Shown here: positions 1 to 64,000 of the stretch, one piece after another
How the letters are laid out: the number at the start of each line of letters is the position of its first letter
Numbering within the stretch: the first letter of the stretch is position 1
NCBI GenBank assembly: GCA_026770705.1
Contig: JANJGN010000026.1
Coordinates: 27,156,001 to 27,220,000 of the forward strand
Direction: 5' to 3'
From: Isurus oxyrinchus
Taxonomy: Eukaryota
DNA length: 64,000 nucleotides
Made by a program: the position numbers and the translations under genes
Notes under the pieces: generated by a model
The model's input: only the letters and a program-made list of their open reading frames with translations
Told to the model about the DNA's origin: nothing
The model's database searches: none

Positions 1-338
1 TGTACGATTTTAATATGAAGCTACCCAACTAATATAACTAAAGTTTTGATTAGTAAAATTGGGGAACTGAGGCGCATTGACACACACAGAGGAACACACA
101 CACATACATATAAGACCAAGAATGACAGAGACCCAAGGACAGGGAAACACTCAGAAAACAAAGATATCACAAATTGGCTCACTTTTGTTTCACAAATCCG
201 ACAGCAAATTCCGTAATTGCTTGTAGATGAACGGAAATAGGAAAAAGCCAAAGTGTTTGGCTGTGTTTTTTATTCTATTGAACAGATAATTAATCCTGTA
301 TCTGTAGACACCTGGTTAAAATCAGGAATGAGAAGAAG

Positions 339-401
339 TGTAGTCAGCAGAATGGGACCCTGGGTGGGGAGAATCCATCACCTTAACCACTCCGCTTTCA
401 C
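339..401 (-). pseudogene. Degenerate tRNA-Ser-like remnant (anticodon arm deleted)
   Basis: Minus strand GAGTGGTTAAGGTGATGGA...TCTGCTGACTACA resembles the D-arm and 3' end of vertebrate tRNA-Ser. Confidence 0.5.
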
Positions 402-675
402 CTGCAGACCCTGTGCGCTCACCAAGGGGTGTTATATAAAATCACAGAATGGTTACAGAAGAGAGGGAGGTCATTCGGACGTCATGTTCCTGTTGGCTCT
501 CTGGGAGAGCAACTCAACTCGTCTCACTGTGCCGGCCTTTTCCCAGTCGCCCTGTAATTTATATTCACATTTCCTCTCCTTGGAATTCCGAACTATCAGA
601 AACACCGCTCACTTTCTTGCTATAAAAATTCTTCTCCGCCGAAGCAATTTGCACGAAGTCCGCAAAACGACCTTC

Positions 676-757
676 TGGCAATGGTGGGATTTGAAACCCG
701 GTCTTGTATGGAGACTGGAACTTATGCCCAGCACCTTAGGCTACTTGGCCTGTCATC
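676..757 (-). pseudogene. tRNA-Leu-derived pseudogene
   Basis: GGCCAAGTAGCCTAAGGTGCTGG...TCCAGTCTC...TTCAAATCCCACCATTGCCA matches the tRNA-Leu layout with a variable arm. Stems are mismatched. Confidence 0.7.
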
Positions 758-925
758 GTCTTAACTGGTATTGGCAGTGAATGAGAACATAAGAAATCAG
801 AGCAGGAGTCTGCCAAAAGGCTCCTCGAGCCTGCTCATCTACTTCATAAGATCATGGCGGATCCTGGGCCTCAACACCAATTTCCCAGCTGATCCCTATA
901 GCCCTTGATTCCTTTGCTGTACCCC

Positions 926-999
926 ATCTTTGTGGCATAAATGGTGAGTGCGTTCCGACATTAACAGAAAAGTTGGTTGTTTAACATCATCCAACAACG
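926..999 (+). pseudogene. tRNA-Asn-derived pseudogene
   Basis: ATCTTTGTGGCATAAATGGTGAGTGCGTTCCGACATTAACAGAAAAGTTGGTTGTT...ACG is colinear with vertebrate tRNA-Asn(GTT). B box degraded. Confidence 0.65.
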
Positions 1000-1384
1000 G
1001 CCAAAGTCTCTTCCTCACCCTCCTCCTTTTCTACTCCCATTGCCAACACAGTTCCAGGTTGTGCACTTTGATCTGATGGAAATGTTCTCCAAACATTGTC
1101 AGCCCTACTGTTATCCAGTAAGTTTCCAAACAGTCATATAAATATTAATTTCAAATAAAACGAGAATAAAAATAATTCCACTGCGTAGTACATCAAATTC
1201 CTGAGAAATATATGATTCAAAGCAGCGAATAGACATTCATTCTCTGAATGTACTAATAGAACTGGAGCACACCATTGCATCGTGTGAAGCTCCATTTAAT
1301 TTGTGGATATTATACAACTGGTATTAAGAAAAAGGAGTAATGAAGACGTTACATATCCAAGTTGTCATAATCCCCGACTATATC

Positions 1385-1715
1385 AGTCCACACGTACACA
1401 AACAGATCCTCACACACAAACACACACAAAACTCAAAAACAAACAANNNNNNNNNNNNNNNNNNNNNNNNNNNNNNNNNNNNNNNNNNNNNNNNNNNNNN
1501 NNNNNNNNNNNNNNNNNNNNNNNNNNNNNNNNNNNNNNNNNNNNNNNNNNNNNNNNNNNNNNNNNNNNNNNNNNNNNNNNNNNNNNNNNNNNNNNNNNNN
1601 NNNNNNNNNNNCATAGGAACAGACAGGCGCTTACACAGACATACAGACAGACACACTGATACACAGACAGCCAGACACACAGGAACAGACGCGCAGACAG
1701 GCAGATGCACACAAT
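1385..1715. repeat. CA-rich low-complexity repeat containing assembly gap 1447-1611
   Basis: (CA)/(CAGA) runs flanking Ns. Confidence 0.9.
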
Positions 1716-3039
1716 CAATTGATTCAAAATACCGATTAACCATCCATAACAATATAGTAATCGTCATTGGTTGTAACCAATTTTGATTGATGCCATCATT
1801 TGATGATTAGGGAGATGGCAAGGTTTCATTCTCATGAAATCAACAAGCAAACATCACCAATTGTGGACTAATTAAAGTGAAGTCCATCTATTTTATGCAA
1901 CTGGACATGTATTGCATTTCTGAGTTGGGAATGTAAGAAAACTAAATTAAATAATCTCGGAATCAGTATAACACAAACTGTGCAAAAGGGCAACAGTTAC
2001 AATAACAATTAAATCAACACAATAAAAACATATTAATCTGCCATAATGACAACCCAAACATATTCACCAATATTTTCATTTAGGATCGAAATTTCACAGA
2101 CAGAATTCCACCTGGCGTCTCTCAAGGACTCCATCATTGACCAAGCTTACAGAGCAGACAGTTCAGCAGTGTTGTGGAACTGACAGATCTTTTCATTATA
2201 TTATTGTGGTGTATTATAATGTAGGTTTATGGGTGTGCATATAGATGGTTCTGTCTGTGTGATTTAATTGAATTAGAGTCAGATAGACTGCAAGTTGAAA
2301 TTATCAAAAGATATTAGGGGAAAAAGGTATTTTAAATGCTATTGAGTAAACATGGATGAGGTCTTAGCACGTTCAGGATGAAGGAAATTCGCATTTTTAG
2401 ATAAGTGAAGGAAGATAAGCAAGACCAAGCAGTGTATTTATTTTCCCAAAGGTACTGGCCATATTTGCAACATGTAACATTTTTATATCATGGGAAAAGT
2501 AAATTTCGAAAGGCATATAGAACGATGGAAGACAGAAGAACATACATGAAGAGGAATGGAAGGCTATGTTGGTGGGCCATGTAAAACTTAAGAAGACTGT
2601 GTAAAACAATGCTAGGGAAGCCTCCAGCCACTTTCGCAGACGCCTGCTGTATCCAGAAACCAAAGATGGAGGATTACTTTGGAATTCACTGTCAAGTAGA
2701 TGCTGCGGTAAACTTGCTTGCTTGCTACTTAAATTTAAAATCTATTCTGGACTGCTGCTTTACAGATGGTGTGTTAAAGGAAAACCAGCACCGCATCATA
2801 AGGAAAATGTTGGAAGATATTGGGACCTGAACAGAAATCTCTGCTGATATTCCCATGACTGGGAGGGTCTGAAGGAATCTCTGAGGAGGTGGAGCGAATT
2901 CCCTGAGGTGATGTTCAGTGAGTTCAAGGGGATGATATCAGAGGGAATGGAGCAGGGAAAGAGGATCTTAGGGGTGATTTTCAGGGAGTTCAGGAGGATG
3001 GTATCAAAGAAAGTGGAGCTGATCAGGGAGAAAGTTCAG

Positions 3040-3410
3040 AATCGAAATATGAGACAGAGAAACATGGTTTATGACTAGAACAGAAAAGGTGGAAGCAGAG
3101 TTTACTGTTAACTGCGGTCACTGTTTAAAAATAAGGGGTCCCCCTATTTATGAGAGAGATGAGGATTTATTTTCTCTGAGACGGTCATCAGTCTTTGGAA
3201 CTCTGTCAAAAACGGCGCAAGCAGAGTTTTTGAGTATTTTTAAGACAGCAATAATAGAATCTTGATAAGCTAGGGGATCAAAAGTTATGGGGTTCGGTGG
3301 GAATGTGGAGCTGAGGTTACAATCAGATCTGCCATGATCTGTTAAATGGTGTAGCAAATGAGAGGTGCCAAGAGGCCAGCGGCTGCTCCTAACTCATATG
3401 TACAGATGTA
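3040..3410 (+). mobile_element. CR1-type LINE 3' fragment
   Basis: Similar to the CR1 3' ends at 59996-60260 and, reverse-complemented, 45635-45960. Confidence 0.65.
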
Positions 3411-3774
3411 TGTTCAGATTGTCAGCGTGTGCAGAACAGAAATTGGAGTGTTGGGATCTCCAGAACAGGGACAGAAAGTGTCTGATTGTGCGCTTACATA
3501 AACTGTGAGGCTGGAGTCTCTGTGTCAGATGGATCCCATTCTCTGGGAACAATTCTCATGGATTATGCTTGCATGTTGCGTCAGGCAGGGTGCAGTGCCT
3601 AGGAATTTCCACGATTTGTGCTCTCTGGTGTTCCTGATAAACTCCAAACTTTGGTAATCATTTGCAGGATTACTGCTCGGCAATGTGTCTGTGTCAGATC
3701 GGCCCCAGTCTCTAGGAATCATGATGGTCTGTGTCAAGTGTTCTGTTTGCGTTATATATGCGTTTTATTATTCA

Positions 3775-4250
3775 TTCATGGGATGTGGGTGTGGCTGTCT
3801 GGACCAGCATTTATTGCTCATCCTGAATTGCCCTCGAGAAGGTGGATTGTGACGTCTCTGTGTTATGAGTGTTTAATTGGACAAGGTAGAGAGAGCCTAA
3901 GCAAATTCTTTGGGGACTTGGTTTCAACTCCCAACATTGCTGCTGTTGGAATGTGAATTCAGTTAATAAAATCTGGAATTTAAAGCTGTGCTCAGAAATG
4001 GTAACAATGGCAACTATCATCGATTATCATTTAAGGCCCATCTACACCACTAATTTCCTTAGGGAAGAAAATCTGCCACCCTTACCCGTCTTGGCATATA
4101 TGTTACTCCGGACTCACAGTAATGTGGTTGATTCTTAACTGCCTTCTGAAATGGTCAAGAAAGCCAAACAGTTCAAGGGCAATTAAGATGAGAAACAAAT
4201 GCTGGCCTTGCCAGTGACACCCCATCCCATGAAAGAATAACAAGAAAAAA
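3775..4250. mobile_element. tRNA-derived shark SINE fragments (Deu-domain-like family; relatives at ~12190-12405, 20570-20900, 24840-25220, 28650-29130, 32310-32860, 56255-56540)
   Basis: Recurrent dispersed motifs such as ttccttccctaaaggacattagtgaaccagatggg, ctggattactagtccagtgac and aatgctggccttgccagtgac in both orientations. Confidence 0.7.
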
Positions 4251-4627
4251 AAAAGCTTTACTCTGCATCTAACACCTGCTACACCGAACCTGGGGGTGTT
4301 TGATGAGACAGTGTAATGAAAACTTTCTTCCTCCACATACTGTCCTGCATCAGCCTCTGAAGAAGCAGATCCCTTCTGTTTACAATTACCTGACATGTGG
4401 CTGTGACAGGCCAGAGTTTGAGTGAAATCCTGAGGTTTCACTCGCTGTGTAATCATTCTGCCTCTGGAGTTCGCCATAAAAAAGCTGAGGTAAAGATCCC
4501 TTTATATGGGTGGGCCTTGGGTTCATATACATCCCAGATAGGACAGATGAAAAGTTCCTGTCTGGGAGCATCTGTCGGTTTGGGAGAAAGGAGTTCAGCA
4601 AAGTCATAGCTCGTTTCACATTCAAGG

Positions 4628-4670
4628 TTTATTGACAATTTCAGAGAACATTTTACAGACAATGTTTATT
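4628..4670 (-). terminator. Candidate membrane-form polyadenylation signals
   Basis: AATAAA on the minus strand at 4665-4670 and 4628-4633, about 400 nt past the TM2 stop. Confidence 0.55.
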
Positions 4671-5051
4671 TTAAAGTGAACTGAAGTGAATATAACGACT
4701 GTGAGCCACTTTGAGAACAGAACACAACTGTAACAGGCACCAGGAAGAGAAAACAGGAACTCAACATAAAGGGAATAATTGTGAATGAGGAATGACGAAA
4801 GTTACATATTTACACAGGTAATTCAAACTACAGGGAAATTAAACCAACCGTTACAGTACAGTCATAATTATCTCGCACATTTCAAATTGTAAGTCAGAAA
4901 TACCCTCATGAATATTCTTAGTCACAGATTCGGAATCAAAAACTGAAGGTATTTTACACATAGAGTCACCAAGAGGACATATCTTAAATTTGTAATGCAG
5001 AGATCTCAATAAAGAGCTGAGGAAAATCTACGGTGTCCAAAATTCAATCGA

Positions 5052-5060
5052 TCACTCGAT
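5052..5060 (-). CDS. IGHM: TM2 exon coding part, ATC GAG TGA (IE*)
   Basis: Strong acceptor TTTTATCTCCTTTTACAG 138 nt after TM1, then two codons and a stop, two substitutions from GTC AAG TGA (VK*). Confidence 0.75.
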   Translation of the reverse strand: ME

Positions 5061-5198
5061 CTGTAAAAGGAGATAAAATAATGAAGCAGATCTTTAGGAT
5101 CTCGGACATTTATGTTAGGGTTTTAATCATTGAAACATTGAGAGATTTTTCAAACCGCTTCTGTCAGTTTGAAGTGTGAGTGGATTGAATCTTCTCAC

Positions 5199-5317
5199 TT
5201 TCACCAGAGTGACGGCAGTGCTGTAACACATGCTCAGGAAGAACAGGATGATGAATGTGGAAGCTGTTGTCAAGATGTTGCCATTATCATCGTCAGAGCC
5301 TTCAATCCAGATGCCAT
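5199..5317 (-). CDS. IGHM: TM1 exon (DGIWIEGSDDDNGNILTTASTFIILFFLSMCYSTAVTLVK)
   Basis: Acidic spacer plus mu-type transmembrane CART motif. Acceptor CACAG in phase 1, donor AAA|GTGAG. Confidence 0.88.
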
Positions 5318-5879
5318 CTGTGGAATTTACGTGGGTATAGCGCCCGAAATAAATTAGATTGTTTATTAATCCAGGATTTCTTACTGCCATTTTGCATTCA
5401 CGTTTCTTTCTTAAGCTATTAATTTAATCTCTAATTTAATTTTTAATGTATGTCTACTGTTAGGTTCATGACATTCAGCAACCTATCTCTGTAACTATTT
5501 CTACAGCTGTCCTTCCTTGACATTCCTCATGTCGGAAGGTATGAGAAATTTTCTTTCTTGTCAGTTCATTTTTGAACAATTTTGTACGATCTATTATTAG
5601 AGAATATTACAGTGGATTTCGAGAGAGGTTCGTGAGCTACTTATTTGGAAACTGTGAATGTTGCAGTTTAAAAGCTCGGATGTGAGTTCCCATCTTGTTT
5701 GTTTATTTGTTATGGAAATATTTGGCACGTCTGTAACTTAAATTACTTTCTCAGTAAGAACATTGCTTCAGTGTGTTTGTCGGGTCATCATTGATTGGGA
5801 CAACTGTTGGTGGATATGACCTTTAAAAAGTGCGTTTGAACAATGTTTTCATCAATAGACTGGCGTTTGCGTTATGCCT

Positions 5880-7140
5880 TAGCGTTTGTGCCTGTGTGGA
5901 TGAATTATCTCGTGTGTTACATGACACTTTGTTTGTATTTTTCCATATGTGTGTATGACTGTTAACGTGTGTGTTCATGCGCCAATCAGTGTTGATTTGT
6001 GTAGTTGTTTGCCTGAGTCTGTGTATATACTTTGTGTTTCTATCATTGTATATAATGAGTATTATTGTGCGTGTTTATGTGTTGAAGCCTATATTTATTT
6101 ATGAATATCTGTGTTAGTCCGTATTTACGTGTTCATGACTGCTAATATGTATGTTCATATGTCTCTTTATATTCCACGTGTGAGTCAGTATCTTAACGTT
6201 TGTGTCTCCATAAGTTTCTGTGTGTGTGTGTATGTTTGTGTGTGTGTGTGAAAATGTGCATTTATGTGTTGGTTGATTTTTGTAACTGTGTATTGATGTG
6301 CTTCTATGCCTCCATGTGTTCCTGTGTGTATGAGTATGTTAATATTTGTGTTGTCATGAATGTTCATCTATGTGCTTGTGTGCCAGTGTGTAGTCTGTTA
6401 ATGTGCGTGTATGTGTGTCAGTCTATGTGTGTTAATGTGTGTTTTTACGTCTAAGTTTCTGTCATTGTGAACGTGTGCTTATGCATATGTTAATGGTTAC
6501 AGTTGTGCTTTGTGTACTCCTGTGAGTCTGATTGTCTGATTTTATATGTTTGCCTTTGTGACTGTTTATTTATGTGTGTGCTTGTGTACATTTCTCTGCA
6601 TGCTTGTGTGTGCATGCACTTGTGTGGCTATGTNNNNNNNNNNNNNNNNNNNNNNNNNNNNNNNNNNNNNNNNNNNNNNNNNNNNNNNNNNNNNNNNNNN
6701 NNNNNNNNNNNNNNNNNNNNNNNNNNNNNNNNNNNNNNNNNNNNNNNNNNNNNNNNNNNNNNNNNNNNNNNNNNCATTTGTGTGTCTGTGTGTATATGCG
6801 TATGTGTGTGCATGTGTTTGTGTACGTGTGTGTGTGTGTGTGAATTTATGTGTTTGTGTACGTGTATGCATGTGTATTTGAGTGAGTGTGCATGTCTCTA
6901 TGTGTATGTGTGTGTACATTCGTATGTCTGTGTGTGTATTTGTGCGTCTGTGTATTTGTTTGTGTGCGTGTGTGTTTGTGTGCCGGTGCATGTGTACGTG
7001 CATTTGTATGTGTATGTGTGTATTTCTGTGTGTATGTCTGTATGTGTGTGTGTGTGTGTGAGAGAGAGAGTGTGTCTATGTATTTGTGTGTACACGTATG
7101 TATCTGTGTATATGTGTGTCTGTGTGAGTGTCTGCGTCAG
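5880..7140. repeat. Degenerate (GT)n-rich tract in the CH4-TM1 intron, with gap 6634-6774
   Basis: About 1.2 kb of TG-rich low complexity. Confidence 0.9.
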
Positions 7141-8213
7141 TTGAGTGTGGTTTTATCAGTTGTATATATTTTTAGCATTGCTCCAAGATCCAACGTGTAC
7201 CAATAACCCAGTCTGACCTTGACGGTGAGAATTATGGTTAAAATTTTTGATCTTATTTCTATAGATGTGCTTTTTGTGAGATGCGAAGTGATATCAGGTG
7301 AACAAATACAAAAAATCAACATAAAACTCAGTGAGAGAACATTGAAAACCCAGGGAGGATTCAATCACCCGTTTAGATTTGGATTATGTGAAATCAATGT
7401 TAGCATAAGGTCAACATGAACAACGGTGAGTTCAAAATCTGTGGCCAGAAAATTGACTTATACTGTTGGCAACTGAATCCTTATAGCAGAGATCCGATCC
7501 CTTCCGGATTCAATGCTGGAGGAGTGGAGTATAGTGAGTTAATGGTTTCCCCTTTCTCAGGTCAGCTAAGCAATTTACTTTTGGTTCTCTCTGCTAAAGA
7601 GATGGAGGTAGATTGGGTTAACTAATCACCTTTCCCCCTTTCTTCTCGTTGGAGCATTGGAGCGATAGTGGATAACTAAAGCCACCCCCCCTCTCCACCC
7701 TTTGCTAGGAGAATAGAGGGGCACTGGGTTAACAAATGCCCTTCCCCCTGTATCTGTTGGGGAAGTGGGGGTACAGTGGGTTAACAATTTCCCTTCCACC
7801 TCTTTCTGATGAGAGATTGTTGATAGATGTCCCTGTATGACCCTCACTTCAGTTCCCAGTGGGTGTGGTGCAGCAGCTTAAAGCTGATATCATTTTAAAG
7901 GGATGGATAATAAGAGAATCAGGAACACCGAGATCGAAATGTGCTGTGTTTGTTTGTCGGGAGTCAGAAATTGTCAGATTTTTCCTCTATGGAAGGAGAG
8001 TTAGTGAAGTTATTTTGTGGAATCCTGTAATGAATGAGTTTTACTCTGCCTCTAACCCAGGGTGTATCTGAGCTGGGAGCACTGGGTGTATGAGACTTGG
8101 ATCTGAGACCTTTGAATTTCCGATTTTAAATGAACAGGGGTAACATTAGCAAAAGTGGAAAGCAACATTAGTTAAGCAATTGTATAATTAAATCACGATT
8201 GGAAGAAAAGGCC

Positions 8214-8228
8214 TTTATTATTTTTATT
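8214..8228 (-). terminator. Secretory-form polyadenylation signals (two AATAAA)
   Basis: tttatt at 8214-8219 and 8223-8228, about 30-40 nt past the tailpiece stop. Confidence 0.8.
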
Positions 8229-8255
8229 AATGTTCGATATGCAACCCATGGACTC

Positions 8256-8644
8256 TCAATGACATGAATTAATGGTGTCCATCAGTGCAAGGGAAATGTT
8301 CACAAAACTCGGTTTACCGCTGGATTTATCAACAGTTCTGTTGATGATCATCAGGGGGATCACTTCATGTCCCACCACACAGGAGTAAGGAGCGCCGCTG
8401 GCCCACTCCTCCACTGCAATGGTTAACAGGCTGTACATGAAGATGGAGCGATTACTGTTCACCATCACCTCGGTATTCTTGTAGTTCCTGGGATTCACCG
8501 GCTTGTCATTGACGGTCCACTTGACAAAGATCTCTCGGGGGTAGAAATCTTTAACTAAGCAGCTGAAGGAGACGAATCTCTGAATAGAGACATCTTCCAC
8601 CGAGGGCAGGAGGACAGACACGGATGGTTCCCACAGATTTTTCG
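8256..8644 (-). CDS. IGHM: Cmu CH4 exon plus secretory tailpiece [20 protein letters not shown]
   Basis: Acceptor TTTTCTGCAG, open to TGA at 8256-8258. Tailpiece has the NIS sequon and penultimate Cys. Internal donor G|GTAAA (exon end 8318) serves the membrane form. Confidence 0.96.
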
Positions 8645-9588
8645 CTGCAGAAAACGTGCAATAAATGTCAATAAACTGGACAGTTTCAGAACCAGAAAGA
8701 AAAACTCTTCTACGATGTTAGAGAAATGGGGTTTGTGTTGAATCTTAAAGGTTTCCATTTTCCACTTTGGGATCTGTCTGGTTTTCCAGCTTGGAGTAGA
8801 GTTGGATGTCTAAGAAATTAGGGTAATCAAAAGCTGCATAATAACAAACCTAAATAGCATGGATTGTCTCTCTGGAAAGAGGATTTCTAAACAAGTTGAC
8901 CTCTAAACATTCTTAGTTCAGGCTGCCATGTTGACATTTCTGAGCTGGTAGGCTGGAGTCTTGTGCACCCCAGCATCTGTGCAAATGTTTAGAAAGGACC
9001 AGGATGTGAGCATCAGCATGATGTAAACTTAAAATCTGACCTCGAGCAGGGGATGCAGTAACCACCCTGACAGTTTAGGCACATGTCCTGACCATTGGCC
9101 AGAAAAGTTTGCATTGGCAATTGACACTGGGTTAGTTACCAGCCCCCAGATAAAGATTATATTACTAAGTGCTCAGGAACAGGGCCTAGGTCCTGGTGGG
9201 CTCAAATGCTGGTGAGGTGCCGTGGTGAGGCTGCAGTGCCAGTCGGCAGCTGCCTTCCTCAAAATGGCCAAGGAGGAGGAGGAAGGTGAGGTCAATGCAC
9301 TTTGTGCCAAACAGCAACAGACCATTCAGCCCACCTGGACCGTGCTGGTGTTTAAGCTCCACACCGGGCTTCTCCCACCTTACTTCATCTAAACCCAATA
9401 ACACCATCTTCAGTACATTGTTCAGTCATCTACTTACCAATTTCCCCCAGAATGCCTACAGGTCCAGAGCATTTAGTTAGTGGAATTACCAATCAGGGTA
9501 GACCATGAATACACTGAATGGTAAATATTGACTCTAACACTGGAAAGAGACACAATGATTCGCTTATTGCTTCATTTTCACCGCTCAC

Positions 9589-9888
9589 CTGGTTCCTTGT
9601 GGATGGAACTTTTTAAAGGATCTTGATGGCTCACCACGCAGTAGAACTCAGCCCCACTCAGCCAGGCTTGTGTCGAGATGGTTACGTTGCTGACGACACT
9701 GTTGGGATCCTCTCCCGGTTGGACGGCAACCTCTGATTTCAAAGGCTTCGTTTCTTGGGTCCAGGACTCGAGGGTTCCATAAGGGGCATTAGAAGCGATG
9801 CAGTTTAAGGTCACTATCACCTCCAGTAAGACCTGTTCTATTGGCGGTGGAAGCAGAGTAATTGTGGGATCCCTGCACTGGGAATGAT
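9589..9888 (-). CDS. IGHM: Cmu CH3 exon ([14 protein letters not shown]...SSIHKEP)
   Basis: Acceptor TTTCATAG, donor G|GTGAG, 300 nt open phase 1-1, Cys/Trp intact. Confidence 0.93.
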
Positions 9889-10250
9889 CTATGAAACAGA
9901 AATGAAAATCAGCCAAAGTTCTACCTTTAGAATTAAGACAGCAGTATTCAACCTTCACTCCCTAAAGGAGAATAAATCATCTTTGGCATATCAACCTCTA
10001 ACTATTATCTTTAATCTGCCTTACACAATGGAAAATCAGTTTGATCTATGTAAATCGTTCTCATTATATGAGTCGTTCAGCCCCGGAAACATTCTAATGA
10101 ATCTGCATTGCCCCAGTCCCAAGGCAAATATAGCATTCCCAAGCCCTGGAATGCAGTGCAGAACGCCGTTTTCTAAATAGGTTGGATATCCTTGGCAATA
10201 CATAATCCAGAAGCTATTGCCAGTTACTGCAATCGGTTTGTATCTCTTAC

Positions 10251-10548
10251 CAGGTCTGTTGATGTTTCGACTTTGGGTGATCGACCTGACAGGCATAGGC
10301 CGCATCGGTGAACCATTCCCGAGCGGAGACTTTCAGCCGACTGGTCGCCGAGAAGTTCCCGTTCACTGCAAAGGCGAGAGACGTGACAATTCCTGAATCC
10401 ATGGGTTGTCCATTCTTCAGCCACTTCACGGTGATTGACTTTGGACGGAAATCAATGATTGAACAGACGGCGGTTGCAAATGTGTTGGTTGTGATTTCTT
10501 CCCTGGAACTCACGGTGAGGAGAACAGTTGGAAGGAAGTCCGGAAGAC
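10251..10548 (-). pseudogene. IGHM: Cmu CH2 exon with 3' frameshift
   Basis: Acceptor TTCTTTAAG, donor G|GTAAG, but 298 nt (not a multiple of 3). The main frame ends [15 protein letters not shown], while the expected tail [10 protein letters not shown] is in another frame (ORF 10036..10305). Confidence 0.9.
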
Positions 10549-10761
10549 CTTAAAGAAACACGGGTTTGACATTTCTTGGAGAAGAAATTGTTAACAGATA
10601 CAATGAGTTCCTATATTTTAACAGGCTTTTTCCGTTAATAGGCACTAACCTGGATTTTCATGGGATCAGAACTATGCAGAGTAGTATAAATGCGTTATTA
10701 CCAAGGCCCTGTACAGGTTAATCACAGCCTTTCTGTTTCTCACAGGTTCCTCAACACTTAC

Positions 10762-11058
10762 ATTGCATTCCAACGCTCTTGTCTGAGCCGCTGTGTCGAA
10801 TCTCACAGTTGATTTTGCTGCACTCTCCCTCTGACTCGGTGGTTAACTGGCTGCTCAGGGTGTAGGTTCCCTTCTGGTTTCTCACTGACGGGTAAGTCTT
10901 AAATCCAGTGGTGATCGGCTGTCTATCTTTCTTCCAGGTCAGGTTGGTGATTTCTGGGGAGTAGTCTGTCGCCAAACAGCCGTAGGTGACGGAGCCGTCG
11001 GTGTTGTGTTGCTGACAGGGGGAGATCAGGCTGTAGAGAGTGGGCGAAGACGGTGTCG
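10762..11058 (-). CDS. IGHM: Cmu CH1 exon ([17 protein letters not shown]...KSVGMQ)
   Basis: Acceptor TTTCCCAG, donor T|GTAAG, 297 nt phase 1-1. Ig C1 Cys/Trp present plus the early Cys (SPC) at the usual light-chain-linking position. Confidence 0.95.
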
Positions 11059-11942
11059 CTGGGAAAGAATGGCCGATTGAACAAGTTAGACTCTGATTTG
11101 TGATCATTAAGTAACCAAATAACTCAAAATTTGACTATAAGTATAAACTTCTACTAATATATTCCAACTAAAACCTACATCCACGTTTGAACTTCTATTA
11201 TTTCCATAATTTGGTAATCCTGACCTGTCCGTTCCCTCTTTATAAATCCACACCTTTTTCTCCGCCTCCATCGTTTTACAAAAAAAGGAACATTTTGATG
11301 TAATCTGGATGATGTGCCTTTCATTGGATTAAAATAGAAGAGCACAGGATTTTCCCCATTATTTCAGCCACCGTTTATTTCTCAAAATCATTTCTCGTTT
11401 TGTAACCAATAAATTCGCTCGTCATACATATCATTGCAGTTTTGGAAATTGGCCCTATTGAAATTGATTTCTGTCCCCTCCCACCACCCCCCCCCCCCAC
11501 CACCACCACCACTAACCCCCCCCCCCGCCCCCACAGTTCCCCAAAAATTATGACTCCGTTTCAAAAGCACCTTGGTAGTGAGTGCTTATAAAATTGCCAT
11601 GACACTGTCAATTGAATCCAAGATAAAATAATTCCAACATTTTATAATCAAGACCTGTCGTGTCCTTTGAACTAAAATGGGTTGTGAAGCCTGGCCTGAC
11701 ACGCCTCCATGCAGTTTCAATGTTGTAGAAAATGAAAACCTAGAGCCTGAAAGTGGCGTTCTGACCATGAAACTGCTTTATACCCAGTGAAATCCGGAAC
11801 ATTGAACCATTAGCGTTCTTCAGATCTTGATTCCTGTTGAGGAATCCTCTCCCCTCCCCAAATATTTTCGCATTAGATTCTTCCAAATTGTGTCCATTGA
11901 GGACCTCTCTACATATGTTCACTATCAACCTTTGGGGGAGCT

Positions 11943-12130
11943 TGGCCTAAATCAAGTGGTTATGGTACTGGGTTTGTAACCCAAAGATCAAGAGTTCAAA
12001 TCTCACAATGGCAAACTATGAAACAATGTAACTTCATCTGAAACAAATGGAAACGGATTTGTACTCGAAAGAAATCAACCTTTGGGGAAATACATTTTAA
12101 CATCTGCACAAGCCAGGCCACTCCACGATA
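11943..12130 (+). mobile_element. tRNA-headed SINE-like element
   Basis: A-box-like TGGCCTAAATCAAGTGG and B-box-like GAGTTCAAATCTC, followed by a non-tRNA body. Confidence 0.45.
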
Positions 12131-13249
12131 TCCGTTTAAGATGCTGCGTTAAAACTGACCTCCCCGACAAAGCCTTACTTTTTTTTAGTTCATGGAATGT
12201 TGGCTTCACTGGCCAGCATTTATTGCCCATCCCTAATTGCCCTTGGATCAGAAGAAATCGGAAATGGTATAGTGGTCATCATCAGACTTTTAATTCTGGA
12301 TTTTTTTCTTTCATTGAAAACAAATTTCACCCTAGAGCATTACCCTCCACAGCATTATCCTAGATCTCCTGTCCAGTGACAATTCCAGTATGCCACCGCC
12401 TCTCCTTCATTTGATTCGGTTTCAGATTGTCTCTTATCACGGTCCAATGTATTGTCTTGGGAAGTATTACTGCACTGAAGTGGCTGTATAAATGAAGGTC
12501 ATTGTTGTGTTCAGAGGATACAATTGTTTTAATTTCGATGGGTTTAGTTTCCCCAATAACAGAACTCCTACTACTAGATATACAAGTTAAAACACGTTTA
12601 AAACAAATCCCAGCATGTTAATGAACCATAACCCAGAATTATAAAATAATTAACTGTGACAGCAGGGAAGCAAACTATAGGGTCGACCAAACCACTGAAG
12701 GCCCTCGCCAGCAATCCCATTAACCTTTCAATCCGAATCTTCCTTTTGAAAGTTCCATTTTACCAAATCATTATGGGTTCCATGTACAATAGTCTTTCTG
12801 GTAGTACTTATCAGATCCTAACAACCCACAGTATAGAAAAATTGATTCATCCTCTTTCCCTTCATTCTTTCCACGTTTATTGTAACACATTGTCCTCTAC
12901 ATACCAACTCACTAATTTGGGGAAATAATTTGCTGAATTCCTGTTAAAAAAAACAAAACCTTTCAGTTGTACAAGTCACCTCTCATAGAGCTCATCCTAG
13001 TCTTCTTTGTTCGGATGACAGTAATGAAAGTTTGCAATAACTGATTGATGGCCCTTTTCAAATATAAACTGAACCATTTAGCACACATATTACAGAGGTG
13101 TATTTTAGACGACTTACCACCTGGAATTGAATATTTGGATTAATTGGCACTGAGTCTAGCCTATCTCTTTCCTTCTCAGTAATTGAGAAACAGTAATGCT
13201 CTACGAAAAAAAATATGATTTGTGCTCTATTCTGAGTGGTCTCTCTCAG

Positions 13250-14000
13250 GAGAGTAATTGTCATCTAAATGATATTAACTTGAAGGGCGAAGAGAAGTAT
13301 AGAGACCCAGGATGCATATTCACAACAGTTTTGAAAGCAACAGTATAAGTTGAAAAGATGGTTAAGAAAGCGAATGGACAACCTGGCCTTGTAAATTGGA
13401 GCATTGAATAGAAGGTAGCCACGTTAAAGTTTTACAAATGACTGACCAGGCTGGAGTATGTTTTGCAAAATTCTGACCACCGCTTTAGAACGAATGTCAA
13501 GTCCCCGGGGAGAGTACAGGGAAGATTTACCAAGCTGATGTCAGGAATGAGAGAGTTCAGTTATATAGAGAGATTATACTAGCCGAATTGTTCTCCTTAG
13601 AGCCACGAAAGGTAAAGGGCTACCGGATGGATATATTAAAAATGATGAGATATTATTGATACAGCAAAAGGAGAAACGTTTTCTGCTGGATATCGAGAGA
13701 TCACAGATTTGAACCAATTGACACAATAATTTGGAAGTGTGGAGGTGTTGCAGAAGGAGCTTTTCGATGTGTAGAGGATGTGAATCCGGGAATCATATGA
13801 TGGCTACAGCACAGCAGAAGACCATCCAGACTGTTGTTGTCTATATCGCTTCGTTGCATCTAAAATGTGCAAGGGAATTGGACATGCCCTCGAGGGGGAT
13901 CCACTAGCAGGATTATGAAGATAAATCTGAGATGTGGGTCCAAATTAGAACTCTTTCAGTGAAGGCCAAATTGCTTCTTTCTGTGCGATAAGATTCTATG
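13250..14000 (+). mobile_element. Old degenerate CR1-type LINE 3' portion in the J-C intron
   Basis: Decayed RT C-terminal motifs and a gattctatgattcta tail. Confidence 0.6.
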
Positions 14001-17000
14001 ATTCTACTCTACTCAGTGGAAAAAGTTCTTTCCAATTTAATGGGATTAAAGGCTTCATAATTTTCCACACCTCTTTCATATACTTATATTGTTTGTAATA
14101 ACGGACAAGGGTGTTAAAATAAAAGGGCCTGAGGATTTGACGTTTCAATTGAATGGTGTCAGAGATTTAAAGCTCACAGTAAAACAACTGATTGCAAGCT
14201 CAATGTATCACTTTAAGTCTTTGAAATAAATGTAATTCAGTGACTTTATGTCCTGTGTCGTGACCCTGTTGGACAATTGCATCTCATTCAACTGTGAACT
14301 TTTTAAAATAATTGAACAAAATAATAATTTGAAACGTAAGTTTATTATGATGGTTATTTTGGCAAGGGAGTCTCGTCATTGTCCATTTCGGTCGTCTAAA
14401 TAACTCGCAGCCTCCTATCAGGGCAGAACAGACGTTGCTCTCTGGAGCCTCACTGTCACTTCCTGACACCGTTTGTTCTGAAATTGCGCACAAACTCAGG
14501 TCACTTGCATTCAATGATTTTCTGATGCTCAAAATGTTTAAACACAATTAATTCATTAAAAATATGCCATTCTTTTTTCAGAAGGATGGTTAAAATCTAT
14601 TAAATTGCAATACTTCATCCGAGCAATGGAAGAATTTATTTTCCTATTTCTGGCTCGACAGCTCACGCCTAGTTTGTTAGATGCTAATTAAGTTTGCTTC
14701 AACAGTGCGGGGAGACTTTCAGGTCAGGCAAAGGTCAAATATGGAGTAAAGGCTCCCTCCCGACTCCACTGCCCATAACGCCCCTATGCCATCCGCCACC
14801 AACCCCGCCCCTCCACCCACCACCAGAGTGAGTCAACTCCTATATCCCAAAACATGTCCACCATTTACAAGGCATAATTCGGAAAGAGACTGAATAATTT
14901 CCACTTACCTGTATGAGTGCAGATCCAACAACACTCAAGAAACTCGATGCTTTCTAGGACAACGCAGCCAGCAAAATTGGCACCCCATCCACGCCCTTAA
15001 ATATGCACTTCCTCCACCACCAACATACAGAGGCAGCAGTGTATACTATTTACAAGATGCACTGCAACAACTCGCCAAGACTCCTCTGACAACACCTTCC
15101 CAATCAGCGTCCTCTGACAGCTAAAAGGAAAATGGTAGCCGGTGTATGAAAATATCACCGCCTGCAGTTCCACACCAGGACACACACCACCTTGACTTGG
15201 AACTATATCGCCCTTCCTTCACTGTCGCCTGGGCAAAACCCTCGAACCCCCTTCCTAGGGTTACCAACACTAAATGGTCATTAGCACTTCAAGAATGCAC
15301 CTAAACAATACCTTCTGAAAGGCAAATAGGAATGATCGACAAATGCTGACCTTGCCAGTGACCCTAACACCCATGATATAATTTAAAAGAAAACACAGCC
15401 TATTTACTCCCTCCAAATTACAGAATAGCTAGAGTGTGGATTAAATACAGAGTAAAATTCGTTCTAAGATGCCCAATCTAACAATCCCAAGGCAGATATC
15501 GCGTTATAAACTGACCAAAACTCCTTCCCCAGTCTGTGGTTGTTTCTGATTCTCACAGCAGACTGTTTAGGGATCCCATTTCTGAGGCGCCCAGTCAAAC
15601 ATGAAGTCAAACCTTCACATTTCTCACAGATACAAGGTTTTTGAAGAAATAAATCAAATTACACTTCCTGAAATGCAGGAGAGAGAACCAGAAGGTTTAC
15701 AAGCAGTCAGGAAGATTCCTAGTCCCAGCACAGTGACCAAGCACACAGAAACAGAACAGACACAAATGGTGCAACAAGCGAGTTCCCAGCAGATAGATCT
15801 ATTCAATCTGTCCATTTCATTCAAGCTGTTTGATTTTAATTCATCAATGGTCAATTTACTATAACGATAAGTCTATACCTTCTTTGAAATTAAATTAATA
15901 TTCACTTCAAAGCTTCCTTCGTCTTCCACTAACTCTCCCAGTCTATCTGCAATCTTGAAAACAAAGATTTAATTTGCCTGAAAATGAGCAAATAAATATT
16001 ACAGATTAAAGGTGACCTGATGTCCGTAAAAGTGACAGAGTAAGCAATACACAAACCAGGAAACATTCACATTGAAAATGGTGACTCACAGATTTGATAA
16101 AATTCCACAATTCAATGTAAAGAACACAATCATCAAGGTGAAGCACCTTATCGAGCTGAGCACAGCTGAGTAAAGAAATGTATTATTTTCTAAAATCATT
16201 TTGGATACAATTAAAAATTCTTTCCGGCCATTGAGGTTTGTACTCACCATAACGACTCAATTGTAGGAGGTCATTATATTGAATGAATTAGCAATTCTAT
16301 TATGTTGGAAGTTAATTATCTTATTAGCTGATTTATACTCTATAATATGAAAAATAGTTTTTGATAACTCAAAACTGGTTTCTGCTTAATGCTTTGTGAA
16401 ATAATTGGGTATAAAGAAATTAACATGACGATTAGCCTATGTGAAACAATAAACGTCAAAATAATAGATGGAAAGATTTAGACATATATTACTTTGACTT
16501 AAATCTGATCACATTTTAATAACTTAAAATGGACAATATTTGCTACTGCCCTCTTTTTTTTACGAAGAAACTTACAAATATTGCATGTTCCTGAATCTAT
16601 TGATATATCATGAACTGTATCTCAGTAAGTATTTCACATGATGAATTTATGAGTAGAATATTTCAAGAAGTTCCAAATTTGTTGGGTCACATCGCACTAA
16701 CCCATCGATGGGCTGTAACATCAGCTGGTTGCCAAAGCAGGACTCAGATTTATATATGGTCGTCAATCGTAGCTATACATATAATTATAGGAGTAAATAT
16801 AAATACAAACAACACTTGTACTGATCATAAACTGCAAAGGTTTATATATATCGGACGTTTGTGATCAGTAACGGTGCTGTCTTGGTTTAATAACTCAGAC
16901 GATCTTTTATATTTACTCCTGCTGTTTACACAATTCCGGCAGATTAATTACTAAATACGTTATTAATTGATAGAAGGGCCAAAGTTATTACTGTAAAACT

Positions 17001-18588
17001 TTGGAACAATTCATTCAGGTCATTTGCGACAGTGAAACATAACGGGCAAATGCAGTCGAGATTTTGTTGTTCAATTTAACAATTGATAAGAATTAACTAT
17101 AAAGCTCAGACATAATCCGCTCTTCACCTATAATTCTATCCTGTGCACTTCCTAATTATTGGAGACAGGATATTGTTATTAAATTCGAAGCTAATGTTAA
17201 GCGTCTGTATTTAAATTAGTCTGTTTGAAATTCAAGTTTTTACTTGACTATCTCTAGCCGTATACAATCTGCACCTTCTTACAATTTAACTAAAATCATT
17301 ATGAACAATCCTTTCACTTCCAGGGACGTGCACCTCTCATAAAACTGTTTAAAATTAGATTAGATATAATTATTTCGCTATCCAACTACAAATGACGTTG
17401 AAGGAATAATATGGTTGCGACTGCACACACCTAAGATAATAACCAGATGCATGTATTACCAAAATGCAATGTAAAACTTAAATTTAATTGGATGCAAACT
17501 TTCATTCATCTGTTTTAATCAGGGGCATATCAATTAATTCAAAAGAGCTTGTGAAATTGAGCACTAGGGTGGAATAATTAAGTTCTCATTGAAATAGTTT
17601 TAGGCATTATCAAAAAACATTTCCAATGTATAAACTTTTCCGGTCATGTTAATTGTGCTCAGTGCACTGCAGAATTGTGAAAGGTTACTAATGATTCGTG
17701 GCATTCATGTAAAAGCATCTTTGGTTAATATTAATGGAAGTGTGACGGGGAGGATGCATTTTAAGAGAGCCAGTGCAGATCGATGGGCCGAATGGCCTCC
17801 ATTTTCACTGTAAAGATTCTGTGATCATGTAATATGGAGAGACATTAGCACATTGATAACTATTTGCATTCCATTAATTTTACTCTCCCATTGGTAAACT
17901 TGTTATTTAAGTAGTTTATGATTGCAATTACAAATTGTGTCCACAATGAGCGTCGGAAACCATGGCTTAGTTTAATCTACAATGATCACTTAAAATTAAA
18001 AAAAGTGCATCAACATATGTTTAAAGGTTCATTTTTTCATTTCTAAAGTGTGTCTGTTTTAGGCGCACAATCCAGTTTCAAACCCGTTTGCATTCAATAA
18101 GAAAACGTGTAACCTCTTGATGTCACGGAGTTTAAACAATGCAGAAATGTCAAACAGTTTCACATTCTTGTGTTATTCAAATTGTCCTCAGTGGAAAAGC
18201 ACCAAATCACATCATTGAGGGGCTGAAACCCGTTTCATGGCGAAGCAGTTCGATTCTGCAAACACTTCCAACAGAATCAAATGTAATTGCAAGAAAATTT
18301 CAAGATAAAATCCAGCCAACCCGCTCGTCACCAAAGGATTTGATTATTAACATAAACAGGAATATGGAATAATAGCAACAACATTGAGTAAACAGAACAC
18401 ACACAATAAATTAATATTTACATTTTTGGCATATTTTATTGACACTGAGTTGTTGGTTATATCACTACATTACAATAATTGTAATAACAATTATAAAGTT
18501 ATATCAATTTAAATCTGAAAAAAGCTTCAAATTTACTATTAATACTTTGCTAGATCACATTAACGTTTATTGCTGAAAAAAGACATTT

Positions 18589-18624
18589 TTGTTGAAACTT
18601 TTCGTCTTGAACTCATCAGGACAA
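18589..18624 (-). ncRNA. Minimal type I hammerhead ribozyme motif (older PLE)
   Basis: TTGTC-CTGATGA-GT TCAAG AC-GAAA-AGTTTC-AACAA: both conserved core boxes with short stems I and II. Confidence 0.65.
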
Positions 18625-18672
18625 TTCACAAGAAAATAAAAATGTCAAGGGAAACTACATATATATATACTG

Positions 18673-20256
18673 AACAAAAACAGAATTACCTGGAAAAACT
18701 CAGCAGGTCTGGCAGCATCGGCAGAGAAGAAAAGAGTTGACGTTTCGAGTCCTCATGACCCTTCGACAGAACTTGATTTCGAGTCCAAGAAAGAGTTGAA
18801 ATATAAGCTGGTTTAAGGTGTGTGTGTGGGGGGGGGGCGGAGAGATAGAAATAGAGAGAGGTGCTTGTTAGACAAACAAGCAGTGATAGAAGCAGATCAT
18901 CAAAAGATGTCAGCGACAATGGTACAAAATAACACATAGGTGTTGAAGTTAAAGTTGGTGATATTATCTAAACGAATGTGCTAATTAAGAATGGATGGTA
19001 GGGCACTCAAGGTACAGCTCTAGTGGGGGTGGAGGGAGCATAAAAGATTTTAAAATATTTAAAAATAATGGAATAGGTGGGAAAAGAAAAATCTATATAA
19101 TTTATTGGGAAAAAAAAGGGGGGAAACAGAAAGGGGGTGGGGATGGGGGAGGGAGCTCACGACCTAAAGTTGTTGAATTCAATATTCAGTCCGGAAGTCT
19201 GTAAGGTGCCTAGTCGGAAGATGAGGTGTTGTTCCTCCAGTTTGCGTTGGGCTTCACTGGAACAATGCAGTAAGCCAAGGACAGACATGTGGGCAAGAGA
19301 GCAGGGTGGAGTGTTAAAATGGCAAGCGACAGGGAGGTTTGGGTCATTCTTGCGGACAGACCGCAGGTGTTCTGAAAAGCGGTCACCCAGTTTATGTTTG
19401 GTCTCTCCAATGTAGAGGAGACCACATTGGGAGCAACGAATGCAGTAGACTAAGTTGGGGGAAATGCAAGTGAAATGCTGCTTCACTTGAAAGGAGTGTT
19501 TGGGCCCTTGGACGGTGAGGAGAGAGGAAGTGAAGGGGCAGGTGTTACATCTTTTGCATGGGCATGGGGTGGTGCCATAGGAGGGGGTTGAGGAGTAGGG
19601 GGTGATGGAGGAGTGGACCAGGGTGTCCCGGAGGGAGCGATCCCTACGGAATGCCGATAAGGGGGGTGAAGGGAAGATGTGTTTGGTGGTGGCATCATGC
19701 TGGAGTTGGCGGAAATGGCGGAGGATGATCCTTTGAATGCGGAGGCTGGTGGGGTGATAAGTGAGGACAAGGGGGACCCTATCATGTTTCTGGGAGGGAG
19801 GAGAAGGCGTGAGGGCGGATGCGCGGGAGATGGGCCGGACACGGCTGAGGGCCCTGTCAACGACCGTGGGTGGAAAACCTCGGTTAAGGAAGAAGGAGGA
19901 CATGTCAGAGGAACCATTTTTGAAGGTAGCATCATCGGAACAGATGCGACGAAGGCGAAGGAACTGGGAGAATGGGATGGAGTCCTTACAGGAAGCGGGG
20001 TGTGAGGAGCTGTAGTCTAGGTAGCTGTGGGAGTCGGTGGGTTTGTAATGGATATTGGTGGACAGTCTATCACCAGAGATTGAGACAGAGAGGTCAAGGA
20101 AGGGAAGGGAAGTGTCAGAGATGGACCACGTGAAAATGATGGAGGGGTGGAGATTGAAAGCAAAATTAATAATTTTTTCCAAGTCCCGACGAGAGCATGA
20201 AGCGGCACCGAAGTAATCATCGATGTACCGGAGAAAAAGTTGTGGAAGGGGGCCGG
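18673..20256 (-). mobile_element. Young 5'-truncated Penelope-like retroelement (RT C-terminus + GIY-YIG endonuclease), 8-bp TSD ATATACTG
   Basis: Uninterrupted ORF with LRYIDD and NLVYCIRCSQCGLLYIGET. ATATACTG at 18665-18672 and 20257-20264. Confidence 0.92.
18735..18773 (-). ncRNA. Minimal hammerhead ribozyme motif with variant core (young PLE)
   Basis: AGTT-CTGTCGA-A-GGGTC ATGAG GACTC-GAAA-CGTC-AACT: stem I AGTT/AACT, 5-bp stem II, palindromic ACGT in place of stem III. Confidence 0.65.
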
Positions 20257-20957
20257 ATATACTGTATGAGAACAGGCTGTTAATTTGTTGGAAAGTGGTC
20301 TCTGATTTGTAGAGGCATTGACATGGAGAATGCACCAGTTGATAATGACTGACAGTTAACTGCCAATCACTGTTTGAAATTTAAATCAGACATTGTACAC
20401 GGAATGAACCAGTAAATGCCTGTCACTTATTTTGTTTAGCTGAAACGGGAGAAATGTGTGTAAAACAATGCAGAGAATACCTGCAAAGAACAGGGCCCTG
20501 TGTATTAACATATGCAGCTCCCAGTACATATAAATGCACCACACTCCGAGCCCGATTTGCCTTAAAATTCATTCATGGGATGTGGGCATCGCTGGCCAGG
20601 CCACCATTTATCACCCATTCCTAGTTCAGAGGGCATTTAAGAACCTACAACATTGCTGTGGTCTGGAGTCACACACTGGCCAGAAAACGGCAAATTTCCT
20701 TCCCTGAAGGATATTAGTGAACCAGATGGGTTTTTATAACAATCGACAATGACCATTATTTCATGCTCATTATCAGCCGTTTAAATTCCATGTTGTTATT
20801 GAATTTAAATTCCTTCTCCTGCTGTGGCTCTGGGTCCCAAGAACAATACCTTGCGCCTCTGGATTACTAGTTCAGCGACAGTACCACGACAGCATCGTCT
20901 CCCCAAACTTAAATTGGCTATCAGTATTAATACACTGAGCATTATTCTTCAGATGTT

Positions 20958-21152
20958 AAAAACAAAAAAATTGCGGATGCTGGAAATCCAAAACAAAAAC
21001 AGAATTACCTGGAAAAACTCAGCAGGTCTGGCAGCTTCGGCGGAGAAGAAAAGAGTTGACGTTTCGAGTCCTCGAGGACTCGAAACGTCAACTCTTTTCT
21101 TCTCCGCCGATGCTGCCAGACCTGCTGAGTTTTTCCAGGTAATTCTGTTTTT
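20958..21152. mobile_element. Palindromic PLE terminal insert (79-bp arms at 20995-21152, no spacer), 14-16 bp TSD
   Basis: Arms nearly identical to 18676-18754 with one inter-arm mismatch. (TT)ATTCTTCAGATGTT on both sides. Confidence 0.9.
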
Positions 21153-22382
21153 ATTCTTCAGATGTTGTCCAGTCGCGGAATCATATCTAATGTTGAACAT
21201 GGCGTTTTGAGTTTTGCAAGCATGGGCTCGTTGGGTACGAACCATACCTTGTCCATTGTAGGAAGTACATGCTATTTGATACAATCCGCCAATCTCTGGA
21301 CCGCACGGCCTACATTTTTTAGCATCACGCTGGCACTGAAATTCATATACAATATTACTCAATTTTATGATCATTTTGGATTGACGGCAGCATCCTGTTA
21401 GTGGCGAATACTACTCTGTTGCTACTGCAGAGTAGCAGTGTGAAACAGCGAGGTTCACCTCTTGCTCAAGCTTGTGAAATACTTTGCCCTTTCAGAGTAA
21501 TCGAGATAGACTGGGCACTTTTCAGGGCCGAAAATGATGGCATTGGGCACGTTCATGAGTTTGCATGATATACAGCGTGAAATGACCTGACCAAGGTAGC
21601 CATTATCCCGCAGGATGTTTTTGATACGCCCGATTTCAGCATTAGGCTTGCACAGTGAGCAAAAGTCTCGGGCCCGATTTACGAGTTTTCCGATAAGGCC
21701 ATCGTGTGCATTGAACAGCGAAGGAAGGCTTGTGGTAGACCATGGTAGAGAACGTCTTAAAAGTTTTCTCAACCAGTACGTCAAGGAAAGGGAGTTCATT
21801 TTACTCCTCCATTTCAAAGTTGAATTTGAGAGCAGAATGGATCTCATTAAGGTGAGTAAGGAAATTATTAAAGTTTTTTGCGCTACCTATGAGCGTTCAT
21901 AAGCATTACATGAATATTTGCCAATTTAAGTACCACAAAATCAGATTAAAATATTGTTTTATCGCATTTAACCGCTAAAGATTTTGTCCTATAATCATAT
22001 TTAAAATATATTTCAATGCTTAATATTTACGGTGGATGGTAAAACTTGACGCCACCAGATGACACTGAGATTAAAATATGTAGAAATGTCAAACATTTAA
22101 CAGATGTTTGGTATTTGACATCACCCAGCCACACAGTATCCTCAGCACATAAACACCAAATCACATCAAACAGGGATTGAACCCCTGAGCATTTTCTTTT
22201 GTCGAGAAACAGATGAACTTTTTAAACCCTTTCCATCAGAATCACATGAAACATTCCAAAAGCAAATCTAATATAGAACCCAACAAGCCCACCTTTCAGT
22301 CAACAAGTTAAATGTCAAAATAAACAAAAATATAAACAAAGAACCACATGAAACAATTGATAAACAAATACATGGTTCTGAC

Positions 22383-22748
22383 CTGCAGTCACGGTCACCA
22401 TGGTGCCTTGTCCCCAGTATTCGCCACCCCAGTATGCATTAGGCTGCCATGAACAGTAATAGATGGCGGTGTCTTCGGTCTTCAGGTTCATCATGTCCAA
22501 AGAGAGGATATTGTCTGATAAGTCTTTGGACGCAGTAAATCGATTCTGAATCCCTGGGGCATAGTAATTGTTGTATGAAGTATAGTAGTAAAGAAGCCAC
22601 CCCAGCCTCTGTCCAGGAACATGTCGGACCCAGTGCATGCTGCAGCTGCCAAGATTGAACCCGCTGATTTTACAGGTCAGTCTCAGGGAGCCTCCGGGAC
22701 GCCCGGTCTCTGCCTCAGGCTGAGTCAACACAACATGGGACTGGACAC
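22383..22748 (-). CDS. IGHV: Joined VDJ exon ([15 protein letters not shown]...[29 protein letters not shown])
   Basis: Acceptor TTTTACAG, 366 nt open frame, conserved C, W, YYC and WGQG motifs, donor G|GTCAG. V runs directly into J with no heptamer/nonamer in between. Confidence 0.96.
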
Positions 22749-22873
22749 CTGTAAAATATATGAAAAACCCGAGGATTAATCCTGGTGAAATGATTCCTGA
22801 CCTGTAACATTCCAGAGAGAGACTAACACTGAGACAGTAACAGTGAGAGGCTTGGACAATAAAAACCGCTCAC

Positions 22874-22919
22874 GGGATAAGAAAGTCAGCAACAAACTGA
22901 GAGAAATCGCCGGCCTCAT
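22874..22919 (-). CDS. IGHV: Leader exon MRPAISLSLLLTFLS(R)
   Basis: ATG at 22919, hydrophobic signal peptide, phase-1 donor C|GTGAG, 125-nt intron to the V exon. Confidence 0.93.
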
Positions 22920-23009
22920 CTTCTGGTCATTTGGGACAAATGGTCCTGGCCAGAACTCAGTGAACAAACCAACTCCCGGACTTTTGGATTCCGGTCCCAG
23001 TGAGCAGCA

Positions 23010-23095
23010 TTTAAATACCCGCAGAAGGGGGCGGGTTTCCAGGCGTCGCCTGTTGATTCCCTGGTGGAGGCGGTGACTGGATCCACGCCCCACCT
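23010..23095 (-). promoter_or_regulatory. VH promoter: TATA-like TATTTAAA and GC/GT boxes, no octamer
   Basis: TATTTAAA at 23010-23017 (~90 nt upstream of the ATG), GGGGGCGGG at 23027-23035, CCACGCCCC near 23083. No ATGCAAAT seen in the proximal 300 nt, as known for shark VH promoters. Confidence 0.65.
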
Positions 23096-25992
23096 TACAC
23101 ATCCCCAACAGAATGGACTCAGATATTTACAATAGGTTACTGTTAAAGGTGGACATTTTACCTGTGTCGGGATATTTGGCTGAATGGATTCATTGAAATG
23201 TCTCCATTGGCTCCAATGGTGAAGTTGCAGTTGAGCATCTGTTAATAAAAAAAACTAATTCAATTGTAAATTAAGTTCATTTATTTCTACACTGCCTCAC
23301 AAGGGGCTGAACATAAAAAATTAAGTTACGCTTTCAGGGAATAGAGGGACTGCCAGTCAGTTTTGCAGCAACTTCGGGTCTCTATCTCATTACAACAATA
23401 AAGTACCATCAAACATATGAATTATTATTGATTTGTGTAACTAAATGCAGAGGATAAACAAAGTGACAGTGTGGGTGGCTAGCGCTGTACAATTTGGATG
23501 CGGAGATAAGAAAAATCTCCGCACATTATACAATGTCCCTCCTTGCATTTCTCTAATAGCCTCTGACCCGAAGGCAGACCTGTGAAAATTAGCGGTAAAA
23601 GAAGCCCGCCTGCCTGATAATTAAACAGTGAGTTGACAGAGAAACGTAACATTTACATCAACTTTTGACAGAGAAGTTAATGAATCAGAACGGACACGGA
23701 GATCAGCACAGTTATCCTTCAGCATCCAAATCATTGCGGCTAATTTGATTGGCCACCGGCTGCCTACCATTCATTGGTATTGGGAATGCAGGATATCAGG
23801 ACTTTGCGGCATATTACACAATATCACAAGAATAAATGCTTTATCTTCCACTGAAGCGGGTCATGAACTGGTCATTTCTCCACTCATTGGCAGCTATAAG
23901 AGGGACTGTTAAACAGTCGAAATCAGCACAAATTAAACTGGACTGTATACGGTGCTAATCGGGTATAAGAGACGCCTCAGGTTAAATGAGGCGTAGAACT
24001 CTGAGAATATTCAAGGAATTCCTGCGGGTTCAAGACAATTATATGATTTTCTTTTAATTTAATTTGTTATTTTTTTTGCCATTCTACTCAAATCATTAGA
24101 CTGGGGGTTTGGGAGCATCAACATCGCTCTCTCGCACTTCATGAAGTTCTTAATAAGCCCAACTTTAATAACTGGAATGCCCTTTACTTAGAAATAATAT
24201 AAATTAGATAGTATATGGTCAATTTAATATTTTCTGACCGTGTTTAATCTCATAGTGAACACAGCATTCATGAAAATATTCTTAGATGAAATAACATTTC
24301 AAATATCTCTTTCGTGTGCGACTGAAAGCAATAATGTTTGAATGGCTCAATCCCAGTTTGTTCATTCATATCCAGGTTAATCTGCCCCACACAGTATTTG
24401 GCAGCAAGCCAGCCGGCTGCAGCCGGGGAGGATCGAATGTCCAATGTTATTTTTCAGGAAGCATCTGGGGATTTGTGCAGTTAATCAAAGATCTGTTTCC
24501 TCAGTACTGACCGCTTGGCTGCAAGCCAACTTCAAACCATTTACGTTGTCAACAAGGCCTATTTATAGCCTATCTACCCAGCAACAACACTGGAGTCAGT
24601 TTTATTATTTAAATTGTGAACCTATGTGAACTGTTCCCATCTCTCAGGAAAGAAAAGTTATCCAGCTTTCCTGACACCCTGTCAGCATCAATAGTTCATT
24701 GGAGGATCTCTCCAACACTTCATAATATTGTGAAGGATGGATGGATGGAAAGAATTACAGGCAGATTATCAGAGAGAGGATTCATTTTGTAACAGTCAAA
24801 CATATAAATTTGTGGGATTTTTTCACCCTATTACCCTTTCACGGAATGTGGGAGTCACTGGCAAGACCATAATTTGTTGCCTCTTCCTAATTGCCTTTGA
24901 ACTGAACGCCTTGCTGGGCCATTTCAGAGGGCAGTTAGAGTCCACCATATGGTTGTGAACCTGGAGTCACATGTAGGCCAGACTAGGTACAGTGGCAGAT
25001 TTCCTTTCCTAAAGGACATTAGTGAATCAGATGAGTTCTGTTTCCACAGTGGATGATAGCTTCATGGTTCCCTTCACTGAGACCAGTTTTTAATCCCAGA
25101 TTTATTATTGAATTTAAATTCCATTAGCTGCCATGGTAGGATTTGAATTCGTGTCGGCAGGTGAATAGCTTGGGTCTCTGGATTACTAGTCCAGTGACAT
25201 TAACACAACATCATCGTCTGCCAACGAATGGAGGGATGACTGCAGTGATGCAGGAATGAATGGTAGTTGGATGTCTGAATATTTTGATTAAGGAATCAGT
25301 GAATGGGTTGATCGATGTATCGATTGGCATGCCTTAAAGATGCTGTTCTACCTTGCCATCTTGGTGCTTTACTATTTCATACCTTGAAGTAGGTCCAGTA
25401 TTTCATTTGTGTCAGTCTAATACCTTCAGTACCCCCAGATTTGCAGGATGTATTCATCCCCAGGTTAATGAGCTGAACATCACCAAGAGAAGGTTGGAGA
25501 TGCCTCTGCGGTACTAATGATTCTTCCCGGCTGATGAGAAATCACTATCTTTCAGACAGAAAGCGGGTAAATAATTCGGCTTAGGATGTAGTATTGTAAT
25601 ATTTGGAACATGTGGTCCTTGTATGTACAACAAAACATTCAACATATCCTCACCCAAATTAGTGAAGGTAACAGACGTTACTCACTGGAGAGGCGTCAGG
25701 TCCAGGTAGTTTTATTTATACCATCACTTTACAAATCCTCACACACTCCAGTTATATATCAGGAGTTTCTGTGTGATGATGAGGTGATTACTTGTCAATA
25801 AAGTGCAGAGGCACCTGGGTAGCTGCACATTGCCTTCGGTCTGATTTAATTCCATTTCCCATTGAATTCTGGGACAGATATGATTCCTTACTGACAGAAT
25901 GGTCAATGTGATCTCAATCAACGTTAATGATATTAAATGAATCGCAATTACATTTTGTATGGCATAAAATGTTGAAAATGATTGGTTCATGC

Positions 25993-26245
25993 AATTATTA
26001 ATTATATTCAGCAACTATCATCCATTCACAAAGATTATTTGTCTTGTGAATTGATGGTAATTGGTGGATATAATTATTTATCTTTGTGAATTGATGGTAG
26101 TTGTTGAATATCATCATTTATCTTTGTGAATGGATACCAGTTGGTGAATATACTTATTTATCTTTGTGAATTGATGATAATTCTTGAAGATAATTAATTA
26201 CCTTCGTGAGTTGATAATAATTGGTGTTGATAATTATTTATCTTT
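25993..26245. repeat. 40-bp minisatellite, about 5 direct copies preceded by one inverted copy
   Basis: attatttatctttgtgaattgatggtagttg... units start at ~26034, 26073, 26113, 26153, 26193 and 26233. An inverted unit lies at 25993-26033. Confidence 0.85.
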
Positions 26246-26247
26246 CC

Positions 26248-27770
26248 CAGCCTTTACGACCTTCTTCTTCTCTGCTGAAAGATAAGATCCGTTCCACAGG
26301 AGGTGAATGATGCAAAAATTACCACACTATCTGAAAACAAAGCCGACAGGTGTGACTGCAGCAACTATAAGGATATCTCACTCAGAGAGTCACGGGGAAG
26401 GACTTTACTTGGTTCATGCTTTAAAGGCTTTATCTGGTTGCAAGCTGAAGCACAGAGTGATGTTTGTGACATGATCTGTTCCATACGCTCGACACCATCA
26501 GCGGAACAGGACTCTACAAGATTATTGGGAAAATTGGCTGTTCACCAAAGCTCTACAGTCTCATTCACTCCTTCCATGACAATATGCACTGTGCTGTACA
26601 GATTGATGATTCCACTTCTGACAGATTCAGACCGAAGAATGGAGTGAAACAGGCCTGTGTTCAACCCCCACTCTGTTGGGCACCTTCTCCATGCTACTAG
26701 TCTTTGTCTTCCCTGTTGACATGGAAGGAGTCAACTTACACACTCGATCAGACCGAAAGTTCCACAGTCTATAAGACAGAAAGCGAAGACATAAACACAT
26801 TGAATCTTGATCACAGAATTCCTCCACGCTGATAACTCTCATCAAAACGGAAACTCATCCACAAAGACTGATGAACTGACTGTCCCATGCCTGTAACTTG
26901 TTCTCCCTGACCATAAGCATGGAGAAAACCTTGGTAATGGGACAAGATGTTGCATTTCCGTCACTGATCACACTAAATAACAAACTGATGGAAGTCAGTT
27001 CCGCTCCCTGGGTTCCAAGGTGACTTGCAACCTGTTCCTTGATGAAGAACTTGATCCCACATGGGGAAAGCAGCTGCCACCTTTGTCTGACTCATGAGAT
27101 GCCCATGGAATAACATCAAACTGACCCTTAAGACCAAGCTGATGGTTTATAAGGCCTGTATACTCAGCACCTTGCTGTATGGCTCTGAAACATGGGCGAC
27201 TGACAGCTATCAAGAAAAGAAGCTCCACAATTTCCATCTTCAATGCCTGCTACGCATTATGGGTATGTAATGGCAGGGTAAAGTCACGAATGCAGTGGTA
27301 CTCTCAAAGGCAGAGCTCCTAAGACTGAAGAACTCATCAAACAGAAGTGGTTTCTGTGGCTTGGGAACCTTCACAGGATGTAAGATGGTCACATACACAA
27401 AGACTTTCTGTATGGTGAGAGAGCTGGAGGCAGGCAACCACTGGGACGCCCAAAGCTCTGCTTCAAGGATGCTTGAAGTGAAGGCCCTAAATATCGTTTA
27501 TCGCAACTGAGCGTAACAAACTGACGACTGCGGAAAATGGCGACACCTCCTGTGGGTTGACGTGAATCACCATGATGACCAGCGGCTTCAGCAGCTTGGC
27601 ACTCCAAGCCAACACCGAGAAAAAAAAACAAGCTATAATGACACTTTGTAGCTTCATGTGCAGCACTTGTGGCAGAGCCTGCCTCACAACAATGGCCTCC
27701 TCAGTCATCAGCACATCTGAAATGGATTTGTTTCCATTGTTGTCTGTGACCTTTTATAGATGGAAGGTTG
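26248..27770 (+). mobile_element. Degenerate RTE-clade LINE
   Basis: DAKITTL..KADRCDCSNYKDISL, GVKQ-like RT region, terminal CSTCGRAC zinc finger; many frameshifts. Confidence 0.75.
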
Positions 27771-28132
27771 TCCAGGGTCTTCGTGAAATTCAAATGCAAA
27801 CAATATGATGTGCTTCCTTCTCTCTCCCTGTCACACACTGACACATACACGCACAGACCAAAATGGCATCTTGTGCTTCAACTTAAGGTCCCACTTTGAC
27901 TTCCTGGGAGGCTTCATAGCCCGTAACTATTGATCAAAATGACCCTGACTGTCTTTCAGGTGGTACCATGAACAAATAAACTCTCCCCAACACTATGTTT
28001 GTTGAGGTGGACATTAAAGTTCCCGCCGTCTCTATACAGCTCCCTGATCAACATCCCTCCCTTTAATCAAGTTGAGCAAAGTCACATCACCAGGTATTGG
28101 GCCACTTTACTCTGGTGCTGACTTTAACATGC

Positions 28133-31100
28133 GCTAATCAACCATGTTCATCTGCAGTTAGTTGCATTTTGTTAAATTTTCACAACTCCCACAGAAGGCG
28201 ACGTGGGTGACATCTGGGGAAGTGGATTCTTGCTATAATAATATCAAAGATCTAACCTGACAGCGACATTTTCACTGTAGCTGCAATTGCAAGGTTTGGC
28301 CAGCAGATGGATTTGAAATCTTGAAGGATACATTCTACGAAACAGGCATTGTCTCAATTAATACTGCACTGGACCCTGTCTCTGTCTTTCTAAATTGGAC
28401 TCCATCTATACGTATGTTAGACCAAGCACTGTCTCTGTTTATATTTCAATGTACCCTGTTTCAATTAGTACTGCACCAGTCAACACCAATATTTATGTCA
28501 CACATAAATATGGAAGATCCCAATTCAAAACGATCGGAATTACCTCTGCAGTAATGTCACATCCAGTCGTAAATGGTGGTGGACAAGTAAAAAAATAACT
28601 GGAGAATGGGTCCACAAAGTTGTGGGTCCGGAGTTATATGTATGGGAGGTGGTGATGTGCTGGTATTCTCACTGGGCTAGTAAATCGCTGGGGATCTGGG
28701 TTTGAATCCTACCACGGCAGATGGTGAAATTTGAACTGAAAAATCTAATGATGACCATGAAACCATTGTCATAAAAACCCAGCCTAACAAGCCACATTGT
28801 TCTCAAGGGGGCAATTAGAATGGGCAATAAATGCTGGCCTAACCAGCGTTGGCCCCATTCTCATGAACGAACAAAAATAATGTAGGTCAGGCTGGGTAAG
28901 GACAGCAGGTTTCCTTCCGTAAAGGACATCAGTGAACCAGATGGATGTTTACGATAATCGATTACAGTTTCATGGTCACCCTTATTGAGATGAGCTTTCA
29001 CTTCCAGACTTATTAATTGAATTTGGATTCCACATGCTTCAAAATGGGATTCAAACCTCTACACCCAGAACAAAGGCTTGGAACGATGGATTACTAATCC
29101 AATGATGTTCCCACTGCACGATCATCTCTCCCATGTTGTACAGGATCCTGTTTCGATTATTAAAGTCCCAGGAACTACTTCATTTCTGTTGTGCTGGATC
29201 AAGCCTCTGTTTGTATTAAATAGACCCTATCTCGTTAATGTTCCTTTGGAAGCCATCTCAGTTTGTATTGCACTGGACCCTGTCTCCACTTATATTACAC
29301 TAGGCCCTGTCTCTGTTTATATTAAACATGACCCTGTCTCTGTTTATATTATATTAAATCTTGACCATGTCCATATTATACCAGACCGGGTCATTGTAAC
29401 TACGGCACTAGGCTATGTCTCTGAAGAAGAGTCTTACGGACTCGACACACGGACTCTGTTTCTCTCTCCACAGATGCTGTCAGACCTGCTGAGTTTGTCC
29501 AGCATTTTCTGTCCGTATTTCAGATTTCCAGCATTTGCAGCATTTTGCTTTTATCTGTGCCTCTGTTTAAATTATGGCTGTATGACTCCATGTTTCTGTG
29601 AGATGGAGAGATAATGATGTAAATAAAGATGTTAGGCTAGAAATCTATATCTGGCAGTAGCCTGAAAGGGCAGCATCGGATCGGCCGTACATGGCACGCA
29701 GAATTGGATATTCATTTCAGTTCAGTCAGCACAATTAGATTTCAGATATCCCTTCTTTGCCAGCGCCAAAGATCAATTTCCCACCTATAGAGTGGAATGT
29801 GTAGGAGGATGCAGGGCATTGTGTTCCCATATGCTTGTTGCCCTTGTTATTCTGGGAAGTCGAGGTCACAGGTATGGAAGGTGTTGTTGAAGAGGCCTTG
29901 GCGAGTTGCTGCAGTGCATCTTGTGGATGACACACACTGAAGCCACTGTGTATCAGTGGCGAAGGGAGTGAATGTTTAACTCCTAGATGAGGTGCCTATC
30001 AAGGGGTTGCTTTCCCTTGGTTGGTGTGGAGATTCTAGAGTGTTGCTGCAGTTACATTCGTCCAGGGAAGTAAACAGTTTCCAACAGACATCTGACTTGC
30101 AGATAGTGGAAAGGCTTCGGGGAGTCCGGAGGTGAGCTATTCATCACAGAATCCGCAGCCTCTGACCTACTCTTGTAGCCACATTATTAATATGGCTGGT
30201 CCAGTTCAGTTTCTGTTCAATGGCACCTGCACGACGTTGATGGTGGGTTTCAGCGATGGTAATGTCCTCTGAATGTCAAGGGTAGACATGTGGTTTCTTT
30301 ACTGTTGGAGTTGGTCATTGCCTGACACTTGTGTGCTACTTTTCTCACTTGCAACTTATCAGCTCAAACTTGTCCAGTTCGAGATGCAACAAGTAAGGAC
30401 AGTTTCATTATCTGAGAGGTCATAAAGGGAACCGAACTCTACAAATATGAGTGAACATCCCCATTCCTGACCTGGTGATGAAGGGAAGGTCATTGATCAA
30501 GCTGCTGAAGATGGTTGGACCAAGGACACTTCTCTGAGAGACTCTTGGAATGATGTCCTGGTTCTGAGATAATTGGTCTCCAACAAAATGACATCTTCAT
30601 GTGCGCTAGGTGTGATTCCAGCAAGTGGAGTGACTTGCCCCTGATTCCCGTTGACCTGACTCTTTCCAAGGCTTCCTGATGCCACACTCAGTCAATAGCT
30701 ACTTTGACGTCAAGCACTGAAGCATTCACGCATCATGTTTGGAAGTTCACTCTCTTGTCCATGTTCAGAGCAAGTTTACAATGAGCTTTGATGCTGGCTG
30801 ATCCTGGTGTTTCCAGTCTGAGCTTTGGTGAGCAGGTCGGCAACACCTTCAGTCACTTTACTGATGATTGAGAGTAGACTGATTGAGCTGTGAGGGTACA
30901 GACCTGATCTGTTGTCCATTACGTACAGAGTTCTAGCTTCACACTATGGTTCATCATTTTCAGGTATGCCTGGTCTTGCTTCTTACATGCTGGCCTACAT
31001 TCCTCATTGTTCCCAGGCTGGATGCTAGACTCATAGACTCATTGATGTTTACAGCACAGATGGAGGCCAGTCGGCCCATCGTTTTGCGCAGGTCAACAGA

Positions 31101-34100
31101 GATCTGACTACACTAATCCCATTTTCCCGCGCTTGGCCCATAGCCCTGTAGGCGATGGAAGCTCAAGTGAACATTTAAATCCTTCTTTGATGTTACTAGA
31201 GTTTCTGACTCAACCACACTTTCGGGCAGGGAGTTCGAAATTCCTACCATCCTCTGGGTGAAAAAAAATCTCCTCAACTCCCCTCTTAGCCTTCTAACTC
31301 TTATCTTAAATCTCTGCTCTCTGGTTTTTGACCCCTCTACTAATGGAAAAGGTGCCTTCCTATCCATCCTATCTATGCCCCTCAACCATCGTTGCTCCAA
31401 GGAAAACAGCCCCAGCCTATCCAATCTTTCCTCCTAGGTCAGATCCTCCAGCCCAGACAGCAGCCTGGTAAATCTCCCCTGCACTCTCTCCAGTGCAGTC
31501 ACATACTTCTTATAATGTCGTGACCAGAACTGCACGCAGTACTCCAGTTGTGGCCTAACCAACGTTTTATACAGTTCCAGCATAACCTTCCTGCTCTTGT
31601 GTTCTATGCCTCAGCCAATAAAGGCAAGTAACCCATATGCCTTCTTAACCACCTCATCTACCTGCTCTGTTACCTTCAGTGATCTGTGGATAGGCACACT
31701 AAGGTTTGAGTGAGGGATATTCTGGTCCATGAGATTACAGGTTGTGATTGAATGCAATTATCCTGCTGTTAATAACCAACAGTATCTCATTGATGGCAAG
31801 TTTTGAGCTTATCAACTATGTTCATCTGAAATTAGTTGAAATTTGTTAAATTTTGACAGCTCCATCAGAAGGCGATGTGGTACTACACCTGGGGAAGTTG
31901 ATTCTTGATACAATAATATCAAAGACCTAACCTGACTGCGATACTTTCACAGTAGCTGCAATTGCAAGGTTTGGCCAACAGATGGGGTTGAAACCTTGAA
32001 GGATACATTGTATGAAATAGGCATTGTCTTAGTTCATGTTGCACTGGACCCTGTCTCTGTCTTTTTAAATTGGACTCCATCTATATTTATATCAGACCAA
32101 ACACTGTCTGTTTATATTTCACTACACCCTGTTTCAAGTAGCACTGCACCAGTCAATACCAATATTTATATCATAGTCTTGAAGATCCCACATCCAATAG
32201 ATTGGATCTACACTGAAGTCCTGTCACATCCAGTCGTTAGTGGTCATCGACAGTTAAACAAATAACCGGAGAATGGGGTGACACAAAATTGTGGGTCTGC
32301 AGCCTGGGGCGCGGTGGTGAAGTAGTATTCTCACTGGGCTGGTAAATTCTTGGGATCTGAGTTTGAATCCCACCACAACAGATGGTGAAATTCAAATGTC
32401 CAATGATAACTTGAAACCATTGTCGTAAAGACCCATGTGGTTCATTAATGTCACCTGGTCTTGACTACATGTGACTCCAGAACCACAGCAATGTGGTTGA
32501 CTCTTAAATAGACTAATAAGCCACACTGTTCCCAAGGCCAATTAGGGATGGGCAATGAATGCTGGCCTCGCCAATGCTACCCCAGTTCCCATGAACAAAT
32601 AAAAAGAAATGTAGGCCAGATTGGGTAAGGAGAGCAGATATCCCTCCCTAAATGACATCGGTGAACCAGATGGATGTTTATGATAATTGATTATAGTTTC
32701 ATGGTCACCATTATTGAGATAAGCTTTCAATTCCAGATTTATTAATTGAATTTCGATTCCACATGCCGACATAACGGGATTCAAGCCCCTATCCGCAGAG
32801 AAAAGGCCTGGATCTCTGGATTACTAATCCAATGATGTTCCCACTGCACAATCATCTCTCCCATGTTATACAGGATCCTGTTTTGATTATTAATGCACTC
32901 GGCACTACCTCATTTTTATTGTACTAGATAAGGCCTCTGTTTGTATCAAAATAGGCCATTTCTCATTAATATTCCACTTGAAGCCATCTCTGTTTGTACT
33001 ACACTGGACCCTGTCTCTGTTTATATCATATTAGATCTTTACTATGTCTGTATTATACCAGACAGTATCACTGTAATTACGGCACTAGACTATGCCTCTG
33101 GAGAAGAGTCATACGGACTCTAAACTTTAACTCTGTTTGTCTCTCCACAGATGCTGTCAGGCTTGCTGAGTTATTCCAGCAGTTTCTGTTTTTATTTCGG
33201 ATTTCCAGCATTCACAGTATTTTACTTTTATCTGTGCCCATTTAAATTATAGCTGCATTACTCCAAGTTTCTTTGAGATGGAGAGATAATACTAAAAATA
33301 ATGATGGTTGGGCCATGGACACTTCCCTGATGGACTCCTGGAATGATGTCCTCGTGCTGAGATGATTGGTCTCCAACAGCCATAACATCTTCATGTGCGC
33401 TTGGTGTGACTCCAACCAGTGGAGAGACTTCCCATGATTCCCACTGAGGTGACCCCTTTCAAGGCTTTTCAATGCCACACTCAGTCAAAAGCTACTTTCA
33501 CACAAAGCACTAAAGTATTCACACATCATCTCTGGATGTTAGCTCTCTTACCCATGTTCAGACCAACTTTACAATGAGATTTGAAGCTGGCTGATCCGGG
33601 TGGACCAGTGTGAGCCTTGGTGAGCACCTCGGTGACTTCTTCAATCATTTTACTGATGATTAAGATTAGACTAAATGAGAGCCATGGGGATGGATTTGAT
33701 CTGTTTTCCATTATGTACAGTGTTCTAGCTTCACACTATGTTTCATCATTTTCAGGTATGCCTGGTTTTGCTTCTGATCTGATGTTCTACATTCCTCATT
33801 GTCCCCAGGTTGGGTGTTAGACTCAGAGGCTCATACAGCAGAAAAGGAGGCCAACTGGCCCACCATATCATCATTGGTCAAAAAAGATCTGACTACACTA
33901 ATCCCATTTTCCAGTACTTGGCCCAGAGCCGTGGAGGGTTTGGCAGCTTAAGTGAACATTTAAATTCTTCTTTAATGTTACTAGAGTTTCTAACGCAACC
34001 ACCCTTTCGGGCAGTGAGTTCAAAATTCCTACTACCCTCTGGGAGAAAAAAATTCTCCTCAACTCCCCTCTTAGCCTTCTGCCTCTTATCTTAAATCTCT

Positions 34101-34628
34101 GCACCCTGGTTTTTGATCTCTCTACTCATGGACAAGGTGCCTTCCTATCCACCCTATGTATGCCCCTCATAATCTTATACACCTCTGTCGGATCCCCTTT
34201 CAACTTTCCCTGCTCCAAGGAAAACAACCCCAGCCTATCCAATCTTTCATCATAGCCCAGACCCTCCAGCCCAGGCAGTATCCTGGTAAATCTCCTCTGC
34301 ACCCTCTCCAGTGCAATCACATCCTTCCGATAATGTGGTGATCAGAACTGCATGTAGTACTCCGGTTGTGGCCTATGCAGCATTTTATGCAGTTCCAGCA
34401 CAACCTCCCTGCTCTTGTATTCTAGACCTCAGCTAATAAAGACAAATATCCCATATGCCTTCTTAACCACCTCATCTACCTGCCCTGCTAAATTCAGGGA
34501 TCCGTGGAGAGGCACATCAAGGTGTAAGCGAGGGATATTCTGGTCAATGGGATTACAGGGTGTGATTGAATGCAATTATTCTGCTGCTAATGGCCCACAG
34601 CATCTCGTTGATGGCAAGTTTTGAGCTG
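28133..34628 (+). repeat. Tandem segmental duplication (unit A ~28133-31806, unit B ~31807-34628)
   Basis: Both units have the same order of unique-looking DNA, satellite relic, SINE pair, PLE tail and LINE fragments. B lacks about 0.9 kb (~29620-30480 of A). Confidence 0.9.
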
Positions 34629-35499
34629 CTTCATCTATTCTGAATGTATCCCGTTTGGCACTTTGGCAGTGCCACACAACACAATGGAGAATGTGCTCGG
34701 TGTGAATACCAGTCTTGGTTTCCACAAGGATAGTGCAGGGATCAATCTCACTTATATTGATAGTGTGATGGGTCTGAGATCAGGTAGGGATTTCCCTCGT
34801 GTTGGCTCTTTCACCATCTGTAGCATGTCCAATCTGGCAGATACGTCATTCAGGACTGATCCAGCGCGACTACTAATGGTCATGTCAAGTGGCAATTGAC
34901 TTTGCAAATCCACAGCACACTCATTGCCTTTTCTACCCTCAGTTTTTCTTCCAAGTAGTACTAAAGATGAAGGAGTACAGGTTCATCAGCTGAGGGATGG
35001 CAATAGGTGGTAATCACCAGGAGATATCTCCACCCATACCTTACCTGGTTCTGTAGGGCTTCAGGGTATCTGGTGTCAATATTGTTGCACTCCACCGTGT
35101 GTCTGTTCGTATTACACTGGACCTATCACATTGTTACTGCTCTAGTCCATGTTTCTGTAACACTGGACCCTGTCTCAGTTATTTATGTAATTGTCCTCTG
35201 TTTATATTACACTAGTATATTCCCTTACTTTATCACACTGGACCCTGGAAATAGGAGTTAAATGGTTCAATTTAAACAGCTGCAAGGTAAGAGAGACCTG
35301 CGGTTTATGAACACAAATCTGGGATGCAGGGAGGACAAGTCACGACATCTAAATAGGCACCCATGAAAATTGTTCTCCAAAGAATTTTTGCATCATTACT
35401 GTTCCCACCATCTTGCTGTCTTATCTTTACTACTTCCACCCCAACAAATTTCCACATTATTGGGCTTGTGCAGTGCATTAATACCCGAGACAGGTATTG

Positions 35500-36300
35500 T
35501 AATTTAAATACAAACATGATCTAGTGCAGAACTGAGGCAGTATCTACTGCAATACAGAGACAGGTCTAGATTAATATATACAGAGACATGTTAAGTATAA
35601 TATAAACAGAGACAGGGCCTTGCTTAATAGAAGCAAATACAGGGTCTAGGGTAATATAAACAAAAACAGGGTCCAATGTAATATAAAAAGAGACAGGATC
35701 TAGTGTATTACAAATAGACAGGGTCCAGTTTAATATAAACAGGGACAGGGTCTCGTGTAAGATAAACAGTGACCAGGTCTACTGTAATATAAACAGAGTC
35801 AGTGTCTAGTGTAGTATAAAGAGACAGCAACTAGTGCAATATAAACAGAAACATATCGAGTATAATATAGATACATGTCGAGTGTAATATAAACAGACAC
35901 ATATCAAGTTTAATATAAACAGGGGCAAGGCCTAGTGTAATACAAAGACCTAGTCTCGTGTCATATAAACAGAGAGAGAGGGTCTGGTGTAATATAAATC
36001 GGTACTGGGATTAATGTAATATAAACAGAAACGGGGTCTAGTGCAGTATAAACAGAAACATCTTGAGTGTAATGTAAGCAGGGACAGAGCCTCGTGTAAT
36101 ACAAACAGGGACAGAGTCTAGTGTAATGTACACAGGAACAGCGTCTACTGTAATATAAACAGAGACAGCGTCTTGTTCATTATAAACCGAGAAATGTCGA
36201 GTATAATATAAACAGACATGCCGAGCGTAATATAAACTGTGACAAGGTCTGGTCTGTGTAATATAAAAAAGGACAGGGTCACGGTCGAATGCAACATCGA
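35500..36300 (-). repeat. 27-bp satellite array (reverse orientation)
   Basis: tagtgtaatataaacagagacagggtc-type units. Confidence 0.88.
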
Positions 36301-36304
36301 GACC

Positions 36305-36880
36305 GGGTCTACTGTCCCATCAAACTTTCCAAGGATAGGTGCAGCATAGGGCTCGGCACCGAATTTAAAACTCCCTCTACGTTGCCACTTTAAATAATCC
36401 CAGAGAAGGTACAGCACGGGTTCGATAGAGCGAAACTCCCTCGACAGTGTCCCTGTGGAACATTCCCAGGGCAGGTAGAGCAAGGGCTAGATGCGGTTCG
36501 ACACGGTGTAGCGTAATGCAAAGACAGGGCCTACGGCTCCACACAACACTCCCAGGGCAGGAGTAGCATGGGGCTACATTGATCATGTAAAGCTCCCTCT
36601 ACATTGCCACATGAAAAAGTCCCAAGGCAGGTTTAGCACGGGTTAGATTCAGGGTGAAACTCCCTCTACACTGTCCCACCAGACAGTCCAAAGGCAGGGA
36701 AAGCACACGTTAGATGCAGGGGAAGGTCCTTCGACACTGCCACATCAAATCCCCGCTACTGGCCACAACACAGGTGATATGCAGAGTAAAGATTAATCCG
36801 CAGTTTCCCATCAAACACTCCCAGGTCAGTGAATGCTCAAAACAGATTTAGAACAAAGTTCCCTCTATGGACTCCAGTCC
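36305..36880 (+). repeat. ~65-bp degenerate tandem repeat (~9 copies)
   Basis: actgtcccatcaaacactcccagggcaggtacagcacgggttagat...aaactccctctac units. Confidence 0.8.
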
Positions 36881-39800
36881 ATTTCATTAGATCCATTTAG
36901 TTTGAAGTACATGAATCGGGCTGAGAGAATACATTAGCCATACGTGGTCTACATGTTGTGGAGTAAAGACAATGACCCACAGCGAAGAGACAAGGCACAG
37001 AACCAGAGAGGAAAAAATTACACAGAGAGAGAGAGAGAGAGACGATACAGGACATCTCTACAAACACATTTTCCGTGTCTTTATATTTCATGATAAGTGG
37101 GAATCTTTCTTAATTCTGAACATCGATATCGTCGTGGCATAATTCTCATATCATTGACATTTAAAATTGCCCAAAAAACAATTGTTACTGGAATCGGTTG
37201 ATACATTTGCATGTTTGAATCTATTTCTGTGCTGTGTTGGTGGGGAAATATTTGCTGTGTTTTTGTTTCTCCAGAATCTAATCCGGGACTTCTATTTCTG
37301 TGTTTATTTACATAAACGCCTCACTGATTTCAATGAAGTGTTCATGGCAGCAAAACGAGATAAACACCGACACTTATTGATTGGTTTCTACTCAAAACAA
37401 AGATTTATTTTGAGAATATTGACAGTTGGTACAAAATGAATAGAAAATTCTTCAACATTCATTGGAACAGATGTTATTTATTCAAAACAAATAGAAATTC
37501 ATTTAAATTAAGAATTTAATTCCAAAAGTTCCACTTTCACAATCAATGAAGAATCTTTGAACAGGCTAGGATTCCACTGAATGTCAATTTGATTGAAGAT
37601 TTAACCCATTTAAACTGGACAAGTTAAAACAGCAGCCAGAGAAGTGACCTACAATCATATTAATCTCCGAGTTTTCAACATATCACAATGAGCATTTTAA
37701 AATGTTAACATTGAGAAAGGCTTTGCATTTATACAACACTGCTCACGACCCCAGGAGGTCCTAAAACCCTTAAAGCTTGTGATGTAGCTTTGTTGAAGTT
37801 TAATCACTGCTGTAATGTTGGAAGTCCATCCGGTGATTTGTGCACAGCAAGTTTCCACGAATAGAGCTGTGAAAAATGATCAGATAATATGTGATTTTAG
37901 TTGATGAATGAATATTGGTCTAGAATAGAGGGCAGAACAGTCCTGCTCGAGAGAATTGTACCAAGGGAGATTTTGCATCTGTTATCGACCTGAAAGTTTG
38001 AGATCTGTTTCTCTCTCTACTGATGTCCACAGACCTGCTGAGTTTTTTTTTGTTTTGCTTTAGATTTCCAGAATCCACAGTATTTTGCAGCACTTTAATT
38101 CTTTCTTATGATATGGGCATGATTGATGAAGTAACTATTGCACTTTTCCATGTCTCATTTTATGATAGGCCAGATCATACATCAATAATCTCTTCACTAC
38201 CCTCTGTCTTAGTTTATATTAAAATAGTCCCTTTGTCAGTAATCACTGCACGAGACCCTGTCTCAGTTTATATTAATCTAGACCCTGTATTGGTAATCAC
38301 TGCACTCTGTCCTGTCTCAGTTTCTATTAACCTGGACCTTGTATCAGTAATTATTGCACTATACACTGAATCAGTTTATATCAATCTAAACCCTACGTCA
38401 GTAATCTGTGCACGGGATCCTGTCTCAGCTCATATTAATCTAGACACTGTATCAGTAATCAGTGCACTGGACCCTTTCTCATTTAAAATTAACATAGTCC
38501 CTTTGACAGTAATCACACACTGGACCTTGACTCGGTTTATAATAATCGATACCTTGTATCAGTAATCACTGCACTATGCCATGTATCAGTTTATATTAAT
38601 CTAGACCCTGTATCCTTAATCACTACATTAGACACTTGCTCAGTTTGCATTCGTCTATATCCTGTATCAGTAATCACTGCACTAGACCCCATCACAGTTT
38701 GTATTAGTCTTGATCCTGCATCAGTAATCACTGCACTAGACTCTGCCTTAGATTATATTAATCTAGTCTCTGTATCATTACTTACTGCCCTGGACATGGT
38801 CTCAGTTTATTTTGATCTAGATATTGTATCAGTGATCAGTGCACTATAAACTTTCTCAGTTTATATTGATTTAGAGTCTGTATCAGTAATCTCTGCACTG
38901 GACCATGTTTCAGTTTATATTAAGCTAGTCTCTGTATCAGCAATAAAAGCAACATACCTTGCCCCAGTTTATTATAATCCAGACCTTGTTTCAATAACCA
39001 TTGCACCAGAGCCCGTCTCAGTTCATATTAATCTAATCCCTGTATCAGCATTCACTGCACGATGCCTTTCCCGAGTTCCTATTAATTTAAATCCTGCATC
39101 AGTAATTACTGCACTAGACCCTGTACATGTTATATTAAGCTATACCTGTATCAGTAATCACTGCACTATGCCCTGCCTCAGTTTATATTAATCTAGACCG
39201 TGTGTAAGGAATCACTGCACTAGGTCATGCCTCAGTTCATATTAACCTATGCCATGCATCAGTAATAACTGCATTGGACACTCTCTCAGTTTATATTGAT
39301 CTGAACCCTGTATCAGTGATCACTGCTCTGGACTTGTTCTCATTTTATATTGATCCAGACTCTGTATTAGTAATCTCTGCAGTAGAGCCGGTCTCAGTTT
39401 ATATTAATAAAGAGACTGCATTAGTGATCACTGCACTTGGCCCTGTCTCAGTTTCTATTAATCTGGGCCCTCTATCGATAATCACTGAATCATGCTCTAC
39501 CTCAGTGTTTATCAATCTTGGCCCTGTATAAGGATCAGTGAACTAGACCCTGTCTCAATTAATATTGATCTAGACCCAGTATCTGTTATCTCTGCATGCA
39601 AGCCTGCCTCACTTTATATTTGCCTAGTCCCTGTATCATTAATCATGGCACAAGAACCTGTCTCAGTTTATATCACCCTAGACCCTGTTACAGTAATCAC
39701 TGCATTTGGCCATGTCTTAGCTTCTATCAATCTCGGCCCTGTATCAGTAATCACAGCATTGGACACTGTATTAGTTTGTATTAATCTGGACCATGTATCA

Positions 39801-42800
39801 GTAATCACTTCACTAGCCTGAGTCCCTGTTTATATTTACCTGGGCCCTGATCAGTAACCACTGCACCATGGCCTGTCTTACTTTATATTAGTCTAGTCCC
39901 TGTGTCACTAATTACAGCACTAGAACCTGTCTCAGTTTATATTAACCGAGAGCCTGTATCAGTATTCACTGAACTATGTCCTGCCTCAGTTTATATCAAC
40001 CCAGACCCTGTAACAGTAATCACTGCACTGGACACTGTCTCAGTTTCTATTAGCCCAGATCATGTATCAGTAGCCACTGCAATAGACACTGTCTCAGTTT
40101 ACATTGATCTAGACCCTATATCGGTAATCACTGCAATGGACATTGTCTCAGTTTATATTGATCTAGACCCTGTATCAGTAATCACTGCACTTGGCCCTGT
40201 ATCAGTTTCTATTAATCTAGACACTGTATCAGTAATCAGTTAAAGTTGATCCAGACCCTGTATCAATTATCTCTGCACTAAAGCCTGTCTCAGTTTATAT
40301 TAATTTGGTCCCTGTATCACTAATTACTGAGCAAGAACCTATCTCAGTCTATATTGATCTAGACCCTATATCAGTAATCACTGCACTAGCCCATTTCCTA
40401 GTTTATATTTACCTGGGCCCTGTAGCAGTTTCTATTAATCTAGATTCTGTATCAGCAATCATTGCATTAGCCCATGTCCTAGGTTATATTTATCTACCTG
40501 CCTAAGTTTACATATTTGTAGACCCAGTATCAATAATCACTGCACTACACCCTGTCTCACTTTGTATTGATCTAGCCCTGTATCAGTCATCACTGCACTG
40601 GACAATGTTTCAGTTTATATTAATCTAGGCCCTGTGTCTGTAATCACTGCACTAAGCCCTTTCTCAGTTTAAATTAATCTGGAGCCTGTACCAGTAATCA
40701 CTGCACTAGGCTCTGCCTCAGCTGATATCAATCTAGACCCTCTATCAGTCATTACTACAGCTGGCCCCGTCTCAGTTCATATTAATCTAGACCCTTTCTC
40801 GGTAATCATTGTGCTAGATACTGTCTCAGTTTATACTAGTCCAGACCCGCTATCAGTAATCAATGCACTAGACCATCTCTCAGTTTATATTAATCTAGAG
40901 CCTGTATTGGCAAACCATGCTCTATGCTCTTTCTCAGTTTATATCAATCTAGGCCCTATATTAGTAATCATTGCACTTGGCTCTCTCTTCGTTTATGTTA
41001 ATCTAGACTTTGTATTAGTAATCATTGCATTAGACTGTGTCTCAGTTTATATAAATGTAGACCCTGTATCAGTAATCAATGCACTAGGTCCTGTCTCAAT
41101 TTATATTAATTTAGATCCTGTATCACTAATCACTGTTCTAGGCTCTGTCTCAGTTCTTATTAATCTAGAACTGTATGAGTAATCTCCGCAATCTGCCCTC
41201 CCTCAGTTTTTATAAATGTAGATCCTATATCAGTAACCCCTGCTCAGGCCACTGTCTTACTTCATATCAATCTAGACCCTGTATCAGTAACCACTAAACT
41301 AGACTCTGTCTCAGTTCATATTAACCTATGCCATGTATCAGTTATAACTGCACTGGACACTGTCTCGCTTTATATTGATCCAGACTCTGTATTAATAATC
41401 ACTACAATAGAGCCTGTCTCAGTTTATATTAATGAAGAGACTGCATTAGTAATCACTGCACTAGGCCCTGCCTCGTTTTATGTCTCGCGACCCTGTATCA
41501 GTAATCACTGCACTTGGCCTTGTCTCAGTTTCTATTAATCTAGGCCCTCTATCTGTAATCACTGTATTATGCTCTACCTCAGCATGTATCAATATTGACC
41601 CTGTATAAGTATCAGTGAACTAAACCCTGTCGCAGTTAATATTGATCTATACCCTGTATCAATTATCTCTGCACTCGAGTCTTTCTCACTTTATAATAGT
41701 CTAATCCCTGTATCACTAATTACGGCACTCAAACCTGTCTAAGTTTACATTAACCTAGAACCTGTATCAGTATTCACTGCACTAGGCCCTGCCTCAGTTT
41801 ATATCAACCTAGACCCTGTTACAGAAATCAGTGCACATGGCCATGTCTCAGTTTCTAACAATCTAGAACCTGTATCAGTAATCATTGTATTGGACACTGT
41901 CTCAGTTTATATTGATCGAGACTATGTGTCAGTTATCACTGCAATAGACATTGTCTCAGTTTATACTGATTGAGACCCTGTGTTAGTAATCACTGCACTA
42001 GCCCCTGTCCCAGTTTATATTTATCTGTGCCCTGCGTCAGTAATTACTGCACTAGGCCGTGTCTCAGTTTACGTTAATATAGACACTGTATCAGTATTCA
42101 GTGCACTAGACCCTATCTCGGTTATTGTTGACCCAGGCTCTGTATCAGTTCTCTCTGCAGTAGAGCCTGTCTCAGTTTATATTAATCCAGTCCCTGTATC
42201 ACTAATTACTTCACTAGAACCTGTCTCCGTTTATATTGATCAAGACCATGTATCAGTAATCACTGCACTTGGCCCTGTCTCAATTTCTATTAATCTAGAT
42301 CCCGTATCAGCAATTACTACATTAGCCCATGCCCTAGTTTATATTTATCTGCCTGCCTAAGTTTATATATTCACAGACTCTGTATCAGTCATCACCGCAC
42401 AAGATACTACCTCAGTTTATATTGATCTAGCCCATGTATCAGTAATCACTGCACCATACCCTAAATCACTATATATTGATCCAGACCCTGTATCAGTAAT
42501 CACTGTAATGGACACTGTCACTGCACAATGCCCTGCCTCAGCTTTTATCAATCTAGATCCTGTATCATTAATCACTGCACTAGGCCCTGTCTCAGTTTAT
42601 ATTAATCTAGACCCTGTATCAGTCATCAGTGCACTTTGCCCTTCCTGAGTTTACATCAACTTCGCCCATGTATCAGTAATCAAAACAGTTGGCCCTGTCT
42701 CAGTTCATATTAATCCAGACCCTTTCTTGGTAATCATTGCACTAGACACTGTCTCAGTTTATATTAGTCCAGGCCTTGTATCAGTAATGGTAGTGCTAGA

Positions 42801-43103
42801 GAATGCCTCAGTTAATATTAGTCCAGATCCAGTATCAGTAATCAATGCACTAGACCCTCTCTCAGTTTTTATTAATCTAGAGCCTGTATCAATGTTCTAT
42901 GCTCTGTCTCAGTTTATATCAATCTAGGCCCTATTTTAGGAATCACTGCACTTGGCCCTCCTTTCGTTTATGTTAATCTAGACCCTGTATCAGTAATCAC
43001 TGCACTAGGCCCCCTCTCAATTTATATTAAAATAGACCCTGTGCCAGTCAACACTGCACTCAGCCCTGTATCAGTAATCACTGCACTAGACCCAGTCCTA
43101 GCT

Positions 43104-43400
43104 TAAACGAAAACAGAAATACCTGGAAAAACTCAGCAGGTCTGGCAGCTTTGGCAGAGAAGAGCAAAGTTGACGTTTTGAGTCCTCATGACCCTTCAAC
43201 AGAACTAAGTAGAAATAGGAAAGGGGTGAAATATAAGCTGGTTTAAGGCCGGGGGTTGGGTGGGGTGGGGGGGGTGGGTGTGGGGGGGGAGAAGTGGGGG
43301 ATGGGGGTGGAGTTGTTGGGACAAGTAAGCAATGATAGGAGGAGATAGCCAAAAGATGTCACAGACAAAAGAACAAAGAGGTGTCGAAAGTGGTGATATT
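43104..43400 (-). mobile_element. Short 3' fragment of the young PLE family with hammerhead-like motif (43168-43206, GAAA mutated to AAAA)
   Basis: Strong similarity to 18673-18965. Confidence 0.85.
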
Positions 43401-43729
43401 AATCCAGACCATTAATCAGCAATCATTACCCTAGATCCTATCTCAGTTCACATTGATATACACCCTGTATCATTAATCACTGCCCTATTACTTGTGATGG
43501 TGTATATTCATCTCGGCCCTGTATCGGTAATCACTGCACTATGCCCTGCCTCAGTTTATATCAATCTAGACCCTGTATGAGTAATCACTGCGCTAGCCCC
43601 TGTCTTCGTTTATATTAATCTAAACCCTGTGTCAATAAGCTCTGCACTAGGCCCAGTTTTAGTTTATGATAATCTAGGCCCTGCATCAGTAAGCACTGCA
43701 CCAGACATTTTCTTAATTTATACCAATCT

Positions 43730-45023
43730 GGATAAAAGCAAAATATTGCATATGCTGGAAGGCTGAAAGCAAAGCATAAAATGATGGGAAATCTCAGCAG
43801 GTCTGACAGCACCTGTGGATACAGAAGCAGAGTTAACATTTCAAGACCATATGGCTCTTCTTCAGTGTTAAAGAACAGTCGACACATCATGACCTTTATA
43901 CTGTTTAAGCGTGGTGGAGCCGGTGAGTCTGGATAGAAGGCAAGCAATAGGTGGGAGTAGGGTGACAATGACAAACATCATAGGCGAAAAGACAAAGAGA
44001 GTGTTAATGGTGATGGTAAGGCTAAAAAAGGTGCTAATAGTGGCATAAATGTAAGAAAGCAGAATGTGTTAATAGGAGAACCAGAATAAGCACACTGTGA
44101 AAGAACAACATGGAACAATTAACAGATAGCCCTTATGGGGATGTGGTTCATGGTGGTTGGGGTAAAATGGTATAAAAAGGAATAAAAAAAGGATAAGAAG
44201 GGGGATAAAATAATGAATAAATGAATAAGACTGTGAAGTGCCTAACTGGGAGATAAGGTGCTGTTGCTCCCATTTGTGTTGTACTTCACTGAAACATTGC
44301 AACAGGCCAAGGACAGGCATGTGGGCATGCGAGCAGGAAGTTGTGTTGAAAGGGCTAGCGACAGGGAGGCCTGGGTCATGCTTGCAGACAGGCTGAAGAT
44401 GTTCCACAAAGCAGTCACCCAGTCTGTGTTCGGTTTCCCCAGTCTACAGGAGGTGGCATTGGGAGCAGTGAATGCAGTAGAGCAAATTGGAAGAGGTGCA
44501 ATGAAGCGGTGCTTCACCTGAAAGGTGTGTTTGGGCCCTTGGACGGTGAGGAGGCAAGGTGTGGCATCTTCTTGATTGCATGGGAAGGTGCCATGGGAAG
44601 GGGCTAAGGTGTTGGGGGTGATGGAGAAGTGGACCATGGTGTCCTGGAGGGAATGGTGTCTACGGAATGCTGACAGTAGTGGAGGGGGTGGGGTGGTGAG
44701 GGAAAGATGTGTTTGGTGGTGGTATCATGCTGGAGTTAGCGGAAATGGCTGAGGATGTTCCTTTGACTCCAGAGGCTGGTGGGGTGAAATTTGCGGGCAA
44801 GGGAGGCCCTATCATCATTCCGGGAGGAAGGAGAAAATGTGAGCAGAGGCTCGGACACAATTGAAAGCCCTGTCAACCACAGTGCTGGGGAAACTTTAGT
44901 TAAGGAAGAAGGAAGACATGTCAGAAGTTCTGCTTTTGAAAGTGGCATAATCGGAACAGATGCGAAGGACGTAAAGCAACTGAGAGAATGGGATAGTGTT
45001 TTTCCAGATTTTTCTGCTTTTAT
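43730..45023 (-). mobile_element. Older frameshifted PLE copy with a short inverted terminal piece
   Basis: Colinear with 19210-19980 (RT C-terminus/GIY-YIG). Hammerhead-like CTGAAGA...GAAA at ~43830-43866. 45000-45023 inverts the 43732 end. Confidence 0.85.
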
Positions 45024-45634
45024 ATTAATCTAGACCCTGTATCAGTAATCACTGCATTAGACCCTATCTCAGTTTCTAATAATCAAGACCCTGCACCAGT
45101 AATCACTGCACTGGACCCTGTCTCAGCTGATAATAACCCAGGCCCTGCATTAGTTATAACTGCACTAAACCCTGCCTCAGTTTATGTCAATCAAGGCCCT
45201 GTCTTAGTAATTCCTAAACATCCCTGGTTCAATGTATTTTGTATCCTCATCTGCAGCTGTCAATGCTAGACTACACACTGCTTTAGTTATTGTTCTATTA
45301 GAGAACGTCATTGTTAATAGTACAATGGGCCCTATCTTATTTATTAACACAGTCATCCATATCTCTATTTTTGTTGCAATTGGTCCTTTCTCAATTATCA
45401 TTTAACCTGACCTTGCCACAGTTTGTATTATTAGATCTTGTGTCAGTTATTACCACACTATGCTATGCTTCTGTGGACACCCAGTTGACCTTTTTTCTGT
45501 TCGTACCATAGCACTCCCATGTCTGAATTTATAATTCACTACACCTTGTGTTTCGTTATTTTACACTGTACCATGCTTCAGTTATCACTGCCCTTGGCCT
45601 GATGACCTTGTCTCAGTTATGACAGTACTAGACC

Positions 45635-46290
45635 ATACGAACATACGAACAGGGAGCAGGAGTAGGCCATTTGGACCCCCGAGGCTACTCCGCCATTTAA
45701 TAAGATCATGGCTGATCTGATAGTAACCTGAAATCAGGATCCCACCTATTCCCGATAATCTATCACCCCCTTGCTTACCAAGAATCCATCCACCTCTGCC
45801 TTAAAAATATTCAAAGGCTCTGTTTCCACTGCCATTTTAGGAAGAGAGTCCCAAAGATTCATGATCCTGAGTGAAAAAAGTGCGCCTCATCTCCGTTTTA
45901 CATGGGCGATCCCTTAATTTTAAAAAGTGACCCCAGTCCTAGATTCTCCCACAAGAGGAAACATCCTCTCCACATCCACCCTGTCAAGACTCCTCAGGAT
46001 CATATATGTTTCAGCCAAGTCGCCTCTTACTCTTCTAAACTCCAGCAGATAGAAGCCAAGCCTGTCCAACCTCATTAGGCAACCCACCCATTCCAGGTAT
46101 TCATCGAGTAAACCTTCTCTGAACTGCTCCTCACACATTTACATCCTTCCTTAAATAAGGTGACCAATAATGTGCACAGTTCTCTAAACGTGGTCTCACT
46201 CGTGCCTGGTATAACTGAAGCAGAACTTCCCTACTCTTGTATTCAATTCCTCTCGCAAGAAATGTTATTAGCTTTCCCAATTACTTACCA
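45635..46290 (-). mobile_element. CR1 LINE 3' fragment
   Basis: LDRLGFYLLEFRRVRGDL motif and catacgaa tandem tail. Confidence 0.85.
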
Positions 46291-46554
46291 TTTCCCCTTT
46301 TATCGTTCTCTCGGCACTGTATCTGTGTACATAAGACTATCTGCAGTTTAATTTATTAATGCACTGGACCATGCCTCTATATACACTACAATTGACCTTT
46401 TCTCAGTTATTACTGCACTAGACTCTGTCTTTGTCTATATTGCATTATATGATGCTTCATTTATGAATGCACATAGCTGTGCCTCTATTTCCACTGCAAT
46501 AGACAATTTCTGACCTGCTGTCGCATTGAACAAAGTCTCTGCATTATATGAGGA

Positions 46555-47717
46555 TTCATCTCACAACCAACTTGTGAGAAAAATTATTGCTCATGGAATA
46601 AAAGAGACAGTAGCAACGTGTTTACAAAATTGGCTGAAAAATAGGAAGCAGAGAGTAATGGTCAATGGATGTTTTTCGGGCTGGAGGAAGGTTTGCAGTG
46701 GAGTTTCCCTGGGGTTGGTATTGGGACCCTTGCTTTTCCTGATATACATTAATGATCTAGATCTTGGTGTGCAGGGGACAATTTCAAAGTTGGTGGATGA
46801 TACGAAGCTTGGGGGTGTTGTGAATTGCGAGGAGGACGGTGTGGAACTTCAAGAGGACACAGACAAGTTGGTGGAGTGGGTAGATAAGTGGCAGGTGAAG
46901 TTCAATGTGGAGAAGTGTGACATGATGCATTTTGGTAGGAAGAATATGAACAGACAATATAAAATAAGGGGTGGAATTTTGAAGGTCTGCCGGAGCAGAA
47001 AGACTTGGGTGTATAGGTGCATAGATCATTGAAGGTGGCAGGACAGATGGAGAGTGCAGTTACTAAAACATATAATATCTTGTGCTCTATTAATAGGAAA
47101 TAGAGTACAGGAGCATGGAGGCTATGCTGAGTTTATATGAGATCCTTGTTAGACCTCAGCTGGAATATTGTGTACCCTCCTGGATACCATATTATAGGAA
47201 GGATGTGAAACATTGGAGAGAGTGGAGAAGAGGTTTACAAGAATGCTCCCAGAGATGAGAAACTTCAGCTATGAGTTTAGATTGGAGAAGTTGGGACTGT
47301 TCTCCTTGGAGAGAAGAAGGCTAAGAGGAGATTTGATAGAAGTTTTCAAAATCATGAGTGGGTTGGACAGAGCAGATAGGGAGAAACTGTTCCCACTCGT
47401 AAAAAGATCAAGAACGAACGGGCACAGGTTTAAAGTGATTTGCTAATGAAACAACTGTGACGTGAGAAAAAAAAAACTTATTCACACAACGAGTGGTTTG
47501 AGTCTGGAATGCACTGCCTGGAAGTGTGGTGGAGGCAGGCTCAATCGAATTATTCAAGAGGGCATTAGATGATTATTTGAATAGAAACAAAGTGCAAGGG
47601 TTTTGGGAAAAGGCAGGGCAATGGCACTAGGTCATAATGCTCATTTGGAGAGCCGGTGCCGGCATAATGGGCCGAATGGCCTCCATCTGTGCCTTTAAGA
47701 TTCTGTGATTCTGTGAT
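46555..47717 (+). mobile_element. CR1 LINE 3' fragment (RT domain to tail)
   Basis: VLGPLLFLIYINDL...KLVDDTKL and LGLFSLERRRLRGDL, ending in gattctgtgattctgtga. Confidence 0.9.
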
Positions 47718-50061
47718 ATTACTGTATTAGGCTGCTTCATTCATTACTGTACTCTCCAATGTCTCACCTTATATTATAGAGGTCCAATCCCATGTATTGA
47801 TACACTAGACCCAGTCTCAGTTATTACTGCACTATAAGAGGTCTCTGTTAACTAGAGATAGAGAGAGAGAGCCAGATGGATAGGTGGGTATTAATTTTAA
47901 AAATGTTATGGTACCCTGTTTGTAAAAAGGGGTTGGAAGAATACGTTTAGTCTCGTTAATGACTATTAGGCATTGGGTGCAATTTCTAACTGCTTTCGTG
48001 TTACTTGTGTAATGTTTTTATTGAAAGGATGGGGCAAATTTTATTACATTCTCTTAGTCAATGAGATTGAGGAATAGAAATAAAGGTGAACCACATTGCA
48101 CTGCACATTGCACAACTTAGTCACAAGCTGCATTATGTTAGAGATGACTAACTCATACTTGAGTTGACCTGTGGCAATTGCTCACAGTTTTCTTTAATTT
48201 TAAGATTTTTTCCCCCACTTTACCAATCCGGCTTTCTGTTTGCTTTTGGCGTGGTCACTGACTGTGAGAGACAGAGTCTGAAACCGTATCCTCAGGCGAA
48301 TGGGCGTCCGCGGGGTCCTGATGACACATTGTGTGTGTGTGTTGGTGTGTGCGTCTGTGTGTAGCTGTAATGTGGTTGTGGAGGTGGGTACGTCTGGAAC
48401 ACGTCATTTTTCATTGCTTGCAAAAGAGATTACAATTATTTTTCAGCACGTTATAATAGCTTATTGAGGATATTATTACAAATCCTATGCTACCGTTAAT
48501 ATTTATTGGTAATACAATGTCTTGCGTGCTCTTGAAAGTAATGTCAAGCTGGCAATTCTGTTGTCAAGGCAAATACATCTTTCAAATGACTCACTGAACT
48601 TCTTCCCTCTCCTCCTCTGTCTCATACTACACCGAAATCAGTTAACCTCTCTTCTCTCTCTCAGACTTCACTTAACTCACTTACAGACTCACAAGGGCCG
48701 GACCTGGCAGCTACAAGGAACCAATGTTTAAATCTTCTGCTTAAGGAACATTATCACTGAAAAGATTAAGCGTCAAAACCTCATCAGAGGAAAATTCAGT
48801 GCCAAAAAGACACCAGCTCACTCACTTAACCTCTCTCCTCTCTTTCTCTCAGACAGCACCAAACTCTCTTAACACTTTATATCTTAGAATTACCCTCTGT
48901 GAGGGAAATTATTGTTTTAATTTCCCCTCTTTTCTCTCAGTGATAACCTTCAGTCCATCATGCCTTCAGTTAATATGTTATAACCAAAATAATCTCATTT
49001 ATTCAATTCTTTAAACTGGGAATAGAGCTGAATGTAATGCTGAGACCTGCAGCAATCTGTGTGGTTGTTCTTGATGCTGTCAGAGTGAGTTCACCCTCAC
49101 AGACAGGAAGACTGTTCATGATGATAGCATGAAACTGACGCCTGCTGTTTCATTCTCAGGTAACACAACTTCCTGTTCCTCTGTTGCCGATTCCAAACCG
49201 CACATCTCACTTCTGAGCAGGAAATAAACCCAGGGGCTACAATCTGATGAGAACATCTGTCAAGGCGGCCTATATCTGGCCACAGGGTCAGGGCAGAGTC
49301 ACACAGATCACATTGTGGCGACATTTACAAATGAGACTGTTGTGATCTGTTTAGAGCTTCCATTGCAGGACATAACTGGATGGTCAGTGGATCAGTCACT
49401 GAGCTCCCTTGAGTCCCTGAAGTGGGATAATGAAGCTTTGTTACCTTTCATTTTTCTTATCATTCTCTCCACTCAACCTCCCCACCTCCCCATTCCGCCG
49501 CCCCCTGACATGATCTGTTCCCAGTTCCCATTACATTAGTACCAACGTGACATACTGCAGATGCTAGAAATCTAAAATAAAAACAGAAGGTGCTGGAAAT
49601 ATTCCACAGGCTTTCAGAACGTGGAGAGTCTGTTTTTGTACCTTCGTGCTCTTGCAGAAAGGCGCAGAGAGGTGGAAGAATTTTAGAGGCGCATTAACAA
49701 TCTGCACTGAGTTGCACGAATTTTCCTTCAATGGCCAACAAACCCTGGAGAGGAGCTTGGACCCAGGTCTTTCAGCACAGAAGCAGGAATGTTACCAAAT
49801 GTCCCGCTCGGGAATGTAGCAGCTTTAAAGAGAAACACAGTTAGTTTCAAATCGATGAACCTGGTTCCGATGTACAGTCATCAACATAAAACATTAACCC
49901 TGTTTGGCTCCTCAGAATCTGCTTGACCTTCAGAGCAATTTCAGCATGCTTTGCTTTTATCTGCAATTACACAAGACCATTTCAGTGTCATTACATTAAC
50001 TCCATCTCATTCATATTGCAATGGTGTTTGACTCTGTTATTAGACATTAGACAAAACATTT

Positions 50062-50277
50062 NNNNNNNNNNNNNNNNNNNNNNNNNNNNNNNNNNNNNNN
50101 NNNNNNNNNNNNNNNNNNNNNNNNNNNNNNNNNNNNNNNNNNNNNNNNNNNNNNNNNNNNNNNNNNNNNNNNNNNNNNNNNNNNNNNNNNNNNNNNNNNN
50201 NNNNNNNNNNNNNNNNNNNNNNNNNNNNNNNNNNNNNNNNNNNNNNNNNNNNNNNNNNNNNNNNNNNNNNNNNNNNN
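50062..50277. other. Assembly gap
   Basis: Run of N. Confidence 0.99.
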
Positions 50278-52844
50278 TTAGGTGCACTAGGTACTGACGG
50301 TGTCATCATCACAGTGGATACAGTGACTTTTTCAGTAATACACTGCAGACTGGATCTGTTATTCTTGCATCAAACATTATATTCATCACATTTAACTTCG
50401 CTGTTCTTAATCTATTCCCTGTGTCCACTTTAATTGCCTTAGTCGCTGCATCTGTAATGGTTGCACTCAGAGCCTACCCGCTATTCAAATTCTAGTGCAA
50501 ACATCTATTATTATTATTATTAGTGCTGAAAACCTCGTCCCTATCAGTTTCCATTAGAAATCTATTTCTGGTATTGATAAGTTAACCCTGTTACTGTTAG
50601 TGTTCCAGCGTGACTTCTTTCACTTATTATTGTGTAAAATATTTTTTCTATTATTATTAAACAAAGGCTTGCTTATTCAAATGTTATATCATGCCTGTCT
50701 TATTCCTGGACTAGCCCATATCTCTGTTTATCTTACTCTCAGGCCCTGTTCATGTAATATTGCATTAGCCCATCTCTCTGACTATATTAGACTAGGCCCT
50801 GTCTCTAATTACTGAGCTAGTCAATATCTCCCTTTGTAACACCGGGTTCTTTTACTGTTATTACATACTAGCCTATATTTCGCTTTATATTACACCAAGT
50901 CGCCTCCCTACTATTACATCACTAGCCCATACCTCTATTTAAATTACATGAATCCCTGTCTCTGTTATTGCTGAACTAACCTATACCTGTGTTTATACCA
51001 CACCAGGTAATGTCTCTGTTATTAATACACTAACTGATATCTCTAGTTATATTACAATAGAGTTTGTCTCTGTTATTACATCACTAGCTCATATTTCGGT
51101 TTATGTTATAACAAGTCCGGTCCCCGTTTATGTTACACCAGGCTCTGTCTCATTATAGATAAGATAACATTGAATATGCAGCTGAGAGACAGATAAATTA
51201 GTCCAAAAATTAGAGTGGTTGGGGTGGAATTTGTGAAGATGACAGTTAAAAACTGCAGAAACAGAGATAGTGAAAGCTCCCCGGAGAGCAGCAGATGCTT
51301 CAATCCTTTCCATCAATAGGAATAATAAGTCGGAGAATTACAAGTCTATTGTTCTCAGATCAGGTATTTGTACAGTTTAGTTTTTTCCATCACTTGCTTA
51401 AATCATCACACAATCGAGATATATATTAGGAGCCTCTGTGAAATGCTGTGGCGATAATTTGCCAATAAACTGCTCGTTATTCTGGATGTGGTTCAATCCA
51501 TTTCCAACTGATCACCGGAGACAAATAAACTTAACTTGGAAATGAAATAGTCAGTCTGACACCACTTTGTCAACAAGAGCACACAACAGAATGGTTATTA
51601 ACAAATTATTACAGTATTAAACAATCTACAATTGAGAGAAATGAAGGATAAATGTAAAACAAAAATTCTAAAGAGATTTATTAGAAAATAAGACCTATTT
51701 TAACATAAACAAAGAAAGGGTCCGGTGCAGTAGTACCGCAACAGTGTCGAGTGCGCCTATTAGTTATACAGAACCTATAGTAAAATAAGTGGAGGCCGGG
51801 CCTAGTTCAGTAATTGCTGAAATAGGATCTAGCAGATTAATGACAGATGTGGTCTAATGTAATATAAACAGAAACATAGTGTACACAGTAATAACAAAGA
51901 CAAGCTCTATTTTCATATGTACAGAATCAAGGTTCAGTGTGATATGAATGGATATAGGGTCTAGTGTAATATAAACTGAGATAAGGCCTCGCAGAATATA
52001 AGCAGCGACGTGATCGAGTGTAATATAAACAAACATGTGATCGAATGGAATATAAAGTGAGGCAGTGCCGAGTGCATTATTATTTGAGACAGAGTCTTGT
52101 ATCATGTGAACAGGGACACGGTCTAATGCCTTAGTAAAGTAGACAGGATCAGGTGTAAGGAAACTGTCACAGGGTCTAGTGCAGTTTTAACTGATAAAGG
52201 AAGCTGTATTATAAACTCAGACAGAGACTAGTGCAGTGATTCCAAACAAAGGCCTTGGATTAGTATAAACAGAGATATGGACAAGTGCAGCAATAAAAGA
52301 GACATATTACAGTACAACAATAGCAGAGACAGGGAATCGTGTGATATAAACAGAGGCATGGGCTGGTGCAGCATCAGTTAAGGCATCCTCTAGTTTAGTA
52401 TAAGCTTGTCAGGGATACTGGTTTCAATAACTGATACAGAGCTTCATTAAATTTAAACAAGAACATGTTCAAATTTAGTACAAATAGAGACAAATTCTAG
52501 TGCAGTCACAACTGAGGCATGAAGTATTGTCATATTAGCTGCGACATGGTTTAATGCAGCTATAACTGAGAGAATGCCAAAGGTAACATGGTGCAGGCTT
52601 AGTACATCAACAACTGAGATTGAGCCCATTACAGAAACAACTGAGACACAACCTGCTGATACAATAAGGGACTTGACCTAGCGTAATATAAACAGACATA
52701 AACAGAGGAAGGTTACAGGGCAGTAATGATTGAGATAGGGCATGCTTCAGCAATCACGATTCCACTGCCATCTACTGGACAAACGTGGATATTGCAAGTG
52801 TTGTGAATGCCGAAGTCAGTCACTGTTTTAGATATTAATCACAG

Positions 52845-54165
52845 AATCATAGAATGATTACTGCACAAAAGGAAGCCAGTCGGCCCTTCCTGTCTGTGCC
52901 GATCCTATTAAGAAGTAAGACACCTAGTACAAGTCATTCCCCTTAGTGCAGCATGATTTTGTCTTTTTGGGATAATAATCTATTTCCTTTTTGAAGGCAT
53001 CCTGCCTCCATTACACTCTCAGGCAGTTAATTCCAGATCCGAATCACTCACAGTGTGAACACCTGAGCCCCCTGATTCTCGATGTCTCCACCAGTGGGAA
53101 CAATCTCTCCCTGCCTAGCTTGTCAAGACCCATCTTGATTTTGATACCTCCATCAAACCTCCTTTTAACCTTCTGTTCTTGAGGGAGGTTCATACCAAAT
53201 TCTCCAATCTTTCTACATAACTAAAGTTCCTCATCTCAGCAAGCGTTCCATGAATCGATTCTTCACCCTCTCTTAATGTCTTTCAATTCTTCCTGAAGTG
53301 TTGTTCCTGGGATTGAACGCTATTCCAGCAACTACAGACCAATCAGTTTAAATTCTATGGTAGGGAAACTTCCAGAAACAATAATTCAGGACAAAATTCA
53401 TAGGTACAGGGACAACTGAGTTTAATTAAGGAAAGCCAGCATGGATCTGTTAAGGGAAAATAATGTTTAAGTAATTTGGTGAAGTTTGTTGAAGAGGTAA
53501 CAGGGAGGGTTGGTGAGGGCAATGCTGTTGATGTGTACATGGATCTCTAAAATGTGTTTGATAAAATGCTGCACAACAGACCTATGAGCAAAGTTATAGT
53601 TAATGGAATAAAAGGAACAGTAGCAACATGGATATGGGATTGGCTGAACGACAGGAAACAGAATAATGATTAATGGATGATTTCGTGCTGGAGGATGGTT
53701 TGAAGTCGAGTTCCAGGCATCAGTATCGGAACCCATGATTTTCCTGACATTTATTTTAATGGATATATATTAATGACGTAGACCTTGGTGTACAGGGCCT
53801 TGAATCAAACTTTGCAGATGAAATAAAACTTGGAAACGTTTTGAACTGTGGAGAGGATAGTGTAGGCCTTCAAAGGAACATAGACATGTTGGGGGAATGG
53901 GCGGACAGGTAGGAGCTTAATATTAACACAGTAAAGTGTGAGGTGATTCAGTTTGGTCGGAAAAACATGGAGAGACAATATAACATGAAAACGTAAAGCG
54001 GTGGTCAACTCTAAAAGTGGTGGAGGAGCAGACGGACCTGCGTGTATATGTACATAAATCATTGAAGATAGCAGGACAGATATTAAGAACAGTTAATAAA
54101 GCATATAGTAATTCTGGATTTTATTAATCGGGGAATTGAGTGCAAGAGCATGGAGGTGATGTTGA
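52845..54165. mobile_element. Two degenerate CR1 fragments (52845-53340 minus, 53355-54165 plus)
   Basis: CR1 tail agaatcatagaat and decayed RT motifs. Confidence 0.7.
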
Positions 54166-54169
54166 ACAA

Positions 54170-56145
54170 CCATCTTCCTTTGTGATACATATGACTCCAA
54201 CCAGCGGAGTCTCTTCCCCTGATTCCCATTGACTCCAGTTTTACTAGGGCGCCTCAGGCTAGACTCGGTCAAATGCTGCCTTGATGTCAAGTGTAGTCAC
54301 TCTCACCTCACCTTGGGAGTTCAGCTCTTTTTTCCATGTTTGGACCAAGGCTGTAATGATGTAAGGAGCTGAGTAACCCTGATGGAACCCAAACTGAGTG
54401 TCAGTGAGCAGGTTATTGATAAGCAAGTGCCGCTTGATAGTACTGTTGATGATCCTTTCCATGACATAACTGATGGGACAGTAATTGGATTTGTCCTGCT
54501 TTTTGTGTACGGGACATACTTGGGCAATTTTCCACATTGTCGGGTAGATGCCTGTGTTGTAGCTGTACTGGAACAGCTTGACCAAGAGCTTGGCAAGTTC
54601 TGGAGCACAAGTCTTCAGTCCTATTGCTGGAATATTGTCAGGGCCATCTTCCTTTGTGCTCGGTATGACTCCAAACAGCGGAGACTTTTCCCCTGATTCC
54701 CATTGACTCCAATTTTGCCAGGATGTCTTGATACCACACTCGGTCAAATGCTGCTTTGATGTCAAGGGCAGTCACTCTCACCCCACCTCGGGACTCCACC
54801 TCTTTTTTCCATGTTTGGACCAAGGCTTCACAGCATCCATTGCCTTCAACCATTTCTTGATATCACGTGGAGTAAATTGAATTGGCTGAAGACTGGCATC
54901 TGTGAGGCTGGGGACTTCCGGAGGAGGCCGAGATGGATCATCCACCCAGCACTTTTGACTGAAGATTGTACAAATGCTTCAGCTTTATCTTTTACACTAA
55001 TGTGCTGGGCTCCCCCATCATTGAAGATTGGGATAGTTGTGGAGCCTCCTCCTCCAATGAACTGTTTAATTGTCCACCACCATTCATGGCTGGATGTGGC
55101 AAGACTGCAGGTCTTAGATCTAACCCGCTGGTTGCGGGGTCACTTAGTTCTGTCTATCAACTGCTGCTTATGTTGATTGGCACCCAAGTAGTCCTGTGTT
55201 AGAGCTTCACCATACCTTGTTTCAGGTATGCCTGGTGCTGCCCCTGGCATGCTCTCCTATATTCTTCTTTGAATCAGGCTTGATCCCCTGGATTGATGGT
55301 GATGGTGGAGTTGGGGAAATGCCAAGCCATGCGGCTACAGGTTGTGGTGGAGTACCGTTCTGCTGTTGCTGATGGCCCACAACGTCCCATGTCAGCTCAG
55401 TCTTGAGTTGCTAGATCTGTTCGAAATCTATCCCATTTATCACGGTGGCAGTGTCACACAACATGATAGAGGGTATCCTCAATGTGAAGGCGGGACTTCT
55501 CTCCACAACGACCGTGCAGTGGTCACACCTACTGATACTGTAATAGACAGGTGCATCTGTGGCAGGTGGGCTGGTGAGGATGGGGTCAAGTATGCTTTTC
55601 GCTCTTGTTGGTTCCCTCACCACCTGCCACAGACACAATCTAGCAGCCATATCATTTAGGACTCGGCCAGCTCGGTCAATAGTGGTGCTACCGAGCTGCT
55701 TCTGGTGATGGACATTGAACTCCTTCACCCGGAGAACATCCTGTGCCCATGCCACCTTCAGTGCTTCCTCCAAGTGGTGTCCAACATGGAGGAGCACTGA
55801 TTCATCAGCTGAGGGGGATGGCACGTGGTAATCAGCAGGAGATTTCCTAGCCCATGTTTGACCTGATGTCATGAGACTTCATGGGGTCCGGAGTCAATTC
55901 TGACTCCTTCCAGAGCAATTCCACCCCAACAATATACCACGGTGCCGCCACCTCTGCTGGGTCTGTCCTGCCGGTGGGACAGGACATACACTGGGATGGT
56001 GATGGTGGTGTCTGGGATGTTACCTGTAAGATATGATTTCGTGAGGATGACTATGTGAGGCTGTTGCTTGACTAGCCTGTGAGGCAGCTCTACTAATTTT
56101 GGCCCTAGCCCCCAGATGTTCATAAGGAGGACTTTGCAGGGTTGA
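54170..56145 (-). mobile_element. Rearranged non-LTR retrotransposon (APE + RT fragments, CR1/L2 group)
   Basis: PHIVILTKSYL...RQDRPSRGGG (APE), WKIAQVCPVHKK...QFGF...LDIKAAFDRV (RT), with an internal duplication of the RT piece. Confidence 0.8.
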
Positions 56146-57615
56146 CAGGGCTGCGTTTCCTGCTGTCACTTACAGTGCCTTGGTCGATGCAGCGTTGTCT
56201 ATCTGGTTCCATCCCTCTTAGACATTTTAGTGGTTTGATACAACTTAGTAGCTTGCTGGGCCATTTGAGAGGGCAGTCAAGAGTCAACCACATTGCTGTT
56301 CGTCTGGAGTCACATGTAGGCCAGACGAGGTAAGACGGGGTGACAAATTTCCTTCCCTAAAGGACATCAGTGAACCAGATGGGTTTTCCCGACAATCGAC
56401 AATGATGCCAATGTCATCGTTAGACTTTTAATTTCAGATTTTTGAATTTCAATTCCACTATTTTGGACCCGGGTCCCCAGAGCCTTGCCCTGGGTCTCTG
56501 GATTACTAGACCAGCGACAATACGACTACGCCACCGCCCTGGCAATCTTTGTTGGTGAGTGTACAGGGAGTTTTACCCTGTAGCTATTCCCTGCTGTATC
56601 TGCCTTGGATTTGTTTTATGGGACCGTTGAGGAAGGTTTATTCAGCACTAAAACAAGTTCCCTTTCTTCCACGTTCTTGTTGAGGAACATGCCAATGGAT
56701 TATTTGCTACTGCCTACCACAAGCCCAACTTCACTGGGAGGATAATGGCTACCCCGATCTGATCGTTGCTCGCTATTAATGCTGCATACTAACAAACAGA
56801 GCTAAGTCTGCCAATTCCGGACCTGAAAAGTCCCCTGTCTTACCTTGGATTACCCTGGAATGGTAAAGTGTTTCAAAAATTTGGGGAATGGCTGAAGTTA
56901 GCTGTTTCACGCTGCTACTATGCAATAACAACAGAGGTCGCATTGTCCACCAACATAATGCTGCCATCAAGCCAAAACGACTCTCTGCCTACCACACAAA
57001 TACGTAACGTGCTATATGAATGTCAGTGTCAGTTGATTCCAGGTACGTAGGCAATATGCTCCAACGACTGGCGGACTGTATCAAATAGCATGTCCCTTTG
57101 ATTTTTCGCACTCCACTGCCCGTGCTTCAAAAACTCGGAGTGTCCAACATTTGAGGTGATTGTGCGATTTGACAACAGTTACTGAACTATCCTGTTTGTG
57201 CTAAGAATTACACTAACAACTAATTTAAGTTTATCAGTCACGCTCACTGTGTGGTTCACGTACATGTGCTAGGAGCCAAAAATATTCATATACAGAGCCC
57301 TGTCATTTGCAAATAGAAAGAACATGTCCACACACTGTGCCCTGTTCAACTGAATAACAGTTTAGGGGAGCAGCCATTCTCAGGTTCATTCCTCATGGAA
57401 AGCCTGGGCCAGTCAGAGTCTACTGATCTGATTTGAATGTAGACAAAGGCTTCACAGCAAACTGTCTGTCTCCATGGCAATTGCTCTACCAATCAGCGTC
57501 CACTTAACAACGAATCATCACCCTTCTCTCCTGCAACATAAGTTATTGCTACCTTTGAGATTCAGCATTTTTCCTCATGAGAGCAAGATGAAAAGCTTCG
57601 ACAGCTTCCTCCTCT

Positions 57616-57623
<8 letters not shown>

Positions 57624-57654
<31 letters not shown>

Positions 57655-57658
57655 TATA
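57624..57658. repeat. (AT)n microsatellite
   Basis: Direct read. Confidence 0.95.
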
Positions 57659-59212
57659 GTGTACATATTGTAAAATGTGTAAGCTTATATTGCATTATAT
57701 GCATTTGCATATAGAGTATATAGTGTACACGTGTGTACAAAGCACAAAATTAATCATTATTAATGTTTGCAAATGCATCTCTCTGGTTATATTACACTAG
57801 ACCGTGAATCAATTAATATTGTGAAAGGTCATGCCTCTGTATAAATTGTGCAAAATCCATTTTGAATTATTCTGGCACTTGAGTGTGTCTCTGCTTACAT
57901 ATTGCCAAATTTTTTTCATGATATTAGATCCTGTTGTGTAATTATGTCATTTTGTCTGTTTTCATATTAAACTAGAAAACGATTCTGTTTCTGGCACACT
58001 AGTCCATCCCATTTTGTTCTTTATATTGCACTAGTCCATGTCTTTATTAGTCTGCATTTCAAAGCTCGCATACCCATCCGCACTGCGCCAAACTATGAGC
58101 AGATGGTTACTATATAAATGCATGTATTGCATTATATATGCTTGCACAGGTAGCATGTAGAGTATTTGTGTGTACAAAACACATCATTCTTAATGTTTCT
58201 GTGACTGGTTATATGAAACACGCTCTGCCTTATTTAATATTGTGCAAGGCCATGTCTTTGTTTAAATTGCACAAAGCCCAGTTTCAATTATTATTGTACT
58301 TGAGTGTGCCTCCATTTACATAACACGAGTCTCTACCTCAATTTTCAATGAAGTAGAATATATTCACGTTGGCATTTGATTAGTTCCTGCCTCTGGAATT
58401 AATTTACGAGATCTTCTCTCTATTACATTAAACCAGGTCTCGTTTCATGAGATTTGGTCCTTTTTTCTGTGATTACGTCATGACACATTTTGGCTCTGTT
58501 CATGTTACAGTAGACAATTGTTTTGTTGCCATCACACTAGGACCATTCAATGTCGCTATTTAGATTATGCCAGACCATGTCATTGTTATTCGGTGTTTCA
58601 AACCTCCCATCCACACTTTCTCACCAAATGATGAGCAGACAGATTTTCTTCGGTGACTCAAATGAGACTAGGGATCTTACACTGTACACATTAGCTGCAT
58701 CATTTCTTAACGAAAGACACAGAACACAGAAAGTAGAAGCAAGAGGAGGTAATTCAATATGATCATGGCTGATCCTCCATCTCAACGCCATATTCCCGTT
58801 CTCCTCTCATATCCCTTGACGCCTTTAGAGTTCATAAATCTATTCCCTTCTTAAGTGTATTTAGTGACATGGCCTCCACAGCCCTCTGTGATAGAGAATT
58901 CAACAGGGTCACCGCCCTCTGAGCGAGGAGGTTTCTCTTCATCTCAGTCTTAAATGGCCTTCCTGTACCCTGTGATTGTGACCTCATGTTAAGGCCACCA
59001 ACCAGAGAAAACATTATCCTTGCATCCAGTCTGCACAACCCTGTTAGAATTTTAGACGTTTCAATGGGATCTCCTCACATTCTTCCAAACTCTTGTGAAT
59101 GTAGGCCTATTCGGCTAAATTTCTCATTACATGACAATCCCGCCATTCCAGGAATTAGTCTGGTAAACCTTCACTGCACTCACTCTATGGCAAGTATATC
59201 CTTTCTTAGGTG

Positions 59213-59716
59213 TGTTAGGGGGAATACAGTAAGAATTTATTGAAAGGGAATTACTTAGAATCTCCAGGCAGACAGTGCCATCAAGTACATTAACAGTTAA
59301 GGGTTACCAGATGAACTTTGCACACCCTTAGGGCCTGCAATCACCAGAAAGGCCCTGGAACTTGGACTAGAGATGCAGGGTGAAAACAGGATAGATTAAG
59401 TGTCCTCTTCAATAGATAAGGGAAGGACAGATGGTTCCAGCTTAGGTAGGGAGAGACGGTTGTGCCTGGTGAAGGCAAATGGATTCACCTAGAACCAGAG
59501 ATATCTGTTTATCGCAAAGCTATATGTTGACAAGATTGGAACCTGAGCAATGTTCTTTACGTGATCAGTGATGTATAAATAAGTTGTATACTTGTAATTT
59601 GGTCGAGTGCTACCTCAAGCTGCTTTGAGGTGGTTTTCTCCTTTCAATTGCTCGAATAAACAATCGTAACCTGTACGTGAGCCTCCTGTGGTTCATTTGT
59701 CAAAGGTACCACAACA
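59213..59716 (+). mobile_element. Solo LTR (504 bp), 4-bp TSD GGTG
   Basis: TGTT...AACA termini, GGTG at 59209-59212 and 59717-59720, TATAAAT near 59574, AATAAA at 59655-59660. Confidence 0.88.
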
Positions 59717-60261
59717 GGTGAGGAGGGCAAAACTGCTCACAATAGCCCAGGTGTGATCTCACCAAGGCCCTGTATAGCTGCAGTGAGACATCCTTGCTCC
59801 TCTACTCAAGGCCTCTTGCAATGAAAGCCAACATACCACCTGCCTTCTTCAATGCTTGCTGCACCTGCATGCTTGCTTTCAATGACTGGCGTACAAGGAC
59901 ACCCAGATCCCTTTGAACATCGACATTCCCCAATCTATCACCATTTAAATAATACTCTGCCATTGTGTGTTTCCTACCAAAGTGGATAACTTCACCAGGG
60001 GTCACAGTCTGAGGATATGGGGTAGACCATTTAGGACGGAGATGAGGAGAAATTTCTTCACCCAGAGAGTGATGAACCTGTGGAATTCGTTACCACAGAA
60101 AGTAGTTGAGAACAAAACATTGTATGTTTTCAAGAAGGAGTTAGATATAGCTCTTGGGGCAAAAGGGATCAAAGACTATGGGGAGAAAGCGGGAGCAGGC
60201 AATTGAGTTGGATGATCAGCAATGATCATAGTGAATGGCGGAGCAGGCTCAAAGGGCCGAA

Positions 60262-63117
60262 TAAGACCATAAGACCATAAGAGATAGGAGCAGAAATTGG
60301 GCCATTCGGCCCAATGAGCTTGCTCTGCCCTTCAATCATGGCTGACGTTTCTCAACCCCATTCTCCCGCCATCTCCCCGTAATCTTTGATCCTCTTACCA
60401 ATCAAGAACCTATCTATCTCGATCTTAAATACACTCAATGACCTGGCCTCCACAGCCTTCTGTGGCAATGAATTCCATAGATTCACCACTCCATGGCTAA
60501 AGAAGTTTCTCCTCATCTCTGTTCTAAAAGGTCTTTCCTTTACTCTGAAGCTCTGCCCTCGGGTCCTAGTCTCTCCTACAAATGGAAACATCTTCCCCAC
60601 GTCCACTCTATCCAGGCCTTTCAGTATTCTGTCAGTTTCAATCAGATCCCCCCTCATCCTTCTAAACTCCATCAAGTATAGACCCAGAATCCTCAAACGT
60701 TCTTCAAATGTTAAGCCTTTCATTCCTGGGATCATTCTCGTGAACCTCCTCTGGACCCTCTCCAGGGCCAGCACATCCTTCCTGAGATACGGGGCCCAAA
60801 ATTGCCCAGAATATTCTAAATGTGGTCTGACCAGAGCCTTATAAAGCCTTAGCAGCAAATCCTTGCTTTTATATTATAGTCCTCTCGGAATAATTTGCCT
60901 TCCTAACTACCGACTCAACCTGCAAGTTAACCTTAAGAGAATCCTGGACTAGGACTCCCAAGCCCCTTCCACTCCAGATTTCTGAATTTTCTCCCCATTT
61001 AGAAAATCATCTATGCCTCTATTCTTCCTACCAAAGTGCATGACCTCACACTTCCCCATGTTGTATTCCATCTGCCACTTCTTTGCCCATTCTCCTAACC
61101 TGTCTAAATCCTTCTGCAGCCTCCCCACCTCCTCAATACAACCTGTCCCTCCACCTATCTTTGTATCATCTGCAAACTTATCAAAATGCCCTCAGTTCCT
61201 TCATCTAGATCATTAATGTATCAAGTGAAAAGTTGTGGTCCCAACACTGACCCCTGCAGAACTCCACTAGTCACCGGCCACCAATCTGAGAAAGCCCCCC
61301 TTAATCCCACTCTCTGCACCCTGCCAGACAACCAATCTTCTATCCATGCTAGTACCTTGCCTCTAACACCATGGATTCTTATCTTACTGAGCAGCCTTCT
61401 GTGCAGCACCTTATCAAAGGCCTTCTGGAAGTCCAAGTAGATAACATCCATTGGCTCTCCTTTGTCTAATCTACTCGTTACCTCCTCAACGAATTCCAAC
61501 AGATTTGTCAGGCATGACCTCCCCTTGATGAAACCATGCTGACTTTGCCCGATTTTACCATGCACTTCCAAGTATTCTGAAATCTCATCCTTAATAATGG
61601 AAGCTAAAATCTTACCAATGACCGAGGTCAGGCTAATCGGCCTGTAATTTCCCGTCTTTTGCCTCACTCCCTTCTTAAACAGGGGGGTTACACTAGCGAT
61701 TTTCCAGTCCTCTGGGACCCTCCCTGACTCCAGTGATTCCTGAAAGATCACCACTAATGTGTCCACTATCTCTTCTGCTATCTCCTTCAGAACTCTGGGG
61801 TGTAATCCATCTGGTCCAGGTGATTTATCCACCTTCAGACCTTTCAGTTTTCCTAGCACCTTCTCCTTGGTAATGGCCACCATACTCACCTCTGCCCCCC
61901 AACTCTCTTGAACACTGGGGATATTACTCGTGTCTTCCACCATGTAGACTGATGCAAAGTACCTATTCAGTTCCTCTGCCATTTCATTGTTCCCCATTAT
62001 TACTTCTCCAGCGTCATTTTCCAGTGGCCCATTGTCCAATTTTGCCTCTCTCTTACCTTTTATATATCTAAAAAAACTCTTGCAATCTTCTTTTATATTA
62101 CTGGCTAGTTTACCCTCATATTTAATCTTCTACCTCCTTATTTCTTTTTTAGTTGTCCTCTGTTGGTTTTTGTAGGCTTCCCAATCCCCTGACTTCCCAC
62201 TGCTCTTCGCCGCATTATATGCTTTCTCTTTAGCTTTTATGCTGTTCCTGACTTCCCTTGTCAGCCAAGGTTGCCTCGCCCTCACTTTAGTATGTTTTTT
62301 TCTTCCTAGGGATGAATTTTTGCTGTGTGTCCCAAATTACTCCCAGAAACTCCTGCCATTGCTGTTCCACTGGTTTTCCTGTTAGGCTCATCTCCCAGTC
62401 AATTCTGGCCAGTTCCTCCCTCATGCCTCTGTAGTTGCCTTTATCAACTGTAATACCGTTACATCTGATTCCAGCTTTTTCCTCTCAAATTGCAGGGTAA
62501 ATTCTATCATATTATGGTCACTTCCTCCTGAAGGTTGTTTCATCTTAAGTTCCCTTATCAAACCTGCCTCATTACACATCACTAAATCTAGAATTTCCTG
62601 TTTCCTAGTGGGCTCCACCACAAGCTGCTCCAAAAAGCCATCTCGTAGACATTCCACAAATTCCTTTTCTTGGGATCCACTACCAACCTGATTTTTCCAG
62701 CCTTCCTGCATATTGAAATCCCCCATGATCACTGTAACCTTGCCTTTCTTACATGCTTTTTCTATCTCCTGGATAGAATCTTGCGCCTCACATTCTGACT
62801 ACTGTTCAGAGGCCTGTACATAACTCCCATTATGGTTTTTTTTTTACCTTTGCAGTTCCATAACTCTACCCACACAGATTCTACATCATCTGACACTACG
62901 TCATTTCTTGCTATCGATTTAATTTTATTTCTTACTAACAAAGCAACGCCACCCCCTCTGCCAACCTGCCTATCTTTTCGATAGGATGTATACCCTTGGA
63001 TATTTAGCTCCCAGTCCTGATCCCCTTGCAGCCATGTCTCCGTGATGCCCACCACATCATACCTGCCAATTTCAATCTGTGCCACAAGCTCATTTACCTT
63101 ATTTCGTATACTGTGTG
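60262..63117 (-). mobile_element. Near-complete CR1 ORF2 (APE + RT, frameshifted) with (TCTTATGG)n tail
   Basis: ORFs YDVVGITETWL, IMGDFN...SDHN, GPDGLHPRVLKE...YLDFQKAFDKV and YKALVRPHLEY...RGDLIE. Confidence 0.95.
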
Positions 63118-64000
63118 CCTACTCTTGCTCCTAACTTCTATGTTTCTATGTTTCACACTTATCCACTTTGCACTGAATCTGCTATGTATTTGCCCACTCA
63201 CTCAACTTGTCTATATTGCCTTGTAGCCTCTTAGCATTCTCCTCACCACTGTCATTCCCACCTAGTTTTATGTCGTCAGCAAATTTGGAAATATTACATT
63301 TGGTTCCCTCATTCAAATAATTGATATAAGGAATTCATGCACCATGAAATACGGTGGCCCTGTTTATAAACATACGTCTTAGGAAACAATCAGTTGATCA
63401 TGGCTTGTATGCCAGCCCTTTGAATGAGCCATCCAGTTAGTTACATTCATCTACTCAGTGTTCAAATCCGCCCTATTCAAGTATTTATCAAATTCTTGTG
63501 TGGAAGCTACTCTTCAACTTGCGCCCAGCTTCCTTTCAGTTAGCACATTTCAGAGCACAAATCACTGCTTAAGAATTCCCCATGTTATCAATTACATTAT
63601 TTTAAGCATTAAAGGTGAACTTCATGGACATAGAGTTTCAGTGGTGCAGAGCTGTTCATGACAAAGAACGAAAGGTAAACCAAAGGAAAGGGAAAGAAAG
63701 GTAGGAAGGAAGAAGGGAGGGAAGGCAGGCAAGAAGGAAGGAGAAAAAGATAATAATTTATTCAGCGCCTTTCAACACCCCAAGATGTTCCAAAGTGCTT
63801 TAGAACCAATGAAGTATTTTACAGTTGCAATGTCGGATTTTGGCAGAAAATGTGCGCAGAGCAAGATTCCAGAGATATATGGAACACTTGAACACAAATA
63901 CGATTTCAGTTGTATCAGATGAGAGACAAATATTGGCCCAGAGCCCTGGGGTGAACACTTCCTCTGTTTTTTTGTGAAACAGTGACAGTGGCTGAATTTA

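Follow-up and report, generated by a model that had tools for sequence, protein, structure and literature searches.

The stretch of Isurus oxyrinchus DNA analysed here (64,000 nucleotides, positions 27,156,001 to 27,220,000 of contig JANJGN010000026.1; hereafter the window) contains an immunoglobulin V region that runs without a break into a J segment, which raises the question of whether this joint is inherited through the germ line and, if so, whether the gene carrying it can still make an antibody. The gene is a germline-joined VDJ of a shark IgM heavy-chain cluster, the parts of which are listed in Table 1. It has the IgM layout, with four C-mu exons, a secretory tail with a penultimate cysteine and the TM1 and TM2 exons, the C2 exon being frameshifted, and its C domains are 71-85% (C1) and 78-79% (C4) identical to shark IgM proteins. 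The V cysteines and tryptophan, promoter, leader, tail and transmembrane exons are intact, and the 279 nt upstream of the gene show 90-92% identity to unjoined clusters. Just 5′ of the leader exon, loss of 1 nt has put out of frame an upstream ATG that is in frame in other clusters, and the window copy (locus L001 of genome G000) carries there a four-codon uORF ending on the main ATG. The J donor reads GTCAGA (A>C at +3), with the same change in the paralogue (L002) described below. Scans for recombination signal sequences (RSS) allowing up to 3 mismatches found none in L001 or L002 and found RSS in 28 of the 28 other V loci fetched; a looser scan within about 2 kb gave three weak matches, none of them at the joint, and the DNA that would separate the V, D and J segments is gone from the window. 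The preliminary description of an in-frame VDJ with a 12-residue CDR3 and no RSS was correct in its coordinates and reading. Its view of a DNA-level joint rather than a retrocopy likewise agrees with the leader intron and the 11.3-kb J-C intron, both kept, and with the gene having its own C exons.

Table 1. Features of the joined IgM gene, in window coordinates.
Feature	Position	Strand	Details
TATA-like box	23008..23019	-	IgH promoter
Leader exon	22874..22919	-	46 nt; ATG and GT donor intact
Joined VDJ exon	22383..22748	-	366 nt, phase 1/1, open, 121 aa
CDR3	22417..22452	-	12 aa, directly after YYC; followed by a WGQG-type J
CDR3, V-derived TCA	22452-22450	-	
CDR3, 14 nt without D match	22449-22436	-	
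CDR3, D2-like core	22435-22424	-	
CDR3, single C	22423	-	would fit a P nucleotide
CDR3, trimmed J	22422-22417	-	
C-mu1 exon	10762..11058	-	open; 3-nt in-frame loss common to the paralogue
C-mu2 exon	10251..10548	-	298 nt; 11-bp deletion at 10283/10282; splice sites intact
C-mu3 exon	9589..9888	-	open; 9-bp in-frame deletion near 9620
C-mu4 exon and secretory tail	8256..8644	-	ends SCH-stop
AATAAA signal	about 8223-8228		
TM1 exon	5199..5317	-	open
TM2 exon	5052..5060	-	IE-stop

The J-C intron of the window gene carries insertions at 18665-20264 and 20958-21150 that the paralogue does not have; these are a reverse-transcriptase-like ORF (20380-19160) and a short repeat, which makes a 164-bp palindrome at about 20992-21155. 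Upstream of the cluster are a 27-bp tandem array (35554-36216) and a 54-bp array of about 90 copies (38181-45201), and arrays are also found upstream of the paralogue.

The joint is an inherited germline join: as the preliminary description had proposed on the question of heritability, it recurs in a diverged paralogue, and it is also present in DNA contigs of two organisms, A and B. The paralogue lies 2.75 Mb away on the same contig, with 96% identity in the V search, about 6% divergence and an identical CDR3. The 59-nt stretch from YYC to WGQG is the same letter for letter in both copies, and the divergence in seven aligned blocks between TM and promoter is 4.4-7.3%. Differences on this scale are more than a single B cell or an assembly duplicate could produce. 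A genome-wide search for the YYC-gap-WGQG pattern returned only the window and the paralogue, and nothing in reversed controls; the corresponding joined pattern for the second V family gave no match in this genome. In the similarity searches, 40 of 107 candidates were scored for V and 40 of 113 for C2, with 30 fetched in each case. The 30 fetched V loci included two full-length joined copies, the other 28 ending in a V heptamer followed by RSS-flanked segments.

When the CDR3 was sought in other organisms, as had been suggested, contigs crossing the joint without gaps were present in three of the four runs compared on the exon (organisms A and B). The contig from X1 (organism A) covers 22150-22614 with 3 differences and that from X5 (organism B) covers 22150-22489 with 5, none of them in the CDR3, and X6 (organism B, from another study) covers 22390-22756 with 19 differences (not all itemised) and 0 gaps. 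Several alleles of the window copy are missing from X1, which thus represents a different haplotype, from the same or another species. In X15, a run labelled as RNA by guess, one contig covers the J and unspliced intron of the joined lineage and leaves the CDR3 uncovered; this contig was not counted in favour of expression, and no RNA run was listed as containing the sequence.

The order of segments and signals in unjoined clusters (V-23, 12-D1-22, 12-D2-12, 23-J) gives V and D2 a 23/12 RSS pair, and a direct V-to-D2 join is therefore allowed. RAG is likely to have cut at these signals in the germ line of an ancestor, after which the V end would have been trimmed by about 6 nt and the J end by about 8-10 nt, the 3′ end of D2 would have been retained together with one P-like base, and the 14 unassigned bases may be either N addition or an age-blurred remnant of D1. 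The V-derived TCA has a counterpart at the same position of one related V (L029), and of the J six bases are left ahead of the Trp codon. Genomic D2 segments are 13 nt long (e.g., ATATACTGGGTGG and ATAACTGGGATGG), and the 3′ end of one of them matches the joint exactly over 8 nt (7 of 300 shuffles were as good) or over 9 of 10 nt with one mismatch (1 of 300). The likeness to the second D segment claimed in the preliminary description therefore stands for a significant core, but the match is not exact and the 12-mer has no parent: no unjoined D2 in the genome consists of the exact 12-mer of the joint plus a heptamer, and a broader D2 pattern gave two genomic matches, both of another variant. 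The 14 nt to the left of this core match none of 14 D1 forms (best 4-5 nt), and the best D1 matches anywhere in the joint were equalled by 261 and 39 of 300 shuffles. Alignment of the junction to unjoined segments, the check proposed earlier, thus assigned the D2-like core and left 14 nt that fit no D1. The closest surviving unjoined relative has 87% identity in V (among 40 scored matches) and about 75% in the J-C intron, and with no close parent left, N addition and later mutation are inseparable at the joint. Germline light-chain joints are of RAG type, with little trace of TdT and scarce N regions, in the part of PMC2193156 available to us.

The only frame-breaking lesion of the window gene is in C-mu2, where 11 bp present in the paralogue and in the other aligned clusters are missing, as read from the assembly; C-mu3 has lost three residues. 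The preliminary description had overlooked these two deletions and the IgM identity of the C region. The frame is open through the second cysteine of C2, and normal splicing (L-V-C1-C2-C3) carries the frameshift into a TGA across the C2/C3 splice junction, while skipping of C2 leaves open secreted and open membrane chains. Cryptic donors restoring a complete C2 were not found: use of either of two in-frame GTs ahead of the lesion would remove part of the domain, and splicing from either of two beyond it leads into a stop. A normally spliced message would thus meet its stop at C2/C3 and either undergo nonsense-mediated decay (NMD) or yield only a V-C1-C2 stub. The X1 contigs are without cover at 10134-10304, where the C2 deletion lies, and an X6 piece ending at 10284 continues into promoter sequence through a doubled GATC, a join that looks like a proximity-ligation artefact. 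The paralogue has lesions of its own, namely a C2 acceptor changed from AG to AT, a +1 frameshift in C4 and an ATG changed to TTG, with the upstream in-frame ATG kept. Its promoter region (L033) has been replaced by unrelated sequence, starting about 110 nt 5′ of the leader.

The rate of coding change was compared with that of introns, the pseudogene cluster at 25.29 Mb being excluded from trees and rate counts. On the window branch, outside CpG sites, nonsynonymous changes amount to 29/1140 (2.5%) against 90/3401 (2.65%) in introns, and for the pair of joined copies pN/intron is 0.94, as compared with 0.17-0.63 when 7 other clusters are taken in 21 pairs, which are not independent; 29 or more changes would have a probability of 2e-5 if the ratio were 0.39 and of 0.02 if it were 0.63. 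As judged from these counts, the coding exons of the window gene are changing at the neutral rate since the duplication. The nonsynonymous changes are spread evenly over the exons (V 5, C1 7, C2 6, C3 8, C4 8), with no concentration in C2. Purifying selection on the window branch was considered and rejected: with CpG sites there are 34 nonsynonymous and 22 synonymous changes (pN/pS 0.46, p = 0.007), but 10 of the 22 synonymous ones fall at CpG dinucleotides, and the signal is largely gone without such sites (pN/pS 0.67, p = 0.26) and against introns. Between the paralogues, the 246 nt of CDR2-FR3-CDR3-J differ by two changes, both silent (p = 3e-5 for a block chosen post hoc), and this low divergence continues into the intron (9/365 sites), as under gene conversion. 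The ancestor of the pair differed from the cluster consensus by 0.7-3.4% in C1-C4; being so near the consensus, it was probably a working gene up to the duplication, or else had been homogenised by conversion.

Taken together, we regard the locus, with a probability of roughly 0.78, as an old, inherited joined IgM VDJ, likely made by RAG, duplicated and likely dead through its C-mu2 frameshift. Joining in the germ line would have been followed by duplication, and the resulting pair would now be decaying. The window copy is likely dead because of that frameshift, and the preliminary idea of a fixed specificity that could be expressed finds no support for this copy, given the stop at C2/C3, the lack of a rescuing donor and the neutral-rate coding change; for the gene to be expressed, C-mu2 would have to be skipped.

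The alternative that deserves most attention is a working gene resembling nurse-shark IgM1gj, a germline VDJ without C-mu2 that is expressed in neonates and serves as the precedent (available portions of PMC4279169 and PMC5192425). C-mu2 would here be skipped, and a three-C-domain chain with a fixed CDR3 would serve early life, making this a second, independent IgM1gj in which one germline VDJ, its CDR3 the same from species to species, became fixed in a shark lineage while C-mu2 is being lost via skipping, to give an IgG-like innate antibody. On this reading, relatives may still have fully intact orthologues. We consider this unlikely. The C2-skipped frame is open in secreted and membrane forms, and all three members of the clade of window gene, paralogue and a cluster on C152 have separate C2 lesions, as compared with 1 of 28 loci elsewhere, which is the C152 member itself, and C2 accounts for 4 of 9 lesions (p = 0.06). 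However, the C2 acceptor and donor of the window gene are intact, C1, C3 and C4 evolve at the neutral rate with C2 no more relaxed, C3 is short by three residues, the paralogue and the C152 copy carry further breaks outside C2, and the C2 donor is dead in an unjoined cluster too (30.11 Mb). The RNA-labelled run X15 (organism B) has a loose end at window position 9886 where C1 is joined to C3, but the C3 start there belongs to another IgM family, and no C1-to-C3 junction read derived from the window gene was found. A still poorer candidate is a transcribed gene secreting a truncated V-C1-C2 chain whose binding site is fixed, which we hold to be very improbable: the frame is open to the second cysteine of C2 and promoter and leader are intact, but the exons evolve neutrally and some 300 nt (approximately) separate the stop from the C3/C4 junction further on. 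With a stop so placed, NMD is expected.

Two further explanations concern the origin of the joint, and we give both next to no weight. Rearrangement in B or T cells sampled with blood DNA could be entertained, as many VDJ joints occur in shark lymphocytes and thymocytes (according to the accessible part of PMC2435157) and the 14 non-templated bases look like N regions of the somatic kind, which are scarce in the germline light-chain joints covered by the consulted part of PMC2193156. Such an origin, and equally an assembly chimera, are nevertheless contradicted by the presence of one and the same joint in two paralogues that lie 2.75 Mb from each other and have diverged by about 6%, and by its recurrence in contigs of other organisms and of other studies (X1, X5, X6), findings which together largely exclude the two possibilities that the preliminary description had named as fatal to its claim; moreover, no unjoined counterpart exceeds 87% in V among the 40 scored matches. 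Alternatively, a hypermutated B-cell gene could have entered the germ line, or the joined gene could have been a target of AID in germ cells. Private changes of the ancestor are in excess just after J (59/358, as compared with 48/2177 in C-region introns) and enriched at WRC/GYW motifs (14/23, p = 0.008). This excess is however flat with distance (6-17% across nine blocks that reach 3.5 kb along the ancestral intron), tandem changes in V (10/30) do not exceed those in two clusters with unjoined V (15/30 and 16/39), and introns are retained. The flat profile and the tandem control led us to reject a footprint of somatic hypermutation or AID; the flat excess fits an old, mosaic cluster ancestry.

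The inherited, probably dead VDJ of the window can be compared with germline-joined genes of other cartilaginous fish. Horn shark and skates carry germline-joined IgM clusters of the VDJ, VD-J and VD-DJ types (PMC5192425, PMC4279169 and PMC2193156, each as available in part). Like the window gene, they have a V-D-D-J-C layout, with fused VDJ that lack RSS and introns that are kept, and they too share their genome with clusters that are split or only partly joined; expression of the joined horn-shark H genes was not detected, as far as the accessible text of PMC2193156 states. Differently from these, the window gene has a new joint and CDR3 with 14 unassigned bases, and its joint is common to two paralogues and to related organisms. 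With IgM1gj (P0022) it shares a germline VDJ that is in frame, an IgM C region and an unusable C-mu2. However, the window gene keeps its C2 exon and splice sites, is known here from sequence alone, differs in CDR3 from IgM1gj (ARGSTGWALDY), has 62% identity to it in V and falls within the IgM clade of its own genome (95/98 support), apart from P0022, the placement of which is unsure owing to its long branch. Orthology with IgM1gj was rejected on the grounds of the different CDR3 and separate clade. The nurse-shark NS4 (kappa) light chains are germline-joined by RAG-like activity and include some pseudogenes (partial text of PMC2193156). The window joint resembles theirs in its apparently RAG-type features, trimming, possible P base, fully vanished RSS and stable inheritance, and differs in belonging to a heavy chain, in having no close unjoined parent and in containing more non-templated sequence. 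IgH clusters are also linked near TCR alpha/delta (PMC12227049, consulted in part). The window CDR3 was not among the 13 readable CDR3s from a word-limited protein database search (14 of 39 matches), and no publication on this joint was found in a literature search that left most subscription papers outside its coverage. A whale-shark protein from a genome contig (P0003) also runs from V into J, with CDR3 ARDWGGSLHY and a similar WGG core, and is possibly a different germline-joined gene.

Within the same genome, partial joins that appear germline-type by their form are common. D2 and J are fused in 4 of the 28 other V loci (L008, L010, L012 and L029, on C151, C26 and C210), with V and D1 still split and joints that are N-free with short overlaps. 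D1 is fused to D2 (V-DD-J) in L097-L098 (C26, 28.16 Mb) and L105-L107 (C26, 27.36 Mb), where the exons are apparently open. The cluster on C152 (L091-L093) has the form V-D1D2J, and its 24-nt junction resembles none of the D segments seen and is unrelated to the window joint; the cluster is sister to the joined pair in its C exons and is broken in V acceptor, C1, C2 and C4. A second large IgM family on C38 and C42 (L118-L123) has V segments with 48-50% identity to the window V, unjoined in both clusters read. At L043 a short V-J gap was observed.

Germline V(D)J joining has long been known in sharks, and as a pseudogene the window gene would be one more case. If skipping of C-mu2 did prove true, it would mean repeated evolution of an IgG-like early-life antibody of fixed specificity. 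The joint contains a larger number of unassigned bases than the light-chain joints described in the available part of PMC2193156, which bears on the question of TdT activity in germ cells. Since it is common to copies and to species, the joint is datable and can be traced from birth to decay.
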